From assembly GCF_053078305.1 (NCBI RefSeq), contig NZ_CP166879.1: 64,000 nt of DNA. The stretch is one strand, 5' to 3'. Shown here piece after piece: positions 1-64,000 of this stretch (its first letter is position 1; each line of letters opens with the position of its first letter). The notes under the pieces are model-generated. The model was not told the DNA's origin. It did no database searches and saw only the letters and a program-made list of their open reading frames with translations. Made by a program: the position numbers and the translations under genes.

Positions 1-520
1 TCTTTCGCTACCAGGCAGCGAGTGGGAAAAAGAAGATTACCTGAACCTCATCGAGCAACTGGATGAAGAAGGTTTTGATGACTTTACCCGCGTGCGTGAG
101 CTGTTGGGTCTGGCGACCGGGTCGGATAACGGTTGGTACACCCTGCGTATCGGTGAATTAAAAGCCATGCTGGCGCTGGCTGGTGGCGATCTGGAACAGG
201 CTCTGGTCTGGACCGAATGGACGATGGAGTTTAACTCATCGGTATTCAGCCCGGAACGCGCCAACTATTATCGCTGCCTGCAAACGTTGTTATTACTGGC
301 ACAGGAAGAAGATCGCCAGCCGCTGCAATATCTGAATGCGTTTGTTCGCATGTACGGCGCAGATGCCGTGGAAGCCGCCAGTGCGGCAATGAGCGGCGAA
401 GCGGCGTTTTATGGCTTGCAACCAGTAGATAGCGATCTGCACGCGTTTGCTGCACATCAGTCGCTGTTGAAGGCCTACGAAAAGCTGCAGCGCGCCAAAG
501 CAGCATTCTGGGCAAAATAA
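1..520 (+). CDS. ycaO: YcaO-family protein, C-terminal part (gene starts upstream of window)
   Basis: Open frame running in from window edge to stop at 520; sits directly upstream of focA-pflB as in E. coli; call by synteny and recalled sequence. Confidence 0.7.
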   Translation, partial: LSLPGSEWEKEDYLNLIEQLDEEGFDDFTRVRELLGLATGSDNGWYTLRIGELKAMLALAGGDLEQALVWTEWTMEFNSSVFSPERANYYRCLQTLLLLAQEEDRQPLQYLNAFVRMYGADAVEAASAAMSGEAAFYGLQPVDSDLHAFAAHQSLLKAYEKLQRAKAAFWAK

Positions 521-925
521 AATCAAATAGCCTACGCAATGTAGGCTTAATGATTCGTCTGAGTTATATTACGGGGCGTTTTTTTAATGCCCCGCTTTAC
601 ATATATTTGCATTAATAAAATAATTGTAATTATAAGGTTAAATATCGGTAATTTGTATTTAATAAATACGATCGATATTGTTACTTTATTCGCCTGGTGC
701 TCCCTTTTAATTAACTGTTTTAGCGGAGGATGCGGAAAAAATTCAACTCATTTGTTAATTTTTAAAATTTATTTTTATTTGGATAATCAAATATTTACTC
801 CGTATTTGCATAAAAACCATGCGAGTTACGGGCCTATAAGCCAGGCGAGATATGATCTATATCAATTTCTCATCTATAATGCTTTGTTAGTATCTCGTCG
901 CCGACTTAATAAAGAGAGAGTTAGT
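521..925 (+). promoter_or_regulatory. AT-rich focA-pflB upstream regulatory/leader region (multiple anaerobic promoters expected)
   Basis: ~400 bp strongly AT-rich non-coding stretch before focA GTG start; known FNR/ArcA-regulated promoter region in E. coli; individual sites not mapped here. Confidence 0.5.
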
Positions 926-1783
926 GTGAAAGCTGACAACCCTTTTGATCTTTTACTTCCTGCTGCAATGGCCAAAGTGGCCGAAGAGGCGGGTGTCTAT
1001 AAAGCAACGAAACATCCGCTTAAGACTTTCTATCTGGCGATTACCGCCGGTGTTTTCATCTCAATCGCATTCGTCTTCTATATCACAGCAACCACTGGCA
1101 CAGGCACAATGCCCTTCGGCATGGCAAAACTGGTTGGCGGCATTTGCTTCTCTCTGGGGCTGATTCTTTGTGTTGTCTGCGGAGCCGATCTCTTTACTTC
1201 CACAGTGTTGATTGTTGTTGCTAAGGCGAGTGGGCGCATCACCTGGGGTCAGTTGGCTAAAAACTGGCTAAATGTCTATTTTGGCAACCTGGTCGGCGCA
1301 CTGCTGTTTGTACTTTTAATGTGGCTTTCCGGCGAGTATATGACCGCAAATGGTCAATGGGGACTAAACGTCCTACAAACCGCCGACCACAAAGTGCACC
1401 ATACTTTTATTGAGGCCGTCTGCCTTGGTATCCTGGCAAACCTGATGGTATGTCTGGCAGTATGGATGAGTTATTCTGGCCGCAGCCTGATGGACAAAGC
1501 GTTTATCATGGTGCTGCCGGTCGCGATGTTTGTTGCCAGCGGTTTTGAGCACAGTATCGCAAACATGTTTATGATCCCGATGGGTATTGTAATCCGCGAC
1601 TTCGCATCTCCGGAATTCTGGACCGCTGTCGGTTCTGCACCGGAAAATTTTTCTCACCTGACCGTGATGAACTTCATCACTGATAACCTGATTCCGGTTA
1701 CGATCGGTAATATTATCGGCGGTGGTTTGTTGGTTGGGTTGACATACTGGGTCATTTACCTGCGTGAAAACGATCACCATTAA
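926..1783 (+). CDS. focA: Formate channel FocA (GTG start)
   Basis: 285-aa membrane protein beginning VKADNPFDLLLPAAMAKVAEEAG; the track ORF 587..1783 is an in-frame upstream extension through the AT-rich leader. Confidence 0.9.
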   Translation: MKADNPFDLLLPAAMAKVAEEAGVYKATKHPLKTFYLAITAGVFISIAFVFYITATTGTGTMPFGMAKLVGGICFSLGLILCVVCGADLFTSTVLIVVAKASGRITWGQLAKNWLNVYFGNLVGALLFVLLMWLSGEYMTANGQWGLNVLQTADHKVHHTFIEAVCLGILANLMVCLAVWMSYSGRSLMDKAFIMVLPVAMFVASGFEHSIANMFMIPMGIVIRDFASPEFWTAVGSAPENFSHLTVMNFITDNLIPVTIGNIIGGGLLVGLTYWVIYLRENDHH

Positions 1784-1837
1784 TGGTTGTCGAAGTACGC
1801 AGTAAATAAAAAATCCACTTAAGAAGGTAGGTGTTAC

Positions 1838-4120
<2,283 letters not shown>

Positions 4121-4162
4121 TTAGATTTGACTGAAATCGTACAGTAAAAAGCGTACAATAAA

Positions 4163-4188
4163 GGCTCCACGAAAGTGGGGCCTTTTTT
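4163..4188 (+). terminator. Rho-independent terminator after pflB
   Basis: GC hairpin ggctccac-gaaa-gtggggcc followed by T-run. Confidence 0.6.
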
Positions 4189-4311
4189 AGCACGAGAGCC
4201 TTTTTTGTCAGCTATCTATACTTTAAGGTGACTGCCAAAACAGACTCGACGTAGCCTTCGAGCTGCGCACCAACACGGCCTCAGATGGGCCACATCTGGA
4301 GAAACACCGCA

Positions 4312-5052
4312 ATGTCAGTTATTGGTCGCATTCACTCCTTTGAATCCTGTGGAACCGTAGACGGCCCAGGTATTCGCTTTATCACCTTTTTCCAGGGCTG
4401 CCTGATGCGCTGCCTGTATTGTCATAACCGCGACACCTGGGACACGCATGGCGGTAAAGAAGTTACCGTTGAAGATTTGATGAAGGAAGTGGTGACCTAT
4501 CGCCACTTTATGAACGCTTCCGGCGGCGGCGTTACCGCATCCGGCGGTGAAGCAATCCTGCAAGCTGAGTTTGTTCGTGACTGGTTCCGCGCCTGTAAAA
4601 AAGAAGGCATTCATACCTGTCTGGATACCAACGGTTTTGTTCGTCGTTACGATCCGGTGATTGATGAACTGCTGGAAGTAACCGACCTGGTAATGCTCGA
4701 TCTCAAACAGATGAACGACGAGATCCACCAAAATCTGGTTGGAGTTTCCAACCACCGCACGCTGGAGTTCGCTAAATATCTGGCGAACAAAAATGTGAAG
4801 GTGTGGATCCGCTACGTTGTTGTCCCAGGCTGGTCTGACGATGACGATTCAGCGCATCGCCTCGGTGAATTTACCCGTGATATGGGTAACGTTGAGAAAA
4901 TCGAACTTCTCCCCTACCACGAACTGGGCAAACACAAATGGGTGGCGATGGGTGAAGAATACAAACTCGATGGTGTTAAACCACCGAAGAAAGAAACTAT
5001 GGAACGCGTGAAAGGCATTCTTGAGCAGTACGGTCATAAGGTAATGTTCTAA
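4312..5052 (+). CDS. pflA: Pyruvate formate-lyase activating enzyme (radical SAM)
   Basis: 246 aa from [23 protein letters not shown]; CxxxCxxC-type radical SAM cysteine cluster ([10 protein letters not shown]); track ORF starts 9 codons upstream. Confidence 0.92.
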
Positions 5053-5062
5053 TTTCCCCGTA

Positions 5063-5096
5063 AAGCGGCAACTTTATTGAGTTGCCGCTTTTTTAT
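5063..5096 (+). terminator. Rho-independent terminator after pflA
   Basis: Hairpin aagcggcaac...gttgccgctt followed by TTTTTT. Confidence 0.6.
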
Positions 5097-5261
5097 TCCG
5101 CGCTGCATAAATAATTCAGAGCTCTATTTCTCACGCCCTTACAGCACAGCTTCCAAATGTATTACCCAAACCGCCAGTATATGTCCTGCGGCTTGCGCGC
5201 ATTTCTCGATTATGTAAAAACGGGTCAGATCTGCCAGAGTCAGCATCACCGACCACAATAA

Positions 5262-6692
5262 TTATTTACTATTCGCTTTACGCGCCAGCAGCGGGAATAT
5301 CAGTCCTAATCCTACCAGCACAAACGGCGTTGCAACATTCAGCGCCAACTGGAAGGTCCACTCTGCAGTGAAGGCTTCCATTTTCGGGAAGATCCCCGTC
5401 AAACAGGCAAAGGCGGTAAAGGCAAAACACCAAATCCCGACGGTCATTGCCAGAGGCTTATTACGAATAAAGACATATTCTGGTTTATATTTCTGCGCCA
5501 GGCGAACGACTGCAATAAATGCAACAAATACCCATAAATAACGCAGCGGCATCACTACCGAGTTAAGATTCAACAGCCATTTATAGAGATTGTTCATATC
5601 ACCGATGCCGAGAGTCGGCAGCATAATCAGAATTGCCACCAGCACCAGGGTCAGAAAATAGCCATTAACGGGCGTACCAGAAGCGTTGGTACGACATAAA
5701 CTGGCTGGAATATATTTGCTGTCAGCATCACCTAATAGCACTTTAAGCGGGGCATCAATCGAGAATACCAGCGCAGCTACTTGTCCCAGGGTATTCGCAA
5801 TGGCGTAAATCACCATTAAAGTATTACCCATGTTGTAATACTCGCCCAGCTTCTGAAAAGCGTAATATTGACCGTTAGTCATTAAGTCATCCGGGATATT
5901 ACGCGAGTCAAACATCATCCCCATCGCCAGTGAGCCCAGAATGGCACAAACCGCAACCATCACCGCCAAGCATAGCATCCCTTTTGGAAATTCTTTTCCT
6001 GGGTTGCGCGTTTGATTAACGTAAGGAGAAATCTTCTCTGCTCCGCCAACCGCGAAAACCAGCATTGAAATAGTGGTAATGTAGGTAAAGTCGATATGAG
6101 GAATGAACGTTTCCCAGGTAATGTTTGTGGTCGCAATATGCACTTCAGTAATCGCAGGCGCGGTTACCGCCATCGCCACATACAGGAGCGACATAACAAA
6201 CATCGCAATCCCTGCCACAGAACCGACGATTTTCAGCGATTTCATACCGCGTGAAGCAACCCACATAAAGAAGATAAACAGCACCAGCGTTAACCCCTGT
6301 AACGCTACGACTGAATATTCTTTGATTAGCGAACCGTCGCCTTTCATCGCCCAACCGAGCGCAATCAGTATTGCCTGGGGTTTTTGTGCCAGATAGGGAA
6401 TATGCACCACCCAGTAGGTCCACGCGGCGAGGTAAGCCAGTCCGGGTCCCATCGTGTGTTTAATCCAAGTACTGACCCCGCCTTTCCCATCTTTGAAGGT
6501 CGAGCCTAACTGACCAACAATTAGCGCATAAGGTGTGAAATAGAGCGCAAAGATAAACACCCATGAAAAAACAACCACCAGCCCCTGGTTGGCATAGTTA
6601 TTAACAACGTTGCCAAAACCCCAGACAGTGATAAAAGACATCAGCGCAATGTTGTACCATCGCAGCTGTTTTTCCTGAACATTCCCAGCCAT
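5262..6692 (-). CDS. ycaM: Putative amino-acid/polyamine (APC-family) transporter
   Basis: Polytopic membrane protein; likely start MAGNVQEKQLRWYNIALMSF (476 aa); track ORF extends 64 codons upstream. Confidence 0.75.
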   Translation of the reverse strand: MAGNVQEKQLRWYNIALMSFITVWGFGNVVNNYANQGLVVVFSWVFIFALYFTPYALIVGQLGSTFKDGKGGVSTWIKHTMGPGLAYLAAWTYWVVHIPYLAQKPQAILIALGWAMKGDGSLIKEYSVVALQGLTLVLFIFFMWVASRGMKSLKIVGSVAGIAMFVMSLLYVAMAVTAPAITEVHIATTNITWETFIPHIDFTYITTISMLVFAVGGAEKISPYVNQTRNPGKEFPKGMLCLAVMVAVCAILGSLAMGMMFDSRNIPDDLMTNGQYYAFQKLGEYYNMGNTLMVIYAIANTLGQVAALVFSIDAPLKVLLGDADSKYIPASLCRTNASGTPVNGYFLTLVLVAILIMLPTLGIGDMNNLYKWLLNLNSVVMPLRYLWVFVAFIAVVRLAQKYKPEYVFIRNKPLAMTVGIWCFAFTAFACLTGIFPKMEAFTAEWTFQLALNVATPFVLVGLGLIFPLLARKANSK

Positions 6693-6901
6693 AGACAAAT
6701 CCTTCGCCAAAATTAAAGGGGCATCTGTAAAACGAGGGATTATGCGCGGCAAATAAGAAGTGCGGAAATAGCGAAATGCAAAATTATAACCTGCTGCACA
6801 TTTTATTTTTAAACGAATAAAATTTGGAAAAAAGCAAGTCAGATAGAAGAAACAAAAAAGCAGAGTGTGAAACAGTAAGTTCACACTCTGCTTGAATTCA
6901 T

Positions 6902-8050
6902 TTACACGTGAGCAACGGGTTTCGGCGTATGACCGGCGTTGCGAAGCAGCATCAGCAAATAGATAAACGATACGCTGGCGATCATGATAAACAATAAATT
7001 ATCGGAGAAATTCTGCATTAGCATAGCGGTAAATGACGGGCCAAGCAGACTTCCCACGGTATAGCTCAACAGTAAGGCCTGGTTCATCGCCACCAGTTGA
7101 TGATGTTCAACTTTCTCGCAAGCCCAGGCCATCGCCACCGGATATAGCGTAAAGCCAGCGGCACCGAGGATGAATAACGCTGGGGCCATCGCCGCCTGGC
7201 TAAGCATCGCGATACTGCCGAGAATGACGACAAAGACCTGAACACGCAACACCAGCAGTCGACCAAACTTATCCGCCAGACGTCCAATCGGCCATTGTCC
7301 GAGGATACCCGCACTGACCAGTACCGCCATCCAGAAACCAATGCTGGCATTGCTCACCCCTTTGTGATTGAGGTACAACGGCATCAGGCCATATAGAGAT
7401 CCCAGAACGATTCCTGAGATAATGCAGCCATTCACGCCAAGCCGCGCCTGACGGAGTTTTAGCATTGACGTAATTGACGTCGAATCATGGTTTTCAGCCT
7501 GCTGATTCAGGACACGCGTAAACAACAGCGGTAAGATCCCTGCCAACGTCAAACCTGTAACCCACGGCAATACGCTCATCAGCTCGGTTGAGACTTTGCT
7601 GACCAGTAACTGGCCTAAAAACGTTCCCACGTAATAAACCATCATATACGCAGCAAGCAAACGCCCACGGTTACGTGACGTCCCACTGCACATCAGCGCG
7701 CTCTCAACGACTACCCAAATCATGGCACAGCCGACGCCCGCGACAAAACGCCACGCCAACCAGCTCCAGAAACCAATCATCAGGCCAAGGCCGGCACAGC
7801 CAGCGGCAAAAATGAAGGAGGCCAGATAATAGCTGCGGTTAAAGCCAATGCGTTTAATGACATACCCTGTCAGCAATGTACCGACAAGGTTGCCGGTAAA
7901 ATAGGATGAGCTGACAACGCCTACCTGCCATGTGGACATGTGTTCCTGGGCGAGCCAAAGCGGCACGAGTGTATTTAACACCGCGATCGCCAGAGTCAAC
8001 AAAAGCAGGCCAGACAGCAAAAGCATGACAGGCCGGGTATACGTGGACAT
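6902..8050 (-). CDS. ycaD: MFS transporter YcaD
   Basis: 382-aa 12-TM-like protein; synteny between ycaM and ycaC. Confidence 0.8.
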
Positions 8051-8364
8051 GAATTAAAACCGTGAGGAAGTTCAAATTTCATGCGCATCATGCCACCGCC
8101 AAAAACATTGTCAATGGGTGAAAATACGCGCATATCGCAGCGGCGGTATTATCGATTTATATTACTCATTCATAACGCTAATACTGAAGAGATGATTAAT
8201 CTCATCTGATTGTTTTTATTGATCTAACACAAATTTCATACGCTTCGTTCAGTCGAAAAATTTCATGGTCACAGCAAACTCATATTTCCCGTCTATGCTT
8301 TCAGAGCAATGCATCGCGTCTGACCGATTTCAGACGTACCACTGACTCTCGAAAGGAGAAGAGG

Positions 8365-8991
8365 ATGACCAAACCGTATGTTCGTCTTGATAAAAATGAT
8401 GCTGCCGTTTTGCTTGTTGATCACCAGGCTGGTTTACTTTCCCTTGTACGGGATATCGAACCCGATAAGTTTAAAAATAACGTGCTGGCGCTGGGTGACC
8501 TGGCTAAGTATTTCAACTTACCAACTATTCTTACCACCAGTTTTGAAACCGGTCCTAACGGCCCATTAGTTCCAGAACTGAAAGCACAATTCCCCGATGC
8601 ACCTTACATTGCTCGCCCGGGCAATATTAATGCCTGGGATAACGAAGATTTTGTAAAAGCAGTCAAAGCGACAGGTAAAAAACAGTTAATTATTGCCGGT
8701 GTGGTAACCGAAGTTTGCGTGGCATTCCCGGCGCTTTCAGCCATTGAAGAGGGGTTTGATGTGTTTGTCGTGACTGACGCATCAGGGACCTTTAATGAAA
8801 TTACCCGGCATTCGGCGTGGGATCGCATGTCGCAAGCTGGTGCGCAATTGATGACATGGTTCGGCGTGGCTTGCGAGCTACACCGTGACTGGCGTAATGA
8901 TATTGAAGGACTGGCGACGTTGTTCTCTAACCACATTCCTGATTATCGTAATTTGATGACCAGTTATGACACGTTAACGAAGCAGAAATAA
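8365..8991 (+). CDS. ycaC: Isochorismatase-family hydrolase YcaC
   Basis: 208 aa, MTKPYVRLDKNDAAVLLVDHQAGL...; cysteine-hydrolase fold motifs; RBS aaggagaag upstream. Confidence 0.85.
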   Translation: MTKPYVRLDKNDAAVLLVDHQAGLLSLVRDIEPDKFKNNVLALGDLAKYFNLPTILTTSFETGPNGPLVPELKAQFPDAPYIARPGNINAWDNEDFVKAVKATGKKQLIIAGVVTEVCVAFPALSAIEEGFDVFVVTDASGTFNEITRHSAWDRMSQAGAQLMTWFGVACELHRDWRNDIEGLATLFSNHIPDYRNLMTSYDTLTKQK

Positions 8992-8995
8992 AAGA

Positions 8996-9019
8996 GAACC
9001 GGGGCCGAAACCCCGGTTG
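8996..9019. terminator. Bidirectional terminator between ycaC and dmsC
   Basis: Palindrome aaccggggccgaaaccccggtt between convergent genes. Confidence 0.55.
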
Positions 9020-9026
9020 TTACTGA

Positions 9027-9890
9027 TTAGCTTGCGACGGCCATCCCCACGGTCATATGCAAACCATAGAATACGCCGCGACCGATTAATTCCCCTGCCA
9101 GAAGCAGAATGAATGAGACGGATAGTAGCGGAACCGCAGGCTGATAACCTTTTAGCTGTGGTGCAATCCACAAGCACAGGGCAACGGCCAAAAGCACGAT
9201 CCGCCAGGACATCAGCGCACCATAGTCCGGCACCAGCGCTGCGGCCTGCTGCACAGAACTATGAATAGTCGCCAGCTCTGCGCCCTGCATCACTGACATC
9301 ACGCCACTCACTACCAGTGCAAGTACAGAAATGGCTGGCAGCAGACGCATCGCCCAGCCATCGACGCCAGCCAGACTCAGCAACAGGTAACCCAGTAACG
9401 GGCCGCCCATAAACATTGTCAGGAAGAAGCCCATCGGCGTCCAGATGCTGTACCAGGTCGGAACGGTATCAATGCTGTTATAGACACGCACCATCATCCA
9501 GACAAAGACTACGCCAAGAACCATCGTCACTACCAGCCACAGCGTACGCAATGCCGGTGACAGCTTTTTCAGCATTGCCAGCAACCAGCCGATGCCGCCT
9601 ACAGCAAAAAAGATCGAACCGCTGGCGATTTCGTTACTGAGTGCTGAAGCCCCTACCCGGTTGAGCGAGTTAAAGGCGCGCATCGGTGAACCAAGATGGA
9701 GCATAGAGGCGATAAAGCCAATGCCCATCAGCACCCATAAGCCAAACATGCAGGCGATAACACGCTGCTGGGTTTCTGCTCGCAGGTCGCCTTTGAGCAG
9801 CGCCAAAGCCAGAACGATAAAACCACCCGCCACACATTGCCCGAAGACCGTGAAGATCATCAGCGGCCATTCATGCCATCCACTTCCCAT
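9027..9890 (-). CDS. dmsC: DMSO reductase membrane anchor subunit
   Basis: Hydrophobic 287-aa protein from MGSGWHEWPLMIFTVFGQ; downstream of dmsB. Confidence 0.85.
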   Translation of the reverse strand: MGSGWHEWPLMIFTVFGQCVAGGFIVLALALLKGDLRAETQQRVIACMFGLWVLMGIGFIASMLHLGSPMRAFNSLNRVGASALSNEIASGSIFFAVGGIGWLLAMLKKLSPALRTLWLVVTMVLGVVFVWMMVRVYNSIDTVPTWYSIWTPMGFFLTMFMGGPLLGYLLLSLAGVDGWAMRLLPAISVLALVVSGVMSVMQGAELATIHSSVQQAAALVPDYGALMSWRIVLLAVALCLWIAPQLKGYQPAVPLLSVSFILLLAGELIGRGVFYGLHMTVGMAVAS

Positions 9891-9891
9891 C

Positions 9892-10509
9892 TCACACCTC
9901 CTTCGGGTTTGCCAGATAGCCAGTGGTATCCCCGGTCGGGCGGCTATTGGCATTGGGTTTGATCACAATATTCGGTTTGGTAAAGTGAGCTCGCGGCAAC
10001 GGCGCAACGGCCGCCAGATCGCCATGTTTTTTACGCAGCTCGTCGATAGGGCCGAAATCCAGCGCCCGCAGCGGACAAGATTCAACACAGATCGGCTTTT
10101 TACCCTCCGCAACACGGTCATAACAACCATCGCATTTGGTCATATGGCCTTTCGTTTCGTTATATTGCGGTGCGCCATACGGGCAAGCCATATGGCAGTA
10201 GCGGCAACCAATGCACACATCTTCATCGACCACAACAAAACCATCTTCACGTTTATGCATCGCACCGCTCGGGCAGACTTTAGTACAAGCCGGATCTTCG
10301 CAGTGGTTGCACGAAATCGACAGATAGTAGGCAAACACGTTCTGGTGCCAGACACCGTTATCTTCCTGCCAGTCGCCACCAGCATATTCATAAATGCGGC
10401 GGAAGCTGACTTCTGGTGTCAAATCTTTGTAGTCTTTACAAGCCAGCTCGCAGGTTTTGCAACCGGTGCAACGGCTGGAATCAATAAAAAATCCATACTG
10501 GGTTGTCAT
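9892..10509 (-). CDS. dmsB: DMSO reductase iron-sulfur subunit (4x[4Fe-4S] ferredoxin-like)
   Basis: 205 aa with multiple CxxCxxCxxxCP motifs. Confidence 0.92.
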   Translation of the reverse strand: MTTQYGFFIDSSRCTGCKTCELACKDYKDLTPEVSFRRIYEYAGGDWQEDNGVWHQNVFAYYLSISCNHCEDPACTKVCPSGAMHKREDGFVVVDEDVCIGCRYCHMACPYGAPQYNETKGHMTKCDGCYDRVAEGKKPICVESCPLRALDFGPIDELRKKHGDLAAVAPLPRAHFTKPNIVIKPNANSRPTGDTTGYLANPKEV

Positions 10510-10519
10510 CGGTTACTCC

Positions 10520-12964
10520 TTACACCTTTTCAACCTGAACAAGGTTTGTATGTGACGGATTCCCCTTAGCGAGAGGAGACGGACGTTGAGTGGTCAGTAC
10601 GTTAATACAACCACCCTTATCGACACGTTTTGCATCCGGGTCATACCAGGCACCTTCACCCAGTGCGACCACACCCGGCATCATTCGTGGCGTCACTTTC
10701 GCCTCAATATGAACCTCACCACGATCGTTAAAGATCCTGACTTTATCGCCGTTGTGGATACCGCGTTTTTGGGCATCAAGCGGGTTGATCCACATTTCCT
10801 GACGGCAAGCCGCTTTCAGCACATCAACGTTGCCGTAAGTTGAGTGAACGCGAGATTTATAGTGGAAACCCGTAAGCTGCAGCGGATACTGTTTGTTCAG
10901 CGGATCCTGATAACTTTCAAAGCCCGGCGTGTAGATCGGCAGTGGATCGATCACATCGCCTTCTGGCAATTCCCAGGTAGCGGCAATGTCAGCCAGCGCC
11001 TGCGAATAAATCTCAATTTTGCCCGATGGCGTAGTCAGTGGGTTTGCCTGCGGATCTTCACGGAAGGCTTTATAAGCAACGTGATGCCCTTGTGGGTCGC
11101 GCTTTTTAAAGATCCCCTGCTTGCGGAACTCTTCAAACGTTGGCAGTTCAGGAATCGCTTCCCGCGACTGGGCATACAGATGCCGCATCCACTCTTCCTG
11201 TGTACGACCTTCAGTAAACTGTTGCTCAACGCCAAGACGTTTTGCCAGTTCGCTGGTCATCTCATAGATGGTCTTACATTCAAAGCGCGGTTTAATCACC
11301 TGATCGTTGAAAATCACGTAAGACATATTCCCGCAGGATGCATCCAGCGCAAAGTCCATCTGTTCGGAAGCGGTGCAGTCAGGCAGCAGGATGTCAGCAT
11401 ATTTCGCCGATGAAGTCATGTGGCAGTCGATAACCACAATCAGCTCGCACTTCTTATCATCCTGGAGGATTTCATGGGTACGGTTGATTTCAGAATGCTG
11501 GTTAATCAGGCAGTTACCGGCATAGTTCCAGATCATTTTGATCGGCACATCCAGCTTATCTTTCCCGCGCACACCATCACGCAGCGCCGTCATTTCCGGG
11601 CCACGTTCAATGGCATCGGTCCACATAAACATCGAAATGCTGGTCTGGATCGGGTTTTCCAAGGTCGGCATACGGACAAACGGTAAGCTGTATGAACCTT
11701 CACGCGCGCCGCTGTTCCCTCCATTAATACCAACGTTACCGGTCAGAATCGCCAGCATCGAGATAGCGCGAGTCGCGATTTCGCCGTTGGCGTGGCGCTG
11801 CGGCCCCCATCCCTGGCTGATAAACGCCGGTTTGGTACTGCCGATTTCACGAGCCAGTTTGATGATTTTGTCTGCCGGAACACCGGTGATTTGCGAGGCC
11901 CATTCCGGTGTTTTAGCCACGCCATCTGGCCCTTCACCCAGAATATAAGCTTTATAGTGGCCATTTTTCGGCGCACTGGCTGGCAGGGTTTTCTCGTCAT
12001 AGCCAACGCAATATTTATCGAGGAATGCCTGATCCACCAGGTTTTCGGTGATCATGACATACGCCAGACCGTTAACCAGTGCGGCATCTGTTCCTGGACG
12101 AATAGGGATCCACTCATCTTCGCGCCCGGCACCGGTGTCGGTATAGCGCGGATCGATGATGATCATGCGGGCATTAGATTTCTGGCGTGCCTGTTCAAGA
12201 TAGTAAGTCACCCCACCGCCACTCATTCGCGTTTCGCCAGGGTTATTACCAAACAGCACTACCAGCTTACTGTTTTCGATATCCGACGGGCTGTTGCCAT
12301 CTGCCCAGCCGCCGTAGGTATAGTTCAGACCTTCCGCAATTTGCGCGGAAGAGTAGTCACCGTAATGGTTCAGATAACCGCCGCAGCAGTTCATCAGCCG
12401 CGCGACCAGGGTATTTCCCGGCGGCCAGGAGCGGGTCATGGTGCCACCCAGCGTACCGGTGCCATAGTTAAGATAGATGGATTCGTTGCCGTACTCTTTG
12501 ATCAGGCGCTGCATATTGGTCGCGATGATGTCGTAGGCTTCTTCCCAGCTAATGCGCTCGAATTTGCCTTCACCGCGCGCCCCGACTCGTTTCATCGGAT
12601 ATTTCAGGCGGTCCGGATTATAGACACGGCGACGCATGGAACGCCCACGCAAACAGGCGCGAACCTGGTGCAGGCCGTCGTAATTGTCATCGCCGGTATT
12701 GTCCGTTTCGACATATTTGATTTCACCGTCCACGACGTGCATACGTAGCGGGCAGCGACTACCACAGTTAACTGTACAGGCGCTCCAGATAACCTTTTCG
12801 TCTGATTTTGTTGGAATGGCGCTATCGACAGCGTGCGCAATCCGACTAAAAGGTAATGTTAATGCGCTGCTGGCCATTGCCAGGCCGCCGATCGCTGTCG
12901 TTTTTACCAAACCACGGCGACTCACCTCAGCAGCCAATACCGCATCAGGGATTTTCGTTTTCAT
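10520..12964 (-). CDS. dmsA: DMSO reductase catalytic molybdopterin subunit (Tat signal)
   Basis: 814 aa; N-terminal twin-arginine signal (SRRGLVKTTAIGGLAMA); molybdopterin oxidoreductase motifs. Confidence 0.93.
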   Translation of the reverse strand: MKTKIPDAVLAAEVSRRGLVKTTAIGGLAMASSALTLPFSRIAHAVDSAIPTKSDEKVIWSACTVNCGSRCPLRMHVVDGEIKYVETDNTGDDNYDGLHQVRACLRGRSMRRRVYNPDRLKYPMKRVGARGEGKFERISWEEAYDIIATNMQRLIKEYGNESIYLNYGTGTLGGTMTRSWPPGNTLVARLMNCCGGYLNHYGDYSSAQIAEGLNYTYGGWADGNSPSDIENSKLVVLFGNNPGETRMSGGGVTYYLEQARQKSNARMIIIDPRYTDTGAGREDEWIPIRPGTDAALVNGLAYVMITENLVDQAFLDKYCVGYDEKTLPASAPKNGHYKAYILGEGPDGVAKTPEWASQITGVPADKIIKLAREIGSTKPAFISQGWGPQRHANGEIATRAISMLAILTGNVGINGGNSGAREGSYSLPFVRMPTLENPIQTSISMFMWTDAIERGPEMTALRDGVRGKDKLDVPIKMIWNYAGNCLINQHSEINRTHEILQDDKKCELIVVIDCHMTSSAKYADILLPDCTASEQMDFALDASCGNMSYVIFNDQVIKPRFECKTIYEMTSELAKRLGVEQQFTEGRTQEEWMRHLYAQSREAIPELPTFEEFRKQGIFKKRDPQGHHVAYKAFREDPQANPLTTPSGKIEIYSQALADIAATWELPEGDVIDPLPIYTPGFESYQDPLNKQYPLQLTGFHYKSRVHSTYGNVDVLKAACRQEMWINPLDAQKRGIHNGDKVRIFNDRGEVHIEAKVTPRMMPGVVALGEGAWYDPDAKRVDKGGCINVLTTQRPSPLAKGNPSHTNLVQVEKV

Positions 12965-13263
12965 AATGGCTCACTCAAGCTTGCTCACGATTGATTCCAG
13001 TAACAAACCGTATTGTGTAATTATTTCTATAGCAGATCGCTATATAGGCTTGTATACATCGAATAATTTGAAAATCAAAGAGATAGGTAGATTTTCACTC
13101 GAAAGTAGTATTACGTGTAAGTGAGGAGTAATTATTGTTCGGTATCAAAGGGAGACAAAAAAAGCGCCCGCAGGAGGTTTAACGCTACTTACTCCCCTTG
13201 ATGATTTGCTTATTTTTCAATGAGTAAATCAAAACAAGGGGAGCAAATAAGCACAAGTTACAA

Positions 13264-14256
13264 CTAATCGATGGACAGTTTATGGACACTTTCAGCCAGC
13301 GGATTAAAGCTGATTGCATCCTGTAAAAAGTCCGGCGAAAAATGCGCATACGTCATCGTTTGTTGAATCGTGGCATGGCCCAGGATTCGTTGTAGCGTAA
13401 CGATATTTCCGCCATTCATCATGAAATGTGTAGCGAATGTATGACGCATGACATGGGTGGCCTGCCCTTTCGGTAAGTCCGGCTTCACCTCCTGAAGGAT
13501 CTCCCGAAATCTGAGGTAATCAGCCTGGTACAACAATCCGGTTCTGCGGGTTTTAATTAACGCAAGTACCGCATCAGAAACGGGAACGGCGCGAGATTTT
13601 CCGTTCTTGGTGTTAAAGAACATCACGCGGTTACCTACAATATGTTCCCCACGTAAACCAGCTGCTTCACCCCACCTTGCCCCCGTGGAAAGACACAGAA
13701 TGGCAACACGCCGCGCATCTCCATCGAGTCGTTCAAGCAGTCGTTCAATCTCCTCATCTGAAAGAAAGGCCATCTCTGTGTTCCTGACTTTCAGCTTACG
13801 TATTCCCCGAACCGGGTTTTCGTTATGGAACACCTCACCCTCAATCAGCGAGCTGAACATTGCAGACAAGGCACACAAATCGCGGTTAATGCTGGAAGGC
13901 ATTAACCCGGCCTGTAATTTGTCGGACCGGTACCCGAGCATAAATTTTCGCGTCATCTGACTGGCACGAGGATCACCCATCTCACGGTTTATCTTTTCCA
14001 GTCTGACCCTGTAGGTATCCCCGTAATCCTGGTTACGACCATCAAGCAACCACCAGGCCTCTATCAGTTCGGATAACCGACGCTGATCTGCTGGCTTAGC
14101 CTGCCATGGCTTATCATGAAAATTCTGCAAAACATACCTTTCAAACTCCTGCGCCTTTGACTTCAGGGTAAAAATCTTACGAATCCGCTTTCCTTCCGTC
14201 CCTTGTGGCCTTACATCAACCTTATAACGTCCGTCTTTGAGTTGCTTAATCGACAT
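13264..14256 (-). CDS. int: Phage integrase, tyrosine recombinase (P2 Int-like)
   Basis: N-terminus MSIKQLKDGRYKVDVRPQGTEGKRIRK closely resembles P2 Int; C-terminal catalytic region HVMRHTFATHFMMNGGNIVTLQRILGH...TMTYAH; track ORF begins at an upstream TTG. Confidence 0.9.
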   Translation of the reverse strand: MSIKQLKDGRYKVDVRPQGTEGKRIRKIFTLKSKAQEFERYVLQNFHDKPWQAKPADQRRLSELIEAWWLLDGRNQDYGDTYRVRLEKINREMGDPRASQMTRKFMLGYRSDKLQAGLMPSSINRDLCALSAMFSSLIEGEVFHNENPVRGIRKLKVRNTEMAFLSDEEIERLLERLDGDARRVAILCLSTGARWGEAAGLRGEHIVGNRVMFFNTKNGKSRAVPVSDAVLALIKTRRTGLLYQADYLRFREILQEVKPDLPKGQATHVMRHTFATHFMMNGGNIVTLQRILGHATIQQTMTYAHFSPDFLQDAISFNPLAESVHKLSID

Positions 14257-14325
14257 GATTAGCCCCTCCAACGGATAAATTAACCAAACACTCCCTGCGG
14301 GATGAAACCCGCTCGATGTGTAACG

Positions 14326-14673
14326 TCAGCCAGCATTGCGGCCTGATCGGGATGATTTTTGGGTAACGTCGATTGAAGCCAGATCGCCCTCCGACTGAGA
14401 AGATCCATCAAGAGAGAGAGCCGGGGCAATTTGACCCCCAGCTTCAAACGTTTCATCAGTTGTTAACCAAAGTGCATATTTTTTAAAACGTAAATTTTTT
14501 GTGATCTTTAATAAGATCTCACTTCCGATTCCATCTTGCCTTCCCGTTTCGTAATACCTCTGCGTATTAACAGGAATCCCTGTAAGCTCAAAGAATTGCT
14601 TCCTTGTAAGCCTCTCACTTTTCCGGATCATCAAGATTTTTTCACCGATACTTATTGACAGTGTCGAATTCAT
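14326..14673 (-). CDS. Immunity repressor (P2 C-like)
   Basis: From MNSTLSISIGEKILMIRKSERLTRKQFFELTGIPVNTQRYYETGRQ...GQIAPAL; matches P2 C repressor pattern (EKIVLMRKSE...YYESGR...SGQIAPAL) by recall; adjacent to int. Confidence 0.75.
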   Translation of the reverse strand: MNSTLSISIGEKILMIRKSERLTRKQFFELTGIPVNTQRYYETGRQDGIGSEILLKITKNLRFKKYALWLTTDETFEAGGQIAPALSLDGSSQSEGDLASIDVTQKSSRSGRNAG

Positions 14674-14774
14674 ACCACTAAAATCCTCGCAAAAGTGTCG
14701 TAATTTCGACATTAAACAAACCAAAACAAACCTTCATAAGGTGCAATAGGCGCACCTGTGCGAGAGGATAACAA
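14674..14774. promoter_or_regulatory. Divergent lysis/lysogeny switch region between C-like repressor and Cox-like gene
   Basis: Tandem 10-bp direct repeat (t/a)aaacaaacc x2 at 14713-14732 plus palindrome ggtgcaataggcgcacc at 14740-14756; P2-type repressors bind direct repeats. Confidence 0.5.
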
Positions 14775-15299
14775 ATGCGGGACTTCATTGCCGATAAAGA
14801 GTTATCTGACACCGATCACACAACTGGAGCGGCGTACATCAACGCCGATACCAGTCAACAAGAAGCAACAGATAACAACGACGAACAAAAGCCACAGCGC
14901 ACATATAAAAAAGGGGCAACCCTGCGGCTGGATGGCCCAATAGCCGGGCTTTGCTCACTTGAAAAAGGGGCCGCCTACATCGGATTAACAAAAACAGCAT
15001 TACGCGCAGCTCTCCAGCGTAACCAGATGCCAGGGCATAAAACCCGCTCAAACCCTGAAGATGAGAATTCGGATGGTGTTTGGTGGTTTAACGTCAGAGA
15101 GTGGGACAAGCTGGCCGACGAACTCCCGGAATGTGAGCCACCAGAATGGCACAACTGGAAAAGCTACTGGACATACGACCGCCAGAAAAGAAAGTTTACC
15201 CCGGCTGATAAGGAAGATTGCCAGACCGTCAATGGAAAACGGGTTTACAAAGGCAGAAAGTCAAAGCTGGAACAGAGCCAGGATGTAAACGAACGGTGA
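14775..15299 (+). CDS. Cox-like excisionase/transcriptional regulator with long N-terminal extension (start uncertain)
   Basis: Segment GAAYIGLTKTALRAALQRNQMPG...GVWWFNVREW resembles P2 Cox HTH region by recall; divergent from repressor; 174-aa ORF is longer than P2 Cox (91 aa). Confidence 0.5.
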   Translation: MRDFIADKELSDTDHTTGAAYINADTSQQEATDNNDEQKPQRTYKKGATLRLDGPIAGLCSLEKGAAYIGLTKTALRAALQRNQMPGHKTRSNPEDENSDGVWWFNVREWDKLADELPECEPPEWHNWKSYWTYDRQKRKFTPADKEDCQTVNGKRVYKGRKSKLEQSQDVNER

Positions 15300-15305
15300 T
15301 GAACG

Positions 15306-15701
15306 ATGAGCGGCAAAAATAAGTCAGAAAAAAACACAACCGTCCTTAAGCAGTTAAGCCTCCTGAAAGAGGAACACAAGGACGCCACGATACTGATGCA
15401 TCTGGAAGGCTCACCGAAAATAACAATCACAACAACCTATAGCGAGTTACACAAAGAGCTTGAAGGATTAATTAACTTTTGTTCAAAGCTAAAAGCGAAT
15501 GAAAACATTGATGACCTGATACTTAAACCAGAAGCAGAGTTCGGGCACTTTTGCGAAAGTAGAGAAAATGGATGCATCGGAATAATGCTATACGCAACCC
15601 GCGGAATAATGATTAATCTGCCCGTTGAGCAGGCTGTGGATATATTCGGAGAAATGGCACTTAATAAAACCACTATTTACAAAAGAAAAATGCCGGAGTA
15701 A
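15306..15701 (+). CDS. Hypothetical protein in AT-rich moron (131 aa)
   Basis: ATG overlapping stop of upstream gene; local GC ~40% versus ~55% in flanking phage genes; no recognisable motif. Confidence 0.45.
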   Translation: MSGKNKSEKNTTVLKQLSLLKEEHKDATILMHLEGSPKITITTTYSELHKELEGLINFCSKLKANENIDDLILKPEAEFGHFCESRENGCIGIMLYATRGIMINLPVEQAVDIFGEMALNKTTIYKRKMPE

Positions 15702-15714
15702 CCCGGCATGGTTA

Positions 15715-15909
15715 TTAGTATGTTGGTCCCTTAGAAAAGTTCCAGGAACTCTTGCGAGGGTATTTATGAAGTACTTTTTCGCGGACATCGTTAGCCAGAT
15801 CTCTGATTTGATCGTGCTTATCATCAGAAGACGGAGGAACTTCGGGGATTTTATCCACGATTTCAATTACTGATTTAAGCATTTTTATTAATTCATCGTC
15901 GTAAGACAT
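15715..15909 (-). CDS. Hypothetical small acidic protein in AT-rich moron (about 64 aa; start uncertain)
   Basis: Convergent with 15306..15701; track ORF 15715..15942; likely start MSYDDELIKMLKSVIEIVDK. Confidence 0.35.
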   Translation of the reverse strand: MSYDDELIKMLKSVIEIVDKIPEVPPSSDDKHDQIRDLANDVREKVLHKYPRKSSWNFSKGPTY

Positions 15910-16016
15910 TGTTATCTCCTTTTTCTGGTTGTGTGGAAACACCAGAATACCACGCGCCGGGCGTGGTTAAACATCCCGGCACTGATTTTCATTTAACTTA
16001 AACGGGGTTTTCCGAT

Positions 16017-16355
16017 ATGACACAGCGACGCAGCTTCCGCACTGGCGCAGAACGCCACGCAGCCCGTTTCTCAACCAGCGCATCACGCAGCAACTCGCAC
16101 TACAGCCTGCAGGAAACGCACGCCACACCTGACGGGCATCCGGTTAAACAAACCGGTAAACACACCTGGCTGATTAATGATGCCGGAATTGTCATTCACC
16201 GGGGCGCACGCAACCCGATTACCGGAAATACCTGTTACTCCCTGACTCGCGGAGATGAGCAGTTCGGGCAGGATTTCACCCTGCACGAAGCATTAAGAAC
16301 GGCAGACCGGTTAATCAGCGGTCGCAGTTTTCAGCACCCGGAACATCGCCGCTGA
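16017..16355 (+). CDS. Hypothetical phage early protein
   Basis: 112-aa ORF in early operon; no recognisable motif. Confidence 0.4.
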   Translation: MTQRRSFRTGAERHAARFSTSASRSNSHYSLQETHATPDGHPVKQTGKHTWLINDAGIVIHRGARNPITGNTCYSLTRGDEQFGQDFTLHEALRTADRLISGRSFQHPEHRR

Positions 16356-16374
16356 TAAATAAAAGGATTCAGCC

Positions 16375-16617
16375 ATGATCGAAGCCTACAAAATACTTAT
16401 TAATAATGCGTTGCAGCGTTATCACTTCGAACTCGCAAACCGGGGGGTAACCCGGGACGAAGGACTTCGTAACTCACTGCGGGGCGCAATTATGGGACTG
16501 TATAACTGCGCACTGGGCAGCGATGACCGCGAAGCACTGGAAGAATTAAAAGTTATTGTGGCCGAACTGTTTGAAGGTGAAATCGTTGAGCCTTATTTCA
16601 CAGAGGTGGCAGCATGA
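16375..16617 (+). CDS. Hypothetical phage early protein
   Basis: 80-aa ORF with RBS-like aaggattcagcc upstream. Confidence 0.4.
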   Translation: MIEAYKILINNALQRYHFELANRGVTRDEGLRNSLRGAIMGLYNCALGSDDREALEELKVIVAELFEGEIVEPYFTEVAA

Positions 16618-16739
16618 GCGTATTTCTTTCATGGGTGATTCTGATTATTTCCGTGCTTATGGCGATTGGCATTATGCGAATTATCGAAGCGCTGAAAAAT
16701 ATCGAATCTTTATTTACTGGCGAAGAACGCCGTAAATAA
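16614..16739 (+). CDS. Small single-TM membrane peptide (41 aa), translationally coupled (ATGA overlap)
   Basis: Not in the ORF track (below length cutoff); MSVFLSWVILIISVLMAIGIMRIIEALKNIESLFTGEERRK read from sequence; start overlaps preceding stop. Confidence 0.35.
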   Translation: MSVFLSWVILIISVLMAIGIMRIIEALKNIESLFTGEERRK

Positions 16740-16818
16740 ATAACCAACCGGACAGAAAACATTAAAACCATCCGCATCTGCGGAGGGCTTCACTCAATCC
16801 AGAAACGGAGAAACAGCT

Positions 16819-17097
16819 ATGAGCACCAATACACCTACAGAAATAAACAAACTATTTACCGACCCGGCGCATATTGAATTGACGCAAAAAACGCTGACTG
16901 AAATAACCAATGTACTGGATGAAAGAATATCAGAAATAGATAAAGACAAGCATTTTGCTACTTACATGGCCCTGCAAATGCAAAGCATGGCAATGGTGAC
17001 AGCAAAACAGACCATCAGTGAACTCTATATGAAAAACCTGCGCCTTGAGCACGAACTGGCAGAACTCCGGGCACAGTCCGGCCAGTTTTCAGCGTGA
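16819..17097 (+). CDS. Hypothetical phage early protein (predicted coiled coil)
   Basis: 92-aa ORF with RBS aacggagaaacagct before ATG. Confidence 0.4.
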   Translation: MSTNTPTEINKLFTDPAHIELTQKTLTEITNVLDERISEIDKDKHFATYMALQMQSMAMVTAKQTISELYMKNLRLEHELAELRAQSGQFSA

Positions 17098-17360
17098 GGG
17101 GCAGGACGATGAACAGCATATTTACCGCCACAAGACGAACCCTGCTGACGCATTTCACCGATGCCGCGGGCCGCGAATTCATGGTGGAAAGTTATTTAAT
17201 CACAACGACCACGCCGTGCCCGTCAGACGCTGATTATCTCTACATCCATCTGGCTGACGGAACACAAATCACCGCGATTGCCAGTACCGTTCGCGAAGTA
17301 ATGACCATCAGAGGGGCATGGAAATCAGAAACACAAGCCCACGGAGAGCTGCGGCCATGA
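17094..17360 (+). CDS. Hypothetical phage early protein
   Basis: 88-aa ORF, start overlaps preceding stop. Confidence 0.4.
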   Translation: MRGRTMNSIFTATRRTLLTHFTDAAGREFMVESYLITTTTPCPSDADYLYIHLADGTQITAIASTVREVMTIRGAWKSETQAHGELRP

Positions 17361-17569
17361 TCAGCAAGTACACCACCAACGCACGTAAACCCGGTAAAGA
17401 CGCACGCCACCACATCGCCGTACTCCGCAATCTGTTACTGGAGGAAATCGACGACTTCACGGCGACGCTGAGCGGTCCGGGCGCACCAGTAACACCAGGT
17501 GAGATCCACCGGGACCTTAAACGCCGTATTGAAAACGCCATTGATTACACCCTGAACCCGACCGAATAA
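17357..17569 (+). CDS. Hypothetical phage early protein
   Basis: 70 aa from MISKYTTNARKPGK; ATGA overlap with preceding gene; track ORF 17318..17569 starts upstream. Confidence 0.4.
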   Translation: MISKYTTNARKPGKDARHHIAVLRNLLLEEIDDFTATLSGPGAPVTPGEIHRDLKRRIENAIDYTLNPTE

Positions 17570-17595
17570 CCGGAACAGTAACGGAGGTTATCGCG

Positions 17596-18150
17596 ATGAG
17601 ACTTACACCAATGGGAATACCGGGCAAAGCCCCGGCACATGTGAAGGCGTGGACACAGCAGGAAGATCGGTTACTCATCTCGCTTTATCAGGAACACAAC
17701 ACACATCAGATGGCTGAACGAATTCAGCGAACCCGTAAAGCAGTTATGCACCGGATTCGTTTTTTACGTAATCGTGGGCTGATTGGCCGCAAGAGAAAAG
17801 CACCACTGAGTACAGAAGCCATAGCCTTTCTTATTAAAAACCGTCATGTAAAAACCGCACAGGAAATGGCTCTGGAAGTGGGATGTAGTGAGTGCACAGT
17901 GAGGTACACACTGCGTAAACGGGGTTACAACCTGAAAAAATGCGGTGAGAACCACCATTGCGCCAGATACAGCGATCATCTGGTTGAGCTGGTCACGGAG
18001 CTACGCGACATACACAACATGACGTTCTGCATGATCGCTGAACACATCAACAGCACGATACAGATGCACATTAACGACGATGCGGCGTTTCATCTCTACC
18101 ACCGCCGCACAGCGGCTGACGCCGCGCTCTGTGAACTGTTACCGGGCTGA
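17596..18150 (+). CDS. Putative DNA-binding protein with two HTH-like segments (occupies P2 gpB position; function unknown)
   Basis: 184 aa; segments HQMAERIQRTRKAVMHRIRFLRNRG and TAQEMALEVGCSECTVRYTLRKRG look helix-turn-helix-like; RBS acggaggttatcgcg. Confidence 0.4.
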   Translation: MRLTPMGIPGKAPAHVKAWTQQEDRLLISLYQEHNTHQMAERIQRTRKAVMHRIRFLRNRGLIGRKRKAPLSTEAIAFLIKNRHVKTAQEMALEVGCSECTVRYTLRKRGYNLKKCGENHHCARYSDHLVELVTELRDIHNMTFCMIAEHINSTIQMHINDDAAFHLYHRRTAADAALCELLPG

Positions 18151-18266
18151 GTGATCATCATGCACACACAAAAAAACCGCTTGCCATGCCGCAATCAGTC
18201 AGGTTACATTCCCACTGCACCTCATAAAACGGGTGCCGGGATTACCACCCCGCCGACTACACAAGC

Positions 18267-18290
18267 GCACAACCGCGCCAGCGGTTTTTT
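18267..18290 (+). terminator. Rho-independent terminator inside early region
   Basis: Hairpin accgcgccagcggt followed by TTTTTTT. Confidence 0.55.
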
Positions 18291-18470
18291 TGTGCGTACT
18301 GTATCGCCACGTCTTTTTCGCGTCAGAATTATGGCGGGGCGTACGGGGCCGACTTCGGTCGGGCCGGGGTCTTGTGTAGCCGGTTGTGGTAACCCTGTAC
18401 GTCTCGCCACCCTGAGATTACCGCCTCGGGTTGGTGAGTTTTCACAACTTACTACACAAGGGGCCACACC

Positions 18471-18698
18471 ATGGCAAACCGCAAACAACAGCGCGTCCGC
18501 GCTGAGCGTCTTCACATCCGCACCGAAATCAACCGCAGACTCTGGCGCGCATCACGCGTCGCGCAAATCATGTACATCAACATGCTGCATGAACACGCAC
18601 ACGCGCTGTCAGACCGTTACTGTGCCGCCGTCTTCAGCTACCTGGCGGATGACCTGGCAGAGCTGCAGGACCTTATCAACCAGCAACACCACCACTAA
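18471..18698 (+). CDS. Hypothetical small protein
   Basis: 75 aa; ATG with aagggg RBS; preferred over overlapping low-complexity ORF 18151..18780. Confidence 0.4.
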   Translation: MANRKQQRVRAERLHIRTEINRRLWRASRVAQIMYINMLHEHAHALSDRYCAAVFSYLADDLAELQDLINQQHHH

Positions 18699-18766
18699 AC
18701 AACATCCTGAAGCCATCCCGCACCCGTGCGCGGGAGGCTTCCGCACGTCTGTTACCGGAGGTTCTC

Positions 18767-19189
18767 ATGAAGAACGTTAAGGGACTTTCAGATATTCAGG
18801 ATTTTTTTAACTGGATGTGGGCAGTGGATCCCCGGCTGGCTTCCCGCCTGAACGACTGGCACGACTATTACCGCCGCGCCTGTAAACAGGCCGCCAGACG
18901 CGTCACCACATACGGGGATTTCTCCTTCACCGTTGACGGCAGTTACCGCGTGGACGTGAAAGGCGATGGTGATGGTTTTGGTTTTGGTTTATTTCACATC
19001 AACGGAACCGACAGCACCGCCATCAGCTGGTCGTCGTCAGAGATGACGCTTGTTCTGGAAATGACAAACCACAGCGTGGCCGTGAAAGGTATATACACCG
19101 CAGAAGACTTTATCGGTGAATACCAGCGCCTTCTCGTGCTGTACCGGGCAGCGTTTCAGGCGGCAACTGCCGGGGAGTGCGACGCATGA
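18767..19189 (+). CDS. Hypothetical protein preceding replication gene
   Basis: 140-aa ORF; stop overlaps start of the replication gene. Confidence 0.4.
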   Translation: MKNVKGLSDIQDFFNWMWAVDPRLASRLNDWHDYYRRACKQAARRVTTYGDFSFTVDGSYRVDVKGDGDGFGFGLFHINGTDSTAISWSSSEMTLVLEMTNHSVAVKGIYTAEDFIGEYQRLLVLYRAAFQAATAGECDA

Positions 19190-21705
19190 GCGACCATAAC
19201 GCACAACTGGCGTACCCGTGGAACGCCCCGCTGCCGGTTATCGATCCTGAAACGTTCGGCAGAGCGCAACCAACCGCATTACGCCAGGCCATTCAGAGCT
19301 ACATCAACGAAGACATTCGCACTGACGCCAGACTGGATGAAGAAACCGTCGCCTTCCTGACAACCACAGACGAAGGGAAGCGAATTAATTCGCATCTTCA
19401 CCACGACGAAGAGCGTCGGATCAGACTGGAAAAACTGACGCGACACAAACGCGAAAATCCACCCACGCTGGTATCTGAAGCCATGGCAGAGCTGCGCGCC
19501 CTGCCGCCGTTTCTTGCCGGTCCGCTCATCCGTGACCTGGCCCGCCTGAGCCGCAAACAGGAGAGCGCACGCCGGGAAGGGCTTAAGAATAACAGCGCAT
19601 ATGCGGCGGATAACTTCGTTCGTCACGGCCTGCGTGCCCGCCTGAAACGTATCGCCCGTGTGAATGAACGCTTTGCCACCCCGGCCTTTAAGGCCACCGC
19701 CGCCCGCGAACGGCTGGATGAACTGCTTATGCTGCCGCAGCTGAGCCGTGACGAAATCCAGCGCCTTGCCACCCTGACCGCCACCGCGTTTTCCGCCGCA
19801 CTGGAGCGCGCATGTGATGAGGTCATCGAAAAGACCGGCAGGGGTGACGATGACCTGTTCACCTGGTTACTGACCTACCAGCCACTGGCACGCATGGCGT
19901 TAAAACTGGGTATCACACCACCCTGCTGGCCGTCGCTGGAAATCAGACCCGACCGCCGCACCGCCCCCGACCCGGAACAGGTGCCGGGTGCGGTCATGCG
20001 CCTTTCCTGTGCGACATGGTGGAACAGTCAGTTAAGACACCTCCGGGACATCTGGCGTGAAGAGCTGTTACGCGCCGCAGGTCTGGTGTCACGTAAGACA
20101 TCGGTATATATCAGCCATGAAGCGTTACTGGACTGGCGCGAAAAACGCCAGCGCACCCGCGATTTTCTGAAGGCCTGGGACATCGAGAACGAAGAGGGAG
20201 AACGGTTCAGCCTTGAGGATATCTACTGGGCAGGTCTCTCTAATCCGCGTAACCGCCGTAACGAGATGATGGCCTGCGTCCGGGGAATGGAGCAGGTCGC
20301 CGAAGCACGCGGCGACCTGGCGTTTTTCGTCACCGTCACAGCCCCTTCCCGTTTTCACAGCGTGAACGATGACGGCAGCCTGAACCCGAAATACTGCGGA
20401 GCAACGGTACGTGATGCCAGTGATTATCTGGTTTACCGCTTTTTCGCCGCCGTCCGCAGGGCCATCAACAAGGCCGGGCTGGGCTGGTACGGCGTGCGCA
20501 CAGTGGAGCCCCACCACGACGGTACACCGCACTGGCACATGCTGGTATTCACCAGCCCGGAAAACGAAGCCCGTATCACTGAAATCATGCGCAACGCCGC
20601 CATCAGGGAGGACCGCGCAGAGCTGGGTGATGATATCTCCCCGCGTTTTAAATGCGAAAAAATCGACCCGGCAAAAGGCACACCGGCGAGCTATATCGCG
20701 ACCTATATCGGTAAGAACCTGGACGCCAGCGCCTTCATGGGGAATGACCCGAAAACCGGCAAACCTTACGTCGATAAGGAATCAGGCAAAACCATGGCCG
20801 AAACCGTGGAGAACGCCATCGGCTGGGCGGCCCTTCACCGCATCCGCCAGTTCCAGTTCTTCGGTATCCCTCCCCGCCAGGTATGGCGCGAACTCCGCCG
20901 CCTTGCCGGGCAGATGGCCCGTAACCCGGCTGCCCCGCAGCGTCTGGACCATGACGACATTGACGCCATACTGGCCGCCGCCGACGTGGGATGTTTTGCC
21001 ACCTATATCACCCGCCAGGGTGGTGTGCTCATTCCCCGCAACACGTACCTGGTCCGCACCGCATACGAAACTGCCGAAGAGGCCAACGACTACGGCGAAT
21101 TCCCGCAACGCATTTACGGCGTCCGCGCCCCGTCACTCGGGGAGCGCTACACCATATGCACCCACCCGGACACCTGGAAACTGGTCAGACGTAAGCCGGA
21201 AAACGAAGACCGCACGGACGAGGGTTTTGACGTTGAGTGCGGCTTTGCCGCACCTTGGACTCGTGGCAATAACTGTCCCCCTGACCAGAATCTGACCATA
21301 AACGACCCGCCAGAAAGGCAGCCGGACGGACGCAGGGAGCAGCGACTTACCCTGCCGGAAGGTGATTTGGGTGAATGGTTAAGGTCACTGACCCCCACAG
21401 AGCGAAAACAACTCACCAGGCAGCTGAAAAACCCGCCACCTGACACGGAAACCGTGAAAAACGGCGGCATCAGTGCGCCCGCTGGCGGCGTTCGCGTGAG
21501 TGTCGCACTGACCGCTGAGCCACACATCACCGCACAAATCACCCGTGAGCTTGATGCGCTGGGCGTGCAGCTGCATGAAAGCGCCGTCGTTTCCGTCCGG
21601 CACGGTGCCCGCGTGCGCCTGGCTGACGGGCGCACCGCGTACTGGAATGACAGCACCCGCCGCATTGATATCACCCCCGCACCGAATACGGAGGCGCCAC
21701 AATGA
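19177..21705 (+). CDS. Replication initiation endonuclease (P2 gpA-like, HUH rolling-circle Rep)
   Basis: 842 aa; HUH-type motif EPHHDGTPHWHMLVF; located where P2 A lies relative to int-C-cox. Confidence 0.8.
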   Translation: MRRMSDHNAQLAYPWNAPLPVIDPETFGRAQPTALRQAIQSYINEDIRTDARLDEETVAFLTTTDEGKRINSHLHHDEERRIRLEKLTRHKRENPPTLVSEAMAELRALPPFLAGPLIRDLARLSRKQESARREGLKNNSAYAADNFVRHGLRARLKRIARVNERFATPAFKATAARERLDELLMLPQLSRDEIQRLATLTATAFSAALERACDEVIEKTGRGDDDLFTWLLTYQPLARMALKLGITPPCWPSLEIRPDRRTAPDPEQVPGAVMRLSCATWWNSQLRHLRDIWREELLRAAGLVSRKTSVYISHEALLDWREKRQRTRDFLKAWDIENEEGERFSLEDIYWAGLSNPRNRRNEMMACVRGMEQVAEARGDLAFFVTVTAPSRFHSVNDDGSLNPKYCGATVRDASDYLVYRFFAAVRRAINKAGLGWYGVRTVEPHHDGTPHWHMLVFTSPENEARITEIMRNAAIREDRAELGDDISPRFKCEKIDPAKGTPASYIATYIGKNLDASAFMGNDPKTGKPYVDKESGKTMAETVENAIGWAALHRIRQFQFFGIPPRQVWRELRRLAGQMARNPAAPQRLDHDDIDAILAAADVGCFATYITRQGGVLIPRNTYLVRTAYETAEEANDYGEFPQRIYGVRAPSLGERYTICTHPDTWKLVRRKPENEDRTDEGFDVECGFAAPWTRGNNCPPDQNLTINDPPERQPDGRREQRLTLPEGDLGEWLRSLTPTERKQLTRQLKNPPPDTETVKNGGISAPAGGVRVSVALTAEPHITAQITRELDALGVQLHESAVVSVRHGARVRLADGRTAYWNDSTRRIDITPAPNTEAPQ

Positions 21706-22106
21706 CCCGCTTTTATTGCGCCATGCAGCGCCAGCGTTTTGACGAAATGATGCGCCAGCGCACGCCCTTACTGACCCTGAACAACATTGCCACGGGGCCA
21801 CAACCGGGCGATGAGCTGGAAATCACGGTCGTCAGTCCCGATCGCACCACCACGGCCATCATCACCGACATACTCAACGGACGACCGGACAGCACCAACC
21901 GCAGCTGGCTTGTCGCCGTTCGTCCGCGCCGTCCGCCCGGAGAGCCGGAGCCGCTCACGCCTGCCGGAAAAATCATGCGGCAGTACCACGAAGAGCAGGA
22001 ACACAAACACAACGCAGAACTGACCAGAACACTGGCATCGATTAACCGCAAAGCGGCAATTGCCCGCTATGTGCATTCAGCCGCAGGCAGACAATCACGC
22101 AGGTAA
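21702..22106 (+). CDS. Hypothetical protein, translationally coupled to replication gene
   Basis: 134 aa; ATGA overlap with gpA-like stop. Confidence 0.4.
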   Translation: MTRFYCAMQRQRFDEMMRQRTPLLTLNNIATGPQPGDELEITVVSPDRTTTAIITDILNGRPDSTNRSWLVAVRPRRPPGEPEPLTPAGKIMRQYHEEQEHKHNAELTRTLASINRKAAIARYVHSAAGRQSRR

Positions 22107-22115
22107 ACAAAGACC

Positions 22116-22325
22116 ATGAACATAACCAGAAACAGCCAACTAAAGGAGCGCACCATGAACAGCACCAGGAGGATCAGCGACAGAGAGCTTACGAAAATGA
22201 TTGAGTCGGCACAGCAGCTGCTTTCACGACAAAACCCGGTCGTGGAAGAAACATGGTGGGAGAATTTACTGGCAGCACTGACCGAACTCCGGGAACGCCG
22301 GAACAACGAAGGAGCCGCCAAATGA
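22116..22325 (+). CDS. Hypothetical small protein
   Basis: 69-aa ORF; start may be internal (MNSTRRISDREL). Confidence 0.3.
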   Translation: MNITRNSQLKERTMNSTRRISDRELTKMIESAQQLLSRQNPVVEETWWENLLAALTELRERRNNEGAAK

Positions 22326-22648
22326 AGACCCCAGGAATGACCGGAAAGGAAATCATTTTACGCTACCTGGAAACGCACACACGTTTCAGCGCCCCAGAAC
22401 TGGTAGAAAAACTGGGCGTGAAAAGAACCGTCATTAATCAGGCCGCCGGGAAAATGGTACGGGAAGGCCTGCTGGTTGTGGATGGATACACGGACAAGAT
22501 AACGCATTACCGGAAGCCAACGGAAAAGGAACGACAGGAACTGGCGCAACGGGCTGAACGGCAGCAGGAAAAATCAGTCATCGAAGCCTGCAAGCGCAGC
22601 GAAATCATGAAGCGAATTCTGTTTATCTACGGCGCTGCATTCCGTTAA
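22322..22648 (+). CDS. Putative winged-helix DNA-binding protein
   Basis: 108 aa from MKTPGMTGKEIILRYLETHTRFSAPELVEKLGVKRTVINQAAGKMVREGLLVV; ATGA overlap with preceding ORF. Confidence 0.4.
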   Translation: MKTPGMTGKEIILRYLETHTRFSAPELVEKLGVKRTVINQAAGKMVREGLLVVDGYTDKITHYRKPTEKERQELAQRAERQQEKSVIEACKRSEIMKRILFIYGAAFR

Positions 22649-22656
22649 AGGAGCTG

Positions 22657-22680
22657 GTGAGTCGGGGCAAAAATTCTTTT
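22657..22680. terminator. Bidirectional terminator between convergent genes
   Basis: Hairpin ggggcaaaaattctttttgcccc. Confidence 0.5.
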
Positions 22681-22713
22681 TGCCCCGGCGAAGCAGCAGA
22701 CAAGCGAAGCGCG

Positions 22714-22977
22714 TCAGGAACGCCGCGACAGTAGTTCAAGCGCATACCGGCGATCTTCCGGGCGCATGGCATCAACAAGAAACTTCACCATATTGCGACC
22801 GGAGCGGGCGCCGGGGCTGAGGGTATGGGAAAAGGTCATCGTACAGACGAAGGTGTGCCCGCATTCGACATCACTGCATGCACAGTACAGATCCGCAAGT
22901 TCAGGGGTTTTCCAGTCTGTCTTCCGGATGACAGCAGGTGCGCCACAGTCAGGACACCGGGCTTTAAAAATCCGCAT
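22714..22977 (-). CDS. Ogr/Delta-family zinc-finger late-gene transcription activator
   Basis: From MRIFKARCPDCGAPAV...YCACSDVECGHTF: CPxC...CxxxxxCxxTF pattern of P2 Ogr; GGGAGG RBS 7 nt upstream of ATG. Confidence 0.7.
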   Translation of the reverse strand: MRIFKARCPDCGAPAVIRKTDWKTPELADLYCACSDVECGHTFVCTMTFSHTLSPGARSGRNMVKFLVDAMRPEDRRYALELLSRRS

Positions 22978-23014
22978 CTTACCTCCCGATAACACGTATC
23001 CCGGGGAAGACATT

Positions 23015-24088
23015 TTACCCGACCGGCACCACTTTTTCTTCCGCCACATGCCCGGCTTCCACATCAAAACGAAGATAAAGGTGTTCCGGTATATCGGGAT
23101 CGCTGTTCACGGCGTTCATGATTTTACGCTGAAGCGGTATCACCTCATCCTTGCGGTACGTTTCACGCGTCGTTTCCGGGTTAGGGATGGTGGCCCCGTT
23201 CGTGGGGATGATCCCCGCAAGACCGGCAGGAAAGCGGTGTGCCGTAAACACATCCTGGGCGCTGATCCCCTTGATGTTTGAAAATTCATCCTTGGCGCTC
23301 ACCTCACCAATCGGAATAATTTTCACCCCATCCGGCGAACCTTTGGGGATGTTGATGTACAGATTGCGGAAATTTCCCAGCCCCTTAGACTCCGCCACCT
23401 TCTCGCGGATCTCATCCTCCATCTCCGTGGTGATCCCAGGGTCGTTCGTATACAGCAAAAAGCCCATATGCGCCCCGTTGTTGTAGTAACGGCGACGAAA
23501 AAGGCTGGCCTCGCTGTTCAGCAGCGCCGAGTGAATGCCACCGATATAATCCGGCAGCCCGTAAATTTGCTGACGCGGATCATACATCCGCAGAAAGATA
23601 ATATCTTCCGGCGTATAGACCAGCGCGGGACCTTCCTGAAGCACCACGAACTCACCGGTTTTGCGGCGCCGGAGATACAGCGACGGAAGCGGCTCAAGTG
23701 CCACGACGTCGCCGAATACGTTACGCACCTTGAGCAGGGCGAGATCGCCGAACAACAGGTAGTCAAATACCGCCTGTTCCATCTGGTCCGTTGTGAGGCC
23801 ACCACCGGTATAGCCCCCCGCCACCATGTTACGGCGGGCATACAGCACCCCACCGTGCTGGGCGTTAAGGTTCGGGAGCTGCGCCAGTGCCAGGCGGTTA
23901 ATCGGCAGCTGCCAGTGGTTGTGTTCGTTGTCATACCAGATGTTATGGTAGTCCGTGCCGGTGGTCAGCACCGGTTCCGGCTGACCAAACGTGATTGTGC
24001 TGCCACGTGCGGGCGTGAATGCTTTTTTCGTCACGCGTGACGTTTTGTTTCTGCGTTTCTTGCTCATGCGGCTTTCCCGAAGGCCCAT
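23015..24088 (-). CDS. Portal (capsid vertex) protein, P2 gpQ-like
   Basis: 357 aa; size and position upstream of terminase ATPase on same strand as in P2 Q-P; family assignment by recall. Confidence 0.6.
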   Translation of the reverse strand: MGLRESRMSKKRRNKTSRVTKKAFTPARGSTITFGQPEPVLTTGTDYHNIWYDNEHNHWQLPINRLALAQLPNLNAQHGGVLYARRNMVAGGYTGGGLTTDQMEQAVFDYLLFGDLALLKVRNVFGDVVALEPLPSLYLRRRKTGEFVVLQEGPALVYTPEDIIFLRMYDPRQQIYGLPDYIGGIHSALLNSEASLFRRRYYNNGAHMGFLLYTNDPGITTEMEDEIREKVAESKGLGNFRNLYINIPKGSPDGVKIIPIGEVSAKDEFSNIKGISAQDVFTAHRFPAGLAGIIPTNGATIPNPETTRETYRKDEVIPLQRKIMNAVNSDPDIPEHLYLRFDVEAGHVAEEKVVPVG

Positions 24089-25890
24089 GTGGACGGGCGT
24101 TCATAGTCATAATCTACAGGCTCATTAATCACGGCGTGCGAAATGGCAAAAAACACATCCGCATGCCCCGTAACATCCGACCGTTCCGCCACGAACGTCA
24201 GCGCGTTACCGCTTTTTGTGGTGGTGCGGCGTATGGACATGAACGACGCGGGGATCTCCGTGCGTTCACGGCTGGCCTCATCAATGGCGTCTTTCGCCCA
24301 CTCGATACGCTTATGGGCCACCACGTCTATCATTTTCATCACCAGGCGGTTTTTGCTCTCCACGCTGTAAAGAATGGCGTTAGCCTCACGTGGCGCAAAG
24401 CGACTGACGATATCAAACACCCCTTTCCCGATACCGGTGATATCTATGCCGATATAGGTAATGTTAAAGCGCTGCATCAGTTCGCGGATCTGATCGGCCT
24501 GCCAGGTGAAGTTAAATCCCTGCCACTGCCAGACGGCGAGTACACGGAACCGCTCGCCCTCATGGACAGGCGGAGCCACAATCACAAACGTGGAATTATC
24601 CCCGGACCTTGACGGGTCAAAGCCCGCCCATACCTCACGATTGCCGAACGGACGTGCCGCCGTGGGATCGTAGTCACCCCACGTCTCCATCTCCACCTCG
24701 CACCTGACCAGTTCGGAGAACTTAAATACCGCATCCTTGCTGTCAACAAACTCGCAGCCGTACAGCATCGCATAGGTGGTCGGGTTGTAGCGGTTCCTGA
24801 TACGTTCAATATCAACCCGTGCAGACAGGCCACCCGCCACCGCCTCTTCCAGCCGGATAATGTAGCGCCAGATCCCGTCAGGGCATTCACAGCCCACACG
24901 CATCGCGCTTTCTTTCGGAAACTCAACCGCACGACGCGCCGGGTCATCCCCGCGCCAGTCGTCACCATTCCAGACCAGATAAGCCTGGTGGGTTTTGGCG
25001 CTGGGTGTGGAAAAATACGTCGTGCGGTATTTGTCGTGGGTCGCCATTGCCGAGGCCACTTCATGCAGTCGCGTGAATTTTGGGATCCAGAACACCTCAT
25101 CGCCGTAAAGGTGGCCGTTAAATCCCTGGGCGGTGCTGACATTGGTGGACAGGAAGCGCAGCATTGCACCATTGCTCAGACGGATATGCTTACCCGTGAG
25201 CGTGATCCCAAACTGCAGGGCGAAGTTAATAATATATTCACGAAAGATTTCCGCCTGTACCCGTGACGCAGAAAAGAAAATCTGGTTATCACCGGTCACC
25301 ACCGCATCTTCGAACGCTTCCCATGCAAAATACCAGGTCATGCCGATCTGGCGGCTCTTGAGGATGAAACGGCGCTCACGGTGCCGGTTCTCGCGGCAGT
25401 GCAGCTGGTAGGCATAAAGATTTTTACGCGCCCATTCATCCAGCATTTCAGCAGTCAGTCCGGAAACGTCGTTTTTCCGGTAGCGCCGCTTTTTCCCTTC
25501 TCCCCCGCCGCAGGTCCCCGCAGCCGCGCCGTCCTCATACCCTGCCGGACGCAGGGCGGCAATTTCCGCCATCCTTTCAGCGTGTTTGTTTTTCTGGGCG
25601 ATGATCTTCACGTGCTGCGCGATAAGTTCACGCAGTTCGGCAAGTTCACACTCTGTCTTGCCCTCCCGTCCGGTCAGCACATCAATACGCCGGGCGATCA
25701 CGTCCTCAACGGATTCAGCGGGCAGCAGGGCGGCCCACTGCCCCACATCACACCAGTGGTAAACCGTGCGCGGCGGAATACCGAGTTCCGCCGCAATATC
25801 GCGGGGGTGCCACCGCTTCAGGTAAAGCGATCGCGCCGCCTCTTTGATTTCGTCAGAATATTTAGCCATGCGCCCATTATGGCGGCGCAT
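24064..25890 (-). CDS. Terminase large (ATPase) subunit, P2 gpP-like
   Basis: 608-aa ORF; N-terminal HTH-like segment (RDIAAELGIPPRTVYHWC); divergent from scaffold/capsid genes as in P2; true start may be MAKYSDEIK. Confidence 0.65.
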   Translation of the reverse strand: MRRHNGRMAKYSDEIKEAARSLYLKRWHPRDIAAELGIPPRTVYHWCDVGQWAALLPAESVEDVIARRIDVLTGREGKTECELAELRELIAQHVKIIAQKNKHAERMAEIAALRPAGYEDGAAAGTCGGGEGKKRRYRKNDVSGLTAEMLDEWARKNLYAYQLHCRENRHRERRFILKSRQIGMTWYFAWEAFEDAVVTGDNQIFFSASRVQAEIFREYIINFALQFGITLTGKHIRLSNGAMLRFLSTNVSTAQGFNGHLYGDEVFWIPKFTRLHEVASAMATHDKYRTTYFSTPSAKTHQAYLVWNGDDWRGDDPARRAVEFPKESAMRVGCECPDGIWRYIIRLEEAVAGGLSARVDIERIRNRYNPTTYAMLYGCEFVDSKDAVFKFSELVRCEVEMETWGDYDPTAARPFGNREVWAGFDPSRSGDNSTFVIVAPPVHEGERFRVLAVWQWQGFNFTWQADQIRELMQRFNITYIGIDITGIGKGVFDIVSRFAPREANAILYSVESKNRLVMKMIDVVAHKRIEWAKDAIDEASRERTEIPASFMSIRRTTTKSGNALTFVAERSDVTGHADVFFAISHAVINEPVDYDYERPSTWAFGKAA

Positions 25891-26035
25891 CCGGCCCGCA
25901 TTCAGGCAGAAAATTTCGGCTGTGTTCGGCTATCCCGCGTTATCCGAAGACAGCCGAATTCAGCCAGTAGCCCCCCGCTGTAAAAATCCCGACACTCACC
26001 GGAGTTCTTCAGATTTTCACGTAAAAGAGGCCACG

Positions 26036-27085
26036 ATGCCGCAGCCAACGTTGATGACCGACTGGATATGTATCGCCACATCAGGACCGACCGTTGACGG
26101 CCGCGAAATTGATCCGCAGTGGCTGACTGATGCCGCTGAAACCTATTCCCGCAACACCTACACGGCGATGCTGTGGCCCTGGCATGAGGAAGAAATCGGA
26201 CACCGCCAGTACACCAGTAATCTGGGTGAAGTGGACTCACTGAAAGCGGAAACCGGCGAGGACGGTAAAACCCGCCTCTACGCACGGCTGGTCCCTAACC
26301 AGTACCTGATTGAAGCCAACAGACTGGGGCAGAAGCTGTTCACATCCGCCGAGATAGTGGAGAACTTCGCCCGGAGCGGACGCGACTATCTCCTGGGCGT
26401 GGCGGTGACGGATATCCCCGCCAGTCTGGGGACGGAAAAAATCCGCTTCACCCTGAACAACGAGGAATACACGGCACAGCGGGCGAACTGCCAGACGTTC
26501 ACGCTGGGCAGCCTGTCACCGGACACCTCCCCGCCCCCCCGTAAACCTGAATCATTCCTGAAACGCCTGTTCAGCGCAGGACAGACCGACAACACCGACA
26601 CCAGTAAGCCTGATACAGGCGAGGACGCAAAAATGGACGAAATTAAAGCACTGCTTGAAAAGCTGATCACCCTGGTGGAAGGCGGCAGCGCCGCTGCCGC
26701 TGGCGAGGGCACAGCAGACACACCGGAAGAAGCAAAAGCCGAAGTCGCGGAAATCGCCGCCGAAATCGCCGATGCCGCCGCAGAGGTGGCAGAACTGGCA
26801 GAAGAAGTGGAAGCCGCCCCGGAAGATGAGGTTAAGGCTGAAGCCTTCAGCGCCGCGAAAGCGAAGCTGGAAGACGCGATTAAAGCGTTCAGTGCCATCA
26901 CACCGGAAAAAGGCGAACGTTACCGCCGCTTTGCCGCCCGTCGCCGGGACGACACCGACAAAGAAGAAATCAAAGCTATTGCCGAAAAACTTAACGACCT
27001 GACCACGAAGCTGTCAGCAACCGGCATCACGCCACGACCGGCTGGCACACCGGCAGAAAGCGAAAAACCGTTTGACTTTGTTTAA
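26036..27085 (+). CDS. Capsid scaffolding protein, P2 gpO-like
   Basis: From MPQPTLMTDW with aaagagg RBS; YLLGVAVTDIPASLGTE matches P2 gpO YLVGLAVTDDPASLGTE by recall; Ala/Glu-rich C-terminus; track ORF 25844..27085 is an upstream extension. Confidence 0.7.
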   Translation: MPQPTLMTDWICIATSGPTVDGREIDPQWLTDAAETYSRNTYTAMLWPWHEEEIGHRQYTSNLGEVDSLKAETGEDGKTRLYARLVPNQYLIEANRLGQKLFTSAEIVENFARSGRDYLLGVAVTDIPASLGTEKIRFTLNNEEYTAQRANCQTFTLGSLSPDTSPPPRKPESFLKRLFSAGQTDNTDTSKPDTGEDAKMDEIKALLEKLITLVEGGSAAAAGEGTADTPEEAKAEVAEIAAEIADAAAEVAELAEEVEAAPEDEVKAEAFSAAKAKLEDAIKAFSAITPEKGERYRRFAARRRDDTDKEEIKAIAEKLNDLTTKLSATGITPRPAGTPAESEKPFDFV

Positions 27086-27096
27086 GGACACGCAAC

Positions 27097-28125
27097 ATGC
27101 AACTGAACCAGAAAACCGAATCACTGCTTCGTAAGTACGCTGCCGGACTGGGCGCGGCAAACGGGGTTGACGACGTCACACGCTATTTTGCGCTGTCTGA
27201 CCCGAAGGAGACCGCGCTGCGTGACGCCATCATGCACTCCGACGAGTTTTTATCAAAACTGCCGAACGTGCTGGATGTTGAACAGGTGACAGGCCAGGTG
27301 GTTACCACCGGCGTTCCGGGCCTCCATACCGGACGTAAAAAAAATGCCCGTTTCACCCTTCCGCTGGGTGTTACCGGGAATGAATACAAGCTGGCTGAAA
27401 CCGATTCCGGTGCCCACCTCCTGTACACCACACTGGTCACCTGGGCAAACGCAGGCGGTGAAAACGAGTTCTTTAACCGCATTCAGAATTTTGTTAACAG
27501 ACAGATCGCGCTGGATATCCTGCGCATCGCCTTTAACGGTACCAGCGTGGCCGAAGATACCGACCCGGTAACCAACAAAAACGGCGAGGACGTCAACACC
27601 GGCTGGCATGCCATCGTCAAAGGCCGCAGCGCAAAACAGATCGTGGAGGCTGGCCCGACGCTGGGCAAGGGTGGCGACTTTATCGGGCTGGATGCAGCCG
27701 TGGCAGACCTCGTGCACACCCTCATTGATGAGTCGTATCGCGGTCATCCGGATCTGGTGGTACTGGTTGCGCCCGATCTTGTGGCACAGGACAAGGTGAC
27801 GCTGCTTAACGCCATCGACGCCCCCACGGAAAAAGTGGCCGCGCAGCTTATCGGTCGCCAGATCGCCGGGCTGACAGCATACACCCCGCCGTTCATGCCG
27901 GAAGGACGCCTGATTGTCACCACGCTGGCAAACCTTCACATCTACACGCAGCGCGGCACCCGTCAGCGCCGTGCGGAGTGGAACGACGATCGCAAGCGTT
28001 TTGAAAACAACTATCTGCGCATGGAAGGTTACGCCGTGGAGCACGACGAAATTTACGCGGCCTACGACAAGCTGACCATCAAGGGCGCAGAAGCGGCAGA
28101 AGAGCCCGCATCTGGCGGCGCATAA
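27097..28125 (+). CDS. Major capsid protein, P2 gpN-like
   Basis: 342 aa; GKGGDFIGLDAAVADL and HPDLVVLVAPDLVAQDK resemble P2 gpN segments by recall. Confidence 0.7.
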   Translation: MQLNQKTESLLRKYAAGLGAANGVDDVTRYFALSDPKETALRDAIMHSDEFLSKLPNVLDVEQVTGQVVTTGVPGLHTGRKKNARFTLPLGVTGNEYKLAETDSGAHLLYTTLVTWANAGGENEFFNRIQNFVNRQIALDILRIAFNGTSVAEDTDPVTNKNGEDVNTGWHAIVKGRSAKQIVEAGPTLGKGGDFIGLDAAVADLVHTLIDESYRGHPDLVVLVAPDLVAQDKVTLLNAIDAPTEKVAAQLIGRQIAGLTAYTPPFMPEGRLIVTTLANLHIYTQRGTRQRRAEWNDDRKRFENNYLRMEGYAVEHDEIYAAYDKLTIKGAEAAEEPASGGA

Positions 28126-28142
28126 GCACAGAGGGCGGCGCA

Positions 28143-28841
28143 ATGACACCCTGCCAGCGACACCGGGCGAAAATCCGCACACAGGAGGCACTCGAACGCC
28201 GGGAGGCGCTGACGGCCTCCCCGGTCAGCTTCCACCTGTTACGCGCGGAGCTTGATCGCGATGTGGCACGGCTGCGCAGTCTTCCGGTCCGTGAAGAGCG
28301 GCTGGCGTTCAAGCGCGACATTCTCCTGCCGCGCTGGCTGCCCGTCGCGGAGCGCTATATCGCTGACGGAAAGCGCCACGCCTGCCCGGTACTGGTGTAC
28401 TGCATCATCTGGCTGTTCGACACGGGCGACCTGAGTCGCGCCCTTGACTGGGCAGACATTGCCATCAGTGAAGGCCAGGCCACGCCGGACAACTTCCGCA
28501 GCACCCTGCCCGCCTTCGTGGCAGACACGGTGCTGCAGTGGGCCACCGACAACAGCGAGGCCGGACACAGCATAGAACCGTATTTTTCGCGCACCTTCAG
28601 GAACGTCACCACCTCGTGGCGGCTGCATGAGGAAATCCGCGCGAAGTGGTTCAGATTTGCCGGGCTGTATCTTCTGCGCGACGAGGCGGGCAAACCGAGA
28701 GCCACCGCGATTAATGATACTGCCGTACTGGAAAAGGCAGACGCATACCTGGCACAGGCGGCAGCACTGAGCCGTACCGCTGGCGTAAAAAGTATCAGGG
28801 CGCGCATCAGGGCACGCATCAGCGCCCTTAATGCAGCGTAA
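28143..28841 (+). CDS. Terminase small/endonuclease subunit, P2 gpM-like
   Basis: 232-aa ORF in the P2 M position after capsid gene. Confidence 0.5.
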   Translation: MTPCQRHRAKIRTQEALERREALTASPVSFHLLRAELDRDVARLRSLPVREERLAFKRDILLPRWLPVAERYIADGKRHACPVLVYCIIWLFDTGDLSRALDWADIAISEGQATPDNFRSTLPAFVADTVLQWATDNSEAGHSIEPYFSRTFRNVTTSWRLHEEIRAKWFRFAGLYLLRDEAGKPRATAINDTAVLEKADAYLAQAAALSRTAGVKSIRARIRARISALNAA

Positions 28842-28948
28842 ACGACTACCCGCAGGGCCGGGCGGGCGCGGGAGGAGGCATCAGTGACGGAAACTGTATG
28901 GCCGTGGAATCCCGGACAGCCCGCCTTTTTATTCATATGAGGCACGTC

Positions 28949-29422
28949 ATGAGCGAACCGAGCTTCAGCGTCAGCGGTAAACCGCTGAAATCCACACCGC
29001 AGACGGTGACAAACGGCGAGCCGTTCTGGCCGGACCTTAATCTGGCTGAGCTTCAGGGGTCACGCACGCTTCCGGCTGATTTACCCGACGACACGGCGGC
29101 CATGGCGCTACTTGCCGCAGTGGCCGAGGTAAACACCACGCTGGCGCCGGTTGTGGCGCACTGGAAGGCGCAGGGGCATGAACGCGCCGCAGACGTACCG
29201 GGGGCCAGGCTGGGCGATGAAACCCAGCTGGTCGCACAGTACAAAAAGGCCGTTTATGCCCGTGCCAAGGCCGATCTTATGGGCGAGTTCGCCACCATTG
29301 GTCGCCGTGAAACCTATCCGGGGCAGGAAAGCGAGGACACACGCGCCACCTTACTGGCTGAAGCCTCGCTGGTCATGCGTAACATGCTGGGGCACAGACG
29401 CGCGGGAGTGCACATTATATGA
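28949..29422 (+). CDS. Head completion/stabilisation protein, P2 gpL-like
   Basis: 157 aa from MSEPSFSVSGKPLK; position after M as in P2. Confidence 0.45.
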   Translation: MSEPSFSVSGKPLKSTPQTVTNGEPFWPDLNLAELQGSRTLPADLPDDTAAMALLAAVAEVNTTLAPVVAHWKAQGHERAADVPGARLGDETQLVAQYKKAVYARAKADLMGEFATIGRRETYPGQESEDTRATLLAEASLVMRNMLGHRRAGVHII

Positions 29423-29892
29423 ACCAGCTGGAAAGCCTGACCGCCTTCATTACCGAAAATCTGCCGCCTGACGCCATGCAGTTCTTCATGAGCAGTCAGG
29501 AAGACGCGCAGCTTATCCGCAGTCAGAAGGCGCTGGGTAACGACCAGATCCGCATGGGCGTGATGACGTACACCGGCGTGATTGCATGGGATAACTTCCC
29601 GTTCCGCAAATACTCACCGGGGCTGGTTTACGCGCTGGTCATGGCCTGGCTGGAAGAGCACGCGGACCCGCTGAGGGAGGAATTCCGCCCGGAGGATGTG
29701 AACGTCGACCCGCAGTTTAACGATGAGGACTCGTGCCTTCTCGATATCACGGTGGGACTGGCTGACCCGCTGATCATCCGGGTTCAGGAAGACGGCCCCG
29801 TTCCGTACAGGGGGAAACGCTGGACACTGGTTAACCCTGAAATCTGGACGGCGGAAACCATGGATCTGTTTGTCAGCAGGAGCCGCGAATGA
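29419..29892 (+). CDS. Tail completion protein (P2 gpR-like)
   Basis: 157 aa; overlapping start/stop with neighbours; assignment by position and size. Confidence 0.4.
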   Translation: MNQLESLTAFITENLPPDAMQFFMSSQEDAQLIRSQKALGNDQIRMGVMTYTGVIAWDNFPFRKYSPGLVYALVMAWLEEHADPLREEFRPEDVNVDPQFNDEDSCLLDITVGLADPLIIRVQEDGPVPYRGKRWTLVNPEIWTAETMDLFVSRSRE

Positions 29893-30599
29893 TAAGCGGC
29901 CAGCTGAACCCGCAGCAGCTGGCAGAAGCACAGGCGATGCTTCAGTCGCTGGATCTGCCCCCGAAAAAACGCCGTCGCCTGTTATGGCGTATTGCCCGGC
30001 ACGGCATTATCGCCGCTGCCAGACGCCATCAGCGCGATCAGGCCGCACCGGACGGTACAGCATGGGCACCCCGGAAACGCGGTAAGGGGAAAATGTTCAG
30101 AAAGCTGCCGCGTCTTCTGGCGGTCCGTGAGATGCCCGGACAGGATGCCGTAAAGGTTTATTTCCGTAACGGCAATCACACCAGTGGCAGGAGCCGCATC
30201 AGTGCCGGTGCCGTGGGCTGGGTTCACCACAACGGCGCAGAAATCCGGGTCAGTGCTGACAGCTTCAGCGGTCAGGACCAGAACGGGCAGACCGCCACCC
30301 GCCGACAGGCAAAACGACTGCGGGAGCTGGGCTTTAAGGTACGCCAGAAGGGGCGCTGGCGGAAAGCATCCATGAAATACCTGTTAACGCTTTCGCGGGC
30401 GCAGGCCGGGTTGCTGATCACCATTATGGAAGATCAGATTATCGCCGGACCACGCCAGCAGAAGGCCCGGACATGGACCATTACCCTTCCGTCGCGCGTC
30501 TTTCTGGGGGTAACAAACGAAGAATTTTCACACATCCTGGCACGCCAGATGAACGCAATGGGCTACGGCCTGGACGTTGACGCACAGGATATCAGATAA
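29889..30599 (+). CDS. Phage virion morphogenesis / tail completion protein (P2 gpS / Mu G family-like)
   Basis: 236 aa; position after R-like gene. Confidence 0.4.
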   Translation: MISGQLNPQQLAEAQAMLQSLDLPPKKRRRLLWRIARHGIIAAARRHQRDQAAPDGTAWAPRKRGKGKMFRKLPRLLAVREMPGQDAVKVYFRNGNHTSGRSRISAGAVGWVHHNGAEIRVSADSFSGQDQNGQTATRRQAKRLRELGFKVRQKGRWRKASMKYLLTLSRAQAGLLITIMEDQIIAGPRQQKARTWTITLPSRVFLGVTNEEFSHILARQMNAMGYGLDVDAQDIR

Positions 30600-30610
30600 G
30601 GAGTCACACC

Positions 30611-31756
30611 GTGAGCTGGCCGAATGTAACCGTAAGCCATCAGAACCGTTTCAACGGTGCCACCCGTGAAGTGGAGCGCACGCTGCTTTTTGTGGGCTAT
30701 GGCAAAAAGAACACAGGTAACACCCTTTCCGTCTCCCCTGAGACCGACCTGGACGACGTGCTGGGACCGGATGAAAGCCTGCTTAAATCCACGCTTACCG
30801 CCGCAATCGCCAACGGTGGCCAGAACTGGTTTGCCTATGTTCACGTTCTGTCTGAACCCAAACCCCCGGCACCGGAGGGTGGCGACGCTAACGCCGCATG
30901 GGTGGACGCGGTGAAAAAAGCGCAGACCATTGCTTCTGCCGAGGGCGTGGTGATTGCCATTGACATCACGGCCAAAGATGCCGTTAACCGCGCCACCGAA
31001 ACCCGCGCCCTGCTTCAGTCCGCTTATGGCCGCTTTGTCTGGTTCATGCTGTGCGTGGCCGGACCGGGCAAGGATGAAGCATGGGCGGCATACGTCACCC
31101 GCATCAGTGCCATACAGGACGGCGTGGCAGCACCTGGCGTGATGGTGGTTCCCCGCTTATGGGGAAATGAGCCCGGCGTACTGGCGGGCCGTCTCTGTAA
31201 TCCTTCCGTCACCGTTGCGGACAGTCCGGCACGTGTGGCAACCGGTGCCCTGGTGGCGATGGGTAACGATGAGATCCCGCAGGACGGCAAGAAACAGCCC
31301 CTTGAGCTGGCCACGCTGCGCTCGCTGGAAGGCAAACGCTTCAGCGTGCCCATGTGGTATCACGATTTCGACGGGCTCTACTGGTCAGACGGACGCACCC
31401 TTGATGTGGAGGGGGGCGATTACCAGGTCATCGAAAACGTGCGCGTGGTGGATAAGGTCTCCCGCCGTGTACGTCTGCGCGCCATTGCCCGCCTTGCGGA
31501 TCGCGCACTCAACAGCACACCGGGCAGCATTGCCGCCAGCCAGACATATTTCAGCCGCACGCTGCGTGAAATGGCGCTCGCCACGGAGATTAACGGCGTA
31601 CCGTTCCCCGGCGAGGTTAAACCGCCACAGGACGGGGATATCACCATCGTCTGGACCAGCAGTACACACGTGCAGATTTACATTGTGGTACGCCCCTACG
31701 AGAGCGCAAAAGCCATTGGCGTAAGTATTGAACTCGACACAGCACTGGAGATCTGA
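30611..31756 (+). CDS. Putative tail sheath protein
   Basis: 381 aa, immediately before a ~150-aa tube-sized gene; assignment by size and order only. Confidence 0.35.
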   Translation: MSWPNVTVSHQNRFNGATREVERTLLFVGYGKKNTGNTLSVSPETDLDDVLGPDESLLKSTLTAAIANGGQNWFAYVHVLSEPKPPAPEGGDANAAWVDAVKKAQTIASAEGVVIAIDITAKDAVNRATETRALLQSAYGRFVWFMLCVAGPGKDEAWAAYVTRISAIQDGVAAPGVMVVPRLWGNEPGVLAGRLCNPSVTVADSPARVATGALVAMGNDEIPQDGKKQPLELATLRSLEGKRFSVPMWYHDFDGLYWSDGRTLDVEGGDYQVIENVRVVDKVSRRVRLRAIARLADRALNSTPGSIAASQTYFSRTLREMALATEINGVPFPGEVKPPQDGDITIVWTSSTHVQIYIVVRPYESAKAIGVSIELDTALEI

Positions 31757-31757
31757 C

Positions 31758-32219
31758 ATGGCCGGAAATGAACGTATCAGCGGCGGCGCGTTTGATATCA
31801 ACTACGACGGGATCATGATCCACGTGGAAAGCGCCACCGTCACCATCACCGACAACAGCGCCGTGGCACAGACGCGCGGCGTGCCGAACGGCTACACCCG
31901 TGGTTCTGTTTCTGCCGATGTGGAGGTGGAAGTCGACGCGCAGAACTTTAAAAAGTTTGGTGCCGTGGCCCGCTCTGCGGGGTCGTGGCGTGCCATTCCT
32001 GAAAAGGATTTTCTCTTTTATGCCAACAACGGCAGCGAGGAGGAAAAAATCGAGGTGTTCGGCTGCGTCCCCATGTTGTCGGACGTGGTGAACATCAGCG
32101 CAGGTGAAGCCGGAAAGACCACGAAAAAAATCAAGTTCATGGTCACAAGCCCGGACTTTATCAGCATTGACGGCGTGCCCTACCTGTCAGCCCGTGACAC
32201 CCGCGATCTGAAGGGGTGA
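31758..32219 (+). CDS. Putative tail tube protein
   Basis: 153 aa from MAGNERISGGAFD; position after sheath candidate. Confidence 0.35.
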   Translation: MAGNERISGGAFDINYDGIMIHVESATVTITDNSAVAQTRGVPNGYTRGSVSADVEVEVDAQNFKKFGAVARSAGSWRAIPEKDFLFYANNGSEEEKIEVFGCVPMLSDVVNISAGEAGKTTKKIKFMVTSPDFISIDGVPYLSARDTRDLKG

Positions 32220-32223
32220 TGCC

Positions 32224-42209: not shown

Positions 42210-42723
42210 TGGTGAGGGTATTTTCATGCAGAACATGGTGATTTCGCCCTCGATGCAGTTCCAGGAAAAGGACCAGTCCGGTCAGACATCGAGCACCGCG
42301 AACGCCGAGCAGGGCATCAAGGCCAAAGAGCTTCGCGTAACCGGGATGATCACCTTTGACAATGAGCGGGCCCTTCAGCGCATTTTCCAGCTGGCCTCTG
42401 CCACCACCGGGGACGGTGCCCTGAAAGTTTACCGTATCGCAAACGCCACCGCTGCCGCCATTAACTTTCGTGAAGGGACATTTTCCGGGCAGATAGACGC
42501 ACAGCAGCAGACCGACCGCCTCGCCTGGCAGGTCAGCTTCACATTACGCGAAAGACGAAGCGTACCGGAAAAACGCCAGGCACGCGCCGCACCCGGCAGC
42601 AGCCGTAAACAGACGCCGCAGACGCCCGGCGCAAAAGGCGGGACCGTGGCCGACGAAACACCGGAGAAAATGACCTGGTTCGAAGAAAAGGTCCTCAAAC
42701 CCGTCAATGATGCGCTGGAGTAA
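42181..42723 (+). CDS. Hypothetical tail-region protein (start uncertain)
   Basis: 180-aa ORF overlapping upstream gene; alternative start MQNMVISPS. Confidence 0.3.
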   Translation: MSQTALLALDGEGIFMQNMVISPSMQFQEKDQSGQTSSTANAEQGIKAKELRVTGMITFDNERALQRIFQLASATTGDGALKVYRIANATAAAINFREGTFSGQIDAQQQTDRLAWQVSFTLRERRSVPEKRQARAAPGSSRKQTPQTPGAKGGTVADETPEKMTWFEEKVLKPVNDALE

Positions 42724-42725
42724 CC

Positions 42726-44399
42726 ATGAACCCCACTAAACGTCTGTTACTGGGTAACGACACCATTCAGCTGGTCAGCTGTTCCGTCATGCTTGAGCTG
42801 AACGCGTGCGGACGCGGATTTATCACGGCCAGAACGGAGCAGAACTACACCGGGCGCCCTGTTCGTCTCGATATCGGATACGGAAACGACCTGGTGCGCT
42901 GGTTTACCGGATACGTTGAACGCAGCCAGCCCGCTGAAAACGGCTCGGTGCGGCTTCTGATTCGTGAAATGGCGGGGATCCTTGATCACCCCTTCCCCTG
43001 TTCATTTCAGCACCCGACAATGCGCACGGTCACACAGTGGCTGAGTGAGACCAGCGGGCTGGAAATCATCCTGCCGGACAACGCGGCTTACACTGACAGA
43101 CCCGTTCCGCATTTCACGCACAGCGGCACGGGCTACGAACTGCTGGCCAGTCTGGGGCGTATTTTCTCCGTACCGGACTACATCTGGCATCCGTTACCGG
43201 ACGGCGGCATTATGGCCGCTGCCGCCGCGCAGGGGATGTTTTCCGGTCGCCCCGTCACCATCCCGCACGAGTTCAGCCAGGCATCAACGGGCGGACACAG
43301 TATGACCCTCCCGATGATTCAGACGCTGCGACCGGGTGTGGAGGTGAACGGTCAGCGCCTGACGATGGTCATGCTGGAAGATGACAACATGACCATCACG
43401 TGGACACCACGCAATAAAGCCACCGGCGCCCCCCTCCAGAAGTCCCCTTTCCGTCGCCAGGCTGAAAAGGCCTTCCCTGAACTGGCATCAGGGCTTCACC
43501 TGCCCAAACTGGCACGTGTTGAGGCGCCGACCGAAGCCGTCAGCGCGGGCAATATTGCCGACCCGTTCAGACCCCGCTACGCGGTGAATCTCCAGCTGCT
43601 TGACGAGAACGGCAACCCGGCAGCGGATACGCCCGTTTATAACGCCGTTCCCCTCCCCGTTCCTATGGCGGGCAGTGAGTCCGGCATGTTCCAGTTCCCG
43701 CCCCCCGGAACCCTGGTGGAAGTGGGATTTGTGGAAGGCCGGGCGGATAAGCCCTTCATCCGCCAGATAATGGCAGAGGGCCACAATCTGCCCGACGTGA
43801 AGCCGGGCGAGCAGTTGCAGCAACAGCGCGACGGCGTATCGCAGCGCGTGACGGTCGCCGGAGACTGGGAGCGCCAGACAGACCAGCGGATACAGGAGAC
43901 ATCACGCGAGCGCGTGGTGAGCGCAGACGAGGAGACGCGGAGCCTGACCAGCCGGGAGACCACCATACAGGCAACCGACACAACCACCGTCCTGGGCGTA
44001 TCCACGCTTCAGGCTGGCGCAGTCACCCATATCACTGAAGAGAACTACAGCATCAGCACGGGCGGGCACATGATGGTGGTTGCCGGTACCTGTGAGCGCG
44101 ACGTGGAAGGCGACACACTGGACACCGTGGGCGGCAGCCTTACCGAAAAGATTAAGGGCGTCCGTCACAGTATTGCGCAGGCGCAGAAGCTGGTTGGCGA
44201 TACGGTGAAGCTGGGAAACGAGGGCATTAATGTACTGACCATGCTGACGGACCTTGCCGATGTGGTGGAAGAGCTGGCCGATATTACGGCATCACATACC
44301 CACCCCAAAACGGGCACGTCTCCGCAGGCCGCACAGTTCAGCCAGGTCGCTCAGGAGTGCCGCCAGCTTAAAAATAAATATTCACCAATAATCGAATAA
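42726..44399 (+). CDS. Putative baseplate hub / central spike protein
   Basis: 557 aa; C-terminal region with histidine motif ITASHTHP resembling iron-binding spike tips (P2 gpV-type); last gene before non-coding right arm. Confidence 0.35.
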   Translation: MNPTKRLLLGNDTIQLVSCSVMLELNACGRGFITARTEQNYTGRPVRLDIGYGNDLVRWFTGYVERSQPAENGSVRLLIREMAGILDHPFPCSFQHPTMRTVTQWLSETSGLEIILPDNAAYTDRPVPHFTHSGTGYELLASLGRIFSVPDYIWHPLPDGGIMAAAAAQGMFSGRPVTIPHEFSQASTGGHSMTLPMIQTLRPGVEVNGQRLTMVMLEDDNMTITWTPRNKATGAPLQKSPFRRQAEKAFPELASGLHLPKLARVEAPTEAVSAGNIADPFRPRYAVNLQLLDENGNPAADTPVYNAVPLPVPMAGSESGMFQFPPPGTLVEVGFVEGRADKPFIRQIMAEGHNLPDVKPGEQLQQQRDGVSQRVTVAGDWERQTDQRIQETSRERVVSADEETRSLTSRETTIQATDTTTVLGVSTLQAGAVTHITEENYSISTGGHMMVVAGTCERDVEGDTLDTVGGSLTEKIKGVRHSIAQAQKLVGDTVKLGNEGINVLTMLTDLADVVEELADITASHTHPKTGTSPQAAQFSQVAQECRQLKNKYSPIIE

Positions 44400-44411
44400 T
44401 TATTCACTTTA

Positions 44412-44440
44412 ACAGGCCGCGCAATGTGGCCTTTTTTATT
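44412..44440 (+). terminator. Rho-independent terminator after last tail gene
   Basis: Hairpin ggccgcgcaatgtggcc followed by TTTTTT. Confidence 0.55.
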
Positions 44441-44459
44441 CCCGGACAATAAAAAATAT

Positions 44460-45100
44460 TCATCACCGGACATCACCCACCACGAAAAAACCGTCCGCAG
44501 CAGAAAAAAAGATGGACGAAACGCCCCACGTAATCCCCACGTAAAACGTCGCGTAACGCCACGTAACGAAGAGATAACCCCGCCAGCCCGATTCGATCCC
44601 CTGACATCAGAAAACGATTTCTGCGCCCCAAAATCGCCGCAAATGGCCGGAAATTTTCGGGGGCGACGTAACGCGTAAAGTGACGTAATCGGCGCTACCC
44701 CGCACACGCCTCCGGTATTTGTGTACGATAAATTTTGCAAATCGAAAGGGGTGCAAAACACCCCTCCAGGGCGCGCCATTACTGAGTTTTTCCCTTCTGA
44801 ATGGTTTTGCACTTTGTGCAAGGTTTTGCAAAAGTGTGCAAAAACTCCGGCTTTCTGAGGATCCCGAAAAATTTTAATGCACTGAATAACAAGAGATTTT
44901 TAAAATTACGTCACGATCGAAGATCTGAAAAAGGATCCGACGACGAAAACGAAAAAATCAGGAAAGCCAGAACTGGCGCGGTCTGGCGGGGAGTGGCAGC
45001 AAAAATCACTTTTGCACACTTTTGCACAACTGCTCCGAAAAAGGATGGCGAAGGGGAAGGAAAACAGCCACGTCATCCGTTGCACGTAACGGACGTAAAA
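44460..45100. repeat. Non-coding iteron array (ACGTAA-type and TTTTGCAC/GTGCAAAA-type short repeats)
   Basis: At least 10 copies of (c/g)acgtaa(c) at 44528-44690 and 45070-45100; direct/inverted ttttgca(c/a) copies at 44735-44850 and 45010-45030; no credible ORF. Confidence 0.6.
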
Positions 45101-45105
45101 GGTAA

Positions 45106-45463
45106 ATTACGCGCGGGTGCCTTTCGGCTGACGGCTGGAAGGAATACCTGAAGGCCGGATGTGAAAAGGCCCCGAGTCAACTAACGTTAACCCGAGGCCC
45201 TGACACTTCCTACCTGACAAGTGGAAGGTTAGCGCCTCCCTGTAAAAGGAGTCAAGCGCTATGCCGCAAAAAACGATCATAGTGAGCATTTTATGCATAA
45301 CTATTTTGATGATTGTCTGGATGATACACACGTCACCGTGTGAGTTCAGGCTTAACATCATGTGGTCACAATTTGCGGCGTTCTTGCAGTGTAAACAGTA
45401 AGAAACCGCAGCGGGGGTGAAAGCCCCCGCTATCCGGTTGCCGGGTTCGGTCGATATGGCACC
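45106..45463 (+). repeat. Copy 1 of ~360-bp duplicated module carrying a small hydrophobic-peptide gene (type I toxin-like locus)
   Basis: Near-identical to 45826..46186 (about 90% by eye); starts attacgcgcgggtgcctttcgg, ends at GC hairpin gcgggggtgaaagcccccgc. Confidence 0.7.
45261..45401 (+). CDS. 46-aa hydrophobic peptide, Hok/Gef-like candidate type I toxin (copy 1)
   Basis: MPQKTIIVSILCITILMIVWMIHTSPCEFRLNIMWSQFAAFLQCKQ; AGGAG RBS 8 nt upstream; single TM then Cys-containing tail, as in Hok family; highly structured leader. Confidence 0.45.
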   Translation: MPQKTIIVSILCITILMIVWMIHTSPCEFRLNIMWSQFAAFLQCKQ

Positions 45464-45516
45464 TTTTCTCCATTGGATTACAGACGTATTTGCCCGCGAC
45501 ATGCGGGCCTTTTTGT

Positions 45517-45720
45517 TCAGTTGTATTTATTGTGGTCGTTACTGGCAGTGGCATTAACTGATTTTGCATGAATAGCACAAATTTTTTCCACGATAACACC
45601 ACACGCTTCAAGGTCTTCCGGGCGTGAAACCTTTATTTTTGTAATAGTCTCAGGATTATCAGCCGTTCCACTTTGCACAACCTCAATTTCAATTTTTTTT
45701 CTTGAAAGAATCATTTTCAT
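45517..45720 (-). CDS. Hypothetical small protein (67 aa) between the two duplicated modules
   Basis: ATG-initiated ORF in AT-rich spacer; weak SD. Confidence 0.25.
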   Translation of the reverse strand: MKMILSRKKIEIEVVQSGTADNPETITKIKVSRPEDLEACGVIVEKICAIHAKSVNATASNDHNKYN

Positions 45721-45825
45721 CGCCCCGACACAGGACAGAGTAAGCCTGTGCGAAAGAATATCACCAGTGCGATAGCGTTGTCTGCTTCAACGCCAGGCAT
45801 TGCGCACACAAAGGGAAATCAGTAC

Positions 45826-46186
45826 ATTACACGCGGGTGCCTTTCGGCTGATGGCTGGAAGGATTACCTGAAGGCCGGATGTGGAAAGGCCCCGAGTCAA
45901 CTTTAATGTTAACCCGAGGCCCTGACCATCTACCCTAAGCAAGTGGAAGGTTAGCGCCTCCCTGTAAAAGGAGTCAAGCGCTATGCCGCAAAAAACGATC
46001 ATCGTGAGCATTTTATGCTTAACCATGTTGTTGACCGTCTGGATGATACACCGTTCTCCGTGTGAGTTCAGGCTTAACATCATGTGGTCAGAATTTGCGG
46101 CGTTCTTGCAGTGTAAACCGTAAGAAACCGCAGCGGGGGTGAAAGCCCCCGCTATCCGGTTGCCAAAGGTTCGGTCGAAAGTCGCA
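45826..46186 (+). repeat. Copy 2 of ~360-bp duplicated module (type I toxin-like locus)
   Basis: Direct repeat of 45106..45463 with scattered substitutions. Confidence 0.7.
45983..46123 (+). CDS. 46-aa hydrophobic peptide, Hok/Gef-like candidate type I toxin (copy 2)
   Basis: MPQKTIIVSILCLTMLLTVWMIHRSPCEFRLNIMWSEFAAFLQCKP; same RBS and frame as copy 1; differences are mostly conservative. Confidence 0.45.
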   Translation: MPQKTIIVSILCLTMLLTVWMIHRSPCEFRLNIMWSEFAAFLQCKP

Positions 46187-46206
46187 CCCTCACACAAAAG
46201 TCACAA

Positions 46207-46238
46207 AGAAAAACAAAGCCCGCAGCGTAAAAACTGCG
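46207..46238. terminator. Bidirectional rho-independent terminator (serS end / right-arm transcripts)
   Basis: Perfect hairpin aagcccgcag-cgtaaaaa-ctgcgggctt flanked by A-run and T-run. Confidence 0.65.
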
Positions 46239-46362
46239 GGCTTTTTTGTTTCAAAGATGGACGTTATCTGGACACATGAAAATAAAAAATCTTTATTTTC
46301 AATATGTTAACCACCCACTAAAACCACCCGCAGGCGCTTTTTAGATTCAGAAAAATTAGGTA

Positions 46363-47676
<1,314 letters not shown>

Positions 47677-47745
47677 TTAAATGGGAGATGTGGCCACAGC
47701 CTGCGACCACAGGGATACAGTAACAACATTACCGCAACGATAACA

Positions 47746-49089
47746 TTAACGGTAGCGTTTTATGGGGCTATTTTGATCCTGTTCAGCCAGCCAGGCGAGC
47801 TTTTCGCCAATCTTGCCTTCAAGGCCCCTGTTTGTCGGGAAATAATAGCGTGTTTGTGCTATTTCCGGCGGGAAGTAAACCTCACCGGCAGCATAAGCGT
47901 TTGCTTCATCATGAGCGTAACGATATTCCTGCCCGTAGCCCATTTCCTTCATTAATTTCGTCGGCGCATTACGCAAATGAACCGGCACGTCATAATCCGG
48001 GCGTTCGCGAGCATCGGCCAGCGCGGCTTTAAACGCAGTGTAGACAGCGTTGCTTTTTGGCGCGCAGGCCAGGTAAACAATCGCCTGAGCAATGGCGCGT
48101 TCACCTTCCGCCGGGCCAACGCGAGTAAAGCAATCCCAGGCCGCAATTGCCACCTGCATCGCTCGTGGATCGGCATTACCGACGTCTTCAGACGCAATCG
48201 CCAGACAGCGACGCGCGACATATAACGGATCGCCACCAGCGGTAATAATTCGCGCATACCAGTACAGCGCCGCATCGGGTGCGCTACCACGTACCGACTT
48301 ATGCAGTGCAGAAATCAGATCGTAAAAGCGATCGCCTTTGTTATCAAAGCGGGCGCTACGTTCACCGGCGATTTCGGTCAGTAATTCAGGCTTCAGGACC
48401 CGCTTACCGCTATCATCGACTTCGGCCATATCCGCCATCATTTCCAGCGTATTTAACGCCCGGCGCGCGTCGCCATTCACCAGTTCTGCAATGGCACGTC
48501 GTGTTTCATCTGGCAGAACAATATCCTGACCACCATAGCCACGGGTTTTGTCTTCCATCGCCTGAGTTAGTACTTGCTCAATATCCTCTGTACTCAGGGA
48601 TTTCAACAGATAAACACGGGCACGGGAAAGCAGTGCCGAATTAAGCTCAAACGACGGGTTTTCAGTGGTTGCGCCAATAAAAGTGATGGTGCCGTCTTCA
48701 ATATGTGGCAGAAATGCATCCTGCTGGCTTTTGTTGAAACGGTGAACTTCGTCAACAAAAAGAATAGTGCGGCGACCTGCATTGCGGTTTTGCCGGGCGC
48801 GCTCGATCGCCTCGCGAATCTCTTTCACGCCAGAGGTGACGGCAGAAATACGTTCCACATCAGCGTTCGCATAGCGGGCAATCACTTCAGCGAGGGTTGT
48901 TTTGCCGGTACCCGGTGGCCCCCAGAGGATCATAGAATGTAAATGCCCGGCTTCGATAGCGCGCGGCAACGGCTTCCCCGCAGCCAGCAAATGTTGCTGA
49001 CCGATATACTGTGCTAAATTTTCTGGCCGCATACGCGCGGCCAGAGGTTGAAAAGTATTATCCGAAAAATCGAGCGACAGATTGCTCAC
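47746..49089 (-). CDS. rarA: Replication-associated recombination protein A (MgsA, AAA+ ATPase)
   Basis: 447 aa; Walker [10 protein letters not shown]; synteny serS-rarA-lolA. Confidence 0.92.
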
Positions 49090-49099
49090 TCAGGTGCCT

Positions 49100-49711
49100 C
49101 TACTTACGTTGATCATCTACCGTGACGCCTTGCGGCGGGGTGAAGGTAAATTTCGCTGCATCCACAGCCCCATTTTGCTGGGATTTCAGTTGATAACTGC
49201 TGCGCTGATCGTCCTGCTCCACCGCGCTAAACTGATGGATTGTGCCATCACGTCCCACGTTAATGGTGAACTGCTTCAGATTGCCATTGCTGGCTTTCGG
49301 CGTCAGGACAAAGTCATCGCCATTCTGTTTGATATTGTACTGCTGCCAGTCGCTGGACTGGTTGCGGGCAATCAGCATAAACGGCGTATTACCGGTGGCA
49401 TCTTTCAGCCAGGTTGCCGTAGCTTGCTCAACGAACGGGTTATAGAACCACAGTGTTTTACCGTCAGAAACCAGAATGCTTTCATCAGGTTGTGTCATAT
49501 GCCAGTTGAATAAGTTTGGACGTTTCACCCACAGATCGCCCTGACCTTCCTGCACCGCCGCGCCGCTACCGTCAGTCACTTTTTGTGTGAAGCTGGCGTG
49601 GAAGCTGCTGACTTTATCCAGGCGGCTTTTCAGATCGCTTGCGGCATCAGCCCAAACGCTGCTTGCTACTAAGCTTGAGAGTAATGCACAGGTGATGGCA
49701 ATTTTTTTCAT
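49100..49711 (-). CDS. lolA: Outer-membrane lipoprotein carrier protein LolA
   Basis: 203 aa with signal peptide [21 protein letters not shown]. Confidence 0.92.
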
Positions 49712-49865
49712 CATTATTCCTCAAATTACGTCACTCCCGATCGGGAGTTCCCTCTACTCTCTATTCCAGGCTAATAATCAGCTTGAGGAAAGAAGAAAAT
49801 ACTGAATTTTCAGTTGATAGAGTGCCGGATGCGACGCTACCGCGCCTTATCCGGCAATGCATTAA

Positions 49866-52800
49866 TTAGTCAAACGGCGGTGGGGCCAGCACTTCACGAT
49901 TACCGTTGTGCCCCTGTTCGCTGACAATCCCCTGCGCTTCCATCTGTTCGATAATACGCGCTGCACGGTTATAACCAATGCGGAACTGACGCTGTACGCC
50001 TGAAATTGACGCTTTGCGTTTTTCAGTGACAAACTGCACCGCCTGATCGAACAACGGATCCAGTTCTTCAGCGCCATCGAAACCACCCGCACCACCTTCG
50101 CTTTCGCTGTCGGAGGTGATGCCATCAACATACTGTGGGCGACCACGCGCTTTCCAGTCCTGCACCACGGCATGAACTTCCTGATCGCGAACAAAAGCAC
50201 CATGGACACGTACCGGCAACGTGGAGTTCGGCCCAGAGTAGAGCATATCCCCCATACCCAGCAGTGATTCCGCGCCAGCCTGATCAAGAATGGTACGTGA
50301 GTCAATCTTACTGGATACGGTAAAGGCGATACGGGTCGGAATATTCGCTTTAATCAGACCAGTAATAACATCAACCGATGGACGCTGAGTTGCCAGTACG
50401 AGGTGGATACCCGCGGCACGGGCTTTTTGCGCCAGACGTGCTATCAGCTCTTCCACTTTTTTACCTACCGTCATCATCAGGTCGGCAAATTCGTCAACCA
50501 ACACCACAATGTATGGCTCTTTTTTCAGCACCGGATGCTGGGCATCCATACTGTCACCCGGCTTCCAGTACGGGTCTGGAATCGGACGCATCATGCGATC
50601 GGCTTCAGCAATTTTTTCGTTATAACCCGCCAGATTACGCACACCCAGCGCAGACATCAGTTTATACCGACGCTCCATCTCGTTAACACACCAGCGCAGC
50701 GCGTTGGCGGCATCTTTCATATCAGTAACGACTTCCGTTAACAGATGCGGAATGCCTTCATAAACCGAAAGCTCCAGCATTTTCGGGTCGATCATGATGA
50801 AACGCACATCTTCTGGCTGCGCTTTATAAAGCATGCTCAGGATCATCGCGTTCACACCGACAGACTTACCGGAACCGGTAGTCCCCGCAACCAACAAGTG
50901 CGGCATTTTCGCCAGATCGGCAACCACCGGCTCACCGGCGATATCTTTACCCAGCACCACGGTTAATGGCGACGGATTATCGCGGAATTTGGCGTTATCC
51001 AATACTTCGCGCAGATAAACGGTTTGTCGTTTTTTATTCGGTAACTCCAGACCTACATAGGGTTTGCCAGGAATAACTTCAACGACACGCACCGCCACCG
51101 TCGAAAGTGAACGGGCAAGGTCCCGTGACAAGTTAGAAATGCGCGCCGCTTTTACGCCCGGTGCCAGGTTAAGTTCAAAGCGAGTGATAACCGGCCCCGG
51201 AGAGTAATTGACGACATCGGCTTTAATACGGAAATCAGCCAGACGTGCTTCCACCAGACGCGCCATTTGTTCAAGCGCAAAGGTATCTACCGGCTCCACT
51301 TCGCTCGGCGGCGGTGTCAGCAAATCCAGAGAAGGCAGCGGCGTCGTCGGTTTATGCAACGGACGGCTGTCGCCATTACGCATCAACAGCGGATGAAGCA
51401 GAGTATCCTGCGGCTGTGGCGCAACTGGCTGTTGCGGCTGCTGATATTGCTGCTGTGGTGCAGCCGATTGTTGTGGCTGCTGATACTGCGGCTGCGGCGC
51501 AACTGGCTGTTGCGGCCGCTGATATTGCGGCTGCGGTGCAACCGGTTGTTGCGGCTGCTGATATTGCTGCTGCGGTGCAACCGGTTGTTGCGGCTGCTGA
51601 TATTGCTGCTGTGGCGCAACCGGCTGTTGTGGCTGCTGATACTGCTGCTGCGGTGCAACCGGTTGTTGCGGCTGCTGTACAGGTTCAACAATTGGCGTAA
51701 ACAACGGTTCGTGTGGACCATCATCCAGCAACGCTTTCATTGGCGAAAATTCAAAATCATCCAGCGAGAACGGATTCGCCCCAGCCGGTTGTTCGCCGGA
51801 ATAACGTTGTTGTTGAGTTTGCGCAAACTGACGAGCCAGTTCAGCCTCTGCCGCAGCATCTGCATCTTCTGCGTTTACGGGCACATCATGTTGATACTGT
51901 TCGCCATAGCGTTGCTGCTGTGTCTGGGCGAACTGACGTGCCAGTTCATCCTGCTGCATCGCATCGATTTCATCATCATTATACTGATCGCCAGAATCAT
52001 ACTGATTGCGCTGGGCTTCACGGGCTTTTTCTTCCGCCGCACGCTGTGAGGGCAGTTTAATACCGTAAGACGCCAGTTCACGACGAGTTGGCACGCGGAT
52101 ACGTTTCGGTCGTGGCAACTGCGGGCCAATCCCCTCTTTGACCTGCGGACGCGGTCCACCGCTATTTGCCAGACTGAAGACTGGCGCAGCAACGGTTGCG
52201 GCAGCCCCCGTCGCCAGTGTCGCTTTTTTCACGCCAGATGCCAGCGGAGAAACAGCGGCAGCGGCTTCTACTGGAGGTATTGCTGCAACAGAAGGTGCTT
52301 TCAGCGAAGATTTGATCGGTTCTGGTTCTTTAACCGGTTCTGGAATCGGTTGATACCAGGCCGCAAGTTGTTCACGTTCACGGGCTCGCTTCTCTTCCAC
52401 TTCTTCAAAGTAGTAAAGCGGCGGACGCGCGGGTTTTGTCTCTTCTACAACGGGTTCAGGCTCCACAACAGGCTGCTGTTCAACAGGTTGCGGCTGTTGG
52501 TACAACGGCTCCTGAGCGGCTGGCTGCTGATAAGTTTGCTCAGTCTGGTATGTAGACTGTGGAGCAAAAGTGGATTGCTGCTCTTCGGCTTGCCAGGCGT
52601 TACCTGCCACCGGTTGTTCTGGCGCAGGGGCATAATACGGCTGTTGCGCAGGCTGTTCCGGCGCAGTTGCGTAATACGGTTGCTGAACAGGTTGTTCCGC
52701 CGCAGGAGCGTAGTAAGGTTGTTGCGCAGGTTGTTCAGCTGCAGGTGCATAATACGGCTGCTGCGGCTGTACTGGTTGTTGCAGCGGCTCATTATATTGC

Positions 52801-53972
52801 ACTGCAGGCTGCGCATATTGTGACTGCTGTGGGTAACCTTCCGGTGCAGGAGCAATAACCGGCTCTCCCGTTTGTGGACCCGGTACAGGCTGCCAGGCTA
52901 CTGTAGGTTGCGCAGGTGGAACATCAACAGAGGCAACAGGTGGCGTCTGAGTCACAGGTTCAACCGGTGCAGCCCAGCTTTGCGTCGCCGTGGTAGCAGC
53001 AGCTGCTACAGCGACAGGTTCGGTAATTGGCGCACCGTTTAATAATGGATCGTATTCGTCATATTCTGGCTGCGTTGCACGATTGCCCGAAAATAGGACG
53101 TCGTCCGGGTCGGCAGCCACACCGCGTGCAGTGTAGGTAATCTCTTCGTCATCATCCATCCGCTTACCGGAGAACAACGCAGCGTCTGTTTGCCGCCCCA
53201 TCGGATTAATGAATTTTTCCGCCAACCGTTTACGACGCGCTAGCGCGCCGCGAAGAATACGGGCACGGCGTGATTCATGCTGTTTGCCGTGATTTTCATC
53301 TTCATACTCTTCGTCGTCTTCATACTCATCTTCATCGACCCAGGTATCATCGCGACGGGTACGATTACTGGCGAAGGTGAGAATGTTTAAAATCCAGCCG
53401 CCGAGTTTTTCAGCAATGGTCACCCATGACCAACCGGTGAACAACGTCAGGCCCGCTGCCCAAACGCAGAGCAGCGCAATAGTTCCCCCGCTACTGTGTA
53501 GCAGTGGTTGTAGCGTAGTGCTTAGTAAGCTGCCAATGACGCCACCGGAGGCAAAATACCAGATATCGTCAGCGTTGATTGCCGCCAGACCACAGGAGGT
53601 AAGGATGAGCGCCAAAACGCCAATGATGCGTAGCGAAACGGCAAAATAATCAATGTATTCGTCGCTGGACTGATGACGCCAGGCAAACCAACAACCGCCG
53701 ACAATAATGACGGGAATGGTGTAAGCCATCACGCCAAAAATAAAGAACAGCGTATCTGCCAACCACGCACCGGGCATCCCACCTAAATTATGGATAGGTT
53801 CATGCCAGGCCGTTTGCGACCAGCTGGGGTCCGAAGGGTTAAAGCTTAGTAAGGCAGCCATCAACCAGACGGCAAACAGGACAATAAGGATCAGCAACGC
53901 CTCCAGAAGGCGGCGACCGCTACTTAACTTTGTCAATGTGACTTCTTTGTCTTCAGTGTATTCCTGGCTCAA
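49866..53972 (-). CDS. ftsK: DNA translocase FtsK
   Basis: 1368 aa; N-terminal TM domain, long Pro/Gln-rich linker, C-terminal motor with Walker A GTTGSGKS. Confidence 0.95.
51405..51685. repeat. In-frame 39-bp tandem repeats within ftsK linker (encode PQQPVAPQ(Q/P)QYQQ units)
   Basis: About 7-8 consecutive near-identical 39-nt units visible in sequence. Confidence 0.8.
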
Positions 53973-54106
53973 GAAAGGCTCTCCAGGTTACAGGCTTTTC
54001 CTGCCCGATGCTAAAACGGACAACAGTACCAGGTTACCCCAGTACTGTTGCTGTATGGATTAACAGGAGTGTAATCAAAATACGCCGATTTTGCACCTGT
54101 TCCGTG

Positions 54107-54601
54107 TTAGCGCGTCTTAATAACCAGACGATTACTCTGCTTGACTTCTTCCATAACAACGTATGTCCGTGTGTCATTGACGCCAGGCAGACGCAGCAGG
54201 GTTTCCCCCAGCAACTTACGGTAAGCTGACATATCCGGCACGCGTGTTTTCAACAGGTAGTCGAAATCACCGGATACTAAATGACACTCCTGAATTTCTT
54301 CAAGTTTTTGTACAGCGGTATTGAATTGTTCAAACACATCCGGTGCGCCACGATTCAGAGTAATCTCAACGAATACCAGAAGTGATGCATCCAGATAATG
54401 GGGGTTCAGCAGCGCCGTATAGCCCTGAATAAACCCTTGTCTTTCCAGCCGACGCACACGCTCAAGGCACGGCGTTGGGGAAAGTCCCACACGTTTAGAA
54501 AGCTCGACGTTAGAAATACGCCCATCCTTTTGCAACTCATTAAGAATGTTACGATCGATACGGTCGAGATCTTTGCCAGGGCGCTTCTTGCTATCTACCA
54601 T
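54107..54601 (-). CDS. lrp: Leucine-responsive regulatory protein
   Basis: 164 aa from MVDSKKRPGKDLDRIDRNILNELQKDGRISNVELSKRVGLSPTPCLERVRRLE; track ORF starts 18 codons upstream. Confidence 0.95.
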   Translation of the reverse strand: MVDSKKRPGKDLDRIDRNILNELQKDGRISNVELSKRVGLSPTPCLERVRRLERQGFIQGYTALLNPHYLDASLLVFVEITLNRGAPDVFEQFNTAVQKLEEIQECHLVSGDFDYLLKTRVPDMSAYRKLLGETLLRLPGVNDTRTYVVMEEVKQSNRLVIKTR

Positions 54602-55028
54602 TATTATTGTCTCTCTGTATTCCTTCCCTACTCCTGTCTGACCCTGAAACATCACTGTTCAGAGTCGCTACCCGTCACGATAGACCGAAATCATGAAGAT
54701 TCACGGCGCGCAATGCCTGGGTCTACGGTGAGAAGACCGTTGCCTTGTGGCAGCTATCGACATCACGAATGGCGTCTGTCCACGCCATACGTAGATTTCA
54801 CTAGCACGGTAAACATGGTATTTACATGCATGGTTATGCGCATATAAGAATACTGTTTTTTTTCTTCCTCGAATGTTTTCGCAAAACACCAGGGGATTGT
54901 CAAAGCAAAACATCGATTTTTAGTACAACATGCCAGATATTCATTAACAGGGGCGTTTATTCATCATTTAATCGGCTTATAAAGCGGGAAATTTAAGTAG
55001 CAGAGGTGATAATGACGGGAGAATTTGA

Positions 55029-56111
<1,083 letters not shown>

Positions 56112-56137
56112 TTTTACAAATCAGTAACAAAAGTAAA

Positions 56138-56177
56138 GAAGGCGACACCATGCGACTATGGGTCGCCTTTATTTTTT
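56138..56177 (+). terminator. Rho-independent terminator after trxB
   Basis: Hairpin ggcgacaccatgcgactatgggtcgcc then TTTATTTTTT. Confidence 0.55.
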
Positions 56178-56233
56178 CCCCGTTGTAACATTGCTCTGCA
56201 AATAATTCTGATAACTCACCTGCTAAGCGTGCA

Positions 56234-58000
56234 ATGAATAAATCTCGTCAAAAAGAGTTAACCCGCTGGTTAAAACAGCAAAGCGTCATCTCCCAACGTT
56301 GGCTGAATATTTCTCGTCTGCTGGGCTTTGTGAGCGGCATATTGATCATTGCCCAGGCATGGTTCATGGCGCGAATTCTGCAACATATGATTATGGAGAA
56401 TATTCCCCGTGAAGCCCTGCTGCTTCCCTTTACGTTACTGGTTCTGACCTTTGTACTGCGCGCATGGGTGGTCTGGTTACGCGAACGGGTGGGTTATCAC
56501 GCCGGGCAGCATATCCGCTTTGCCATCCGCCGTCAGGTTCTCGACCGTCTGCAACAAGCAGGGCCAGCGTGGATTCAGGGTAAACCTGCGGGGAGCTGGG
56601 CGACGCTGGTACTCGAGCAAATTGACGATATGCATGATTACTATGCACGCTACCTGCCGCAAATGGCGCTGGCAGTGTCGGTGCCGTTGCTGATTGTGGT
56701 GGCGATCTTCCCCTCTAACTGGGCTGCGGCGCTCATTCTGCTGGGCACAGCACCGCTAATTCCGTTGTTTATGGCGCTGGTTGGAATGGGGGCTGCCGAT
56801 GCTAACCGACGTAACTTTCTCGCTCTTGCTCGCTTAAGTGGGCATTTCCTCGATCGCCTGCGCGGCATGGAAACACTGCGTATTTTTGGTCGTGGTGAAG
56901 CTGAAATTGAAAGTATTCGTTCTGCTTCGGAAGATTTCCGCCAACGGACAATGGAAGTGCTACGACTGGCGTTTTTATCCTCCGGCATTCTCGAATTTTT
57001 TACCTCGCTGTCAATTGCTCTGGTGGCAGTCTACTTTGGTTTTTCCTATCTCGGCGAGCTGGATTTTGGTCACTACGATACTGGCGTGACGCTGGCTGCG
57101 GGTTTTCTGGCCCTGATCCTTGCGCCAGAGTTTTTCCAGCCATTACGCGATCTCGGTACGTTTTATCATGCTAAAGCCCAGGCTGTTGGTGCAGCTGACA
57201 GTCTGAAAACGTTTATGGAAACCCCGCTCGCCCATCCGCAGCGCGGTGAGACGGAATTAGCATCAACCGATCCGCTGACCATTGAGGCCGAGGATCTGTT
57301 TATCACGTCGCCGGAAGGTAAAACGCTGGCCGGACCGCTGAACTTTACTTTGCCAGCAGGCCAACGTGCAGTGTTGGTTGGTCGCAGCGGTTCAGGTAAA
57401 AGCTCACTGCTGAACGCGCTTTCTGGTTTTCTCTCATATCAGGGATCATTACGAATCAACGGGATAGAATTACGCGATTTATCACCAGAATCATGGCGTA
57501 AACATCTCTCCTGGGTTGGGCAAAACCCACAATTACCGGCAGCAACATTACGGGATAACGTACTACTGGCGCGACCTGATGCCAGCGAACAAGAATTACA
57601 AGCAGCGCTGGATAACGCCTGGGTCAGCGAGTTTCTACCGCTCCTGCCACAAGGCGTTGATACGCCTGTTGGCGACCAGGCTGCCCGCCTTTCCGTGGGG
57701 CAGGCGCAGCGCGTGGCGGTGGCCCGTGCGTTACTAAATCCCTGTTCGCTATTACTGTTGGATGAACCCGCTGCCAGCCTTGATGCTCACAGTGAACAGC
57801 GCGTAATGGAGGCGCTGAATGCCGCCTCTCTGCGCCAGACAACGTTAATGGTCACCCACCAGTTAGAAGATCTTGCTGACTGGGATGTCATTTGGGTTAT
57901 GCAGGATGGCCGGATTATTGAGCAAGGACGTTACGCGGAATTAAGTGTGGCTGGTGGCCCATTCGCCACATTACTGGCCCATCGTCAGGAGGAGATTTAA
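56234..58000 (+). CDS. cydD: Cysteine/glutathione ABC exporter subunit CydD
   Basis: 588 aa; TMD plus NBD with Walker A GRSGSGKSS and signature LSVGQAQR. Confidence 0.92.
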   Translation: MNKSRQKELTRWLKQQSVISQRWLNISRLLGFVSGILIIAQAWFMARILQHMIMENIPREALLLPFTLLVLTFVLRAWVVWLRERVGYHAGQHIRFAIRRQVLDRLQQAGPAWIQGKPAGSWATLVLEQIDDMHDYYARYLPQMALAVSVPLLIVVAIFPSNWAAALILLGTAPLIPLFMALVGMGAADANRRNFLALARLSGHFLDRLRGMETLRIFGRGEAEIESIRSASEDFRQRTMEVLRLAFLSSGILEFFTSLSIALVAVYFGFSYLGELDFGHYDTGVTLAAGFLALILAPEFFQPLRDLGTFYHAKAQAVGAADSLKTFMETPLAHPQRGETELASTDPLTIEAEDLFITSPEGKTLAGPLNFTLPAGQRAVLVGRSGSGKSSLLNALSGFLSYQGSLRINGIELRDLSPESWRKHLSWVGQNPQLPAATLRDNVLLARPDASEQELQAALDNAWVSEFLPLLPQGVDTPVGDQAARLSVGQAQRVAVARALLNPCSLLLLDEPAASLDAHSEQRVMEALNAASLRQTTLMVTHQLEDLADWDVIWVMQDGRIIEQGRYAELSVAGGPFATLLAHRQEEI

Positions 58001-59722
58001 ATGCGCGCTTTGCTACCCTATCTGGCACTGTATAAACGTCATAAATGGATGTTAAGTCTTGGTATTGTGCTGGCAATTGTGACGCTGCTCGCCAGTATCG
58101 GTCTGTTGACACTTTCCGGCTGGTTCCTCTCGGCCTCAGCGGTTGCGGGGGTTGCCGGACTGTACAGCTTCAACTATATGCTACCCGCTGCGGGCGTGCG
58201 TGGTGCAGCAATCACCCGTACTGCCGGGCGTTATTTTGAACGTCTGGTAAGTCACGACGCGACTTTCCGCGTGTTGCAGCATCTGCGCATTTACACCTTC
58301 AGCAAATTGTTGCCCCTCTCCCCTGCCGGACTGGCGCGCTATCGTCAGGGCGAATTGCTCAACCGCGTGGTGGCGGATGTTGATACGCTCGATCATCTTT
58401 ACCTGCGCGTTATCTCGCCGCTGGTGGGCGCTTTTGTGGTGATTATGGTGGTGACAATCGGGTTAAGTTTCCTTGATTTCACCCTCGCCTTTACGCTGGG
58501 CGGCATTATGTTACTGACGCTTTTCCTGATGCCACCGCTGTTTTATCGTGCGGGAAAAAGCACCGGGCAAAATCTGACTCATCTTCGCGGACAGTATCGC
58601 CAACAACTGACGGCCTGGCTGCAAGGGCAAGCTGAACTGACCATTTTTGGTGCCAGCGATCGTTATCGCACGCAACTAGAGAATACAGAAATTCAATGGC
58701 TGGAAGCGCAACGCCGTCAATCTGAACTGACCGCATTGTCGCAAGCGATAATGCTGCTCATTGGCGCATTAGCGGTGATCCTGATGCTGTGGATGGCGTC
58801 TGGCGGCGTTGGCGGCAATGCTCAACCCGGCGCGTTAATTGCCCTGTTTGTCTTCTGCGCGTTAGCCGCGTTTGAAGCACTGGCACCAGTAACGGGTGCA
58901 TTTCAGCATCTGGGGCAAGTCATTGCCTCTGCCGTTCGGATCACTGATTTAACGGATCAAAAACCGGAGGTCACCTTCCCTGATACCCAAACTCGTGTTG
59001 CCGATCGCGTTTCGCTGACATTACGGGATGTTCAGTTCACTTATCCGGAGCAATCCCAACAGGCACTTAAAGGGATTTCTCTTCAGGTAAACGCCGGGGA
59101 ACATATAGCGATTCTCGGGCGAACCGGATGCGGCAAATCAACACTGTTACAACTGCTGACCCGCGCATGGGACCCGCAACAGGGCGAGATTTTGCTTAAC
59201 GATAGCCCCATAGCCAGCCTGAATGAAGCGGCTCTACGACAGACCATCAGCGTTGTTCCTCAGCGAGTGCATCTGTTTAGCGCCACGCTGCGTGATAATC
59301 TGTTACTCGCCTCGCCTGGCAGTAGTGATGAGGCTCTGTCGGAGATCTTGCGTCGCGTTGGTCTGGAGAAGCTGCTCGAGGATGCAGGTCTCAACAGTTG
59401 GTTAGGTGAAGGCGGACGCCAGCTCTCCGGTGGTGAACTGCGCCGTCTGGCTATCGCCCGTGCGCTGTTACATGATGCGCCACTGGTGTTGCTGGATGAA
59501 CCTACCGAAGGCTTAGATGCCACAACCGAAAGTCAGATCCTTGAATTGCTTGCAGAAATGATGCGTGAGAAAACGGTGTTAATGGTCACCCATCGACTTC
59601 GCGGACTCTCTCGTTTCCAACAAATAATAGTGATGGACAACGGGCAAATTATTGAGCAAGGTACTCACGCAGAACTGCTTGCCAGACAGGGGCGTTATTA
59701 CCAGTTCAAGCAGGGTTTGTAA
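58001..59722 (+). CDS. cydC: Cysteine/glutathione ABC exporter subunit CydC
   Basis: 573 aa; Walker A GRTGCGKST, signature LSGGELRR; abuts cydD stop. Confidence 0.92.
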   Translation: MRALLPYLALYKRHKWMLSLGIVLAIVTLLASIGLLTLSGWFLSASAVAGVAGLYSFNYMLPAAGVRGAAITRTAGRYFERLVSHDATFRVLQHLRIYTFSKLLPLSPAGLARYRQGELLNRVVADVDTLDHLYLRVISPLVGAFVVIMVVTIGLSFLDFTLAFTLGGIMLLTLFLMPPLFYRAGKSTGQNLTHLRGQYRQQLTAWLQGQAELTIFGASDRYRTQLENTEIQWLEAQRRQSELTALSQAIMLLIGALAVILMLWMASGGVGGNAQPGALIALFVFCALAAFEALAPVTGAFQHLGQVIASAVRITDLTDQKPEVTFPDTQTRVADRVSLTLRDVQFTYPEQSQQALKGISLQVNAGEHIAILGRTGCGKSTLLQLLTRAWDPQQGEILLNDSPIASLNEAALRQTISVVPQRVHLFSATLRDNLLLASPGSSDEALSEILRRVGLEKLLEDAGLNSWLGEGGRQLSGGELRRLAIARALLHDAPLVLLDEPTEGLDATTESQILELLAEMMREKTVLMVTHRLRGLSRFQQIIVMDNGQIIEQGTHAELLARQGRYYQFKQGL

Positions 59723-59763
59723 GCTATTATTGAACGATCCGACTTGCGTGGAGTTTTGCGGTC

Positions 59764-60468
59764 ATGCGCCTGGTTCAGCTTTCTCGCCATTCAATAGCCT
59801 TCCCTTCCCCGGAAGGCGCATTACGTGAGCCTAACGGCCTGCTGGCACTTGGGGGCGATCTTAGCCCTGCGCGCCTGTTAATGGCTTACCAGCGTGGTAT
59901 TTTTCCGTGGTTTTCTCCAGGCGACCCCATCCTCTGGTGGTCGCCCGATCCCCGCGCGGTGCTATGGCCAGAATCACTGCATATCAGCCGTAGTATGAAG
60001 CGATTTCATAAACGCTCGCCCTATCGTGTCACGATGAATTACGCTTTTGGTCAGGTGATTGAAGGCTGTGCCAGCGATCGCGAAGAAGGAACCTGGATCA
60101 CGCGTGGCGTGGTCGAAGCCTACCATCGCCTTCACGAACTCGGTCATGCCCACTCCATTGAAGTCTGGCGTGAAGATGAGCTTGTCGGCGGTATGTACGG
60201 CGTGGCCCAGGGAACGCTATTTTGTGGCGAGTCCATGTTCAGCCGGATGGAAAATGCGTCTAAAACGGCGCTTCTGGTATTCTGTGAGGAATTTATCGGT
60301 CATGGCGGTAAGCTTATCGACTGCCAGGTCCTTAACGATCACACAGCATCGCTTGGTGCCTGCGAAATTCCCCGCCGGGATTACCTTAATTATCTCAATC
60401 AAATGCGCCTCGGACGATTGCCGAATAATTTCTGGGTACCACGATGCTTGTTTTCACCACAAGAATGA
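59764..60468 (+). CDS. aat: Leucyl/phenylalanyl-tRNA--protein transferase
   Basis: 234 aa [50 protein letters not shown]. Confidence 0.92.
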
Positions 60469-60749
60469 ATGTTTTCGGCACATTTCTCCCCAGAGTGTTA
60501 TAATTGCGGTCGCAGAGTTGGTTACGCTCATTACCCCGCTGCCGATAAGGAATTTTTCGCGTCAGGTAACGCCCATCGTTTATCTCACCGCTCCCTTATA
60601 CGTTGCGCTTTTGGTGCGGCTTAGCCGTGTGTTTTCGGAGTAATGTGCCGAACCTGTTTGTTGCGATTTAGCGCGCAAATCTTTACTTATTTACAGAACT
60701 TCGGCATTATCTTGCCGGTTCAAATTACGGTAGTGATACCCCAGAGGAT

Positions 60750-60971
<222 letters not shown>

Positions 60972-61224
60972 TTGTTTTACCGCCTGATGGGCGAAGAGAA
61001 AGAACGAGTAAAAGGTCGGTTTAACCGGCCTTTTTATTTTGTGATATGTATGAAGTACTTTGGAAGTATAAGTCCGTAACTTGTCTCGATGTAGATATAC
61101 TGCACAACTTGTTTACAGTATGAGCAAACAATAATTATCATTAAAATTCTTCTTGACCGTTTTACTCCAACTCCCTATAGTAGCGCCCCGTTGCCACCCA
61201 TGAGGTTTGGCAGCAAAACAATTT

Positions 61225-61312
61225 GGTGAGGTGTCCGAGTGGCTGAAGGAGCACGCCTGGAAAGTGTGTATACGGCAACGTATCGGGGGTTCGAATCCCC
61301 CCCTCACCGCCA
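61225..61312 (+). tRNA. serW: tRNA-Ser (anticodon GGA), long-variable-arm class II tRNA
   Basis: GGTGAGGTGTCCGAGTGGCTGAAGGAGCACGCCTGGAAAGTGTG...GGTTCGAATCCCCCCCTCACCGCCA; acceptor stem complementarity, T-loop GGTTCGAATCC, CCA end. Confidence 0.93.
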
Positions 61313-61317
61313 TATTT

Positions 61318-61351
61318 AAAGAAGAGCTCGTACGAAAGTGCGAGCTTTTTT
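61318..61351 (+). terminator. Rho-independent terminator after tRNA-Ser
   Basis: Hairpin aagagctcgtacgaaagtgcgagctt followed by TTTTTTT. Confidence 0.6.
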
Positions 61352-61655
61352 TTCGCATTTTATCTGTCTGTACGGCAGTGAACATGGTGGGCGGGTGGAG
61401 TATGTTACCTGTGAATTTCTAAGCTGCCTGTACGGCAGTGAACACAAATACTACACGTTTAGCCCGTTGTTAATAAAGCAAAACCATCTCATTTTCCTGC
61501 TACCACCCTTTTTTTATCCTTACCTTACCGCAGCACTAATTATCAACAACTTACCATCATCATCAAAAAAAGGGTCTGAACCTCCTCCCCCATAAATAAA
61601 AAGTCCGTAACCTCTTTCGAGATTACGGACTTCACCAACCTACTTAACAATCAGA

Positions 61656-63932
61656 TTAATGCGCTGCTTCCGCCTTGTGCTTTTGTGCACTCTGGAATCC
61701 GTAAGTCAGCTCATTTTTCTCTTTATCCAGCGCGACGGTGACCTGACCGCCGTCCACCAGCGAACCAAACAGCAGTTCGTTGGCAAGCGGTTTTTTCAGG
61801 TTGTCCTGGATGACACGCGCCATCGGACGTGCGCCCATTGCCCGGTCGTAACCTTTCTCGGCCAGCCAGTTACGCGCTTCCTGGCTCACTTCCAGCGAAA
61901 CACCTTTCTGATCCAGCTGAACCTGCAACTCGACGATGAATTTATCCACCACCTGATGGATCACGTCAGTTGACAGATGATCGAACCAGATAATGTTGTC
62001 GAGACGGTTACGGAATTCCGGTGTAAAGATCTTCTTGATCTCTTCCATCGCATCGGTGCTGTTATCCTGGTGGATAAGACCAATGGATTTACGCTCAGTT
62101 TCCCGTACCCCGGCGTTGGTGGTCATCACCAGCACCACGTTACGGAAGTCCGCTTTGCGTCCGTTGTTATCGGTCAGCGTACCGTTGTCCATCACCTGCA
62201 ACAGAATATTGAACACGTCCGGGTGCGCTTTCTCGATTTCGTCCAGCAGCAGCACCGCATGTGGATGCTTGATGACCGCATCAGTCAGCAAACCGCCCTG
62301 ATCAAAACCAACGTATCCCGGAGGCGCACCAATAAGACGGCTGACGGTATGGCGTTCCATATACTCGGACATATCAAAGCGCAGAAGCTCAATGCCCAAA
62401 GCTTTCGAAAGCTGTACCGTCACCTCTGTTTTCCCGACCCCGGTAGGGCCGGCAAACAGGAACGAACCAACCGGTTTATGTTCGTGACCTAAACCTGCAC
62501 GCGCCATCTTAATGGCTTCAGTCAGCGCCTCAATAGCTTTATCCTGACCGAAGACCAGCATTTTCAGGCGATCGCCGAGGTTTTTCAGGGTATCGCGGTC
62601 ACTCTGAGAAACACTCTTCTCTGGAATGCGTGCAATACGGGCCACCACGGACTCAATATCCGCCACATTTACGGTTTTCTTGCGTTTGCTTACCGGCATC
62701 AGGCGTGCGCGAGCGCCCGCTTCGTCGATAACATCAATCGCTTTATCCGGCAGATGACGATCGTTAATGTATTTCACCGCCAGCTCTACCGCCGCACGCA
62801 CCGCTTTTGCGGTATAACGCACGTCGTGGTGCGCTTCATACTTCGGTTTCAGGCCATTGATGATTTGAACAGTTTCTTCGATCGACGGTTCAGTAATATC
62901 AATTTTCTGGAAGCGACGCGCCAGAGCACGGTCTTTCTCGAAAATGTTGCTGAACTCCTGATAGGTTGTCGAACCAATTACGCGAATTTTACCGCTGGAG
63001 AGCAACGGTTTGATTAGGTTAGCCGCATCGACCTGACCACCAGACGCTGCACCCGCACCGATAATGGTGTGGATCTCATCAATAAACAGGATGCTGTTAG
63101 TGTCCTGCTCCAGCTGCTTGAGCAACGCTTTAAAACGTTTTTCAAAGTCGCCGCGATATTTTGTGCCCGCTAACAGAGAACCGATATCGAGAGAGTAAAT
63201 CGTACAGTCAGCCATCACTTCCGGCACATCGCCCTGAACAATTCGCCAGGCAAGACCTTCTGCAATCGCGGTTTTACCGACACCAGATTCCCCCACCAGC
63301 AGCGGGTTGTTTTTACGGCGACGGCAGAGAACCTGAATAGCACGCTCCAGCTCCTTCTCACGACCAATCAGTGGGTCGATTCCGCCCACGCGCGCAAGCT
63401 GATTCAGGTTCGTCGTGAAATTCTCCATACGTTCCTCCCCACCAGCTTGTTCTTCGCTGTTTGGCTGGCTGCCAGGATCAGAAGACTGTGTCGGCTCGTC
63501 TTTACGCGTGCCATGAGAGATAAAGTTCACCACATCGAGACGGCTGACTTCATGTTTACGCAACAGATATGCCGCCTGCGACTCCTGTTCGCTAAAGATA
63601 GCGACCAGAACGTTTGCACCGGTAACCTCATTGCGACCGGAGGACTGGACATGGAAGACCGCACGTTGCAGTACACGCTGAAAACTCAGCGTCGGCTGTG
63701 TGTCGCGCTCCTCTTCACTGGCAGGCAGAACGGGTGTGGTTTGTTCAATAAAGGCTTCCAGTTCCTGACGGAGCGCAACCAAATCCACAGAACACGCTTC
63801 CAGCGCCTCCCGGGCAGATGGGTTACTGAGCAGCGCCAGTAACAAGTGCTCGACGGTCATAAACTCATGACGGTGCTCGCGCGCTCTGGCGAAAGCCATA
63901 TTTAAACTGAGTTCCAGTTCTTGATTGAGCAT
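61656..63932 (-). CDS. clpA: ATP-dependent Clp protease ATP-binding subunit ClpA
   Basis: 758 aa from [35 protein letters not shown]; two AAA+ modules (GESGVGKTA and GPTGVGKTE Walker A); track ORF starts 5 codons upstream. Confidence 0.95.
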
Positions 63933-64000
63933 AGGCACCTCCCCCAATTTTTATGCCTGCATTCAGGCTTTTTCTAGCGTACACAGCAATGGATGCTCAT

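Follow-up and report, generated by a model that had tools for sequence, protein, structure and literature searches.

Directly downstream of serW, the tRNA-Ser(GGA) gene of E. coli, a short sequence occurs twice in close succession, and the question raised by this locus is what the pair represents. A preliminary description of the window, i.e., the whole 64-kb stretch of DNA analyzed here, proposed that the two copies could be scars of past integration or excision at the tRNA gene, or simply a conserved intergenic repeat. Our results show that the feature is almost certainly an orphan (cas-less) type I-F CRISPR array at the clpA-infA locus. Its identity and origin are secure, and the discussion below mainly concerns what the array may still do.

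The repeat pair

The 21-nt copies CTGTCTGTACGGCAGTGAACA (61364-61384) and CTGCCTGTACGGCAGTGAACA (61424-61444) are identical at 20 of 21 positions, start 60 nt apart with a gap of 39 nt, and are positioned immediately past the serW terminator hairpin (61318-61353). Both repeats sit between the convergent terminators of serW and clpA. The 21-mer pattern, allowing up to three mismatches, has two matches in 64 kb where 0.01 are expected, and two or more matches were found in none of 100 shuffled sequences. The direct repeat reported after the tRNA-Ser(GGA) terminator is thus real, but the earlier reading took the wrong strand and stopped short of the full unit. The true biological unit has 28 nt and lies on the minus strand, at 61443-61416 and 61383-61356, and the 21-mer is the conserved 5′ part of this unit viewed from the opposite strand. 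Missing from the 21-mer are the last 8 nt (3′) of each repeat, where the terminal copy diverges, and one base in it belongs to the leader or the spacer. The 60-nt period arises because a 28-nt repeat is followed by a 32-nt spacer. The parts of the array and its flanking features are listed in Table 1.

Table 1. Parts of the CRISPR array and flanking features, with positions in the window.
Feature	Sequence	Position	Strand	Basis
CRISPR repeat 1, leader-proximal, perfect 28-nt type I-F	GTTCACTGCCGTACAGGCAGCTTAGAAA	61416..61443	-	Rfam match, comparison
Single 32-nt spacer, matches I-F cas1f	TTCACAGGTAACATACTCCACCCGCCCACCAT	61384..61415	-	Match to cas1f and CC PAM
Degenerate terminal repeat (repeat 2)	GTTCACTGCCGTACAGACAGATAAAATG	61356..61383	-	Weak Rfam CRISPR-DR4 match, regex comparison
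CRISPR leader, clpA terminator to repeat 1		61444..~61599	-	Homology to I-F-positive leader
clpA intrinsic terminator, upstream leader boundary		61600..61633	-	Terminator scan, inverted repeat
serW intrinsic terminator, abuts terminal repeat		61318..61353	+	Terminator scan; hairpin and T-run
serW, tRNA-Ser(GGA), flanking gene		61225..61312	+	ARAGORN; Rfam tRNA
clpA, flanking gene, fixes locus as clpA-infA CRISPR-III site		61656..63932	-	ORF list, annotation of homologous loci
infA, other flanking gene		60753..60971	+	ORF list, annotation of homologous loci

Array architecture

Repeat 1 matches the Rfam family CRISPR-DR4 (RF01317) with 50.1 bits (E 2.7e-10; gathering cut-off 35 bits), a scan of the whole window agrees, and the sequence is the same as the repeats of the cas-associated arrays in loci L001, L004, L005 and L020. 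With its 28 nt, the pattern GTTCACTGCCG.A.AGGCAGCTTAGAAA and the Cas6f stem-loop, it belongs to the I-F repeat family, and its RNA hairpin (CUGCC/GGCAG) has a predicted fold of -8.6 kcal/mol. The terminal repeat reaches CRISPR-DR4 at 20 bits only. Its six changes comprise a G17A substitution in the stem and the divergence of its final 8 nt, and with G17A the predicted hairpin drops to -1.4 kcal/mol. A degenerate terminal repeat is usual in CRISPR arrays. Together, the two repeats enclose one unique spacer in an arrangement of 28 + 32 + 28 nt.

Upstream of repeat 1 lies a leader homologous to the leaders of active arrays. In an alignment of 24 sequences, consisting of the window and the 23 loci of our strain sample (4 cas-positive and, besides the window, 19 cas-less), repeat 1 is invariant and the leader varies at 83 of 228 columns, with the ~60 nt nearest the repeat as its best-conserved part. 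The leader holds one sigma-70-like site (TTGATG, a 16-nt gap and GATAAT; 61566-61539), which is not significant as 0.7 such sites are expected.

Several other candidates in the region were rejected. The small ORFs over the array (43 aa on the minus strand, 85 aa on the plus strand) are taken as spurious, as they merely read through the repeats. The 88-nt array also folds on the plus strand (-31.9 kcal/mol, z -2.9), a fold that we attribute to base pairing between the two repeats, which are partly palindromic, rather than to a structured plus-strand RNA. The remaining Rfam matches in the region (sX4, MicC, Thr_leader and others) fall far under their cut-offs.

Comparison with strains carrying I-F cas genes

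In strain N56 (L001), the site reads infA, a 7-repeat CRISPR array, serW, cas6f-csy3-csy2-csy1-cas3f-cas1f, a 9-repeat CRISPR array, the leader and clpA. Counted from behind the leader, the cas operon of I-F-positive E. coli has the order cas1f-cas3f-csy1-csy2-csy3-cas6f. The window is collinear with N56 (blastn, 96-98% identity) over infA, over serW with its terminator, and over the first repeat, the leader and clpA. On the clpA side, L001 14001-16586 aligns with window 61415-64000 at 97.9%, the leader of the clpA-proximal array included, and on the other side L001 4723-4931 aligns with window 61144-61352, where the homology stops at the serW terminator. Relative to N56, the window is without the cas operon and the infA-proximal array. 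No Cas-F protein was found in the 64-kb window by tblastn with the six N56 Cas proteins, the spacer itself being the only match. The adjacent cas genes that a complete CRISPR-Cas system needs are therefore absent from the window, which holds an orphan array and not a complete system. Judged by this homology, the window array is a cas-less type I-F array that retains the leader of the clpA-proximal array.

The cas-associated I-F arrays of N56, 504211, A13 and E69 (CRISPR4.1/CRISPR4.2) share the repeat, the 32-nt spacers and the CC PAM with the window array, and their leader beside clpA is homologous to that of the window. However, they comprise 9-20 or more repeats beside cas1f-cas6f, whereas the window has two repeats and no cas genes. 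While the window carries an anti-cas1 spacer, none of the 76 distinct spacers of the cas-positive arrays matches the cas operon. The two groups also differ in how the arrays end, as the cas-positive arrays end ...GTATTCACA and all sampled cas-less strains end ...GATAAAATG.

The N56 operon itself contains a repeat-like sequence, GTAAACTGCCGTACAGGCAGCTCGCGCC, in the gap between cas3f and csy1 (L001 9105-9132), in the orientation opposite to the arrays. CTGCC/GGCAG is its own reverse complement, so the cas mRNA would bear the same stem, with the loop UGUAC. This sequence could be a Cas6f binding site and offer a route of autoregulation.

The spacer and its target

The spacer matches cas1f of N56 (L001 13221-13252) at 30 of 32 positions, with CC directly 5′ of the protospacer, and is inverted relative to both the array and cas1f. 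CC is the PAM of type I-F systems. In E. coli E69 the match to cas1f is 31/32, differing at position 6 only, and the gene reads CC, then TTCACTGG...CCAT; CC precedes the cas1f protospacer in all of L001, L004, L005 and L020. Positions 4 and 6 of the spacer are mismatched in the commonest E. coli cas1f alleles (L001, L005), to which the more divergent allele of L004 adds position 10. Known cas1f alleles accordingly show 1-3 mismatches to the window spacer, and position 4 lies in the seed. Position 6 is flipped out in the Csy complexes of type I-F systems. It is also the flipped-out base in type I-E Cascade complexes (PMC5965380).

Outside the I-F operon, the spacer found no match in 72,556 plasmids and 50,697 phage records (distant blastn). 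A protospacer scan with a degenerate pattern over 100,044 representative genomes, one per species, had only two matches: cas1f of E. coli E69, and a MAG contig that resembles E. coli and has the same orphan array. The inverted orientation, a length of exactly 32 nt and the PAM favor genuine acquisition over a deletion remnant, and together these features argue for a spacer acquired from an I-F cas1 gene.

In the MAG ‘Proteobacteria bacterium B43T3L14’ (L021, JADFJT010000085.1), positions 1123-1210 hold the orphan array with flanks as in E. coli K-12. This contig, labelled Proteobacteria only, is probably Escherichia.

Distribution across E. coli

A 501-bp region around the array is matched in 5,425 of 5,426 complete E. 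coli genomes, and the 88-bp array itself, at a coverage of at least 80%, in 2,337 of them. K-12 MG1655 and BL21 have exactly the window's array. The gene cas1f is found in 241 of the same 5,426 genomes. The preliminary description was right to speak of a conserved intergenic repeat, but this wording misses the identity of the feature as a CRISPR array.

The sampled cas-less arrays contain 1-3 spacers each. Among the 11 distinct spacers of the 19 loci and the window, ten match N56 cas1f, cas3f or csy3, and nine of these ten have the CC PAM. The window array falls within the anti-cas orphan CRISPR4 group, defined as cas-less clpA-infA arrays with spacers matching I-F cas genes. The first repeat is perfect in every sampled cas-less strain, and almost all of these strains have at least one anti-cas spacer. 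The cas1 spacer of the window is the leader-distal, oldest unit in multi-spacer cas-less arrays (L012-L014, L019), and an ancestral multi-spacer anti-cas array that may have been trimmed differently by lineage fits these data.

Individual strains show further variation. The sole spacer of the 11 that is not anti-cas is the leader-proximal spacer of CREC7837 (L015), GCACACGTCGAGCTGGTGGGGATTAATGCTGG, with a best match to the N56 cas operon of 19/32. In 21EVA (L012), PEC408 (L014) and 81 (L019), the cas1 spacer is present in a 28-nt version with a 4-nt deletion, TTCACAGGTAACATACTCCACCCACCAT, which points to decay in some of the lineages, and other lineages also carry variant terminal repeats. RtT elements (Rfam RF00391, 45-49 bits at a cut-off of 45) separate the terminal CRISPR repeat from the serW terminator in some strains (L002 1657-1792; L023 1384-1519; L011 304-440 and 484-618). 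The carriers include the BL21-sized laboratory genome INSC1002, L011 has its two copies beside a tyrosine integrase, and the window has none.

Annotation of the locus in RefSeq varies as well. Most sampled cas-less records, K-12 included, show the array without any CRISPR annotation, with ET5 (H67) as an exception. In M00057 (L016 438-836), a 132-aa ‘hypothetical protein’ spans a four-repeat orphan CRISPR array and is likely a mis-annotation.

Earlier descriptions of the locus

This orphan array is already known, as CRISPR3 (Touchon and Rocha, 2010) or, in the naming of Mojica's group, CRISPR4.1-2 (Díez-Villaseñor et al., 2010; Almendros et al., 2014, 2016), and the sole new element in our analysis is the re-count on a larger, present-day genome set. 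The locus, the 28-nt repeat, the leader and the degenerate terminal repeat are the same in the window as in the published array, the 88 bp equal those of K-12 MG1655 and BL21, and the spacer match to I-F cas1 is as published. There is no substantive difference from the published array, and the flanking leader departs from that of K-12 in a few places (97.2% identity over 501 bp).

CRISPR3 was placed between clpS and aat, and its spacers in genomes without the Ypest (I-F) cas genes were found to match Cas1, Cas3 and Csy2, for which an ‘anti-CRISPR’ role was proposed (Touchon and Rocha, 2010; PMC2886076). The same authors argued for a conservation of the CRISPR3 spacers that exceeds expectation. 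As the alternative, PMC2886076 cites the proposal of Díez-Villaseñor et al. (2010) that the spacers drove the loss of cas genes. The locus was later named CRISPR-III and the lone array CRISPR4.1-2; all strains analyzed had at least one such repeat unit, and few had cas-F genes (Almendros et al., 2014; PMC3903273). According to the account of Almendros et al. (2016; Nat Microbiol 1:16081) given in a review by the same group (PMC8616872), expression of native orphan arrays is constitutive, and the arrays interfere with plasmids that carry the full I-F cas set and trigger primed adaptation.

Proposed mechanism and present-day function

The mechanism that we propose starts from the observed repeat identity, architecture, leader homology, cas-F absence, target with its PAM and distribution, and adds transcription, processing and interference, which we infer or take from the literature. 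A promoter in the leader would transcribe the array on the minus strand, and with no Cas proteins in the cell the transcript would stay idle. On entry of an I-F cas operon, the transcript would be cut by Cas6f to a crRNA with the 8-nt handle CUUAGAAA at its 5′ end, followed by the spacer and by a hairpin of 20 nt at its 3′ end. This anatomy is taken from the published I-F crRNA, which has an 8-nt 5′ handle and a 20-nt 3′ hairpin bound by Cas6f (PMC5965380). The Csy complex would then recognize the protospacer and its CC in the cas1f that arrives, and the DNA would be degraded by Cas2/3. The attack on cas1f would also prime further spacer uptake, and the I-F system could not establish, i.e., the array would confer ‘anti-cas’ immunity. 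We regard the reading as a whole, comprising the orphan I-F identity, the cas1f-derived spacer and the anti-cas working, as probable.

We give present-day anti-cas activity of this exact copy, which is the same as that of K-12, an even or slightly better than even chance. Four findings speak against full activity. G17A weakens the predicted 3′ hairpin of the crRNA, to which Cas6f binds, from -8.6 to -1.4 kcal/mol; the spacer mismatches the commonest cas1f alleles at seed position 4; the only promoter-like site in the leader is no better than chance; and copies with the 4-nt-deleted spacer or variant terminal repeats occur in other lineages. Given G17A and the cas1f mismatches, the window copy may be a weakened version.

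The serious rival to anti-cas immunity is that the array is an inert fossil. On this view, an ancestral I-F system would have taken up spacers from its own cas genes, the autoimmunity would have favored loss of the cas operon, and the mini-array left behind would now drift without function. This explanation agrees with ours on identity and origin, differs in present-day function only, and is in our opinion somewhat improbable, though far from negligible. The signs of wear just listed, namely the spacer deletion in L012, L014 and L019, the several terminal-repeat variants, G17A in the window and the mismatches to extant cas1f alleles with seed position 4 among them, would all be expected of such a relic. 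Moreover, the multi-spacer cas-less arrays (L012-L016), cut to differing single spacers in separate lineages, resemble the outcome of random unit loss, and the spacer-driven cas loss attributed to Díez-Villaseñor et al. (2010) in PMC2886076 points the same way. However, all sampled cas-less strains keep the perfect repeat 1 and nearly all keep at least one anti-cas spacer, and spacer conservation above expectation has been argued for CRISPR3 (Touchon and Rocha, 2010; PMC2886076). Furthermore, the expression of native orphan arrays and their blocking of I-F plasmids, as summarized from Almendros et al. (2016) in PMC8616872, speak against a functionless array.

Two further readings are very improbable. 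In one, the transcript of the array would have a role independent of Cas proteins; being convergent with serW and antisense to its terminator, it could affect how the serW 3′ end is formed or how clpA terminates. In the other, the K-12-type changes (G17A, and T-to-A at spacer position 6) would be adaptive instead of signs of decay.

serW as an integration site

The proposal that a mobile element at serW left the repeats behind as att-type scars starts from a sound premise. serW is a genuine integration site, as islands with tyrosine integrases are found in it in L011 and L022, and the att sites of serW and serX islands are likewise direct repeats beside a tRNA-Ser gene. However, such att repeats duplicate the 3′ end of the tRNA and flank an integrase-encoding element, and the window repeats do neither. 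The 25-mer at the serW 3′ end occurs once in the window and is unlike the repeat, and the resemblance between repeat and tRNA is limited to a chance match of 11/13 to an internal tRNA segment. In the island-bearing strains (L022, L011), it is the last 14-17 nt of serW that stand at the junction, not the repeat, and the terminator and array are unchanged. L022 keeps 14 nt of the serW 3′ end at its junction, followed by the terminator, and the array beyond is identical to that of the window.

Presence of the repeat does not track an integrated element either, since the array is the same in the island-bearing L022 and the island-free K-12, and repeat 1, an exact I-F CRISPR repeat, is identical in 24/24 aligned sequences with or without an island. 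The earlier reading had itself named presence of the repeat whatever the island content as grounds for giving it up. By these sequence comparisons, the integration-scar reading is refuted, and we give it practically no weight. Only in a loose sense is the array a relic, in that it remains from the I-F cas operon cluster which other strains carry at this site; it is not an att scar.

Elsewhere in the window, Rfam matches to isrK and the C4 antisense RNA lie adjacent to each other (18217-18291 and 18327-18414), with STnc130 about 5 kb upstream of them (13055-13189). The pairing of isrK with C4 points to a prophage or an island of phage origin ~43 kb from the array.

Equally negligible in our view is the idea that the two copies are transcription factor sites or another regulatory repeat for serW or clpA. 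Each copy does contain a short palindrome (CTGCC..GGCAG) and lies between convergent terminators, but the copies are downstream of both genes and not in a promoter. The palindrome forms the Cas6f hairpin of what is a true CRISPR repeat, and a cas1f-derived spacer with a PAM lies between the copies. LexA-like and CRP-like palindromes were considered and rejected, as their spacing does not fit and the CRISPR identity accounts for the palindrome.

Significance for E. coli

Self-targeting CRISPR spacers, and the loss of cas genes or targets driven by autoimmunity, are said to have been described by Stern et al. in 2010 and Vercoe et al. in 2013. Like such spacers, the window spacer matches DNA of the host's own species, in this case a cas gene, and its target is absent from the genome. 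It differs in that the target is the CRISPR machinery itself, and in that the arrangement is found in most sampled E. coli lineages and is not sporadic.

For the annotation of this locus, our results mean that the feature is to be recorded as a CRISPR array, and neither as a tRNA integration scar nor as a protein-coding ORF. The array is a textbook case of a CRISPR array turned on its own cas genes, and anti-cas arrays of this kind help account for the rarity of I-F cas genes in E. coli, which are found in only about 4% of the complete genomes (241/5,426).
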